Source: Eledone cirrhosa
Taxonomy: Eukaryota
DNA length: 64,000 bases
Reading direction: 5' to 3'
Assembly: GCA_964016885.1 (NCBI GenBank)
Contig: OZ024743.1
Coordinates: 55,056,001 to 55,120,000, forward strand
Shown: piece after piece, positions 1 through 64,000 of the stretch
Layout of the letters: every line of letters starts with the position of its first letter
How positions within the stretch are numbered: the stretch's first letter is position 1
Program-made: the position numbers and the translations under genes
The notes under the pieces: model-generated
The model's input: only the letters and a program-made list of their open reading frames with translations
Told to the model about the DNA's origin: nothing
Databases searched by the model: none

Positions 1-327
1 AAAATATACTGAAGCGAAAACCAACCCAAAACAAACAGTGAGTGTTTTATGATATATTTCTGGCAATATTATAACAATATGACCCTCCCTCAAAATGTTA
101 TATATTTATATTAAATGTACGACATGCTACTGTATGCTTGTCACGGATTTATTACACTTCATTGTAATCATTAAGCAAATTGTGGTCCGACATGTATGTA
201 TGAATGTATGTGTTTGTGGTCCGACATGTATGTATGTATGTATGTATGTATGTATGTATGTATGTATGTATGTATGTATGTATGTATGCAGGTGCGCGCG
301 TGCATGTTTGTATGTTCTTCTGGTTTT

Positions 328-472
328 AGTAGCGGTAGAGCGTCAGATATGTTTCCCGGCATAGAGTTACGGCCCTTTACGTTCTGAGTTCAAATCACGT
401 CGAAGTCAGCTTTGACTGTCATCCTTATGGGGTCGATAAAATAAAGCAACAGTAATGCACAGGATCGATTTA
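328..472 (+). mobile_element. tRNA-derived SINE (family A)
   Basis: B-box-like gagttcaaatc followed by the conserved body ctttg..catcct..ggggtcgataaaataaag. Confidence 0.8.
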
Positions 473-1041
473 AATGTTCACCAATAGAGAGCCATTTTCT
501 GACAGAAACAAGATACTATTTAAAAATCAACTAAATAAATACGTCTGTATGTGTATGGATGTGTGTGTGTATGTCTTGATATATTGGCGTACCCGTGTTT
601 CCGTATCTATATATGTGTATATGCAGTTACTACATGCTGAATTTGTGTGTGCATGCGTGCGCGCGCGCGTGTGTGTGAGAGAGGGGGAGAGAGAGAGAGA
701 GGGGTACTATGATATTAACATCTGTATGTTACATTATCAGTGTACGATATATTTATACACTTGTTAAACTGACGATGCAACTCTAAGCTATCTATAAGAA
801 TTTATGTCTAGACATTAGCAGTAAGTATATTATTCATACCAATCGCATTATCAGATATCTCATCACATTAGCGAGTAATCTTTCCTTCTGTTACTATGGT
901 GTACTGAGATCCGTGATATCCCTTAACTGATATTTCTGATATCAATATGGCTAATCAGCCATTGGATAATCATGAGAGAGAAGGAATATCAAGCGATAAA
1001 GTTATCTTTATTATATTTACAACTGTTATTTCTGAAATTTA

Positions 1042-2050
1042 GGGCAGTGAATTGACTGAGTTACTAGAGAGTCAGACAAAATGATTTGTAGCATTTGTAC
1101 CAGTTTGTCACGTCCTGGATTCAAATCGCGTCGCGTTCAGCTTTGCTTTTCATACTTTCGGGATCGATAAAATGAAATACTAGTTAATTACTGTAGATCG
1201 ATTCAATCAATTTTACCCTCCTCATAGAATTGCTTGTTTTCGCCAAAATAAAAATTATCAACTTTTTTCAAATGTATTTTTTTTTATATATAACAAGGTT
1301 TTATTATTTGAAGGGGTTAAGGGCGGTGGATTGGCAGTATCGGTAGAAGGTCGGACGCCATACTTTGCAGCATAGAGTTACGCCACTTTACGGTCTGAGT
1401 TCAAATCCCGCCGAAGTTAACTTTGCCTGTCCTCCTTATGGAGTCGATAAAATAAAGTACCAGTAATACACTGGGTAATTGCTGGCCTTGTGCCAAAAGT
1501 AGAAACAATTATTTGAAGGGGTCGATATAATAAAGCACCAGTAATGCACTGAGGTCGATTTAATCGACTTTCCCCTCCACCAAAATTACTGGCCTTGTGC
1601 CTATATAAGAAACCATTATTTGAAAGAAGAAGGGTGGTGGATTGGCAGTATCGGTAGAGAGTCGGATACCATGCTTTACAGCATAGATTTCCAGTATCAT
1701 ACGGTCTGAGTTCAAATCCCACCGAGCTTAACTTTGCCTTTCATCCTTACGGAGTCGATAAAATAAAGTACCAGTAATACACTAATATAATTGCTGGCCT
1801 TGTACCAAAAGTAGAAACAATTATTTGAAAGAAGAAAAAAAACCAGAGAGATAGGTTGGCAGAGGCGTCAGAGCGTCGGACAAACGCGTAGCAGTATTTG
1901 TTCGGGATGTTTACGTTCAGAGGTCAAATTTGCTTGTCATCCTTTGATGTCGATAATATAAAGTACCAGTCAATTACTGATGTTGATAAAATCGACATTC
2001 CCCTTCTTCTACATTACTGCCCTTGTGCCTAAAATAGAAGCAATTATTTG
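1042..2050 (+). mobile_element. Tandem cluster of 4-5 family A SINE copies
   Basis: Repeated ggcggtggattggcag..gagttcaaatcccgccgaagttaactttgcc..gtcgataaaataaagtaccagt..tgctggccttgtgcc starting near 1042, 1321, 1632 and 1850. Confidence 0.85.
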
Positions 2051-2221
2051 AAATAAAAAAGTTAAACTGCTGAAACTGATAATTATTTAGATGGAACAGT
2101 GTATAAGAAAAAGTATCACAAACACCTGCAAAAGGATTCGTTATAGAGCACTGTTTATCTCGTGCTAGTATAGTTGGGGTGGACTTGGTCACACAACGTC
2201 GTAAGGCATTTTAGGAAAAGG

Positions 2222-2458
2222 ATTCTTCTTCTTCTTCTTCTTTTTTTTTCTTCTTTTTTTTTCGCCCACTTATTCCTGAGAGGGTCGTGGGGGCAGAGTC
2301 CCGAAACACTCTTTCTAGCGGGTTCTGTCAGAAGCAACCGTCTCCAACTGATCTGACTGGATCCCCAAGCCTGACCAGCCAAGCTCATGGATGTTATCCA
2401 ACCATCTTGGTCTGGGTCTACTGCCTGTTAGCTTCGCCGATAAAATCTGTCCAGCGGG
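2222..2458 (-). mobile_element. RTE-like LINE 3' end with (GAA)n tail
   Basis: Homologous to 21373-21640 and 18460-18680. Confidence 0.7.
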
Positions 2459-2976
2459 AAAAGACTATATATATATGTATGTATATTTTATTTTCCCCCT
2501 CTCTTCGGAACTTGGAGGCGATGAGCGATTATGAGGTTCATAGAAAATGATGTGAGAAACTATAAGACGCAGGAGAAAATAAGTGACAAGAAAGCGGATT
2601 GCTATAAACAGCTTAGAAATTTGGGTAAATGTGACAAGTGGCTTCCTTGTTCAATCATCTTACCAGAAGCCTAACATTTTTTATCAGTACTTGATTTAGG
2701 AGTCGCAGAAACCCAAATGCTGGATTTTACCAACCATCCAGGTAAATTTTCAATCACATATATTTTTATTTGTTTGACCCGAATTACTTGGTCGTTTCTT
2801 TGGCTGTGCGGATGTTTGTTTAACCATCGTCTCAGTGTGTTTGGCCTTTAACGTATGTTGTAACTCTGGTTCATTTGAATCATCGAGCGCTTGCCACACA
2901 TCTCGGAAGTTGTTTTTCGTTAATTCCTAAGCCGAAATACGATTCTCGCTAATTTATATTTGTATATAAATATATA

Positions 2977-3043
<67 letters not shown>

Positions 3044-3049
<6 letters not shown>

Positions 3050-3372
3050 CGTTTCTGAATTTGTTTAGCAAGATTCTTTATCTGAAAACGTGTGTTGAAA
3101 CCGATATTGTTATACTTTGGGAGGGTCATGTTGCCAATAAGAAACACACGCACCAGATGCTTTCACTTCAATTTATTATAATAAATTTATAAATTTAGGA
3201 ATTTATAAATTTCCGGTTGGTTAGTTGGTTCCACAACCGGATGGTTGTTTATATATTGTCAAAGTTCTTTCGTCACACATTCTGTGACCTCTTCAGTGAC
3301 TAGGGATTCTTTTCTTTGTTTTTGTGCCTCTCCTTTGTTCTGTCCTACGCCATTTTGTTTCTGTGTGTGTCA
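3044..3372 (-). mobile_element. Solo PLE pLTR plus ORF-start fragment between microsatellites
   Basis: Highly similar to 61957-62300 and encodes [29 protein letters not shown]. Confidence 0.9.
3258..3300 (-). ncRNA. Hammerhead ribozyme in a solo PLE pLTR copy
   Basis: GUCA-CUGAAGA-G-GUCACA gaaug UGUGAC-GAAA-GAAC-UU-UGAC. Confidence 0.8.
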
Positions 3373-3413
3373 CATATATATATATGTATATAAATATATA
3401 TATGTGTGTGTGC

Positions 3414-3448
<35 letters not shown>

Positions 3449-3646
3449 AACGATCGACTTTCGTCAAATCGGACCGAGGAAACAATGTTTCCGTTGGTCT
3501 TTTCAATTGCTAAGTAGAAGGAGCAACGTGAAATAAAGTGCCTCGCTCAAGGACATAACGCAACGCCCGGTCCAGGAATCGAACTCACAACCACACACAC
3601 ACGCACACACACACACACACGCACACACACACACACACACACACAT

Positions 3647-3687
<41 letters not shown>

Positions 3688-6211
3688 AACAGCAAATATA
3701 AATATAGAGGTGTATATTTGTGTGTCGTTAACATATGAATAAAACAATAGAATTGCGTAATGCTAAATCCGTTGACCTTCAGTCTCGTGTTGCATTACAC
3801 TTATTGTTCTGTATGGTGTTACAAAGCTATGACAATGCTCTGACAATCATAGTACACTGCTGTGACACGTTATCAATAACAATACTATCATATTTATTGA
3901 CCTGGCTCTATTTAGCCGTCAGATTCTTCAGCATAGGGAAACAGCGAAACGGCAATTCTATTAATATTGATGACACAGCCAATTTGCGGTCTCAAATGTG
4001 CTTCTTAATAACACGAGTCTGTGTTTATTGATAGGTAAAGCGGGTTTTCGCTGTGAACGGGTCATTTGAGGTTGATCTCAACGCCATTTTCCCTGTAATC
4101 TATTTCGTTGAGACAAACTTCCTTTCACCCTTTTGTTGCCATATCTCTAATGAAATATACTGTATTTGAATAATTTGAATTAATGAAGACTTTGTGGGGA
4201 TTTACTAAAATTATTTCATTAATCAAATAGTACATGTAACATACGTTTACTGCACTTGTAATAAGATACATTTTATTTCAATTAACTAACGGAGATTTTG
4301 GAGGGATTTACTAAGATTAATATTTTTATCATATTTCTAATGAGGATTTATTAAAAGTATTTCATTAGCAAGTATTTGTAACGTAATTTAACATGGTTCT
4401 TATATGAAATTATATTGGGAAGTTATAATTTAGGATCGCTTTAAAATGGGTGGCTTTGTAACGTAGAAACAAACAGGAGTGGTTTGGGGCGAGGTGGTAT
4501 TAAAAAGGTTAAGTGATATTGTCAATGTTTGGTGTTTGAATAAGATACCGTGCAGGATAGCTGACAATTCTGACATTTTGGTAATGAGAGAACGGAAGAG
4601 AAAGATCTACTAATTTTTCCGAATTTCACAGATATTTTCTACGAATACATAGCGTAGAGGTAACGCAGCGAAGGCGGAAGTGTAAGAAAGGTCAAGGAGG
4701 ATGATAGCAATAGAAATAAGAGGAGCAGTAGTGACAGATAAGGAGACTAAAAGAGTAAGAGAAGGATGTCAATATTTCAATTACTGTCAACATCATCAAT
4801 GACAGAAGCGATGGAGCCTGCAGAGAATACAATGACAATGATTATGTCAAAGATGGTTAAGTTTCAAACCTTGCAAGAAAGGCGAAAAAGAGAATAGTAA
4901 GAGACAGGCTATGTACATAGATTACCGAATATTCTACACACTATTTACTGCCTGTAAACACACATACACACTCACACTAAAACTTATGTTTACATACAAT
5001 GCACTTCGTCTATTTATTCACAATAGATGCCCTGTGCGCGTGTGTGTGTGCGTGCGCGAGTGTGTGCGTGTCTGTGTATCCTGGTGGGGGGGGGGGGTAC
5101 AAATACTAATAATATCGTCTGTATATACAAAGTAGCCGACGGAGAGAAATCAATGTTTAAACGAGGTTTTTACAATAAGAATATATATATATATAATGAG
5201 ATAGAGAGAGTATTTTTGTTATTTTAAAAGAAACATTTTCTCCCCCGTCCCCTCCCCATCATTCCACATCACTACCAGAAAATCGTATTTGCTGAAGACG
5301 AGTCGAAACTAATTGCAAAAAACAGATGAATGCTATTTCGTGTTGAACGTTGTGAAGGTCTCCTTCGGCAGCACTTACATTTGAAGAGTGTAAGTCGATA
5401 CGATATAGAAAATAACTGAACGAACAAAAAACAAAACACAACAGTAAAATAAATATAAAATATAAAAGATGGAAGAAATATGGCTGCCTGATTACGAATG
5501 GTTGTTGGCGCGCTAATTCAATTTGTAGTCAGTTATCTTCAATAAACATACACTGGGGGATCATGGCAAGACTGCAATATGCTAATGAAGCTGGACATTC
5601 TGATTAGCACATAAAACGGAAGCAACAAGAAAAACAAGATGGCGACTCGGATGCATTTCCTGCTGCGCCAATCGTTTTTTTTTTTTATTTTCATGTACCC
5701 AGCTATTCTGAGAAGTACTTGATGGATTGGCGCTATGGGTAAAGATGACATGACAGAAAATAGGATTGTGATGTTATATGACAAAAGAATGCAGATTAGC
5801 TGAGGTAATATATCTTGGCAGGCAATAACGTATTTTCTCCTGAGATTAGTTACAGAATCGTCTGAAAAACGAAAAATGTAAGAAAATTAATGCAGGGCCA
5901 AGTTGAAATGGACAGGAAAATGTTGATTTTTGAACGAGGTTGAGGGAGGGTCAGAAGAAATGAAGAAATGTGGTGTTTACTTCTACATTTGTTATATTAT
6001 AAGTGCTTTTTTTGCTTCCAACTTCCATTAAATCTCTTGATAGCTATCAGTAGCCGTGGCCTATGCACGGGAATTCTGTTGGGGTCGATTAAGCGACATG
6101 ACTGTACACACACGCGCATACACACATACATATATATATATAAATTAAATAGCATGTAGAGATGATTATCAATGGGTATTGAATTAAACTTAAAATATTT
6201 TCGAACACGTA

Positions 6212-6259
<48 letters not shown>

Positions 6260-6407
6260 TAAACAAATAATGAACAAACAATTCCTTATATTAAACAAAA
6301 AAAGTTCACTATTTAACGATCGTTTCTAGGGCATATATGTGTTATAATTGCATTGAGTTCTTCATACGGATTGGACACTACCGTAAACTCTTGGTAGATT
6401 TATCTAC

Positions 6408-6440
<33 letters not shown>

Positions 6441-6728
6441 GGGATATCTCAACAAATATAAATGTTTATAACTGATTCAGAGCACTCAACAAGTTTTCTG
6501 GAGTATAATATACAATGATATTAAATAAATGGAAACTATATTTATAAAACCATATTTATTCTATTATATATATTTCAAGGGTACGCTAGCATCAGATAAA
6601 ATACGAAGTGTGTTTTATAAATTTTGACATAACCAAGGATAATATACCTTAAGGGTAATCCAGGAATAACTTGAACCGTTAAGGTATATTATCCTTGGTT
6701 ATGTCAACATTTATAAAACACACTTCGT

Positions 6729-6788
6729 ATTTTATCTGATGATAGCGTACCAAAATTGTTGGTACCCTTGAAATATATATAATAGAAT
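6729..6788 (+). ncRNA. Hammerhead ribozyme (family 2)
   Basis: attttat CTGATGA ..gtaccaa/ttggtac.. GAAA TATATA TA atagaat. Stem III is palindromic and stem I is 7 bp. Confidence 0.7.
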
Positions 6789-6839
6789 AAATATGGTTTT
6801 ATAAATATAGTTTCCATTTATTTAATATCATTGTACATT

Positions 6840-6886
<47 letters not shown>

Positions 6887-8114
6887 TTAAGAACAGATAT
6901 TATTTTTCACTGTCATGGTCATGCGTGGATTAACATCGACATATTTAAAAGTCGAGCATTTCACTTTAAAAAAATATATTTACATATGAACAGTCTATAA
7001 TAAGCAATAATTTTGAAATATATATATAAAAGTTCCAATTCCGATGAATTTCAGTAGCATTCCATTACAGAGAACGGGGAGATTCCTCCTCCGTCACTGG
7101 AAAAGATTGCTCGTGGGTGGAGATGATTTTCTTTGTCCGGTTCAAGTGTCCCAGACACATGTTGGGACCTGCTCACGCACACGCACACACGCACACACAT
7201 ATATATAATTGTTCACGTTCCTCTTATATATTTTTTTTAACGTTCCTGAACACACACCTGTTTTACAGGCAATTCCTAAACTACCATCACCCTATCATTA
7301 ACGACACAAGTACAGTGACAGTGAAATTGGTGAAAGCTTGGAAGCTACACTGGAACTCCAAGACTACGTTGGTGCTATGATAGAGTGCACCCAGTACACT
7401 CTTTAATATGGTTGGTGATTAAACGGAGACAATATAGGGTTGAGAGGACTTTTCAGTCTCGATGCGCGTATGAAAATTTCAGTAGTGTTGCTGTCACGAT
7501 GAAATGCACCCAGAACAGCCTTTAAGGTGATTGGGGATAGGAAGGGCATCCTGCCGTAGAAACCTTAGCAAATATGGAACATATATTAAAGATGTGCTTC
7601 CCCTGAACTCGCTGTGCTTGGATCATAAACACCCGCCCATCCCATGCCAATATGAAAGACAGGCGTAAAACAATTGTGATGGTGATTATGATTAAATGAA
7701 TCAAAATTTATCTTAGAGACGGTATTTATACAAAAAATAAATTATTAATTTTCTAAAAATACATTTGTAGAATCCCAGAATTTTGTCGCGTATCATACGG
7801 AACAGATTGCCTTGCACAATTCATTTCGCTAGGAACTGAATCTCTTTGGAACACACACCATGCCAAATTTCCACTGCAGAGGTTGGGAGGGACTATAAAG
7901 ATTATAGGGGAAACATTACTATGTTCGACTTAATGACGGGGTAATAAATTTAATTATCAAATTTTATGGCGGTTCTCAGCCACGTACACGTTTACTTCAG
8001 GAGCAGGCAGCTGCGTTCGAAAAACTTGAATACTTGTCCTTGGAACCGATGGGGGTCCTACAGCCGCAGGCACGTACTGGTACGCAAACACCCACAAATA
8101 TAAATATACGTATC

Positions 8115-8211
<97 letters not shown>

Positions 8212-8561
8212 ATAATATATATATATATATATTATACAAACTGTTTACATTATTTTTCTCTCTCTCCCCGCTTTTTTTATCCCAATAACTTATTTTAGTT
8301 ATTGTTCGCCCTAGGCTCAGGTATCTTGTCTCTAATGCGAAGAAATACCTATGATTCGTAGCAGACAACTGACGATGGACGACTGGGATGGAGTACATGC
8401 AGTTTTTGGTCATTTTCTCTTCTATTGGTAGTTCTACTCGAAGGAGATATTTGCGAAGTGTTGTAATACTCTTGAAGACAGTCCTGATTACAGTTTAAAA
8501 GCGGGCTACTAACCTCAAGATTCAGAGTGACCTGAACAAACGTTAATAATAATATCACTGG

Positions 8562-8607
8562 GACATCTGATGAAGGCTGGAGAGTACATCAGCCGAAACG
8601 TTGTGTT
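8562..8607 (+). ncRNA. Hammerhead ribozyme (family 3)
   Basis: gacat CTGATGA a ggctg...cagcc GAAA CG TT gtgtt. Confidence 0.75.
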
Positions 8608-8689
8608 ATCAACAAAACAAGATGAGGACACCTATCTGTCCAATGTATATAATTGAAATAATTGCTCGTTTCAAAAATATAGAACAGTA

Positions 8690-8819
<130 letters not shown>

Positions 8820-10612
8820 GTGTGTATGTGTGATTTAATCTATCTGTTTTTTTCTAACCCCTCATAATTATTACCTAATATAGAGTTTGCTCGCATCTTT
8901 TCAGTCGAATTGAGTTCCCTAAACCCTCCAGATTATCTGTCTTTGATTTGTTCTGTATATTTCTTTTTGAGTAAACATTTTCATCGGCACAGGTTGAACA
9001 AGTTGATCCTCACGGTTAACGAAACGTACGTACCTTGTATGATGCCGTTTTTCTAACTGGCCTTAATAATTACGTGTACACACACACACACACTATATAT
9101 ATATTGGTTATAGTTCCAACAGAGACGACTTCACGTCAAGACTACACCATTTAACTATACCTACTTGCCAACTCAATATTCATCGAGAACTACCTTGATT
9201 TGTGGTTTTCTCGATCTTCGAATCGTAAACATTTCGTGTGTGTTTGTATATGTGTGTATGTGTGTGTGTTAATGTGTATGCGTATTTGAAAGGGCGATAT
9301 GTGTGGGTGAGAGGGACGAGGAAGAAAAAGGGGTGAATATAAATTAATTCTTTTTATAGCAGAATTGGATGCCGTCGGCAAGGTTTAAGTGTTATTGATT
9401 TCGTTTCAGATTTTATATAATGTTTCTAACCATTAATTTTCCTAATATTATGACAGGCTCTGATTGAATATTCATGACCAGAGAAGCCATAAAACATGGT
9501 GCTGATATATTTTGAAACATACATATCCATGTTCACTTCTGGCAGCCAACTGGCCTTAACATTAGTCGAAATACGTATAGTCGATGATATGTTGTAATGT
9601 TGTTTAAGCTCTGTCAGTAATATCTACAATAACAATAACAACAACTCCGAAAACAAGAACAACGACTATAAAACAGTTTAACAATATTAGTAATGGCGAC
9701 AACACCAAGAACCACCAACAACAAAGCAGTTACAGCAAACGTAGAAATAGCAAGAACTTTGCCAATAATAACAAATCAGTCACGTCAACAATAGTTATAA
9801 CAACAACGGTGACGCGTGTTCAAGTTGTTCGATCAACGAAACAAAAAATAAAATGTCTAAGTTCTGTCGTGAACACGAAGACATATCAGGCCGGTGCTAA
9901 TCCCAGTTTCCGAGGCGTGAAGCGACTGAGAGAAAAACACTCCCTCCAGGATAAGACGCCTGTTCGTCACAGGGTTAAATCCCCACATATTGCTTGTACT
10001 CATTTTCAGCTGAGTACACAGGACCGACGTGAAATGAAATGTTTTTCTGAAGGACACAACACACAACCCAATCTAGGAATAGAACCCACAAAATTGTGAT
10101 AGGATCTCAAGCACCCTTACCACTTGGTCACGCCTCTGTATTTATATAATTTCCTCCCGGATTATATCGATAATATATAAATGGCAGAAGGGTAAGAATA
10201 AAACTCAACATTCTAACCAACTATTTTGGTTAATTTATCTGTTTCAATTACCTGTTATTATTTTTAAATTTGCTTCAATTCCTTATTCTGCATAAAGCCA
10301 AATAGAACAGAGACCATTGATTAAGTGGCATTATATTTGACATAGTAGACTTCTGATTGTAATGTAAAAAAAAAAAAACTTAGTTTAGTATTAACCTTGT
10401 CCAATCTTAGCATTAAAATGGGAAGTTAATTGTTGGGATTTGAATCGCTCTCTATAATCAAAACTTGAAAGTTGATCAACAAAACAGCCTGTTCGTGAAA
10501 TTAACGTGTTAATGGCTCATAATTCAACAGACACATGTATTCTTAATGTAATTCTTAGGAAGGTTCAGCGTGATATTATGTGTGACAAGGGTGACCCCGG
10601 GAACTAAAGGGA

Positions 10613-10952
10613 TTCTCGGTTCCCAAATGATAAGGAGGGTTCGAATAAGCGGGTTGGAAAATCGGTAATTTTTCTAGGTTGTCTCTGTTGATTTTTAAAA
10701 ACCAGTATTACTTATTCAGTTTACATATTGAGATCTCAACCCATCCTATTTATAACCCGCCCTATGTATAATTTTTAATGTCCAAAGAAAGTTAATTTTC
10801 GCAGGATGGCTACCACTTAAAATATTATTTCCCGGGAAATAGATTATCAAAAATTAATAAGCGGGGGATGGGGGTGGAATAAGAACGGGTGAGTTGAAAA
10901 AATCTGAAAAATTAAGCGGGGGATGGGTATGATTATTCGAGACCCAAGAGTA
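10613..10952 (+). mobile_element. MITE (Tc1/mariner-like, TA end)
   Basis: Imperfect TIRs ctcggttcccaaatga / ttattcgagacccaagagta. A second copy lies in reverse at 30905-31236. Confidence 0.65.
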
Positions 10953-12359
10953 ATGTCCATCTGATGGACTTCCAAACAGTTTCCGCCTATCCAATTTCGC
11001 TCAAAAGGTCGACTCAAGGCTATGATAGAAAACGCTCGTTCAAGTTGACACATAATGAGATCGAATACGAGACTTGATGATTGTGAAGAGAACTTCTTAA
11101 CCATTCAATTATGTTGCATCAGTACAGCAGTAGTTTCTTAGACTTCAATCGATTCCAACTACGAACCTTCCAGCTGTTTGATCAACTGAAACCTCACGGA
11201 ATTAACAGGCTGGTGCATTCCTCAGACATGTGTTCATATAAAGTAATTTTTAGGGAGATTCAGCTTGACACATTGCGACAAGGCTGGCTTTATATTTTTA
11301 GTAGGGTGAGGGGACAAGAGCAACATGAAATAAAGTGTCTTGCTTAACGTCGCAATGTACCATGGAGAATTCATTACGAGATGAACAACCTGACCACTAA
11401 GTCACGTGCCTTCAAAGTTGAAGATATATTTGCATATATATATACCTCACGTTCATTCCAAAATAATAGCTGGCATTTTCATCAGTACTTGATCAACTTC
11501 AGCTATGATACTTAACTAACTCATACACCCAAACACTCCCCTATAAGAGTGTGTAAATATGTATGTATACACACACATAACGTAACACGCAGATACATAT
11601 CCCAAAACATATATATACGTTCATAAAAATACACATATACATACAAATACATAAACATACATATACATAAATGCATATACGCAGTTATAGATACACACAC
11701 ATACATACAAATACACACAAAAATACACATGCCGATACATATACATGCGTACAAATATTGTTATACATACTCGTACAAATATATTTATACTTGCATGTAC
11801 GTGCACATATACGCACAAATATGTATACACATATACGCACCTATGCAGTTATATTATACACGTGCATACACACATATATATACGACATACAATAGCATGA
11901 GACATCGTCATTAAGGAGACTAAATATAATACTTACTAATAAATGTGTATATGGACATTGAGAAACGGACATACATACAACAGAATTACATGCACATACG
12001 CTCTATCTCTCACTCACACATACATACGCCCTTACGAACATAGTCATGCACAAACACACTCTTTCACACACACCCTCTTTTACACTTACACTCATGCACT
12101 CACACGCTTGCTCTCTTTCTCTTCCCCCCTCTCTCTCTATTACACATACACATCATTTCTTATATACATACACCTAAGAAAGTATGTGTGTGAGTGTTGT
12201 GTTTTGCAGTTGCTCTTTGCTGTAAATGCATGGTGAACCTTCGAGAACGTGTTGTATTTGTATTACCAATATCACAGTCGGAGTCAGGTTTGCAATTGAA
12301 TCTATAAATTTTGCTAGCCATTTATAAATTGTGTTCACGTTTACATGCTTACAGTATGG

Positions 12360-12960
12360 AGAAAGCATAGCTGAACGGTTAAGAAGTCCGCTTCCCAATC
12401 GTCAGAATCCGTGTTCGGTCCCACAGTATAGCAGCGTGGGCCAAGTGCCATGTGCCATAGAATCGGGTCATCCCATGCATTGTGCGAGAAATTGGGAGTT
12501 TCAAACTGATTGGAAGACCATCGGACGGATACTATCTACAGTTCAAATAGCTAGCCTTGTTACACCACTATCACGTTGTATCTCCCTGAGAAATACATTT
12601 ATACTACACGTGTCTGTGGGGAGACCTAAACTGATTGGAGGCCCGTCGGGTGGACACTACAATTCAAGTAGCCAGCCTTGTTACACATACCACTATAACG
12701 CTGAATCTCCCCGAGAATAATGTGTATACTACACGTGTTTGTGGGGAGGCCTAAACTGATTGGAAGCCCGTCGTACGGACATTATTTACAATTCAAATAG
12801 CCAACCTTGTTATACATACCACTATCATGCTAAATCTTCCTGAGAATTACTTTTATACTACACGTATCTGTGAAATGTTCAGACACTTTGGCCTTAATTT
12901 CATATGCAGCCTGTTCTGTTGATAGAACAAATAGGATATTTATCATTGAAGCCAACGGAG
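12360..12960 (+). mobile_element. SINE with an internal triple tandem duplication (~124 bp unit)
   Basis: aactgattggaRg..caaatagc..ccttgttac..gagaa..atactacacgt repeats at about 12505, 12629 and 12753. Confidence 0.7.
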
Positions 12961-12989
12961 GTCTATTCCATATGCTTGTGGTTTGTTAT

Positions 12990-13490
12990 TGGTAGATATC
13001 ATTATAGATATCATTATATTATTAGTGCTAATTTATAGTTTGATATGATGCATTTTGTGTTAGATTTTATGAGACTTTTTATTATCTTCTTCTCTTCTAT
13101 AGTTTGTATGTGTTTTCTTCACATAGTTTATACTCTGTGTAGTTTATGAGGCATTTGTTGCGTTGTATTCATGCCTATACACATATAGGGCCTGACCTAC
13201 TAGTCTGTTCGGATATCTATTGTTAATTAATGTTTGTTTTATCCAGGGTTTCATTTGTGGAATAGAATCTGTCAGGAATTTTATCACTGACATTTTGTAG
13301 CTGTGTGGCCATTCGCTGTCGTCTCCATATATATATACTATCATTTGCATTTTTTTTTTGTTTTTTTTGTGGTTATTTTTTATATGTACACTGACATAAA
13401 TTGTTTTTCATTTCAACTATGATGTTTATATCTACAAATGGGGTTGTATTTGTCCTATTCTGAATGTTAAATGTTAATACAGAGTTGTTT
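12990..13490 (-). pseudogene. Decayed PLE RT C-terminal fragment (different family)
   Basis: The translation IKQTLINNRYPNRLV resembles the PLE 'L..NGYP' thumb motif. Confidence 0.35.
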
Positions 13491-14064
13491 TCTACGTCTT
13501 CTTTTCTAATTATGGAGGAGGCACTCTCATCACAATACAAATAATAAGATAACTATACAAACCACAATAAAATGGTAACCACACATTCGGTATACATCCA
13601 TCCACCAGAAATACGTGACTGACGACGGAAAGTAAATTCATAGTGCAGAGAGCCAGAACAAATAACTCCAAAGCATCTACGTCTGAAGTCTATCTTGAGC
13701 CCTCAGGCTTCTCACGCCGGTGATTATCCCGTTTTCCGTGGCGTGAAGCAACTGAGAGTACAAGAGCCTCCACCCCCACCCGTGCACAGAATACCAGTCA
13801 ATCGCAGGGTTAAAACCTCAACTCATGGCTGGTACTCATTTCCAACAGAATATACTGGATAAACGTAAAATGAACTGTTTTGCTCAAGAACACAACATAC
13901 AACCTAGTCCAAGAATCGAACCTACGTCATTATGATCTTAAGTTCAACCCACTTATTACTAGGCCAGGTGCCTCCAAAATAATCAGGTCCGACAATTCCG
14001 ACCATCCATGATTCCTGACGGGGTACTGGTTGATACAGCAGCACCTAGAATTATTCAATAAATA

Positions 14065-14520
14065 TTGTTTAGAATTTAGGCTCAAGACCTGCAATTTTGG
14101 AAGTGGGAAATATTAATTATTTCGACAATTGATTTATGTTGAATTTTATGGATCCCGAAAAAAATGAAAGGCAATGTCGATCAAGGCGGGATTTTGAACT
14201 CAGAGCCGGAAAAAGGACAGAGCGATTTATTCCGAAGTTCTAACGATTCTCCAAATTCGACATTGAATAGTTCTTTGATGAAACTCTCTTTGCTGTGAGC
14301 GGCATCTATGGGCGATAATGGTTTCTAATTTAAGCACATGACTAGTGATTTGTTGGGAGGGGAAAATTAACAATAGTAATTTGACTATTACATTATTTTG
14401 TCGTACCAGAAATGATGAAAGGCAAAGTTGACCTCAGTGAGATTTGAACTCAGAACGCAGAGAACTGGAACAAATAACAAGCTATTTATTCCGACACCAC
14501 AATGACTCTGCCAATTCGCC
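14065..14520 (-). mobile_element. Two family A SINE copies
   Basis: tgaaaggcaaagttgacctc..gatttgaactcaga occurs twice. Confidence 0.75.
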
Positions 14521-15129
14521 GCGTATAATGATATTACTTGATCCGTGTATCAATTAATCTTAGCTCTTTAAAGATTTTGCTGAAACGTCTTATAATTATA
14601 AGATTCCTGCTAGTGAATTCTTCAAGTTATAACAGACTTTTGTTTCGTTGTATTGATTTCGTGCCTGGAGGCAGAGACGGCATTTATATTAGTTACAATT
14701 AATTTATTCGGTAACACTGCCAAGGAATTGAACATATAAACAGAGTACACTATAATTAAACATGAGGAATCAGAAGATTGAGGTCAAACGAAAATCTTGT
14801 TTTGGTTCTGGTGTTTTATTCGCCAGAGGACATTAATTAGCACGATAAATAAACTCATTTTACAATGTCAGATTGAGCAGGCTGTGAATAAATATCTCTA
14901 GATTATGACACCTAATAAAAAAAAAAAGAAGCCGATTGTCAGTTTAGACCAGGGAAACTGTGTTTCCATTGGTATTTATTTCTAACGGTCACAACCGCAG
15001 GCTAAAGGAGCAGCGGGAAATTAATTATATTTTCAGAAGAACAAACGTGCCATCCATCCAGGAATCGGACCCATGACATTATAAAACAAATAATATAGAA
15101 TGTTCTTCAAAATAATATATATATATATA

Positions 15130-15381
15130 TATATATATAAACTCAAGAACCACCCAACCGATTGTTTTCAAACTTTACACATGTAATAGTTATGGTCCTG
15201 TGAGTGTTTTGAGCAAAAAAATATTTCAAATTTTCAATGTCTTAGGGACTGCATATTCGTTTTAGCGATCTCTCTGTATAATTCTTAGTCTTTCTTTTTA
15301 GATAGATACATAGATATAATGTTGCGCCCTTAAAAATATCTGTCTGTATGTGTGGCTATCTGCATTACGACATTATGACGC

Positions 15382-15434
<53 letters not shown>

Positions 15435-15723
15435 TGTGTGTAACGTTTTTCGAAATATTTACTTCTGCGTTGACAGATTGAATTTTTTAGTTTCAGAAGA
15501 TCCCGTTAAGGGTGAAAGCAGCGATTCTTTGCTTAAACTTTAATCTGTTATTTTAATATATATATATATATAAATTATATATTCGTGTACAGATATTTTT
15601 GCATACACAATAACAAAATATAAACAAACGTATTTATTTCACGAGGCTCGATAAGGATAAATATATATCAAATATATAAGAACCCTAGAGCAAATCCCGA
15701 GCAACGCCGGGCTATTCTGCTAG
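15130..15723 (+). mobile_element. Non-autonomous Helitron-like element
   Basis: 3' hairpin cccgagcaacgccggg followed about 10 nt later by CTAG|T. The 5' part contains aaccgattgttttcaaactttacac. Confidence 0.6.
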
Positions 15724-15739
15724 TATATAATAAAATAAG

Positions 15740-15968
15740 AGGGAGTGTCTTATGCGAAGGGGCGTCCAATAGGCCAGCAAATACGGTATATTGTTATTAA
15801 AAATGTACCGTTAAGAAATATACATATTGCCACAGAAAAGCCATAAAAATTCACGGAAAATATTTACAATTCCGCGAATATGCAGTGGTTTCCACGACCA
15901 ATTATTTGTTAAGTTCTAAGGAAAACTCCGCGAATAAACAGAACCACGAATGCCGAGGGTACACTGTA
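15740..15968. mobile_element. Partial Tigger-like element
   Basis: Shares tcttatgcgaagggg..caaatacggtatattgttattaa with 53898-53950 and ends in cgagggtacactgTA. Confidence 0.55.
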
Positions 15969-16131
15969 TATATATATATATATGTATATATAACGGAATT
16001 CCGACTAAATACAATGTTGTGCTTCTTTTCTCCGGTAAAGCTGAAACAAAAACGAAAGATATCCTTGGCACACACAGTTTCTAACGTAGATTAGAAGCAG
16101 GTTTTCTATGTACATCAACACATACGCACGC

Positions 16132-16195
<64 letters not shown>

Positions 16196-16786
16196 CGGGT
16201 AAAATTCCCGAGATCCATGGACGAGTTCTCTCCAGCGGTCTCTGTCCCTCATTATCGCTGCCATTTCCTGCATCTCCAACAGACCAGTGTCTGTCCTTAG
16301 GACATCAACATACGTTAACCTTGGTCTTCCTCTTCCAGTGTGTCCATGTAGGGCCTCCCACAGGAGCACTGAGTGCAATGCAACTCTGGATGTCGGTGAG
16401 CATGTCCAGCTGACCTTAATCTCCTCGGTGTCACTTCTGAGCTGACTTTTGGGAGGCTCCCATACAGCTCTGAGTTTTTCATCCTCAATGTAGGCGGGAA
16501 GCCGCTAGAATTGGTTGAGGACTTCCTGTATTTGGGAGCAAAGATTGGGAATACGGAAGATGATGTGGTTGAGAGGAAGAGCAATGCCTGGGCGGCGTGC
16601 CGCAGCTTGAGATCGGTGTGGAAGTTGGACCTTCGTAAAGACCTGAAAATCCGCCTCTTCATTGCTGTAGTGGCGTCTGTGCTGCTGTACGGGTCTGAGA
16701 CTTGGACACTGACCAAGAAACTCACTCAGATGGTGGATGGGTGCTACACGAGAATGCTGAGGATGGCTCTGAACATTAATCAGTAT
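16196..16786. mobile_element. 5'-inverted (twin-primed) RTE-clade LINE fragment in (TA)n
   Basis: The plus piece 16490-16786 encodes [32 protein letters not shown]. The minus piece 16490-16196 encodes [38 protein letters not shown]. Confidence 0.88.
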
Positions 16787-16813
16787 ATATATATATATAT
16801 ACACACATATATG

Positions 16814-16935
<122 letters not shown>

Positions 16936-17333
16936 TATGTAAATGCATAAGATTGTATACGTGTGTGTGTGTATAAATGTATATATATTTATATATACAT
17001 ACATTCCTACATTTACATACACACACAGATATATATACACGCCTGTGTGCGTATATATGTGTATATATACATACACCCCAGGTCTTGTATGTGTGAGCAT
17101 GACTGTTTATATTAGAAATGATGGGCTATCGTTTACACAATGCATAAATCAATTGTATCCTCTAAATTTCAGAGTTGGAAAATAAAGAAAATACATATAA
17201 TAAAGAGAAAAATATTTAAAATGAAAAAGTCTGGTTCTTAGCCAGTGCGCGTAAAAATACGAGAAGGAAGCTATGGGCTCGTCGTATATAGTAACGCATA
17301 AATCAAAATCTAGAAAACTAAATACAACGTTGA

Positions 17334-17392
<59 letters not shown>

Positions 17393-18094
17393 GTATGTAT
17401 ATATACACATGTATATATGTATATATGCACATGTATATATGTATATATGCACATGTATGTATGTATATATACGCATGTATGTATATATACACATGTGTGT
17501 ATGTATATATATATATATACACACACACACAAATATATATATGTATATATATATAATACATATATAATAGCTTCACCTGGTGAGAGTCGTAATTGTCTGG
17601 GCTGTAAAAACATCAGTTTCAGCAATTATGTCGAATATTTTCATGTTTATTCATACCACTCGACAGAAAACACATAAAACTTGAGATGTTAGCTTTTTCA
17701 ACAAGTCAGTTTCAGTATTCGTTAACGGGACGTTAGGTGGGGAGTTCCAGTTTGAAGCCAGGAGTCATTTTTTATTGTTATTGTTTTTGTTATTTATATA
17801 ATCATCAACAGACGCCGCCATGTATATAAACTGATTATGGTGAAAGTTCATCTAGCAACAACAACAATAGCAACAACAGCACTAGAGCAAGGAAAGTGGA
17901 TACAAAACAGCCAACAAAAGTAAGAAAAAAAAAAAAAAAAAGTGATGCCGTAATTAGAAAACAATGAATAATGAGTGTATGTTAACAACCTGGCGGAGAA
18001 AAGTTAAACAAATAGTTATGTACATATTATCAAAGTGACTTGTGGTTATAAGAAAATCATTATTATAGCGACAGAGCGATACATCACCGATACC

Positions 18095-18390
18095 CAGAGC
18101 AGGCGCTAACATTCAGCCCAACTAGGCAGCTGCCTGGGATGCACATGCTAGAGAGGCGATTATTGAATCTTAAAAGGTCATTTTTTTACACAAATTTGTA
18201 TAATCGTATGAAATATATACTTTCCTGCGATCAATAATTCAATTTTTTTTTTTTTTAGATTGAGATACACTGTTCCAAGTCCTCAGTACCTTGATACTGA
18301 GGACTTGGAACAGAGTGTAAATATATCTGGCTGATGCTTCTATTAAGGCCAACTAGGCAATTGCCTAGTTGGCTTTAAGAACAGGGACGT
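18095..18390. mobile_element. Probable MITE with internal hairpins
   Basis: ccaactaggca motifs at both ends, a hairpin at 18267-18319 and a palindrome at 18345-18376. Confidence 0.45.
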
Positions 18391-18459
18391 GTGTTAGTGA
18401 AATTAAATGTTAGTAAACTTAAATGTTATACAATTTATAGATCTAAATAAAATAATTGA

Positions 18460-18680
18460 GAGATCACAGCTCCGATACTATGGCCATATAGTTAAAATGT
18501 CTCAGGAAAGAATCGATGGACAGATTTTACGGGCAAAACCAACCGACAGGGGACCCAGGTGTAGACTCTGAGTTGGCTAGTCCCATTTGGTGATCCAGCC
18601 GGATCATTTGGAGACGGTTGCTTCTGACAGACAACTCGCTGGAGGGAGTGTTTGAGGTCTCTGCCGCGCCCAGACCTTCT
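18460..18680 (+). mobile_element. RTE-like LINE 3' end
   Basis: Decayed QLR.YGHIVKMSQERI..QILRAKPT translation; same family as 21373-21640. Confidence 0.7.
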
Positions 18681-19094
18681 CAAGTATAAAAAAAGAAAAA
18701 GAATAAAATGAATAAATAATTTCCTGCGATCAAAGGATATATAGTTAAACATCTTTACCGCGCAGCAGATTTGTAGATATATCGAAAGTGGTGAAGAGGG
18801 GCATATAGTTTTATCACCTGTCACATGATGTGGCATGAGTGAGTGTGGATAGTGTAATGGGAGATTCAGGCATAGTAATTAGTGTGATCATTGTATGAAA
18901 TGTCAAAAAGTGACTTCGACAGCTTGACAAACCGTAAGATGTGCTTAGGGAGAAGAGGGCGCAAAGTGTAGGGCTAGCCTAGAGAGCTAACTAACTAGGC
19001 ACTATTTCTGGCAAATAGTTATATACATATTAATGTGACATAACAGAGATCAACAATATAAGAATATTCTAATACTGTTTTTCAGGGTACAAAA

Positions 19095-19316
19095 TGGTTC
19101 CTAATTAAGACACGGGGCGAGCAATTTTGGAGAAGGGGAATATCCATTATATCGCCACGCCCCCATGCTGATTTTCAGTCTCACTTTATTTATCGATACA
19201 AAAGATGAAAACGCAAAGTTGACCTCAGCTGGATATGAACTCAGAATATAAAGGAAGTGCCGGAACAAATACTTTAAGGCATTTTTTCCAGACTCACAAC
19301 TGATTCTGTCAATCCA
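19095..19316 (-). mobile_element. Family A SINE
   Basis: Same consensus in reverse orientation. Confidence 0.75.
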
Positions 19317-19338
19317 TCGAAATAATGAATATCTACAT

Positions 19339-19656
19339 CAGGAGTGTGCAACATATTCCATTGGCGGGCCTCTTTTGAAAATTGGAACAACTATTAAGGC
19401 CAGTCACCGTCAAAAATATGGAATCTAATGAAAACCACAACTTCTTTCCATAACATGGAACTGGGAAATTATAAGACACATAACCCTGTCAGTGAAACCC
19501 TTTAGTGCAGGTCAACTAACAGAAAATTCTATTACGGTTAAGGAAAAAATTCTAAATAAGCCTACATTGTAAAAATTAAAAACTGTCATCGCGGGCCACT
19601 TTGACAGCTCTGGCGGGCCGGATTGTGGCCCGCGGGCCCCCTGTTGCACGCCCTTG
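19339..19656. mobile_element. hAT-family MITE with 8-bp TSD
   Basis: TIRs CAGGAGTGTGCAAC / GTTGCACGCCCTTG, GCGGGCC subterminal motifs, and TSD ATCTACAT at 19331-19338 and 19657-19664. Confidence 0.9.
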
Positions 19657-20051
19657 ATCTACATGATAGACACGAGTTCAGAAATAACTGGGGATGAGTT
19701 AGTTGATTAAATCAACACAGGTATTTGACTTATACTATAGTTTATTCATTCTGAAATCCACACTCACACACACATATATACACATAAATACACACAGGCG
19801 TGATGATTTTATTGTGTAATTATCAAATAAAGGAAAAGTGAATATAACAGTTTTTGTGATTAACTATCGTGAAAGTTTTCGGTCTTCTCATGTTCCACTT
19901 ACTCGGAGTTGATTTCGAAATAACACGACGGCACATGTGCCATAAATGTCGCTTCTCTCCTTGCTTAACTGCTGCAAATATGCATGAAGCCATACTATTT
20001 AAAGAATTGCAAACCTGTACAAGACTGTTTATACGCGCAACACACACACGC

Positions 20052-20136
<85 letters not shown>

Positions 20137-20143
20137 CTTCCAC

Positions 20144-20235
<92 letters not shown>

Positions 20236-20243
20236 ACTTCCAC

Positions 20244-20307
<64 letters not shown>

Positions 20308-20360
20308 ATATATATATATATATGTACATATATATATGCTTCCACCCATATATATATATA

Positions 20361-20445
<85 letters not shown>

Positions 20446-21124
20446 GCTTGCACCCACACACATATAGGCTTAAATTCATATACACTTCTATGTTTACATA
20501 CATATGTACGCGACACACTTTTGTAAGACAATCCGTTTGAATTCAAGTAGATATGAAACGTTTTCGGTAAAGATATATACAATATGTATTATTTTTATGC
20601 TTGTATTGTGTTTCACAATATCTAATTGCTTCGGTAAATTGTTAGTTAGCAATGGGAATATGTATCTATCTTATTTTGCCTTCAGTATATATGTGTATCT
20701 GAGTTTCACTCATTGTGTCTTTGTGTTTACCTTTACCTTAGGTATGCTTGGAGTACACTCACTCTAACACTCTGCTTAATTACTTCTATCTATCTATGTG
20801 TATGTAAAACGCTAATACACGCACATACACAGACACACATATATATATATAAATATGTATATATATATATCATCATCATCATCATCACCGTTTACCGTCC
20901 TTCCCAAGCTAGCATGGTTTAGACGAGTTGTCCTGTTATGAGATAGGCCAGGTCAGGTGACCATGACTTGCTCCTACAGAACCAATTTTGACTTAGTTTC
21001 TACAGCTGGATGGCCTACCTAACGCCAACTCCATTTGCTGGGTGCATTTTATCGTGACACAGAGGACCACTTGACAGTATGAGTGGGTTGTTTTTTGTCG
21101 TCACACCTACACGACCACTTTACA

Positions 21125-21197
<73 letters not shown>

Positions 21198-21372
21198 ATA
21201 TGTTTGAAGTTTTTTAACTTTCCCAATATCGTCACAGATATTATTCCTTTATATACGTATGTGTGGGCGAATGGTTATGATGTTCCCTTCGCAATTATAA
21301 AGTTCCAGTTTCGATTCTACTGCAGGAAAACTTGGGTGATATTCAACATAGCCTCGGGCCAAATAGCGAATT

Positions 21373-21640
21373 GAGAGAAAATAGCTCCGATAGTATGGGC
21401 ATGGGGTTAGAATATCTCAAGAAAGAATCGCTACACAGATTTTACGGGCAAAACTAACCAGCAAAGACACAGGGGTAGACTCCTAGCAAGATGGTTAGAT
21501 AACCATCCATGGGGTTAGCTGGTTACGCTTGGGGATCCAGCCGAATCAGTTGGCAACGATTGCTTCTGACAGGACCCGCTAGAAGGAGTGCTTGGGGACT
21601 CTGCCCCACACGACTCTCTCAAGAAGAAGAAGAAGAAGAA
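21373..21640 (+). mobile_element. RTE-like LINE 3' end with (GAA)n tail
   Basis: Decayed LR.YGH..RISQERIATQILRAK..RWLDN..LGIQPNQLATIASDRTR translation, ending in GAA repeats. Confidence 0.72.
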
Positions 21641-21769
21641 AAAAGAGGTAGAAGAAGGAAGCCCGCTGAATGGACTGTACCTGTAATTGAAAGGATCGAC
21701 CTTGTCACTCTGAAACGTAGGTCAAGGGTATATATGTATGTGGAGTGTTAAGCCACTAATACATTAATT

Positions 21770-21883
21770 GTTTCTACTTTTAGGCACAAAGCCAGCAATT
21801 ACCCAGTGCATTTCTGGTACTTTATTTTATCGACCCCGTAAGGATAAAAAGCAAAGTCAACCTCGGCGGGATCTGAACTCAGC
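21770..21883 (-). mobile_element. Family A SINE, truncated, flanked by a duplicated ctaatacatta
   Basis: Consensus match; direct repeat actaatacatta at about 21755 and about 21886. Confidence 0.75.
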
Positions 21884-22207
21884 TACTAATACATTACTAT
21901 CATGAGATTACTTATTTTGTCACCGAAACTTACGTAGAATAAAAATGTTTTGAATCCCTACAAAATCTATGGTTTTCCTTTCAATACATATGTCTTGTGA
22001 TGGGGTTTATTTTACAATCCATCGGATTTCACCTCCTGGACCTTACTTTGGATTTATTTTACTTGCATGATTAATAATCGAAACAATAGATTGGGCTTCC
22101 CATCGTCTTGTTTAGTCAAAACTATGTAAATATATATATATATATATGTGTGTGTGTATGGGTATGTGTGTATATGTACTGTATATATAGTGTATATATA
22201 CCTCCAG

Positions 22208-22257
<50 letters not shown>

Positions 22258-22260
22258 GTA

Positions 22261-22318
<58 letters not shown>

Positions 22319-22380
22319 TACCAGCAATAGCTGGAGGTTTAACCCTGCGATTGACTAGCGTCCTGTCCAGGGCGGAGTCT

Positions 22381-22476
<96 letters not shown>

Positions 22477-22799
22477 AAAAACATGGGGAGAAGAATACTG
22501 CATGGTTGCACATGGATTACATATTATAAAATTAGTCCCTCATCAGTGATTTGCCAACGATCATTGGTATTTCATCGCATTAAAAATCATATACCTCAGG
22601 TTGGTGCGAGCAATAACTAAAATAAGCTATTGGGACAAGTGAATTGCGTAAAGCGAGTGAGACAAGTAAACAACATAGAAGGAAAAGCAAACCGAAAATG
22701 GGAAGAAAAACAAACAACATGGTTATCCGATCAGCATAAACTGGGTGAATTTCATGAGCGCTCAGCAAACAGACCTTTCGCTGTGAATGGGATGTGAGA

Positions 22800-26230
<3,431 letters not shown>

Positions 26231-26766
26231 ATTAGTAAAATTTGCTACGATCTTATACATAACCCTATTTATAATACATGTCATATACTTTCATTTCTAT
26301 GTCACATTCGTATATTTCCACCTCACCTACCCCAACCAACATCACCACTAATTCCACCCTTACCACTGTAATATGCGCACATATTTTTGTACATGTCCGG
26401 CCTGCCAGCCTGCCTGCTTTCTTTCCAGGCACGTCCGATAGCATTTTCTTGAAGCCTCTTGTCAGCTGAGTAAAAGACAATGCCACAATACAGCAATGCA
26501 ACGAGAGTAAGCGGAGAGTGGAAGAAATGAGTAGGTAACATTTTTTTTTAGCTTGATTGGGAAGAATGGAGAAATATTTTGCAAGTAGTTTGCTTCCTAT
26601 TTATTTTCGAACGAATAATAACCAAGCATTTGTTCCACGTGAGTGATCTGTCACAGTGACTGACCAATGAAATATTACGATTATTCTTCAAACTTAACTC
26701 ACTCAGAAGCTTTCAGGCACGGATTCCACATCATCTCATGAGTGTTTTCATTTCTATATTTTTTGT

Positions 26767-26798
<32 letters not shown>

Positions 26799-26953
26799 AT
26801 GTATTTTATTCATAGTTTTGTTACTGTTTGTGTTTTGTTTTGTTTTTGTCTTATTTTTGTGATGCATGTATCTTTCGTTCTCCACTTCCATTCACTATAT
26901 CTTTGTCTATACCTACTTGTCTTGGAACCTCTTTGATTACACACACACACACA

Positions 26954-27010
<57 letters not shown>

Positions 27011-27247
27011 ACACACACACACGCGAGCATACTATGTGTAATCAGAGGTTCTAAATGGATGTAGGGAACGAGAAAAATAGAAAAAAGTACGCATCTACAT
27101 ATGGCTCGAATATAAGAGAGATGTGTATATATGCATATAGATACATGTGTATATATGTATGTATGTATATATATATATATAAATATATATATATATATGT
27201 ATGAATGTATTTATATGTATGTATATATTTATATGTATGTATATATT

Positions 27248-27281
<34 letters not shown>

Positions 27282-27308
27282 TATATATATATTTATATAT
27301 TTATATAT

Positions 27309-27382
<74 letters not shown>

Positions 27383-27840
27383 ATAAAGGATAAAGATATA
27401 AAGATCCCATAACTCCTTGTGGAATAGTAGAGGCACCGTCAGCCGGTGTTACTTTAAAACTGTCGGAGCCCAACCCTCTCCAGGTCTGAACAGCCGACAT
27501 TCTCTATAAAAGAAAAATGACCCCAGGGTGCTTGTGGTTTTTTTATGGTTAAACTTACATATGTATTTATAACATTACATTCACCCTCTGTGAAAATAGA
27601 CTATGTTGTCAAATCGCAGATCACCTCTCCTCTCTCTCTCTCTATTTTTCTATCCATCTCTCTCTCTCTATTGAACAACAAGCACTATATTTTTTATCGG
27701 CCTAGATAAATACACACTCATTCTTTTACTGGTTTCAGTGTTTTATTGTGCCCATGCTGGTGCACCTCCATAAACTGACTTAATTAATTATACCTGACAT
27801 TTTTAATGAACTTTTCTTAACGAAACTTCAAATGAACGTG

Positions 27841-27915
<75 letters not shown>

Positions 27916-28122
27916 ACAACCCCCCCCCCCCCCCTCATACACACACGTAGGGCGAGCCGCTGCGGTTTTCACCCACCAATTTCATCTGAATACGAGCTAT
28001 TAAGCTCGAAACCATGTTGGGACGAAGCGAATTTCTTAAACATTAAACTAAGTCTGTGCCTGTATATTACATAAAACGTGTAAACCCTGTGGTCAAGCTT
28101 AAAACCTACCGATGGTAGAATA

Positions 28123-28312
<190 letters not shown>

Positions 28313-28389
28313 TACATATTCTACCATCGGTAGGTTTTAAGCTTGACCCCATATATTCCAACTCCCCCTGTATCTTCCACACTCCACAT

Positions 28390-28985
28390 CCCGCTTCTTC
28401 CAGATGAGTAGTTGCTGGAGAGAGTGTCCCTTCATATTACGTCACCGGTTCTAGTTGCGATGGAAAGCCAGAAGCGTCCAACCTCTCATTGAGGAGTGGC
28501 ATAGCGTGAAAGATGAGCGGCACTGAGAGAACATGAGGGTGAACGAAGGCTGAAAGCATAAACTGTAGACCCACTTACTTGTGTATCTGGTGATACCGAG
28601 TCTCAGAGAAACACCAACGCAAGAACAATCGCTATCTAGTTGAGTTCCAGTTGACCTCGAGGGTACAGCGCTCAGACATTGCTAATGGGTTGGAAGGCAG
28701 AACAGAAACATAACCGATAGTGCTGGTCAAGCAGGTGCACAAGGTTTTCCGAAGCTTTGTCGCACAGGATTGTGTCCCATTTGCGTTGAAAATACTTAAG
28801 GTCCAGGAAATGCGAACCAAGGTGGAAGTTGCTTATCTCCTCTGCATTACGCTGGATGCGGGCGTCAATATCTATTATAAGAAATGCATGATGGTAAGAG
28901 AGGGCCCTGCGAACGGTATACAAAAGCTTCGTCATGGCAAAGCAGTTGCTCGGCAGGAAGAGAGCCAAATGCGTGACGAATCAGG
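28390..28985 (-). pseudogene. Highly decayed non-LTR (RTE-like) fragment
   Basis: Higher-GC segment with remnants such as TKLR and RLDAF, and many stops. Confidence 0.4.
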
Positions 28986-29002
28986 TAATCATCAAGAAAG
29001 TG

Positions 29003-29054
<52 letters not shown>

Positions 29055-30104
29055 AGAGATGGAGAAAGAAAGAGAGAGTTTGTTATATATTGATTGAGGC
29101 AGAGAAAATATAGGTGGTGATATGGAAAGAAGGAAACGAGAAAAGAGAAAATGAGACAGAATCTAAGAAGAAAGAGAAGGAAAAAAACTGAAAACATAAA
29201 TGGACAGAAATCTGACTGAAGGAGATAAGGTAAAAAACTAGACAATAGTGGTAGCGATAAAGATGTGATGGCGGGAAGTCTCATAGTCTCGGCTAGAGTG
29301 TTCATCATTTGTAAAGATAGATAGATAAAAAGTAAAATAGATAAACAGAATGCTTAAAGTTAAAATATGTATCTAAATGAATAAAGAAATAAAAATGTAA
29401 AGAAATAATCAACTAAAAAAATACAATGAAGTTGACAGGAAGTTCTTCCGGTTTCGCTGGCAGCCATTGGTGCAGATCGGAGTGGGGGGAAAATGGACGT
29501 CTTCCTTGTGATTTGCCAGCAATCTCAGTTGTCAGATGCCTGATGGGAAAAGATGTGCTACAGTTGACCAGATCTAACTAGCTGACTAATACATCAATTT
29601 ATCGCTCGTCAGCTTCTTATCAGGTCATCATGTCACGTGTCACTGGTGAAATATAATGACACTACGACTACCTCAGTTCTGCGGCATGCGAACTTCTATG
29701 TTTTTATACCGGTCTCCGTACACGTACATACATATATGTATACAGACGTACAGTAGTATGTATATATATATACATACATGCACACATATATATATATATG
29801 TACGTATGGATTCACCGAACATTTATTATAATGCTCGGTGTGTTTGTAAACAAACATCCCGTATTAAGCCGTAGTGTCTAGCAACCATCGTAGCTCGTTT
29901 GTTCACTACGGCTTAATGCGGGATGTTTGTTTACAAACACACCGAGCATTATAATAAATGTTCGGTGAATCCATACGTATTTTTCCCGTTTATCGTTTTC
30001 GGTGCACTCAGCCGATTAACCCACTCGATATGCAAATTGGGCTACTCAGCCGTTAATATGCATAAGGTAAGTATATACGTTCAACAATCTGGCAGGAAGG
30101 TATA

Positions 30105-30145
30105 CGTTGCTGACGATAGCTAATAAGCTTGAAACTAGTACAGCG
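30105..30145 (+). ncRNA. Hammerhead ribozyme (family 4)
   Basis: cgttg CTGACGA t agct aata agct t GAAA CTAG TA cagcg. Palindromic ACUAGU stem III and a GUA cleavage triplet. Confidence 0.8.
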
Positions 30146-30349
30146 TTCCTTTGTCAGTGTTGAACAAACGAGCAACGATGGCTGCTAGACACTACGGCTT
30201 AATACGGGATGTTTGTATACAAACACACCGAGCATTATAATAAATGTTCGGTGAATCCATACGTACATATATATATGTGTGTGCATGTATGTATATATAT
30301 ATACATACTACTGTACGTCTGTATACATATATGTATGTACGTGTACATA

Positions 30350-30397
<48 letters not shown>

Positions 30398-30409
30398 TAA
30401 TGTGTGTGT

Positions 30410-30690
30410 AAGCGCATGGCTACTTGGTTAGGATGTTCAACGAATGATCGTATGGTCCTGTGTTCGATGTCCAATAATGCGTTGTAACCTTGAGCAAGAC
30501 TCTTTACTTCGTTGCTAGAACTGTCTCAACTTGAAAAAATTAGTTCTACCGATAATTCAAAGGGCCAACTTTATCACATAGCTGAATCTCCCTGAGATAT
30601 ACGTTAACGGCACACTTGTCTCTGGAATGCTCAGCCACCTGTACATTAATTTTACGTGTATACTGTTTAAAAATAAACAACAAAAAAGAA
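30410..30690 (+). mobile_element. tRNA-derived SINE (family B)
   Basis: A/B-box-like head gcgcatggct..tggttagg..gttcgat and body ttgagcaagac..ctgaatctccctgaga..tacgttaa. Related copies lie at 3447-3592(-), 9870-10135(-), 10480-10600(-), 11130-11412(-), 13700-13975(-) and 55510-55820(+). Confidence 0.7.
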
Positions 30691-30879
<189 letters not shown>

Positions 30880-30904
30880 TGTGCCTGTCTAGCTCTGTAT
30901 ATGT

Positions 30905-31236
30905 GTACTTTCAGATCTCGAATAGCCGCTTATTAATTTTTTCAGATTTTTTTCCAACTCCACCGCTTATTAAATTTTGCTTATCTCTTCCCAGCAAAAT
31001 TTTATTTTAAGTGGTAACATTCCTGCGAAGTTTAATTTTCTTTAGACATTAAAAAATTACAAAAAAAAATTACATTACTAGAAATCCTATACGTTATAAT
31101 ATAAATAGGATGGGTTGGGGTCTCAATATGTTAACTAAACAACTAATTCTGGTCTTTAAAATGATCAACGGAAGCAACCTAGAAAAATTACCGATCCCCC
31201 CGCTTAATCCACCTTGTTATTTGGGACCCGAGAGTA
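30905..31236 (-). mobile_element. MITE, same family as 10613-10952
   Basis: Shared segments (caacctagaaaaattaccgat, tataaataggatgggttg, gggacccgagagta). Confidence 0.65.
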
Positions 31237-31399
31237 TGTATATAACGTGTGTGTGTGTGTGTGTGCGTGTGTTAGTATTTCATGCTTAGCCGTGCCCTTA
31301 TATATATATATATCTTCATATTATTGTAGTTATTCTGTTATTATAATGAATTTCCAATCAGATACGTTGCCGGAGAATATTACAGGGTGTACATGGTAG

Positions 31400-31434
<35 letters not shown>

Positions 31435-33944
31435 GCAATAACGAGGTGGATGATGTGCGGTAATCGTTATGATGTGTAGATAAGGGCGGCGATGATGATG
31501 ATGATATATGGTAACGAAGTGTGATGATGACGGTGATGTATTCATGAGGATGGTGACGATAATGAGGATGGTGACGATAATGAGGATGGTGACGATAATG
31601 AGGATGGTGACGATGATGATGAAGTGTGATGGTGATAAGGATTATCATCCTGATGCTAATCATACGTCAATACGAAGTTAGAGATGGATTTGAATACCAA
31701 CATTAACGGTTTTTGAAGAAGTACTTGTAATAGTTAAGAGATGGACATGGTTAGATCGTATTTGACTAAAGGTTTAGATCAAAAAGGAATTGGGTTACAT
31801 AATCGGGGAGCTTCTATGGTATGACCACATCTGTGAGCAGTCAAATTTCCTTAAAACCTTACTGAAGTTCTTTAAGAACTGAAAAATGTCGGCAAATACT
31901 GTCCTAACTGTACTCCTGTAACTATAGCTCGACAATTGGAATGTTCCTCTGGAAGACACAGGCCTTTGTGGTTTTTTTGTGTATGGAAGAACAGTAATAT
32001 ATCACGCCATCCCATCTCCCCTCTCCACACCGCTTGCTACCAGTGAGTATACAAAGAGCTAAAATAGATAGTGCAAGGCATGACGACCCACGCTCTAAAA
32101 GTACCACCAATCCAATATACTAAACGGGAATTTTATTTATTGACCCCAAATAGTCACAAAAACTTCATCACAGAAAATATAAATACGATTGGAACCAATG
32201 AAGGATTTTACCGTCTCAATGAAATGGGTCATTAGATAGCGTAGCCATAGATACACTATATCTAAACAAAATGCAGGATGGCCGTGGATGGATTGCTTTT
32301 GATGATAATTGTTCTCAATCACACCTGATAAAGCGCTAAATAAAAACAACAATACAATAACGGTATTAAAACGCCTAAACATGAAGGGCCTCTACATGAT
32401 TTGCTAGAAACAACAACCAAACCTCTCTCAAATCATTCTTTACAGTATATGTAGTTATTGTATTATGGATATCATGCCTGGTATATGACGGAATCTCCAC
32501 GGCCTGGACGCCTTTAATTCATTCGATCTGTGTTAAAACAATAACCAAAGCAACCACAACAAAAATAACAATTCGAGCTAATAATGGATCGTGTACAATG
32601 AAAATATCGTGTCTACAATATGTCTGAATATAATACTTTTTATGGTATGTCTGCTATGTAATGGCTTACCTGGGGCTAAGCATCAACATCAACACCAAGA
32701 GCAGCAACAGTGAAAACATTTCCATTAATTACAGTAATAAGGACAGTAACATCATTAACAATAGTACCAACAAAATAGACAAGAGCAACGACAACAATAC
32801 TATCAACAACATCAAAAATAACCAAGACAACACCACCAGTAACCACAACAGCATTACCAACAACAGAAATAGCAATCAGAACAACAATAACAACAGTAGT
32901 AACCACAATAGCAGTAACGACACCAACCACAGGAACAAGAACCAAAGTAGCAACAATAAAGTAACAAGCAGAACAGCTAAAACAAAATAGAAATCTCGGG
33001 TGCGTATACAAATATGAGTAATACGAAACAAAAGCCATTTTTATGGTTGTTGGCAGTGAAATATTTACGAAGATCGGAAATTGATTAATGGATGTTGACA
33101 AAGTGTAGAGTATGCAGTTGCTAACAGGAAGGAAAAGACTTTTTTAAAAATAAAAATTATAAAAAGAAAGGTTTCAGTTATCACTGAAATATGAACTAAG
33201 GCAGATTAAACACAAATATGTAATAAAAAAATTAATACCTTTACACACAAACTCATATACACATGTGCACACATGAATACATACATACACACACATACAC
33301 AGACACACATACAGACACACAGACAGACACACACACACCTATATATATATATATATAATGACGAGATGTCGAAGAAGAGTCGAGCCTCGTCATTGTGATT
33401 GTACCCTGAACTGATCGATATCGAATCAATTTTAATATGCCAATAAAGTTTGTACATATGCTACAACACTGACTTCGATTCTACTTACTCTCTCTATCTC
33501 TCACTCTCTCTCGTGCTCTCTCTTTCTCTCTTTATATATATACATACACGCACACACACACACACATATATATATATGTATATATATATATATACTTAGG
33601 TTAATAGGAGTTAGGTAATGTATACCCGTGTCCCATTAAGGTATTGGCAGCATAATAATTAGCTCTATGCTTTGGAGCAGAGCCGTATATATATATATAT
33701 AGTAATAATAATAATAATAATAAATTTGAAGACTAAAATACAAAGAGGGCTCGATAAGGATAAATATATATCAGATATATACAGTGAGTGTGTTCTGTTA
33801 TTAATTCTGGCAATATCACACAAATATGACCCTCCCCAAGTATAACAAGATATATAAGAACCGTAGAGCAAATATTTATTAAAATAACAGATTAATGTTT
33901 AAGCAAAGAATCGCTGCTTAAACTTTAATCTGTTATTTTAAATA

Positions 33945-34124
<180 letters not shown>

Positions 34125-34554
34125 CGCAGCGGCATACCTGGTGTTGGTAGTTAGAAAAGTACCAGAATTGTTTTCATGAAACGCAGTTGGATTTCTCTTG
34201 AAAATTTTGCATTCATGTAAGAAATCTATTTTTTTATACGTTTAGGCCATTCCGGTGTCTACTTCACACTGTGATATAGTTACGAACTCAGTATGTATAA
34301 TATGCTTCATAATTCAGTTGTGCCACATCGCTATTTCACAAGAACACTGGATTAAACGCGATTGAAAACAGTATATGATTATTTCGAAACTATTATTGAA
34401 CATATATACTTTTTATTTTAAAATATTACAATTCTTAAAAAAAGGTTAAACATTAGTAGAAACGAGCGTATCGTGAGGTAAACGACCAACGGAAATATAA
34501 TCACGTTCAAATACTGGAACTTTCCGGAACCATAACTGAAATAATGGTTTATTA

Positions 34555-34715
34555 TATAGGCACAATGCCAGCAATTTTGGGGGAGGGGACAGTTGATTAA
34601 ATCGACTCCAGTGTGTGACTGGTACTTTATTTTATCGACCCCGTAAGGATGAAAGGCAAAGTTAACCTCGGCGAGATTTGAACTCAGATCATAAAGGTCC
34701 GTAACTCTATGCTGC
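34555..34715 (-). mobile_element. Family A SINE
   Basis: Consensus match. Confidence 0.8.
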
Positions 34716-35129
34716 AACAATAACTGAAATAATACTTGTAATAATTATAACGAACCACATTTTTCTGATATTAGATCTGTAAACGTCATATCAGTAGAAA
34801 TCCTTAATAGTGTCGTGTGTGCACCACAATATGCGCAATAATTTTGATTTTTACTTATAGAGTAAAAAATAAAGAGATTAAGGGAAAGGCTTTAAATTTT
34901 CAATCCACTTACATAAAACTGACCATGTGCAAAGAATGATTCTTGTTTATCTGTTTTTGTTAACCGCCTTCCCCAGAGCTCACCTACATTTGGCAACAGA
35001 AGACTATGTTTGGAGAATAATTTCTTTTTATGGAAACATCACTGATAAAAAATTAAAAAAGATAGAATAATTTTTTAGTTAGATAGAAATTGAAGAAATT
35101 AAAATTTAAATAGACAATTGCAACGTAAG

Positions 35130-35475
35130 GGAAAACAGGTGAAGTTCAAGTACGTCGAGGCCATGTACACCAATGATGGCAAACAGGCGACTGAATTAAG
35201 TGCAAGAATTGCAGGAGATAGTGTAGTAATGCGCCATTTTCAGCATTAAGTCATCAGAAGAATGGAGGTAGGTTTAAAGACCAAACTCGCTAACTTCAAT
35301 TCTTGCTATTTCGTGCAAAACATCTATTGTCATAAATCTGTGGTAATGAGCGAAAAAATCCGATCATGCCACCGAAATGGGGTTCCTCGAAGGGTCTTTG
35401 GAGAAACGTTGTTCGATAGAGAGAATAGTCCCGCTCCAAGTAGATACGACTCCTCTCTAAACAAGATAGACTAGA
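35130..35475 (+). pseudogene. Decayed RTE-clade RT fragment
   Basis: QVKFKYVEAMYTNDGKQATELSARIAGDSVVMR resembles the RTE region F.YLG...DG....I..RI..A. Confidence 0.65.
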
Positions 35476-36068
35476 ACAATAACAACAATACATGTATGCA
35501 CGAAATAGTTTGATAATCCACTTAATCATTCAATAATTTACTGTTGGCGAGCCATTCCCGAACCAAATCTATCCTCTATTCTGTTTCTATTCGCCGTAAT
35601 CGTTTTATCTTATATAACTAGTTCTGCAATCAACACCTGATAAAATCGCCTAAGTCTTGCATCATTATCGGATGAAGAAACTAGGCTTTTGAAATATGTA
35701 TAGTGTTTTCACAGAATTAAAATTTTAAAGAAAGTTTCTATTCCGGCCTTCTGTTGTTTTTAATGAATATATATATATAATATAAAACGAAAAATCTGTG
35801 ATGCATCTGAACTCAATTTATTGTGTGTTACAATTCTTTCGCCGGCAGACAGCTCGAGACGTGATCATTGTGTGGATCTGTCTGATTCTGGATCTGCAGG
35901 TTCGACGGACACTTCTAAAGTGTCGTCGGAGAAACAATTGTAACACACAATAAATTGAGTTCAGATGCATCACTGATTTTTCGTTTTATATTATATCACA
36001 CTCTGCTCTGTAAGAACATAGAGTGCCCAACCGGCATACCGCCTATGGAAGCATCTTAGCTACCATCA

Positions 36069-36178
<110 letters not shown>

Positions 36179-36540
36179 AAAAAGTATGGCCCCGACAGCA
36201 GAGCTCAAGCCGTTTCGACGGCTATTTCCGGTCCAGAAATAGCCGTCGAAACGGCTTGAGCTCTGCCATCGGGCTAATTTTTTTTCCTATTTTCCACTCT
36301 ACTACCCTAAGTATTGAGTACTCTGGTGCGTTATGGTCTATCTGGTTCCTTCCCACAATTCCTTTGTTATATATATATATATATATATATTGTTATACTT
36401 TGGGAGGGTCATGTTGCCAATAAGAAACACACGCACTAGTTGCTTTCACTTCAATTTATTATAATAAATTTATAAATTTAGGAATTTATAAATTTCTGGT
36501 TGGTTGGTTGGTTCCACAACCAGATGATTGTTTATATATT

Positions 36541-36583
36541 GTCAAAGTTCTTTCGTCACACATTCTGTGACCTCTTCAGTGAC
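36541..36583 (-). ncRNA. Hammerhead ribozyme, left arm of the pLTR palindrome
   Basis: Same motif as 3258-3300. Confidence 0.8.
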
Positions 36584-36717
36584 TGGGGATTCTTTTCTTT
36601 GTTTTTGTGCCTCTCCTTTGTTCTGTCCTACGCCATCTTGTTTTTGTGTGACACACAAAAACAAGATGCCGTAGGGCAGAACAAAGGAGAGGCAAAAAAC
36701 AAAGAAAATAATCCACA

Positions 36718-36760
36718 GTCACTGAAGAGGTCACAGAATGTGTGACGAAAGAACTTTGAC
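36718..36760 (+). ncRNA. Hammerhead ribozyme, right arm of the pLTR palindrome
   Basis: gtca ctgaaga g gtcaca gaatg tgtgac gaaa gaac tt tgac. Confidence 0.8.
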
Positions 36761-37164
36761 AATATATGAACAATCGTCTGGTTGTGGAACCAACCAGCCA
36801 ACCGGAAATTTATAAATTCCTAAATTTATAATTTATAAATTTAATTTATAATAAATTTATTTAATTTATAATAAATTGAAGTGAAACAACTGTTGCGTGT
36901 GTTTCTTATTGGCAACAAAACCCTCCCAAAGTATAACAATATCGGTTTCAACACACGTTTTCAGATAAAGAATCTTGCTAAACAAATTCAGAAACGAAAT
37001 ATATATATATATATATAAATGAGCGGAACAAGTAAACATTAAACAATCTTTTAATATATATATATATATTTATTTATTTATATATAGATATATGCCCAAT
37101 CTCACTAATTCCAACCCACCCGTCCCTCAATCTATCTTCTCATTCTTATCTATTTCTCATTCTT

Positions 37165-37200
37165 TCTTCTGATGAAGGACTAGCGTCCGAAACGTTAAGA
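37165..37200 (+). ncRNA. Hammerhead ribozyme (family 5)
   Basis: tctt CTGATGA a ggac tagc gtcc GAAA CG TT aaga. Confidence 0.8.
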
Positions 37201-37303
37201 CCCTCTTCCTGCAATATCAAGCGTTACATATACTGTACCGATTGTGTTATATCTGTTTACCTTTCACACACACACACACACATACATACACACACACACA
37301 CAT

Positions 37304-37335
<32 letters not shown>

Positions 37336-37545
37336 GAATAAAAAGAATTCCAACTTTGTCCGATTTACTCGTTTTATTTACAATCCTTTAACATTATAAT
37401 GATATTATAATGAAATAGTATGGTAGACTATTAAATGATAAGCGTTAATTGAACAAGTACTTTAATGCTTTCGCAATCTTCAGGTTCACATTCAGTGGTG
37501 ACAGTCAAGCAATATTATTGCACAAATATGACCCTCCCCAAGTAT

Positions 37546-37618
<73 letters not shown>

Positions 37619-37677
37619 CATACATGTATATATATATATACATACATGTATATATACATACATGTATATGTATATAC

Positions 37678-37709
<32 letters not shown>

Positions 37710-37747
37710 ATATACATATATATACATGTATATATATTTATATATAT

Positions 37748-37790
<43 letters not shown>

Positions 37791-37927
37791 CATACATGTA
37801 TATATATATATATACATACATGTATATATATATATGTATATACATACATGTATATATATGTATATACATACATGTATATATATATATATACATACATGTA
37901 TATATATATATGTATATACATATATAC

Positions 37928-37974
<47 letters not shown>

Positions 37975-39390
37975 TGTGCGTATAATGTGTGTATATGCAT
38001 GAACATGTATGCATACATAATTGTTTGTGTGTTGAGACTGCTGTCTCGCCATCTTTATATATGTTGTGTTTGAATTTCTTCTTTCCTTCTCATTCACTTA
38101 CCCACCACACTTTCAGTCACTTACAGCAACACTGCGATCTCCAGACAGACACATCATTGTGTCAATTGTCAATCTTACTAAGCTAACAACATGTAAATCA
38201 GAGTCAATACATGTAAATACATGGTAAAACATTTAACGATAACTTAATCCCTCCAATGTATCAATTGAAACAACACATCTTCATTTCATCATTCCTTTTG
38301 TGTCTATATGGCAGAGTATGTGTAAGGATTTATTTATATGTATCTAGTGTGTAGAAGTTAGGGGTGACGGTGGGATTTGTGGATTTGTGTATTCCTCTAG
38401 GGTTTATGAGTGTATATACTTGTGTGCTCATATAGTGTTTATGTGTGTATATATGTAGGGTTTATGTGTGTTCATGTAGATTTGTGTGTTCATCTGTTCA
38501 TGTGTGTATGTATTGGTGTATATGTGTGTGTGCGTGTATGCGTGTGTGAATTTAGACATCATTTCATCTCCAAGTTTTTATCTTCCTGTTTCTCCCCCCC
38601 CCCCCCTCTCTCTCTGTACATATATGGGTTTATGTGAATTTACGTGTATGTGACAATTTCGACATCCTCATTAAATGACTCTGTATTTGTATCACTGTGT
38701 AATGTGGTGTGGTAAGGTATTTGAAGGTGTTTCCGTGTTACGTGTGAGTGCGTGTATGTTAAGTGTTGTGAGTGTGTATGGATGTCAAGAAATATGTTTA
38801 ATCTGTGTTTCCATGTATGTCCATGTATGTCTGCATGTGGCGCCTTTGTATATGTATGCTTGTAGAGTGAATACGTGTAATTATTGTGCATATGTGAATG
38901 TATAAAATTTTGTGCATGGATGTAAAATTTCGATTGTGTGTGCATGTATGCACGTATGCAAAATGTTGTATATATGTGTGTATATAATTAAAATGTTGTC
39001 TGTATTAATGAATATGTGCAAAATATTGGGCGTGTGTGTAAAATGCTGTGTGAATGAAGTATACATATGTGTGTAAAATGCCACATGTTTGTGTGTATAT
39101 TTGTAAAATACAGTATATGTGTAAAATGTTGTATGAATGAAGTATGTATGTGTGTAAAATGCTACACAGCTGTGTGTTGGTTTTTTAAATATTGCATGCA
39201 TGTGTGTATATGTATGCCACATTTTGTGTTCGTGTGTAAAATACTGTGCGCATGAAGTCTGTACATGTGTGAAAAGTTATGTCTTACGTGTGTAAAAGGC
39301 TGCATGTACGTTTTTAAAAGGTTGCACACATGTGTGCGTGCGTATGTGAAAGGTTGCCTGTATGAAGTATGTAGGTGTGTAAAATAATTC

Positions 39391-39560
39391 TTTCTACTTT
39401 TTGTCACAAGGCCAGCAATTATCCAGTACATTACTGGTACTTTATTTTATCGACTCCTTAAGGATGAAAGGCAAAGTTAACCTCGGCGGGATTTGAACTC
39501 AGACCGTAAAGGGACGTAACTACGCTGGAAAGCATGCCCGACCCTCTACCGATACTGCCA
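39391..39560 (-). mobile_element. Family A SINE
   Basis: Consensus match. Confidence 0.8.
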
Positions 39561-39899
39561 GTAAAATAATGTGTGTATGATGTGTGTACTGTGTAAAATT
39601 TGGAATGAATGTGTACGTAAATGTACGTAAATGGTTCCGTGCATAAAGTATGCACACGTGTGGTTACTCGTGTGTGTGTGTGTGTGTGTGTATATGTTAT
39701 AAAGCCACAGTGGTATTAGTGTTCGTGTAAAACCGTCTGTTCCATGTGAAGAGATGCTTTGTTAAAAGATAGGTGTACAGCGACAAATTTAAATGGCTGC
39801 TGAAATGATAAGAGCCGTAACGAAAGATAGTTAAAATGGCTGTTTACGAACACTCCTCTGTCATTGTAATTATTGGCTGACATGTTAATTCTTCAACAC

Positions 39900-40397
39900 G
39901 ACACCTCTCTGTCTCTTTCTATATCTCTATTCTACCCCGCTCTCTTTCTATATCTCTATTCTTCCCCGCTCTCTTTCTATATCTCTATTATTCCCCAATC
40001 ACTTCCCCTCTTTCTCTGCCTCTTTCTCTCCCCCTTTCTCTCTCACCCTTTCTCTCTATCTCTCTTTACCTCCCTCTTCCTCTCTTTCTTCTTCTCTCTC
40101 CCTTTCTATCTTTCTTACTCTCTCTCCCCTTTCTTTCTTACTCTCTCTCTCTCCTTCTTTCTTACTCTCTCTTCCTCTTTTCTTACTCTTTCTCCTCTTT
40201 CTTACTCTCTTTCTTCCCCTTTCTTACTCTCTCTTACTCTTTTTTTACTCTCTCTCCTCTTTCTTTCTCTCTCTTTCTCACCCTTTCTTTCTCTACCTCC
40301 CTCTTTCTCTCTCACTCTTTCTTTCTCTCTTCCTTTCACTCTCTCTCCTTCTTTCTCACTTTCCTTATTTCTTTCTCTCTTCCTCCCTTTCTCTCTG
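39900..40397. repeat. CT-rich polypyrimidine low-complexity tract
   Basis: About 500 bp almost exclusively C/T. Confidence 0.9.
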
Positions 40398-40809
40398 AAA
40401 CACACATATATGCACATATATATCTGTAAGCGCAGACATGGGTACATATTTCAGAAGTTCACATAGCAGCAGCCACGTTGTTTTGAGTTCGGCTCAGTTT
40501 CACTGCGTGGAATCTTAGACAAGTATTTTTTAATTTTTTATTATAGACTCGAATTCTAAAATAGTCTCTTCCGATATAGTCTAATGAGTGAAGTCTGGTA
40601 AACAGAAAATGTGCGGAGTGAACACCACGCACAAATAAAAATAAAAATAAAAAACGACAAACATGGAATGGGGTGTTGACGGTTCACAAACCATACCATC
40701 TCTTTTCTTTTGAAAAAGAGGTCCTAACCTTGAAATATCATGGAATATAAAATAAAAGTGTAAACTGTTTTTTTTTTTTACTCTTGTATTTCTAATTTAT
40801 ATTGTACAG

Positions 40810-42225
40810 GCTTTCACTAGACAAACATAACCAAGGTCGCGGTCTATACTGTTGGCCCTCCCTGATGAAAATCGCATCCTCCATGATGCGGCTAAAATCA
40901 TGAGACAGAGACAACAGAAACAATACTGCTCTGTTTTCGGCAGTTCTGATATGGTTGATTTGCACAGTATCAGGGATGTGAACCCCCCAACACACTATTT
41001 CAGGCATAATGTTTGCTGCCTTTGATATATTAGTAATAATTAAAAAAATGTCAAGCACAATTCAGCAGTAGGTCCCGATAGGTTCCTTGCTAGTACCTGA
41101 ATAATTGTCGACATCAAATAACATCACCTCATGCTAATCATTTGAGAAACTCCCTGGACACAGACTATATATCCTTCGCATATCCCTGAATATTTCCTAT
41201 TTAAGTCTGTCGTCCCGGTCTTAAAAATTGGAATGTCCCTTGCAGTGAATAACCGCTCAAATCTCACTCCCTTTCATATCATCAAGGTATTTGTGAGGAT
41301 GGAGAGATCACGAATAACTCAATTCCTTAAAAGGAACAATCTGCTGAATTCAAGCCAGTATGGATTCCATGATGGTTGAGACAGCCAGACGCAGCTACTG
41401 CATCACTTTAATCACACCCTGAAAGCTTTGGGAAATGGCACCAACACGGATGTTATTTACCTTGATTTCAGCAAGGCCTTTGACAGGGTCGATCGAAACA
41501 TCCTGTTCAAGAAACTATCCAACATGGATCTGTGGAATGCTACTGCTCTGGATTAAATATTTTATGACAAACAGATCCTAGTATGTTGTGGTGGAGGGTA
41601 TGCGATCGAGTAAAGTCAAATTCAGTATTGGTGTCCTAAAAGGCACTGTATTGGCCCACATCTTTTCGTTATTTATATAAATGATATTATAAAGTTTTTC
41701 AGATGATTCAAAACTCCAGAAGGTCATCAACGGAGTGGGAGACCGGGCATGACTTCAATCAGATCTACTTGCTGTTATTCAATGGGTGAAAAAAAAAACC
41801 AATATGCTACTAAACGAAGATAAATTTGAATTAAAAAACTTTAGAAAAGAGAATGCATTGAAGTTACCGTATTTTTTTTAAACTCAGGTGAAAGCCTCGT
41901 GGTATCAAACAACACCAAAAACCTCAGGGTGATTGTTGACAACAACTTAAACTGGAGTACTCATATAATCACCAAAGTTGATTTGGCCTGCATGATGTGT
42001 TCCTGGATTTTCCGAATCTAAAGAAATTCGTACTATCCTCCTACTTTTATTCTACATTTGCATGGCTCTACCTTGAATAGTGTTGTCCACTGTGGTCTCT
42101 TCACACGAGACAAAGTCAATTACAAAAAAAGATAAACGGTATTACAGGTCTTGACTATTGGGCTGAACTAGAAAAACTTAAACCCTACTCTCTCCAACGC
42201 CGCCCTGAGCGCTCATCATCTGTAC
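40810..42225 (+). pseudogene. Decayed CR1/L2-group LINE reverse transcriptase
   Basis: LNSSQYGF..QTQLLHHFNHTLKALGNGTNTDVIYLDFSKAFDRVD, GV.KGTVL, FVIYINDI, NLRVIVDNNLNWSTHI; contains frameshifts and stops. Confidence 0.88.
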
Positions 42226-42249
42226 TACTCTACTTCATATTCCAGTCAA

Positions 42250-42970
42250 CCGGCAGAGGCTATGCTGGAAAACCATTATTGATGCTATACTTTCTATAGC
42301 CAGCCTTCCCTGGTTGGCCATTGATGCAAAAGGGAGTTTGTTGCTGCTGCCCTTATTTGCGCTTCGCCTCGGGCTGTGGGTTCATTCAGGATCTTGATCA
42401 GTAGAATGTCGAGATATCTCTTCAAAACATCTACATGTACATCATGTAGATCTCTCAAATTTTTTTGGCAGCTTGGGATCCCTTGAACCTCGGACTATTG
42501 CAATATGTGGTCCTTATTCTTGTAGCGACGAATAGGACCTTTGGCACTAAACAGCGGCGTCCTTCTCGTGGGCTTGTCTGAGAGCAATAGTCCAGTCAGC
42601 TGAGGAGAAAAGTCCCACAAAAGACCAACATGTTTTCCGGGGCCTTAGTCCTATAAGTCCTTAGAAACCAACCCGTCATGCGTCTACATATTATGCCAAT
42701 TTCGAGATGCGTGCATGAAACGATGCAACATGGCTCATGTTAATAACCAGGTCCCGTATTGATTTTGACTACGGGGTTTCGATTCCCCCTGGTCCAATGG
42801 ATCTTTGTTGTAGTGGTCCTATGCTTCTGGATTGAGAGCAGGCGACTTGAAATTTACCTGCATTAAATTGCGTATTGCTGTCTTCAACCCATCCGTATAT
42901 GGCATCTATATGGCATCAGCCAGTTTCCTGATTCCCTGTGCTACGTTTGTGTCATCTGCTTAGCTTGTTA
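42250..42970 (-). pseudogene. Second CR1-like LINE fragment (ADDT motif plus 3' end), internally deleted
   Basis: Minus strand has *ADDTNVAQGIR near 42960 and GRRCLVPKV..IRTTYCNS..RDLHDV..RAAATNSLLHQ near 42320-42560. Confidence 0.65.
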
Positions 42971-43518
42971 ACTCCCTAGGGAGATAAAAGAAAGAAATCC
43001 AAGAAAATGAAAATAAGGACAACGTCAACTTTTACAACAGTTACAAGAACAACAGAAACGACAAGAAAAAGAAGCAATGGTTATGAAAGGTGTGGGTGTA
43101 TACATATACATACATACATACAATCATACACACACATGCATACAATCATACATACATACATACATACATACATACATACATACATACATACATACATACA
43201 TACATACATACATACATACACAGGCCGGCGTTGGTGTTTGATGAGGTTAAGAACCTGGTTAGCTTTCAGCCAGAGCTGTGGTATTTAATCTGGAGAGAAG
43301 ATTCTCTCCTTACCAAAGAAAAAAAACACATAAATCTTGTCAATATCCTTACACACTTAAATATAAATGCATGTATATATACAAATGTATAAATGCATAG
43401 CTATATACATAGGTAAATGTATGTATGTATATATATGTATGCATGTAGATTTGTATATATATATATATATATATTATACACACACATACATATATACGTA
43501 TATTATACACACACACAG

Positions 43519-43592
<74 letters not shown>

Positions 43593-43598
<6 letters not shown>

Positions 43599-43800
43599 CG
43601 TTTATGAATTTGTTTAGCAAGATTCTTTATCTGAAATCGTGTGTTGAAACCGATATTGTTATACTTTGGGAGGGTCATGTTGCCAATAAGAAACACACGC
43701 ACCAGTTGCTTTCACTTCAATTTATTATATATTTATAAATTTATAAATTTATAAATTTACAAATGTGTTTCTTATTGGCAACATGACCCTCCCAAAGTAT

Positions 43801-43807
<7 letters not shown>
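43593..43807. mobile_element. Short fold-back PLE pLTR fragment within (TA)n
   Basis: 43593-43762 matches the pLTR/ORF start; 43764-43807 is an inverted copy of part of it. Confidence 0.9.
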
Positions 43808-43848
<41 letters not shown>

Positions 43849-44325
43849 TTTTTTCAGTCGTACCGTAGATGAAACTCAATGTAATCTTGTAAAATCCACA
43901 GAGAAGTTCTGTGTTTCACTGCAATAATTCTTTAGATATAGAGTCAGATATTAGGTATTAAATTAACAATAAAAATAAAAACAAGAAAATACAAACAAAG
44001 TTATTGTTCTTTTTATTTTCATTGTTAACTTGATAACACACACACACACAGACACACATATATGCGCAGTGTGACAAGAAGCTTGCTTCCCAACCGCATA
44101 TTTCCGGGTTCATTCCCACTGCTCGGGCCGACCAAAGCCCTGTGAGTGGATTTGATAGACCGAAACTAAAAGCAGCGCGTCCTATATATGTCTATATGTC
44201 TGTGTGTGTCTTTGCGTTTGTGTTTGCCCTCCCACCAATGCTTGTTGGTTTGTTGACGTCCCCATAACTTACCAAGGTGATGCTCCAGCATGGGCGTAGT
44301 CGAGAGACAGAAAAAAAGTAAAGTG

Positions 44326-44362
<37 letters not shown>

Positions 44363-44467
44363 AGAAGAGGGGTCTCAAACTCAAGGACATAAAAGGGCCA
44401 TTACGTCCTGGAGGAGAGGCACTGGGCCAAACGTGGTGGTGGGTGATGATTTTCACCAGTTATAATC

Positions 44468-44830
44468 ATTTCTACTATAGGCACAAGGCATGAAATTTAG
44501 GGTTTAGGGTCCTGTCGATTACATCGATCCCAGTTCACAACTGGTACTTAATTTATCGACCCCAAAATGATGTAAGGCAAAGTTGAGATCGGTGGAATTT
44601 GAACTCAGAACGTAAAAACGGAAGAATAATTGATTCTAAATTAGGCTCAAGGCCAGCATCTTGAAGGGAGAGGTAAGTCGATTAAATCAACCCCAGAATT
44701 TGAGTTGTACGTTTATTTTATTAATCCCGGAACGATGAAAACACAGTTGACTTCGGTGAGATTTGAACTTAAAAGCACACAGAGTCGGTACGAATACTGC
44801 GAAGAATTCTACCCAACGCTCTTACCACAC
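44468..44830 (-). mobile_element. Two family A SINE copies
   Basis: Consensus match twice. Confidence 0.75.
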
Positions 44831-45621
44831 CGCCAACAAAAAGCTAGTTATAGTACTAAATCCCACGAAATTCTTCATTATTTTCAAAATTATTTGAAAA
44901 ACATAGACAGTGTCTTTCATTAGAAATATAGCAACAAAAGGGTTAAAGTGCTTATATTTATTTTAAAAAAACATTCCAACATAGTTTTATTTTTGCCCTG
45001 AACAACCAGCTAAATAATAAGAAAGTTGGTTATAGTACTAAATCATCCCATTGTCTTTCATTGGAAATATGGCAACGAAATCTTTAAAACACTTCGGAAT
45101 GTCATTTAATGAGCAAGGCTCCATTCTGATACAGGCATAGTAATATATAAGAAGAACGTCATACAGAACATTTAAAGGTGTCACGATAAACAATGATATA
45201 TATGACAACCCCATCTCAACACACTACATGATCGCCATATTTAAAATACACCACACGACTTTATTATACATTGTATATATTAGAAGAGAACAGCGACTGG
45301 GATTACAAGTTAACTAAAAAAAAAAAAGTTATGAAAACAAGACTACTAGGCCGGGCCCCCACACAACGTCTATTATATCTCTACGAGACGCAATTCTCTA
45401 AAACTGTTGACAGAAGATCAATCCTTTTACACACTCATTCATCCCTACCTTTCACTATCATTCACTTATACCCTCTCTCCATTCTCTCCTTCTTACTCTT
45501 ATTCAACTATTCCATCTCACCATTCTCTCCTTCCCAGTCACTTAACCCCACTCTTCATCCCACCCCCTCTCTCTCTTTCCATTTCCTCCCTTGATTCTCT
45601 CTCTATCTGTCTATTTCTCAC

Positions 45622-45714
45622 ACCATGCCATTCTTGATTCCAGCTGTTGTTCTTTATTGTACTTAGCGCCACTTCGTCATTCCATCTTTCGCACCGAGAT
45701 CGGCTGAAGCTGTG
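45622..45714 (-). other. Possible short exon of an unidentified host transcript
   Basis: Minus-strand acceptor gtaatctctatttcttttgtttAG, then unique sequence, then a possible GTGAGA/GTGTGA donor. Confidence 0.22.
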
Positions 45715-45993
45715 CTAAACAAAAGAAATAGAGATTACAAAATATATGTATGTACGTATGTATGTACGTAGCATATGATTGTGTGTGTGTATATATATAT
45801 ATATATATAAACACACATACATACACGTCATCATGCAAAAGTATGTGTGCGCCTGTATGTATTTGTATATATATATATATATATATATAAACATATATAT
45901 ATATATATATAAACATATATATATATATACAAACATATATATATATATACAAACATATATATATATATACATATGCATATACATATACATATG

Positions 45994-46026
<33 letters not shown>

Positions 46027-46092
46027 GCATATATACATATCTACATATATATATATATACATATATATATACATATATATATACACACACAT

Positions 46093-46157
<65 letters not shown>

Positions 46158-46412
46158 TACATATGTATATACATATGTATATATATATGTATGTATACAC
46201 ATCTATATATGTACACACACAGACACACATCAACAATATAAACAACGACCAACGGTTAATTAGAAAACGTCATTTTCTCTGAACAAAATCGCCAAAGTCA
46301 TTTGACATTTCGTTTTAATTCTTGCCGTCTATTTAAAAAGGCAGCACGTACTTATGTTACGATGGTGTGTGTGTGTGTGAGCGTGTGTGTGTATGTGTAT
46401 GTGTGTATATGC

Positions 46413-46493
<81 letters not shown>

Positions 46494-46552
46494 TATATAT
46501 ATATATATATGTATGTTTTCTATACCTTTCATTCATATATATATACAGATAT

Positions 46553-46597
<45 letters not shown>

Positions 46598-46939
46598 TAC
46601 ACACATACACACACACATACACACACATATATATATATATACACATCTATATATATATATGTCTCTCTCTCTCTCTCTCTCTCCCCCCTCTCTCTCTCTC
46701 TATTATATATATATATAGAGAGAGAGAGAGAAAGAGAGAGAAACACACACACACACAATATATTAAGTACGTACTTGTGATATGATTGTGTGTGTATTTG
46801 TATGAGGAAATGTGTTTTCGTCGTTGTATGTTCGTATAAATGAAAGGAACATATTTGCATATATATGCGTTTGTGTATGTTGTGTACGGTTGGTGAGTTA
46901 AAGATGTCCACCCCCACATACAGCGCTGAACTCCACCCG

Positions 46940-46975
46940 TACTCACACCGCTAATCTCCCGACCTTTTATATACC
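46940..46975 (-). promoter_or_regulatory. Possible Pol II core promoter (TATA box plus Inr-like site)
   Basis: TATATAAAAGG on the minus strand at 46973-46963 within a unique GC-richer island, with TGAGT about 30 nt downstream. Confidence 0.3.
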
Positions 46976-47235
46976 GCTACATACAACGCCGGCACCCCAC
47001 CTCCTACATACAGTGCTGTCTCTTCCTCAGACATACACACACACCAACATACACCACTGGGCCCCCACACCAGCACACTACGCTGCCCGGCAAGCCGACA
47101 TTCAGGCAGAACAGCTATCTACAGCAACAATAAAAATGACAACAGCAGACGATAATGGTTTGGTGTGTTGAGGGGGGTTATGTAAAAGAGGAAGGCTGAG
47201 AGGGAAATAATGAAACGAAAAGTGAAAGTTGAAGT

Positions 47236-47304
<69 letters not shown>

Positions 47305-47727
47305 GGAGCGAGAGGTAGTGAGTTCGGGGTTGAATAACTGCAAATGAGAAAAAAAGAAAGAAAGAGAGAGATGGGGAAGAGTGAGATAGTCATTTAATGC
47401 AAAGGAATGGAAATGTGAAATGTAAAAAGATCAGTAACAAAGGGAGATAATAAGTAGTGAAAATGATGACGGAGAGCAAGTATGTGAAATCAGAACTAGA
47501 AAAATCGTGATATAAAATAGGACACCACAGAGAGAGGGAGGAGAGAGCTTGTGTGATAGATAAGTAGCTATACCAATGAGAGAGAAATGTGAAAGAAAGA
47601 TAGTTTCTAAGTTAAAGATAACCTGACAAATAAAGAGTAAAGATGAAGAGAGCAAATAGAAAAGTATGAGGCAAGCAATGAATGGTAGAAAGGGAAAGAT
47701 AGAGGGAATGAAATAATGAAATGAAGT

Positions 47728-47795
<68 letters not shown>

Positions 47796-48407
47796 AAGAA
47801 AGGAATAGAAAAAATAAAATTTAAGTAAAATATAAAAACATGAAAATGAATATACAAAAGCAAAGTGAGCGAGAGAGAGAGAACGAGAGAGAGAGAGAGA
47901 GAGAGAGTGAGAGAGAGAGAAATAGGGGGGGGGAGAATGGACACCTGTGTGTGTGTGTAGTGGGAGGGGGTGGAAGTAAGAGAAGGATATAGTATATATT
48001 AGGGAGAAAGAGAGGGAGAGTGTTGGTCAGTCTGTGAGAGATGGATAAGTCTGTGTTGAGAAGGAGACATAAAGATAGTGAAATTGGCTTTGTATGAGAG
48101 ATAGATAGAAGAGATGTGTGTGTGTGTTTATATGTATGTATATGTATGTCTATGTATGTATATATGTCTATATATGTATTTTTGTGTGTATGTATGTACG
48201 CATGTATGTATGTACGCATGTATGTATGTATCGATATATGCATGTATGTCTATGTATGTATCTACATATGTATGCCTATGTATGTGCGTAAGTGCGCATA
48301 TACGAATGTATGTATATGTATGTATGTGTGTGTGTATGTATGTCTCTGTATGTGTGTATGTATGTATGTATGTATGTATGTATGTATGTATGTATGTATG
48401 TATATGT

Positions 48408-48830
48408 ATGTAAGTCTCTGTATGTATGTATACATGTATGTATGTATATATGTATGTATGTATATGTATGTAAGACTGTATGTATGTATACATGTATGTA
48501 TGTATGTATATATGTATGTATGTATATGTATGTAAGACTGTATGTATGTATACATGTATGTATGTATGTATGTATATATGTATATGTAAGTCTCTGTATG
48601 TATACAATTATGTATATATATATATATGTATATGTATGTAAGTCTCTGTATGTATACATGTAAGTATGCATGTATGTATATATGTATGTATGTATATGTA
48701 AGTAAGTCTCTGTATGTATGTATACATGTATGTATGTATATATGTATGTATATATATGTAAGTCTCTGTATGTATACAATTATGTATATATATATATATA
48801 TGTATATGTATATAAGTCTCTGTATGTATG
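48408..48830. repeat. Higher-order (TATG)n-derived minisatellite
   Basis: Recurrent gtaagtctctgtatg / gtaagactgtatg anchors at roughly 55-65 bp spacing. Confidence 0.8.
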
Positions 48831-50019
48831 TATGTATGTATGTATGTATGTATGTATGTATGTATGTATGTATGTATGTATGTATGTATGTATGTATGTG
48901 AATGTGTGTATATATGTGTATATATACATACATAAGTGAAAGAGTGTGCAGGGGTAAGAAATAAAAGTATTTTGATAGAAGATTGCAATAGGCAGCGAAC
49001 ATTGGCTTACGGTAATCATTTGTTTGTGTAGCTGTCATTTATTTGTTGATATTCATGAACAGCTCTCTACAGCACAATGGCTCAATTTGAACTACGAAAT
49101 GAGTCAGGTCTTATTTGTATTCAACTCTGCTAACGTGACGCCGACACTTGTTGTCATATACACTGAACCTTGCATTCTATACATGGCTCCCAGCTTTTCA
49201 TAAGTACTACACTCACAAACACACACGCAACAGACACGTACATATATATATACACACAACACATACACATATACAGACAAGACATACACATATACACACA
49301 GACACACGCACTTACAGGCATACGCACATGCACACGCACACACATACAGAGTAACATACGCATATACATGCACATGCGCACGCATACATACACACAAACA
49401 CAAACACACAAACACATGCACACAAACACATACACGTACACGCATACGCACAGTTACATATATACACAAGACATACTCATATACACACATACACTCACAA
49501 ACATATGCACGTACTCGCATACGCACATGTACACACACACACACACAAACACATGCACACACATGCACATTCACACGCACACACAAACACATGCACGCAC
49601 AAGCACATTCACATGCACATTCACACGCACATTCACACGCACACACAAACATACGCACACACATGCACATTCACACGCACACACAAACACACGCACACAC
49701 ATGCACATTCACACGCACACACATGCACATTCACACACACAAACAAACACACGCACACACATGCACATTCACACACACACACAAACACACGCACACACAT
49801 GCATATTCACACGCACACACAAATACATACACAAAAACACACGCATATACATGGATATGCACATACACACACAAACACATTCACATAGTCACGCATACAT
49901 AGGCACACACGCGCTCACGTGAGCAACACAATGGCATACACAGACAGCGCACACATAATAAACATACAGACAACACACGTACATAGACATACAACACACA
50001 CAACACACACACACACAGA

Positions 50020-50915
50020 CACACAATACTTTACAGTACAGCACATACATACACACACACAGAACACACACACACACACACACAATACTTTACAGTACAG
50101 CACATACATACACACACATCCACTCACACACACACACACACTACTTTACAGTACAGTGAAGTACAGCACATACATACACACACACATACACTCACACACA
50201 CACACACTACTTTACAGTACAGTGAAGTACAGCACATACATACACACACACATCCACTCACACACACATATAACACAGTAGAGTGAAGTACAGCACATAC
50301 ATACACACACACATCCACTCACACACACACACACACTACTTTACAGTACAATCAAGTACAGCACATACATACACACACACATCCACTCACACACACACAC
50401 TACTTTACAGTACAATCAAGTACAGCACATACATACACACACACATCCACTCACGCACACACACACTACTTTACAGTACAGTGAAGTACAGCACATACAT
50501 ACACACACACATCCACTCACACACACACACTACTTTACAGTACAATCAAGTACAGCACATACATACACACACACACATCCACTCACACACACACACTACT
50601 TTACAGTACAGTGAAGTACAGCACATACATACACACATCCACTCACACACACACACTACTTTACAGTAGAGTGAAGTACAGCACATACATACACACACAC
50701 ATCCACTCACACACACACACTACTTTACAGTACAATAAAGTACAGCACATACATACACACACACATCCACTCACACACACACACTACTATACAGTACAAT
50801 GAAGTACAGCACATACATACACACACACATCCACTCACACACACACACTACTTTACAGTACAGTGAAGTACAGCACATACATACACACACACATCCACTC
50901 ACACACACATATAAC
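50020..50915. repeat. Minisatellite with a ~62-66 bp unit
   Basis: ctactttacagtacagtgaagtacagcacatacata(ca)ncatccact(ca)n repeated about 13 times. Confidence 0.9.
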
Positions 50916-51809
50916 AGAGTAGAGTATATTACACAAAACATACACATTACAGCGCATACACAGTACAGTACACACATATTTAGGCAAGCAGACACACATA
51001 TATATACACACTGACACATATATATATATACATAACACACACACATATATATACTCAACACACACAGACATATATATATACATAACACACACACACACAT
51101 ATATATATACTCAACACATATAATATATACTCAACACACACAGACACACACATATATACATAACACACACACACGTATATATATATATACATAACACACA
51201 TACACACATATATACTCAACACACACACACATATACTCAACACACACATATATATATATATACTCAACACACACACAAACATATATACTCAACACACACA
51301 AACATATATACACAACACACACACATATATACACAACACACACATACACACATATATATATATATATATATATACAACACACACAGACATACATAAAATA
51401 CACATATATACACACACACACACTCACGCCACAGTACAATACACACACTTTATATTACAGTGCAGTGTGTCACATACACAGCACATGTACACACGCAGTA
51501 CTTTATACAATAGAGTACACCCACAGTACACACACAATGCAGTACACCCACAGTACACACATACACGCAAACAGCACGCATACACATATAACACAGTACA
51601 GTACGAACAACACTACATTATACGATATACATAGCATATGCACACACACGTAATACATGAGAGTACGGTGCAATACAGGACATACACAGCTTACAGGCAC
51701 GTACACATACACATGCAATGAAGCTCATTACATTACAATATAAATACATATCACACAGCTCTCTCTCTCACACACACACACACGCGCGGACAGGCAGGCA
51801 TGGCCTCAA

Positions 51810-52075
51810 CCGCTGCAGCTGAAGATTTAGTCAGGGTTTGATGACTTGGTGTTCTGGTTCTTCATCCTATGCCATTTGTCCTTGAGGGTGGCTCTGCAGG
51901 TGTTTTCGAATGAGGAGACATCTTGGTCGATGTTGAGATGACAGGCGTTACGGGTGGACAACAGGCAATAGTCGATGTGACAGGCACCAAAGGATTTTTT
52001 CAACCAGTCCTTGTATCGCTTACTTGGTGCCCCCTTGTCACGATGGCCAGTGGAAATTTCACCATACAGCGTGAT
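51810..52075 (-). pseudogene. RTE (BovB-like) LINE C-terminal fragment
   Basis: ITLYGEISTGHRDKGAPSKRYKDWLKKSFGACHID matches the RTE motif LYGEL..G.R..G....RYKD.LK. Confidence 0.8.
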
Positions 52076-52346
52076 ACACATCTGCAACATACACGTCAAC
52101 ATACATCACCACCACCACCACCACCACCACCACCATAACCACCTCCATATCTACAATAATCGCAACAACGAACAACAACAAAATCATGTCGATAAAATAA
52201 GTACCAGACTAGAAAAAAAATAATTACTGGGTCGATATGATCAACTGAATCAAAGCGGTTCCCCAGCATGGCCGCAGCCTACAGATTGAAACAAGTAAAA
52301 GATATAAAAGCATATATGTGTATAAGAATACATAAACTTTATTATA

Positions 52347-52393
52347 TACTCCGATGAGACCGGCCTTGTGCTAGGATGAAACGATCGTAAGTG
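52347..52393 (+). ncRNA. Variant hammerhead ribozyme (CCGAUGA core)
   Basis: tact CCGATGA ... GAAA CGATCG TA agtg. Palindromic stem III, with one core substitution. Confidence 0.5.
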
Positions 52394-52955
52394 ATGAAAT
52401 GTTTTAAACACATTTTGATTGTTTATATATATATATATAGTAATAATAATAAATGTGGAGACAAAAATCCAAAGAGGGTTCGATAACAAGATCCCGTTAA
52501 GGGTGAAAGCAGCGATTCTTTGCTTAAACTTTAATTTGTTATTTTAATATATATATATAATTAGTTACATCAATGACATGTACAGGTACGTAAGTTTCGT
52601 TGAGATATTCATGGGAGGCTGAATGAATTGGGTTGTATAATAACCCGACGAAATTTAAGTACTTGAATCTGTCACTGTTGTAACTAATAATTCTTAACTC
52701 GTCCTATGGTCTCATTCTCTAACCCTTGGGTATTTATGCCAAATTTGTATTACTATATATATATATATTAGGTGAGATTAAACGCTGTCTTAGTGCTACT
52801 GCCAATTAAATACACATGTTTACGAAGAAGGGGCGTGTTTGAAAATTCGAAATACTGTTGCTTTAATTATCACTATTTATCACATTTTATGTGATGACTA
52901 TGAAATAGTTGAAAACGTCGGGTAAATTAACGGATACACACACACACACACACAC

Positions 52956-53013
<58 letters not shown>

Positions 53014-53249
53014 AAAACTCAGAACTCTGCCGTCGGGGATCATACTTTTTCCTATTTCCCACTCTACTACCCTAAGTATTGAGTACTCTGGTGCGTTATG
53101 ATCCATCTGGTTCCTTACCACAATTCCTTCGTTATATATATATATATTTATATATAGTAATAATAATAAATTAGAAGACTAAAATCCAAAGAGGGCTCGA
53201 TAAGGATAAATATATAAGAACCGTAGAGCAAATATTTATTAATCTGTTA

Positions 53250-53321
<72 letters not shown>

Positions 53322-53620
53322 AAAAATAGTGGTGTGACACACGAGTTGTGATATATTAGTAAAAAGGAAAATAAAATGCTGACAGATTTTTCCCAGTGAA
53401 AAATAGTTTAATTAGGAATAAGTATAAATTAGTAATAAGTATTGGTTAGTATTCAGTTATAGTTTTAAGTTTTTACCGGTTGCGCATTTCTAATGCTTTT
53501 TAAAAATAATTTAGAGATAGATTTTTGCTCGTGATTTTTACTCTGAACAATTTATACTTATTCCTAATTAAACTATTTTTCACTGGGAAAAATGTCAGCA
53601 TTTTCTTTTCCTTTTTACTA

Positions 53621-53697
<77 letters not shown>

Positions 53698-53711
53698 CAC
53701 ACACACGCACG

Positions 53712-53765
<54 letters not shown>

Positions 53766-53767
<2 letters not shown>

Positions 53768-54459
53768 GTTGTCCTCCGGTTTTCGCCGGGGTTACGCTCC
53801 TGGAGCACACTCGAACAATTAAACACCGCAAATATTGGACGTGGTCCATAAAATGCCTATATAACGTAAAATATAATAAATAAAAAAAGATGTAGCATCT
53901 TATGCGAAGGGGCCACCAAATGGCCGGCAAATACGGTATATTGTTATTAATTTATTACGGTATATTGTTATTAATTTAGCGTTAAAAATATTAATTGCCA
54001 CGAAAAAAGCTATCAAAGAATCGCGGAAGCTATTTACGATTTCACGAATATGCGGAGGTCTCCACGAACACCATAGGCACTGAGCTGGCCAGCTGCAGGT
54101 GTGAGCCCCGCGAGTTAGAGTGGCTCTTCCAGCGCATCTCCCTTGCCGTCTCCGGGGAAACACCTTCTCTATTCTGTCCGCCGGGGCTGTGGGGAGACAA
54201 GCCGATTATATTACGAATTCTGTTGAATAGTCTTAAATACTTCAATACTCTGGATAAATTGTATTGATGTAAGCTTTTAGTGGAGACCGCTTGTGATTTT
54301 CAATTGTATCTGAACTTTCACTATTGTCATTTTCTTCATCCATTTCCTCAGGTTCATCATTTTGTACCTGTATACTTATTATTTAGTTGTAAGGAAAATT
54401 CCTCGAATAACAAGAACCGCGAATATCGGGACCGCGAAGGCCGGGGGGAGAGTACACTA
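53766..54459. mobile_element. Tigger/pogo-like non-autonomous DNA transposon
   Basis: Ends cagttgtcctccggttttcgc.. and ..gaaccgcgaatatcgggaccgcgaaggccggggg..cacta. A related partial copy lies at 15740-15968. Confidence 0.55.
54060..54200 (+). pseudogene. CRE-like non-LTR element 3' fragment
   Basis: EPRELEWLFQRISLAV then (frameshift) RGN resembles the 'FQR.S.A..RGN' C-terminus of CRE-clade RLE elements. Confidence 0.55.
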
Positions 54460-54903
54460 TATATCAAAATGGATAAAGTCGGTTAGTGAAGAATAGAACA
54501 TTCGTAAGCACCCGAACTATAGGAGGGCTGACGAGAGAGAAATTTCTGTTTGTCCGTCTGTAGCATTACTGAAGTTATAGGACATTATTTATTAAGCATT
54601 TTCATATTATATATTCTCTAAATGTGTGTGAATGTGTGTGTGTGGGGTGTATGTGTGTGTGTGTGTTTATGAGTGGAAATTTGAATTAGAAGCCCTATCG
54701 CGGTATTTTCTTCTATAGTCAAAATTTGGCGAGAAGCATTTAATTCCATTTTCAACATTTCAGTCACTGTCTGAAGAAATCGTGTTAGAAATTGCATGAT
54801 AGCAACATTACGTAATTGAGGATAACACCACAGAAATATGTATTACAGCAAATTACGTAATAAAATGACTTGTAGAAATCCAGACTTCGCATTTTAACAT
54901 TAT

Positions 54904-54962
<59 letters not shown>

Positions 54963-54964
54963 GC

Positions 54965-55011
<47 letters not shown>

Positions 55012-55149
55012 TATAGATATATATTTGTGTATGTGTGTGTGTATTTATAACAATATATTTATGTGTGCGTATGTATATATACATATACATAAGCATATAC
55101 AAATATATATATGCATATATATATATATATATATATATATACGCATATA

Positions 55150-55187
<38 letters not shown>

Positions 55188-55509
55188 CGCATATATATAT
55201 ACATATATATATATGCATGTATTTATGTATAAATGTATATATGTATAAATATGTGCGTGTATATATATATGTACATATATGTGTATATATATACGTAGTG
55301 AATGTTGTAGACGGCAAGTAAACTCCTCAACGTGGCAAGTCTGTTGTGTTCAGATGCCAATAAAAAGTATTTTATTTCACTAATATACTTGGTAAAGAAC
55401 CGAACGTCACACTTCATAAACCTGCTCCCTTGTGTATATTTAAATCATTATAAACACATATGCGTACGTGTTGTGTTTGTATTAGTTGAGTGTTTACAGA
55501 TGGCATGTG

Positions 55510-55820
55510 AAGGCACGTGGCTTAGCTGTTGAGGATGCTACGTTCTTCATCTTATAGTCGTGAGTTTGATTCAGGGCATTGCGTTTTGTTCTTGAGCAAA
55601 CAGTTTATTTCATGTTACTGCAGTTCATTAAGGTAGAAAATATGAGAAACACCACTTAATTGAACGGCCACCCTTGTCGTTCCCTTTGTTACGCTGAATT
55701 TACTTGAGAATTATGCAAAGGTACACGTGTTTGTGGAAAGCACAGACATTTGAACGTTCATTTTAAGAGCTGACTTTTGATTAAACAACTGGAATATTCG
55801 TCGTTGAAAGCGACGGAAGT
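55510..55820 (+). mobile_element. Family B SINE
   Basis: aggcacgtggcttag..gtgagtttgattc..ttgagcaa..acgctgaat..gagaattatg. Confidence 0.7.
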
Positions 55821-56380
55821 TCAGCACACACACACACACGCATATACATACATACCCACACACACATGCATACATGCATTCATACATACACACATACATT
55901 CATACATACATACCCACACACATACATACACACATACACACATAATATATAATTACATACATACAAACGGACACAAATACATACATACATACATACACAC
56001 ACTCACATAACACACAGATATACACACATCCACACATATCACACATATATATACATGCTCAGGTAACGTCATGGCATCAGGTGTGAATGTCCATTTCGAT
56101 GAGACAGCTTTCAGTTGACGGTAATGTATTACATACTTGTATGCAAATTACAGAAATAATACAATACAGAGGCGTACACATGTGTGTGTTTGTATGTGTG
56201 TTTATATCTATGTATTAATGTGTGTTTCTATATACCTAGGTATCAGTTAGTGGTGTAAGACTGTACATACATGTATGAATGTGGGTGTAACTATAGCTGT
56301 GTACGTGTGTGTCTGCGTCTAGGTATGGAAAGGTTTGTTATGTTATATATATATATATATATATATATACAAATATAATT

Positions 56381-56549
56381 GTTTCTACTTTTGGCACAAG
56401 GCCAGCAATTAACCAGTGCATTACTGGTACTTTATTTTATCGACCTCCGTAAGGATGAAAGGCAAAGTTAACCTCGGCGCGATTTGAACTCTGAATGGCA
56501 AGGGGCGTAACTCTATACGTCAAAGCATAGTGTCCAACCCTCTACCGAT
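56381..56549 (-). mobile_element. Family A SINE
   Basis: Consensus match; the head end is truncated at a TA tract. Confidence 0.8.
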
Positions 56550-56559
56550 ATATATATAG

Positions 56560-57373
56560 AAATATAATTTCAGTGAGATCGTATTTCGGCGGTGGCCAAA
56601 AACAAAACGAAACGCAATCTTCGAGATATGCGGCAAGCGCTCAATGGACTAAAAGAAGACCAGAGCAATTAACATACGTTATAAAGGCCAGACAAAATGA
56701 AAACAGTAGTCGTGAAGCCATCAGCCACCGGAGCCAAAAAAACGAAGCAAGGTAAACAGGTTAACAAAAGAATTTACCTGGACCTCCTGGAAATTGTTGG
56801 TAAAATCCAGTGGGAGGTTTCTGTGACTTCTAAATCAATTATACTGCCTGCTTTCGTTGTAAGCTGTTGGTATAACGATCGAACAAGACAGCTATTTCGT
56901 CAACAGGTATTTTGTTCTCATCCGGCCAGCGGGTTCCAATACAGTAGTAATGGTGGAGTGACTACCCCACGTGTTTACCCTGCGAGGGATGTAACCCCGG
57001 TTTTAGGCAGATGCATTCAAAATGTGTAAATGTATTGCAAAAATTGCAAAACACTGCGCAAATCGAAGTCAGCTCTCAACCGGATTATTTTAAAATAAAC
57101 TTAAGCAATCAATTAGTCAATAGAATTGTCTAATTGAATTAACTAATTAATTGCTAAACCCGGGAAATTAATACAAATATAATTTCAGCGAGATCGTATT
57201 TCGGCGGTGGCCAAAACAAAACGAAACGCAATATTCGAGATATGCAGCAAGCGCTCAATTAACTAAAAGAAGACCAGAGCAATTAACATACGTTATAGAG
57301 ACCAGACAAAATGAAGACAGTAGTCGTGAAGCCATCAGCCACCAGGGCCAAAAAAACGAAGCAAGGTAAACAG
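56560..57373. mobile_element. Non-coding element with ~200 bp direct terminal repeats, inserted in (TA)n
   Basis: Repeats at 56560-56759 and 57175-57373, with gatatatatata on both flanks. A diverged relative lies at 2640-2960 (reverse). Confidence 0.8.
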
Positions 57374-57792
57374 ATATATATATAATGAAAAATAAAGGTT
57401 ACGGGCGAAAGAGAGGAGTATCCGTCATCAGTTGAAGGGGGGGGGGGACATGTAAATCAGAATAGAATCAGTTTTAAACTAGTTAGACCATTACTCAACA
57501 GGGTACTCGATAATAGAGTTGGTAGAGTATAGCTATATAATAAAGAATCGGAGCCGACGGCTGAGCTCTTGCCGATTCAACAGCTAATTCTCTATATATA
57601 TACATATATGCAGAGGTTATATTTAATTTGTTGGGATTCAACAAGCTTAAAAAATGTTTATAACTGATATAAAGCACTCAACAAATAAGTGGAGTAAATA
57701 CACAATATATTAATATTCCACTATCCATGAAGATCCAACCGTTCAGGTTGTTTTTTTCCGGGTATGGCAATATATATTTATTAAAAAATCTG

Positions 57793-57858
57793 TATTTTAT
57801 CTGATGAAAGCGCACCATAATTTGGATTGGTTGCCCTTGAAATATATATAATAAAATA
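57793..57858 (+). ncRNA. Hammerhead ribozyme (family 2, second copy)
   Basis: tattttat CTGATGA ... GAAA TATATA TA ataaaata. Perfect 8-bp stem I; stem II is weak. Confidence 0.65.
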
Positions 57859-57926
57859 ATATGGTTTTATAAATATAGTTTCCATTTATTAATTTATTGC
57901 ATATACATATATATATATATATATAT

Positions 57927-58228
57927 ATATTGTTATACTTTGGGAGGGCCATGTTGCCAATAAGAAACACACGCACCAGTTGCTTTCACTTCAATTTATT
58001 ATATATTTATAAATTTATAAATTTACAAATCTACAAACTTATAAATTTCTGGTTGGTTGGTTGGTTCCACAACCAGATAGTTGTTTATATATAGTCATAG
58101 TCCTTTCGTCACACACTCTGTGACCTCTTCAGTGACTGGGGATTCCTTTCTTTGTTTCTGTGCCTTTCCTTTCTTCTATCCTACGCCATTTTGTTTCTGT
58201 GTGTGTGTTGTGTGCTCAGTTTGCGCAT
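57927..58228 (-). repeat. 3' pseudo-LTR of the PLE
   Basis: Direct repeat of 62017-62319 at an offset of about 4091 bp, essentially identical. Confidence 0.95.
58093..58137 (-). ncRNA. Minimal type I hammerhead ribozyme (PLE 3' pLTR)
   Basis: Minus strand reads AGUCA-CUGAAGA-G-GUCACA gagug UGUGAC-GAAA-GGAC-UA-UGACU, giving the core, stem II and stem I pairing. Confidence 0.85.
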
Positions 58229-58367
58229 GCGCCACATCCGGGTGTCTGTGTGTGTTTGTGTTCATTTATCTATTTGTTTATTTATTTATTTATTTATTGT
58301 TGGTTGGTTGTTTGTTCTATGTGTGAGTGTGTTTTCATTTTGTCCTGTGTGTGTTTTCATTTTGTCC

Positions 58368-61067
58368 TTAATTGTAAGTTGTGATGTTGCTGTTCCACTC
58401 ATATTTTCTGTTTAATTTTGGTTGTAATTCTTTTATGCTTCCTGCCTCTGTAATTTGCCTAAACATTGCATCTTTTCTGTGTGTGGATTCTATTTTTATT
58501 TCTATGTTCTCTAATCTACCCCTGTGTTCTATCTTAGCATGTTGGTAGAGCACAGATGATTCTTTATTATCTTGAAGGTCTCGCCAGTGTTCATTTATTC
58601 GTTCCCCTATACTACGAGCTGTCTCACCTATGTACACTATATTTTTGTTTCTACATTGTCCTTCAGTACATCTTATGCTATGCACTACATTTCTAGTTTT
58701 ACAGTTAATATGGGGGCTTATTTTACAGGTTATACATTTGTTATCTATACATGAGGGTCTTTGGAACGGGTATGTCTTGCTAATAAGTGTTTTTATGGAG
58801 GTACCTGGTCTTTCTACTATCTTAATATTGAGTTTATGTTTATTTAGGGCCCTTCTAAATTTGTAGGCTAGTTCGCCTCTAGGGGTTGTATTGATGAACA
58901 TTACACTCTGGTATTTATTGCTATCATACCATGAGTTTATTCTATTGGCCTTGTTCCTAGTTCTTTCTATTCTATTCCAAAATTTGCTCCTGTACAAGGG
59001 GCAGGTCCCATTTATGTCATTATTTACCATTTTTTCCCATTTGGTTCTGGCTCCTTTATACACTCTGATTCTATCTCTCTGATTGTAGCCAGAGAACTGC
59101 ATACGGTGGATGAAGTGTTGTATGTGTCTCTCTAGTTCTTCGGGGTTGCACATGCGGGACACATTTCTCATCACCCGTACCAAATCCGCAATCAGTATGT
59201 TGATTTTGGTATGGTCCGAAATGGCCGAGTTTCGGTGGATCAGATGTTTGGAAGTCATGGGTTTGGCATAATGGGAATGGAGGATTTGTTTTTGGTTGTT
59301 AATGGTATCTAACCAGAGCTCTGTGTCTAGTACAGGTAATCGATGGTTGGGGTGTCTACTTGGGTAGTCTATAGTAACTCTAATGCTCTGGTGGGTGGAG
59401 TTTGCTATTTGCTGGATGCTTTCCATTGTGTTTTTCTCTAGTTCCTGACTGTTCTTTAGTGGGGGTGTCTTAACTACGATGTTTATATCATCTACGTAGC
59501 GGGAGTACATTATCAGGGTTAAGCTGTTTTCTAATTGTTCTTTAAGTTTTTGTTTAAGTCTACAGTCCCACCATACCATGAATAGGTTAGCTATGTCGCC
59601 TGCAATGCTAACACCAATGGCTGCTCCTTCCTCTTGGGCATATGTTTTACCATTAAATTTGAACATATGTTCCTTAAGGGTTAATTTTATGCTGGCCCCT
59701 ACCGCATGTGCAATCATTTTCTTCAGTTCATCGTGGTTTTCGGGTGTCCGTATGGCTCTGGTCCACCCGTTCCATCTATCTGTGTGGGTTTTCTTGGCCA
59801 TTGAGGTAATGGTAGGTGGTCTGCCTCTTGCTGGTCTTGTAGGGCACAGGTTGCTAAGGTCATAAGTGTCTAGGTAACTATTACTATGGGTAAGCTTAAG
59901 TAGAAGTCCCAGCTCACTGGTATCAATCCCACGGAACTCAACCTTGCTCTCGCTGATAATTTCTACGCATTTCTCCACAGCAAAATCCACGTCAATAGAT
60001 GGATACAGGGACACAATATCCATACTGCCTATTATGCAGTTTGTTAGGTCCCCAGATCGGTTACCCGCGCCGATTCTGCGGAGGAGGTCCTCCGTGCTGT
60101 CACATACATCTGGGGACATCTCAATAATGGGGCGTATGATCAGGGAGAGGAAGTAGGACAGTCTGTAGTTACTAGCAATGTTAGCCCCACAGACTGGCCG
60201 TGTTAGTGGTCCCGCGACAGGGTTCCAGCCCGTTTTATGGTCTTTTCGAAGCCCATACAACGCCGGCACGTCATTGTTCCAGACCTGGAAGTTGTTGGCA
60301 GTCCTTTTGTTGGGCTGCATTATATTCGTCCACATCACCATATGGGCATTGAGGGCTTTTTCTCTATCCTCATGCTCCTGTGGTGTTACCTCTCTTGTGT
60401 TAGTGATGTGGGGTTGCATTGCCTGGATGTAGTTTGGCAGGCTGTCAACCGACATTCTGCCAGACTTGTCTGTTGGAAAACATGCTATCTCTCCATTACG
60501 CGAGCGCTGCATGAGCTTACGCAAGCCATTTGCAGATTTTTCTCCCAGTTGCTGGGCCTCTATTCTATTATGCTTCTTGCTATACTGTTCTATAATATTT
60601 CTAAGTTCTGATTCAGCTATACTAAATTGTGCTTCTGTTTGTTCATCGACCTGCGACGGCAACTGCGTGCGTTTGTTAAATGGCAAAGTCGTGGCGTGGA
60701 CTCGTCGCAGGTCGAATGATTTATCGGAGGGATTATAAAACGGAGAGTTCCAGGCTGCTGCTTTATGTGTACTAGTGCTATTGTTATTGTTAGTTGTGTT
60801 GTTTCTATTTCTATTTCCACCAACAGCCTCATGGTTGTTTCTATGTCTCTCATAATTACTCCTGTCTCTTTCCACTGGCTCAATGTTGTTATCTACCCTA
60901 TTTTGTGTGTCTGTGTGTTCGTCTTGGTTATTCTCTTTGTCCTTAGTTTCCCATCTCCTTTTCCTTTTAATCCTATTACTTTCCCTTATTTCTCTGATTT
61001 CTGTGCTACTGTCATTACTTGTTTTCTGTGTCTGTGTGTTTGTTAAGATTGTGGTGGTGAGAGGCAT
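58368..61067 (-). CDS. PLE polyprotein: reverse transcriptase, Cys-rich linker and C-terminal GIY-YIG endonuclease
   Basis: RT motifs TDKSG, LYGLRKDHK, RPV, SMDIVSLYPSID, FNGKTYAQEEGAAIG, YSRYVDDI. Linker CIDNKCITC. Endonuclease VVHSIRC..C..VYIGETARSIGERINEH..H..EA..I...P.LN. Confidence 0.95.
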   Translation of the reverse strand: MPLTTTILTNTQTQKTSNDSSTEIREIRESNRIKRKRRWETKDKENNQDEHTDTQNRVDNNIEPVERDRSNYERHRNNHEAVGGNRNRNNTTNNNNSTSTHKAAAWNSPFYNPSDKSFDLRRVHATTLPFNKRTQLPSQVDEQTEAQFSIAESELRNIIEQYSKKHNRIEAQQLGEKSANGLRKLMQRSRNGEIACFPTDKSGRMSVDSLPNYIQAMQPHITNTREVTPQEHEDREKALNAHMVMWTNIMQPNKRTANNFQVWNNDVPALYGLRKDHKTGWNPVAGPLTRPVCGANIASNYRLSYFLSLIIRPIIEMSPDVCDSTEDLLRRIGAGNRSGDLTNCIIGSMDIVSLYPSIDVDFAVEKCVEIISESKVEFRGIDTSELGLLLKLTHSNSYLDTYDLSNLCPTRPARGRPPTITSMAKKTHTDRWNGWTRAIRTPENHDELKKMIAHAVGASIKLTLKEHMFKFNGKTYAQEEGAAIGVSIAGDIANLFMVWWDCRLKQKLKEQLENSLTLIMYSRYVDDINIVVKTPPLKNSQELEKNTMESIQQIANSTHQSIRVTIDYPSRHPNHRLPVLDTELWLDTINNQKQILHSHYAKPMTSKHLIHRNSAISDHTKINILIADLVRVMRNVSRMCNPEELERHIQHFIHRMQFSGYNQRDRIRVYKGARTKWEKMVNNDINGTCPLYRSKFWNRIERTRNKANRINSWYDSNKYQSVMFINTTPRGELAYKFRRALNKHKLNIKIVERPGTSIKTLISKTYPFQRPSCIDNKCITCKISPHINCKTRNVVHSIRCTEGQCRNKNIVYIGETARSIGERINEHWRDLQDNKESSVLYQHAKIEHRGRLENIEIKIESTHRKDAMFRQITEAGSIKELQPKLNRKYEWNSNITTYN

Positions 61068-62043
61068 TGAATGCGTGTGTGTTGTTGTTGTTGATGTGTG
61101 TTGTTGTCTCCGTGTGTGTTATCGTTGTTGTGTGTGTTGTTATTGTTGTTTGTGTCTGCGTGTCTGTTGTTGTTGTATCTGGGTATGTTGCTATTGTTGT
61201 TGTTGTTGATGTGTGTGTTGTTGTTATTGTTGTTTGTGTCTGTGTGTCTGTTGTTGTTGGGATGTGTGTTGTATATGTGTGTGCGTATATTGTTGCTTTT
61301 GTTTTTGATGCTCCAGCGTAGTTTTGTAAATGATTTTTCTATTTCTGACAGACAACTAATCGTATTTACCTTCTTGAATGTCGCAAATTTGGGCGGCAGA
61401 CATAACACAGACATTTCATTATTATCTATTTCCGTGTTCCCATAGATGTTGGTATTTTTTTTTTGTTGTTGAACTCTTCTGATAATGAGGTGTCGGCCAT
61501 GTTGATACCGTCAATTTTGTCGGGATATCTATTGGTATACTCTATAGTATCCCGATTTAGCTTTGCCTGTTTAAGCCACTTTAATTTCTTGTTAAAGTGC
61601 TTATCACATTCTTGAGTAATGTACTGTTCTTCGGGGCGTATAAGGCTTATAAATATTAGTTTTTCTGTTGGTGTGGTGATTTTAGCTATTTCTTGCATTA
61701 GGTTACGCTTTTGTTTTTCTTGATGACTTAATTCTCTATAGATCTTCTTTTTTATGTTTTGAATTAAAGTTCGTTTTAGCCTATCTGCTTGTTTTTTGGT
61801 GAGTTGTAATCTTCTAACGTCGGTATTGATGGTGTTGGTGTAGATTCTAGAAGTGGTGCACAGCTTTATGAGGTGTAGTTGTCGAGATGTTATGGTTTTT
61901 CGTAGACAACAGAACATGGTGGTTTTCAGTATCTTGTTAGCCTGGCTAAGGCTTACGATATTTCGTTTCTGAATTTGTTTAGCAAGATTCTTTATCTGAA
62001 ATCGTGTGTTGAAACCGATATTGTTATACTTTGGGAGGGCCAT
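61043..62043 (-). CDS. N-terminal part of the PLE ORF, split by frameshifts (ORF pieces 61426-62043 and 61043-61414)
   Basis: ATG (MALPKYNN) lies inside the 5' pseudo-LTR. The frame changes near the T10 run at 61455-61464 into IYGNTEIDNNEMSVLCLPPKFA, and changes again within the (AAC)/(CA)-rich linker near 61030-61100. Confidence 0.75.
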
Positions 62044-62319
62044 GTTGCCAATAAGAAACACACGCACCAGTTGCTTTCACTTCAATTTATTATATATTTA
62101 TAAATTTATAAATTTACAAATCTACAAACTTATAAATTTCTGGTTGGTTGGTTGGTTCCACAACCAGATAGTTGTTTATATATAGTCATAGTCCTTTCGT
62201 CACACACTCTGTGACCTCTTCAGTGACTGGGGATTCCTTTCTTTGTTTCTGTGCCTTTCCTTTCTTCTATCCTACGCCATTTTGTTTCTGTGTGTGTGTT
62301 GTGTGCTCAGTTAGCGCAT
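62017..62319 (-). repeat. 5' pseudo-LTR of the PLE
   Basis: Direct repeat of 57927-58228; contains the hammerhead and the ORF start. Confidence 0.95.
62184..62228 (-). ncRNA. Minimal type I hammerhead ribozyme (PLE 5' pLTR)
   Basis: Identical to 58093-58137. Confidence 0.85.
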
Positions 62320-62339
62320 CAAGAAAGAATCCCAAAAGG

Positions 62340-63217
62340 CGTGGTTATAAGAGGCTTAGCTCTGTTTCTCGACCGTTATATCGCGTGACTGTCTCCCCCT
62401 CCGCCTTTTGGGATTCTTTCTCACGTCGTGTAGACGCGTTCTTGAGACTAGTAAAATGAGGTATCCTCTTGATAAGTCGGCAGACCTCGCAAGGACTCTA
62501 TATCTTTGATATATTGTTTTTGTTTATGCCACGAAACTACGTAGTCGAGGAATTTAGGAACAGTTTAGGTATGATACATTTTATTACTAATTATATCTAA
62601 ATGTTTCTTCTCTCTTCATAATGTATTTTTAACTCTGATACTGGTTCAGTCTGGTTCAAACTGAATTGGTCTGTCCCAGTCATTCATTGAGCAACATCGG
62701 TGAAGTTGGCACCCTTAACTCACAGTTGGGTGCGGATGCATTCATGTATATATGTGTGTGTCCGCATGTATCTGTGTGTTTCTAAATATATTAATAACTC
62801 CCTCTGGTCGAGCAATCTTTGAAGTGTGGGGACAACTGGAAAGCTTCCATTACTCATACTTCTCGCCTTCTTCACTACCTCTTCTACGGCCTCGATATGA
62901 ATACCCCCTCCGCCTCCGTGGTATTTTCTTCGTGGTTATAAGAGGCTTAGCTCTGTTTCTCGACCGTTATATCGCGTGACTGTCTCCCCCTCCGCCTTTT
63001 GGGATTCTTTCTCACGTCGTGTAGACGCGTTCTTGAGACTAGTAAAATGAGGTATCCTCTTGATAAGTCGGCAGACCTCGCAAGGACTCTATATCTTTGA
63101 TATATTGTTTTTGTTTATGCCACGAAACTACGTAGTCGAGGAATTTAGGAACAGTTTAGGTATGATACATTTTATTACTAATTATATCTAAATGTTTCTT
63201 TTCTCTTCATAATGTAT
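62340..63217. repeat. 287-bp direct repeat with a 591-bp period, adjoining the PLE 5' end
   Basis: 62340-62626 matches 62931-63217 (one mismatch seen) and ends at a (TA)n tract. Confidence 0.92.
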
Positions 63218-63499
63218 ATATATATATAGTAATAATAATAAATTTGAAGACTAAAATCCAAAGATGACTCGATAAGGATAAATATATATCAAATATATAA
63301 GAACCGTAGACCAAATATTTATTAAAATAACAGATTAAAGTTTAAGCAAAGAATCGCTGCTTTCTCCCTTAACGGGATCTTCTGAAATTAAGAGTGAAAG
63401 GAGTGATTCTTTGCTTAAACTTTAACCTGTTATTTTAATATATATATATATAGTAATAATGACTATGATGACTAAAACCCGAAGAGGGTTCGAAAAGGA

Positions 63500-63891
63500 T
63501 TATGTGTATATAATCTCTCTCTAAATCAAATTCTTGTCTCTCTGTCTGTCTCTCTGTCTCTCTGTCTCTCTGTCTGTATGTCTGCCTCTTCCTATGCATT
63601 CTCTAACGGCTGAACCAAATCAAATTAAATTTTACACGGTAATAGTATTGGTACGTTATTAAATACACACACACATCTACACATACATGAATTACTAAAT
63701 GAATATTGTTTACCCTAAGGCTCTTCATTATTGACAGATATTCATTTCTAAATTATATTATCATTAAGATTTTTCATAAAATATAGATATTTTAAAATAA
63801 TTATGAGAAAAAAAAACATATCTTCATATTTATTGTTTACTAATCTGAATAAGAACTGCAGTAACCTTGGCAACGCCGGGTAATTCAGGTA

Positions 63892-63893
<2 letters not shown>
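63500..63893 (+). mobile_element. Non-autonomous Helitron-like element
   Basis: (CTGT)n and aacggctgaacc..aaattttacac at the 5' side; ggcaacgccgggtaattcaggtag|t at the 3' end. Confidence 0.55.
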
Positions 63894-63925
<32 letters not shown>

Positions 63926-64000
63926 ACTAGAAATTGATTAACATATATATAAACATGAATAATCACAGGAGATATGGTGCAGCCGTTATGGCATGACACC

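What the first reader, a model, noticed from the sequence alone, without database searches (positions are those of the whole stretch)
57927..62319. Young, near-intact hammerhead-bearing Penelope-like element (Naiad-like) inserted at (TA)n
Seen: RT plus CxxxxCxxC linker plus C-terminal GIY-YIG, essentially identical pseudo-LTRs, a hammerhead in each pLTR, and the ORF start inside the pLTR. Known: PLEs carry pLTRs and minimal hammerheads. Inference: KDHK/RPVC/MQFSGY and the Cys linker point to the Naiad clade, and pLTR identity suggests a recent insertion. It is a plausible source of RT/EN for the many non-autonomous pieces in this window.
Basis: partly seen in the sequence, partly recalled or inferred. 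Interest (0 to 1): 0.75.

Follow-up and report, generated by a model that had tools for sequence, protein, structure and literature searches.

The report
Penelope retroelement with telomerase-sized finger insert
This is a young but already broken copy of an abundant Penelope-like jumping gene that sits in TA repeats; it is not the Naiad type, and its copying enzyme carries a conserved extra piece of about 70 amino acids at the spot where telomerase has one, which likely marks a branch of these elements not yet described.

Summary
The element is real: a 4393-bp minus-strand Penelope-like element (PLE) with 302-bp pLTRs (1 mismatch), a minimal hammerhead in each, RT, Cys linker and C-terminal GIY-YIG. 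It is not a Naiad: Naiads have an N-terminal endonuclease, DKA and no canonical hammerhead. This copy has two frameshifts and a GIY Tyr-to-His change, so it is unlikely to be a source; 7 of 35 full-length copies examined are intact. (TA)n targeting holds (51 of 55 ends). Copies end at two AATAT sites 60 nt apart, and 15 of 16 two-armed insertions use one site per arm, suggesting microhomology-assisted internal priming. The RT has a conserved ~70-aa insert between motifs A and B' (spacing 129-138 aa in 90 of 90 scorable relatives; 58-63 in Nematis-like and Neptune-like sets). Its bearers (named ones: octopus, sea cucumber, jellyfish) form a 100/100 branch whose sister is unresolved; no Naiad, Poseidon, Coprina or nematode Nematis row was in the tree. 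I found no description in 8 paper searches, but Repbase, Dfam and Arkhipova 2006 were not available. This scan noted the same insert before, on other DNA of this genome (e1-9508900).

The parts
57901..57930 (.). (TA)n target run at the element's 3' end; its last four bases overlap the element's terminal ATAT (microhomology)
57927..58228 (-). 3' pseudo-LTR, 302 bp; ends at the first AATAT site (unit position 302, no tail)
58093..58137 (-). Type I minimal hammerhead in the 3' pLTR; predicted cut after 58098; stem III self-complementary with tandem G-A, so predicted to work as a dimer
   Evidence: motif type as in PMC4209133; activity not tested
58229..58367 (-). Rest of the 3' UTR, not repeated at the 5' end of this copy
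58368..62043 (-). Single ORF of the family (1216-1260 aa in intact copies), here broken into three frames: 62043-61429 (205 aa from ATG), 61510-61046, 61118-58368 (916 aa)
58398..58691 (-). C-terminal GIY-YIG endonuclease with two Cys between GIY and YIG, His, Arg, Glu, Asn; GIY Tyr is His in this copy
   Evidence: compared by eye with Fig. S2 of PMC8557442; no Pfam GIY-YIG hit
58725..58751 (-). Cx4CxxC linker followed by a short (7-aa) spacer to the next Cys, Nematis-like in length
59085..60473 (-). Reverse transcriptase from the DKS motif through KDHK, RPVC, motif A (SMDIVSLYPS), motif B' (QEEGAAIG), YVDD to MQFSGY; best fold matches are telomerase RTs
59736..59924 (-). Conserved insert of about 65-70 aa between motifs A and B' (telomerase IFD position): ELGLYL, CPxR, G, P, T, R, W, P conserved; predicted two short helices and a long ordered loop
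60780..61310 (-). Asn/Thr/His-rich low-complexity coding stretch of variable length; holds the second frameshift near 61100
   Evidence: approximate limits
61455..61464 (-). A-run lengthened by 5 nt, first frameshift, private to this copy
61958..62017 (-). 60-nt 'tail' sequence between the two AATAT end sites (unit positions 302 and 362), inside the ORF start
62018..62319 (-). 5' pseudo-LTR (5'-truncated upstream tandem copy), holds the ATG at 62043
62184..62228 (-). Minimal hammerhead in the 5' pLTR; predicted cut after 62189, 130 nt inside the element's 5' end
62320..63217 (+). Adjacent, unrelated 591-bp tandem retrozyme family (1.5 units from 62340, preceded by a 20-nt inverted piece), head-to-head with the PLE, ending at (TA)n; U3-A8 hammerheads at 62464-62551 and 63055-63142
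3044..3370 (-). Short pLTR-only relative (91%), ends at the tail site in (TA)n
36387..37002 (.). Head-to-head pair of pLTR-only relatives (86-89%), one arm ending at each site, both in (TA)n
43593..43808 (.). Head-to-head pair of short pLTR ends, one arm ending at each site, both in (TA)n

Best explanation
This is a young, frameshifted copy of an abundant (TA)n-targeting Penelope-like retrotransposon with a C-terminal GIY-YIG endonuclease, whose reverse transcriptase carries a conserved ~70-aa insert between motifs A and B' that likely marks a distinct branch of PLEs outside Naiad. How it works. Shown: copies end at one of two AATAT sites 60 nt apart just after the start codon, lie against (TA)n, form partial tandems of variable length and often have an inverted second arm that ends at the other site. 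Inferred: protein from intact copies binds a tandem or circular RNA; the endonuclease nicks (TA)n; the freed TA end pairs with AUAU at one internal site and primes cDNA synthesis, which runs past one unit length and so creates the pLTR. A second priming on the opposite strand, probably by the other subunit of a dimer, uses the other site and gives the inverted arm and the one-sided tail. The hammerhead does not set either end and probably processes multimeric RNA as a dimer. The insert probably helps hold the primer-template junction, but this is a guess from its position, basic residues and conservation. It probably arose independently of the telomerase IFD.
For: Domain order and motifs: (EN after RT in 77 of 77 scorable relatives and 36 of 37; 43 and 108 not scorable). 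Fold: pLDDT 92.4; top 14 structural matches are telomerase RTs, best Z 15.2, rmsd 3.6, 357 aligned. Copies: 2052 exact matches to an RT 22-mer and 15,386 to a hammerhead 30-mer, controls 0; median pairwise divergence 2.0%, 7 of 35 full-length copies intact. Ends: 54 of 55 at the two sites; 51 of 55 TA-flanked against a 13.7% window background. Second sample: 26 of 27 ends at the two sites, 24 of those 26 TA-flanked. These are the only ATAT words between unit positions 229 and 666. 15 of 16 two-armed insertions use a different site on each arm, p 2.6e-4 against 50:50. Insert: A-to-B' spacing 129-138 in 90 of 90 scorable of 120 relatives and 120-156 in 50 of 51 scorable of 145 more distant ones. 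Spacing is 58-63 in 110 of 110 scorable Nematis-like and 61-63 in 116 of 116 scorable Neptune-like proteins. 14 insert positions are at least 75% conserved over 101 rows. Tree without the insert columns: 37 rows form one side of a branch, 100/100, stem 0.99 (repeated).
Against: The tree has no Naiad, Chlamys, Poseidon, Coprina, Athena, TERT or nematode Nematis row. The comparison groups were labelled by motif resemblance to a published alignment and gathered around octopus-type queries, so their tightness and separation are partly built in. The sister group is unresolved: insert+Nematis-like has support 80, and insert+Neptune-like is not rejected (p-AU 0.70; its best tree was 16.7 lnL higher than the quick free tree). 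Relatives were picked by likeness to the query, which inflates conservation. A TATATA just after the hammerhead (unit 226-228) is never used as an end, so microhomology alone does not choose the site. In the one PLE studied in vitro, initiation is at sites not homologous to the cut DNA (PMC11167929). The isolated hammerhead folds no better than shuffles. No activity, expression or binding was measured.
Confidence: 0.72

Rival explanations
1. The family is a divergent sub-branch of Nematis that gained an RT insert; it may already be catalogued under Nematis or as a plain 'Penelope' family.
For: Short linker: CxxC-to-Cys spacer 6-11 aa in 60 of 60 scorable proteins against 23-30 in 116 of 116 Neptune-like ones, like Nematis rows in Fig. 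S2. Extension between RT1 and RT2, and IVERPG resembling Nematis_Pp IVEKPG (by eye). Weak grouping with Nematis-like rows, SH-aLRT 80. Basal insert-bearers include DKG and KTHK/KVHK forms.
Against: The three published Nematis rows have SDK(G/R)GxF, KTHK, GLAMG and a 63-aa spacing. A family matching those traits lives in this same genome (L111), and that group is only 22% identical on average to the insert group. The insert group has DKS (80 of 82), KDHK (91 of 91) and GGAIG/GGPIG (110 of 113), with a stem of about 1 change per site.
Confidence: 0.3
2. It belongs to the paraphyletic Neptune/Coprina grade, where IFD-like inserts occur sporadically.
For: PMC8557442 section 12 finds Neptune paraphyletic with Coprina, and section 17 notes IFD-like regions in some Coprina. 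The insert+Neptune-like grouping is not rejected.
Against: Neptune-like proteins here have DKG, KIHK/KVHK, GTAMG, a 62-aa spacing and a long linker; mean identity to the insert group 20%.
Confidence: 0.15
3. It is a Naiad.
For: Cx2-5CxxC linker, (TA)n targeting and an insert at the IFD position are all Naiad traits (PMC8557442 section 6).
Against: EN is C-terminal; no N-terminal EN or CxC; DKS, not DKA; canonical hammerhead present. Motifs A and B' differ from Naiad rows (FDFSTLYT, GIPMG). The insert is about 70 aa against about 20 aa.
Confidence: 0.02
4. Priming is internal but homology-independent, as reported for the anole Poseidon element; the two sites are set by RNA structure or protein binding, and the ATAT overlap is incidental or only helps repair.
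For: PMC11167929 shows two start sites that define the tail and are not homologous to the cut DNA. A better TA match at unit 226-228 is unused. Both sites lie in or beside unpaired stretches of a predicted fold.
Against: Both sites end in the same AATAT and are the only ATAT words in 440 nt. The neighbouring retrozyme's two end sites also end in TAT/ATATAT.
Confidence: 0.3
5. The PLE arm and the adjacent retrozyme arm were inserted in one event, each primed from one strand of the same (TA)n, which would show this enzyme mobilising an unrelated retrozyme.
For: Head-to-head join with no TA between; both outer ends are canonical 3' ends in (TA)n; this copy ends at site 302 whereas 10 of 12 other one-armed copies end at the tail site.
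Against: The retrozyme copy is 99.9% identical to its siblings while the PLE copy is 1.25% from its nearest. The junction occurs once in the genome. None of the 24 other retrozyme loci or 38 PLE loci shows such a join. The PLE 5' end finishes in AT, as expected for an earlier junction with (TA)n into which the retrozyme later inserted.
Confidence: 0.2

Closest known systems
Nematis clade of C-terminal EN+ Penelope-like elements (as shown in PMC8557442 Figs S1, S2, S7)
   Same: RT then reduced Cx2-5CxxC linker then GIY-YIG with CCHH; extension between RT1 and RT2; pLTR, tail, hammerhead.
   Different: DKS, KDHK, RPVCG and GGAIG/GGPIG instead of DKG, KTHK, RPII and GLAMG; motif A-to-B' spacing 131 against 63; separate branch from Nematis-like proteins in my tree.
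Neptune clade (PMC8557442)
   Same: C-terminal EN, Cys linker, microsatellite targeting, hammerhead.
   Different: Linker spacer 7 against 23-30 aa; no GxAMG motif B'; 70-aa insert; about 20% RT identity.
Naiad clade (PMC8557442)
   Same: Cys linker, (TA)n targets, partial tandems and inverted arms, an insert at the IFD position.
   Different: EN is C-terminal, no CxC, DKS, canonical hammerhead present, insert about three times longer, different motifs A and B'.
Hydra clade (PMC8557442)
   Same: KDHK in RT1, DK(S/T), (TA)n targets, canonical hammerhead, C-terminal EN.
   Different: Has CCHH cysteines and Cx4CxxC (Hydra: CxCx5C, no CCHH); ordinary motif B'; longer element; 16% RT identity to a Hydra-type family of this genome.
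Poseidon of Anolis carolinensis, PAc (PMC11167929)
   Same: Two internal reverse-transcription start sites just inside the ORF define an optional tail; hammerhead does not set the ends; AT-rich targets.
   Different: Here the tail is 60 nt, both sites end in AATAT matching the (TA)n target, and the two arms of an insertion use different sites (the one-sided tail itself is described in PMC8557442 Fig. 2 legend).
Telomerase RT insertion-in-fingers domain (IFD)
   Same: Same position between motifs A and B' and similar spacing (131 against 118 in human and 152 in Tetrahymena TERT, counted by eye from Fig. S1); TERTs are the best fold matches.
   Different: No sequence likeness seen by eye; predicted helices plus loop with no beta sheet, whereas the TERT IFD-TRAP has beta strands (recalled). 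Probably independent.
Minimal hammerheads of metazoan PLEs (PMC4209133)
   Same: Type I, long helix II, short helix I, unpaired base before helix II, unstable self-complementary helix III.
   Different: None of note; helix III would pair in a dimer through tandem G-A.

Membership tests
Penelope-like elements (EN+) | Single ORF with telomerase-related RT and GIY-YIG endonuclease | tested here: met
   Intact 1216-1260 aa ORF in 7 of 35 copies; top fold matches are TERTs; GIY-YIG motifs by eye; weak GIY-YIG hit 1mk0, E 0.36; no Pfam GIY-YIG hit.
Penelope-like elements (EN+) | pLTRs from partial tandems, inverted 5'-truncated arms, optional tail | tested here: met
Penelope-like elements (EN+) | Retrotransposition activity of the protein | not testable with these tools
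   Only indirect: young copies, intact ORFs.
Naiad | GIY-YIG endonuclease N-terminal to RT | tested here: not met
   EN follows RT; no EN motif in 528 N-terminal residues of intact copy L026.
Naiad | CxC motif between EN and RT; DKG changed to DKA | tested here: not met
   No CxC; DKS in the query and in 80 of 82 scorable relatives.
Naiad | No canonical hammerhead | tested here: not met
   Canonical minimal hammerhead in both pLTRs; 64 of 90 copies identical.
Naiad | RT groups with Naiad/Chlamys in a tree | not tested
   No Naiad sequence could be retrieved.
Nematis | C-terminal EN with reduced Cx2-5CxxC linker and CCHH | tested here: met
   compared
Nematis | No insert between RT3(A) and RT4(B); DKG, KTHK and GLAMG as in the three published rows | tested here: not met
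   Spacing 131 against 63; DKS, KDHK, GAAIG.
Nematis | RT nests within the Nematis clade | tested here: inconclusive
   Outside a motif-labelled Nematis-like group, sister position unresolved; no nematode reference row.
Neptune | Long Cys linker (about 25-aa spacer) and canonical RT without IFD | tested here: not met
   Spacer 6-11 against 23-30; spacing 131 against 62.
Hydra | CxCx5C linker, no CCHH, divergent RT4, under 3 kb | tested here: not met
   Cx4CxxC, CCHH cysteines present, 4.1-kb unit (PMC8557442 section 11).
Penelope/Poseidon | No Cys linker between RT and EN | tested here: not met
   Linker present at 58751-58725.
Telomerase IFD | Homology or shared fold of the insert with TERT IFD/TRAP | tested here: inconclusive
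   Whole-RT match to TERT gives no residue-level alignment; predicted secondary structure lacks a sheet; insert not folded or searched alone.
Minimal type I hammerhead | Conserved core with helices I-III and NUH site | tested here: met
   helix III needs a 2-nt loop as monomer, self-pairs as dimer.
Minimal type I hammerhead | Self-cleavage | not testable with these tools
   Needs an in vitro or RNA-end assay.

The most novel reading that the evidence does not exclude
An undescribed, deep, superfamily-level PLE clade spread over cnidarians, molluscs and echinoderms combines a C-terminal GIY-YIG endonuclease with a telomerase-sized, independently gained fingers insert. It primes reverse transcription by pairing nicked (TA)n with two internal AUAU sites, one per subunit of an asymmetric dimer. 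This would break the published rule that canonical C-terminal-EN PLEs lack an IFD and give a natural system to test what a fingers insert does for priming on simple repeats.
Probability: 0.45. Interest if true: 0.65.

Novelty: new variant of a known kind. Interest (0 to 1): 0.5.

Why it matters
The copy itself is an ordinary dead PLE insertion. The family matters for three reasons. First, PMC8557442 states that canonical (C-terminal EN) PLEs lack the insertion-in-fingers domain, which otherwise links N-terminal-EN PLEs to telomerase; a large C-terminal-EN group with a telomerase-sized insert at that position changes how that character is read, whether it is a new clade or a Nematis offshoot. 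[quoted passage not shown] Third, intact young copies exist in this genome, so both points can be tested biochemically. These RTs are also nearly invisible to Pfam RVT_1 (below cut-off here), so they are probably under-annotated in marine invertebrate genomes.

Tried and rejected
Rfam scan: no hammerhead among the 150 of 313 rows shown; a descriptor scan found them. Programmed frameshift or intron as the reason for the split ORF: rejected, because 7 copies have one open frame and the breaks are private. A read-level check of whether the two frameshifts are real or assembly errors was not obtained, so this stays open; the +5 homopolymer gain is the more suspect. Expression: no RNA holder listed. 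ADAR-type hypermutation, suggested by earlier notes on this genome: not seen in the ORFs of the 35 copies (A>G at most 7 per copy); this copy's 7 T>C of 21 private changes are dispersed and not significant once 12 classes and 35 copies are allowed for. Hammerhead cleavage as the 5' or 3' boundary: rejected; ends lie 171 and 231 nt downstream of the predicted cut, and 5' ends vary. Naiad references from this genome: a primer and a degenerate motif found nothing, which does not show absence. PF26215 is not in the library. PDB sequence search gave only weak hits. The ESM Atlas gave generic PLE clusters, no clade name. Constrained hammerhead energy calculations failed and were dropped. Substitutions among 7 intact copies run 314 synonymous to 801 non-synonymous, near neutral, as expected for post-insertion changes; not informative. 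Rows left out: L050 from the two-arm count (its outer arm is an 82% relative; counting it gives 15 of 17), loci whose second end lay beyond the fetched stretch, P0415 from the tree (motif A not found), 20 rows dropped for the second tree. No paper describing this insert or clade in searches; Arkhipova 2006, Repbase, Dfam and the leaf names of Craig Fig. 8 could not be seen, and supplement sequences were cut at 400 characters.

Full report
Observation. The element runs on the minus strand from 62319 to 57927 (4393 bp; unit length 4091). Its direct repeats, 57927-58228 and 62018-62319, are 302 bp with one mismatch. A descriptor scan finds a type I minimal hammerhead in each (58137-58093, 62228-62184): 5-bp helix I, CUGAAGA plus an unpaired G, 6-bp helix II, GAAA, and a helix III that would need a 2-nt loop as a monomer but pairs with a second copy through tandem G-A. 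This is the min-HHR type of PMC4209133 (part 1 of 4 read). No hammerhead family appears in the 150 of 313 Rfam rows shown, and the isolated motif folds no better than shuffles. The start codon (62043) lies 26 nt inside the repeat. [quoted passage not shown] Pfam RVT_1 scores below its cut-off and GIY-YIG is not hit. An AlphaFold model from 101 aligned sequences (pLDDT 92.4) matches telomerase RTs best: top 14 rows, best Z 15.2, rmsd 3.6, 357 aligned; the EN part was barely tested.

Family and age. The host genome is 3.0 Gb. The closest named protein is from Octopus vulgaris at 68% identity, so a cephalopod host is likely but not established. I fetched the surroundings of the 39 other places among the 40 scored (of 1875 candidates); 34 hold a full-length ORF region. 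With the window copy, 7 of these 35 have one open frame of 1216-1260 aa. A sister subfamily at about 93% also has 1201-1318-aa frames. Pairwise divergence has a median of 2.0%. The window copy has 21 private substitutions in 3639 sites (0.58%) and its nearest copy is 1.25% away (a second search gave 99% at best). Exact matches number 2052 for an RT 22-mer and 15,386 for a hammerhead 30-mer, with controls at 0. The window copy has two frameshifts against the intact copies: +5 nt in an A run (61455-61464; none of the 34 others has it) and a 19-nt loss near 61100 in an Asn/Thr-rich stretch. Its GIY tyrosine is His (2 of 35 copies). As assembled it cannot make the full protein. Asn-rich stretches are known from rotifer Penelope ORFs (PMC3846280, passages).

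Ends and target. Of 55 3' ends in these loci, 54 fall at two sites, unit positions 302 and 362 (allowing for single-base changes at 301, 358, 361), both ending in AATAT. 51 of 55 are followed by (TA)n, against 13.7% of window positions by the same rule. An anchor on the hammerhead gives the same two sites (49 of 51 non-internal ends). A second sample of 20 loci, picked by a different pattern, gave 26 of 27 ends at these sites, 24 of the 26 in (TA)n. The sites are the only ATAT words between positions 229 and 666, though a TATATA at 226-228 is unused. In 15 of 16 two-armed insertions with both ends visible, one arm ends at 302 and the other at 362 (p 2.6e-4); 10 of 12 one-armed copies end at 362. 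The two short head-to-head relatives in this window follow the rule. The 60 nt between the sites is the PLE 'tail', described as often present at one end only (PMC8557442 section 6) and shown in vitro to lie between two internal RT start sites (PMC11167929, parts 1-2 of 4 read). In that element the start sites are not homologous to the cut DNA; here both match the target by at least 4 nt. The predicted hammerhead cut is 171 and 231 nt upstream of the two sites, and 5' ends vary, so cleavage sets neither boundary.

Clade. PMC8557442 (abstract, sections 3, 6, 11, 12, 15, 17, 22; supplement parts 1, 2, 53, 54, 57-59 of 59 and three term searches) defines Naiad by an N-terminal EN, a CxC motif, DKA and lack of a canonical hammerhead. 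This element fails all four. Of the C-terminal-EN clades, the linker is Nematis-like: spacer 6-11 aa in 60 scorable proteins, 23-30 in 116 Neptune-like ones. The RT fits none of them. The distance from motif A Asp to motif B' Gly is 131 aa here, 129-138 in all 90 scorable of 120 relatives and 120-156 in 50 of 51 scorable of 145 more distant representatives (one regex misfire, 94 not scorable). By eye from Figs S1 and S7 it is 63 in Nematis_Cr, 84 in Naiad-Amil, 118 in human TERT and 152 in Tetrahymena TERT. Nematis-like and Neptune-like families from this same genome and their relatives give 58-63 (110 of 110 scorable) and 61-63 (116 of 116). The insert has 14 positions conserved in at least 75% of 101 rows, and its mean conservation (0.51) equals that of the thumb (0.53). 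The group also shares DKS, KDHK and GGAIG/GGPIG, with basal members keeping DKG and KVHK/KTHK. Named members come from an octopus, a sea cucumber and a jellyfish; most are unnamed metagenome proteins. In a 357-column RT tree without the insert, 37 insert-bearers are one side of a branch at 100/100 with a stem of 0.99; a second tree with 21 Neptune-like rows agrees. The sister group is open: support 80 with Nematis-like rows, and the Neptune-like alternative is not rejected (p-AU 0.70). The tree lacks Naiad, Poseidon, Coprina, TERT and nematode Nematis, and its group labels rest on motif likeness. The predicted insert is two short helices and a long ordered loop without a sheet, unlike the beta-stranded TERT IFD-TRAP (recalled), so independent gain is more likely than descent from telomerase.

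Mechanism. Shown: the anatomy, the two end sites, the TA flanks, the one-site-per-arm rule and the defects of this copy. Inferred: protein from intact copies nicks (TA)n, the TA end pairs with AUAU at an internal site, and RT copies more than one unit from a tandem or circular RNA to give the pLTR. Opposite-strand priming at the other site gives the inverted arm, plausibly by a dimer (the anole protein is predicted dimeric, PMC11167929). The insert's role in holding primer and template is a guess.

Neighbour. The 5' end joins head-to-head a 591-bp tandem repeat with no detectable likeness to this element. It has a U3-A8 hammerhead (a known core variant, PMC4209133), two end sites of its own in (TA)n, and 99-100% identical copies elsewhere: a non-LTR retrozyme in the sense of bioRxiv 10.64898/2026.07.22.740005 (abstract and section 14 read). 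The junction is unique. A later insertion into the same TA run fits the age gap best; a joint insertion is not excluded.

Novelty. Eight paper searches found no description of a C-terminal-EN PLE group with this insert; PMC8557442 says canonical PLEs lack the IFD and notes IFD-like regions only in some Coprina. PMC13282606 and PMC12602865 (passages) add nothing on clade. Arkhipova 2006, Repbase, Dfam and the leaf names of Fig. 8 were not visible, so the group may be catalogued under another label. After reaching this result I found an unreviewed note of this scan reporting the same insert on other DNA of this genome; it is not independent support. Verdict: a real, young, dead copy of a PLE family; not Naiad; member of a probably undescribed insert-bearing branch. 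New variant of a known kind, interest 0.5.

Noticed in passing
window 62340-63217 (+); L117-L141: Very young 591-bp tandem retrozyme family with a U3-A8 hammerhead (long helix II, palindromic helix III, GUC site); arrays of up to at least 10 units; in 9 of 9 two-armed insertions the second arm ends 165 nt further than the first, a much longer tail than usual. Its autonomous partner was not sought.
   Followed up: partly
window 8562-8607 (+) and 30104-30146 (+): Two further minimal hammerheads of unrelated families; the second resembles the Hydra-type core (CUGACGAU...UGAAAC) listed in File S2 of PMC8557442.
   Followed up: no
window 57780-57900: The left flank is itself the end of another repeat (a similar stretch flanks locus L021) with a weak hammerhead-like core at 57793-57858; several elements stack into the same TA run.
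   Followed up: no
window 63315-63445: 58-bp-arm fold-back between TA runs; the same sequence flanks a copy of this PLE in L030, so it is another small dispersed repeat end.
   Followed up: no
L111 1714-4431 (+): Young Nematis-like PLE family in this genome (SDKGKEF, KTHK, 905-aa open frames in many copies) whose linker has lost one Cys (CxxxxCP).
   Followed up: partly
L091, L093, L094; L115 1819-3960 (+): Intact-looking Neptune-type (three families) and Hydra-type PLEs: at least four PLE lineages appear recently active in this genome.
   Followed up: partly
L161 1794-3662, L160 2006-3141, L053 3830-4321: Further PLE families only 68-71% identical to this one at DNA level, probably other insert-bearing families in the same genome.
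   Followed up: no
L143 286-9424: Full tandem of two identical-looking 4423-bp units of the 93% sister subfamily, both with 1318-aa open frames.
   Followed up: no
P0201, P0220, P0245, P0251, P0258: Basal insert-bearing RTs with DKG and even longer, charged inserts (spacing 138-156).
   Followed up: partly
window 56545-56759 and 57160-57373: Direct repeat pair 614 bp apart (94%), likely another small partial-tandem element next to (TA)n at 56344-56377.
   Followed up: no
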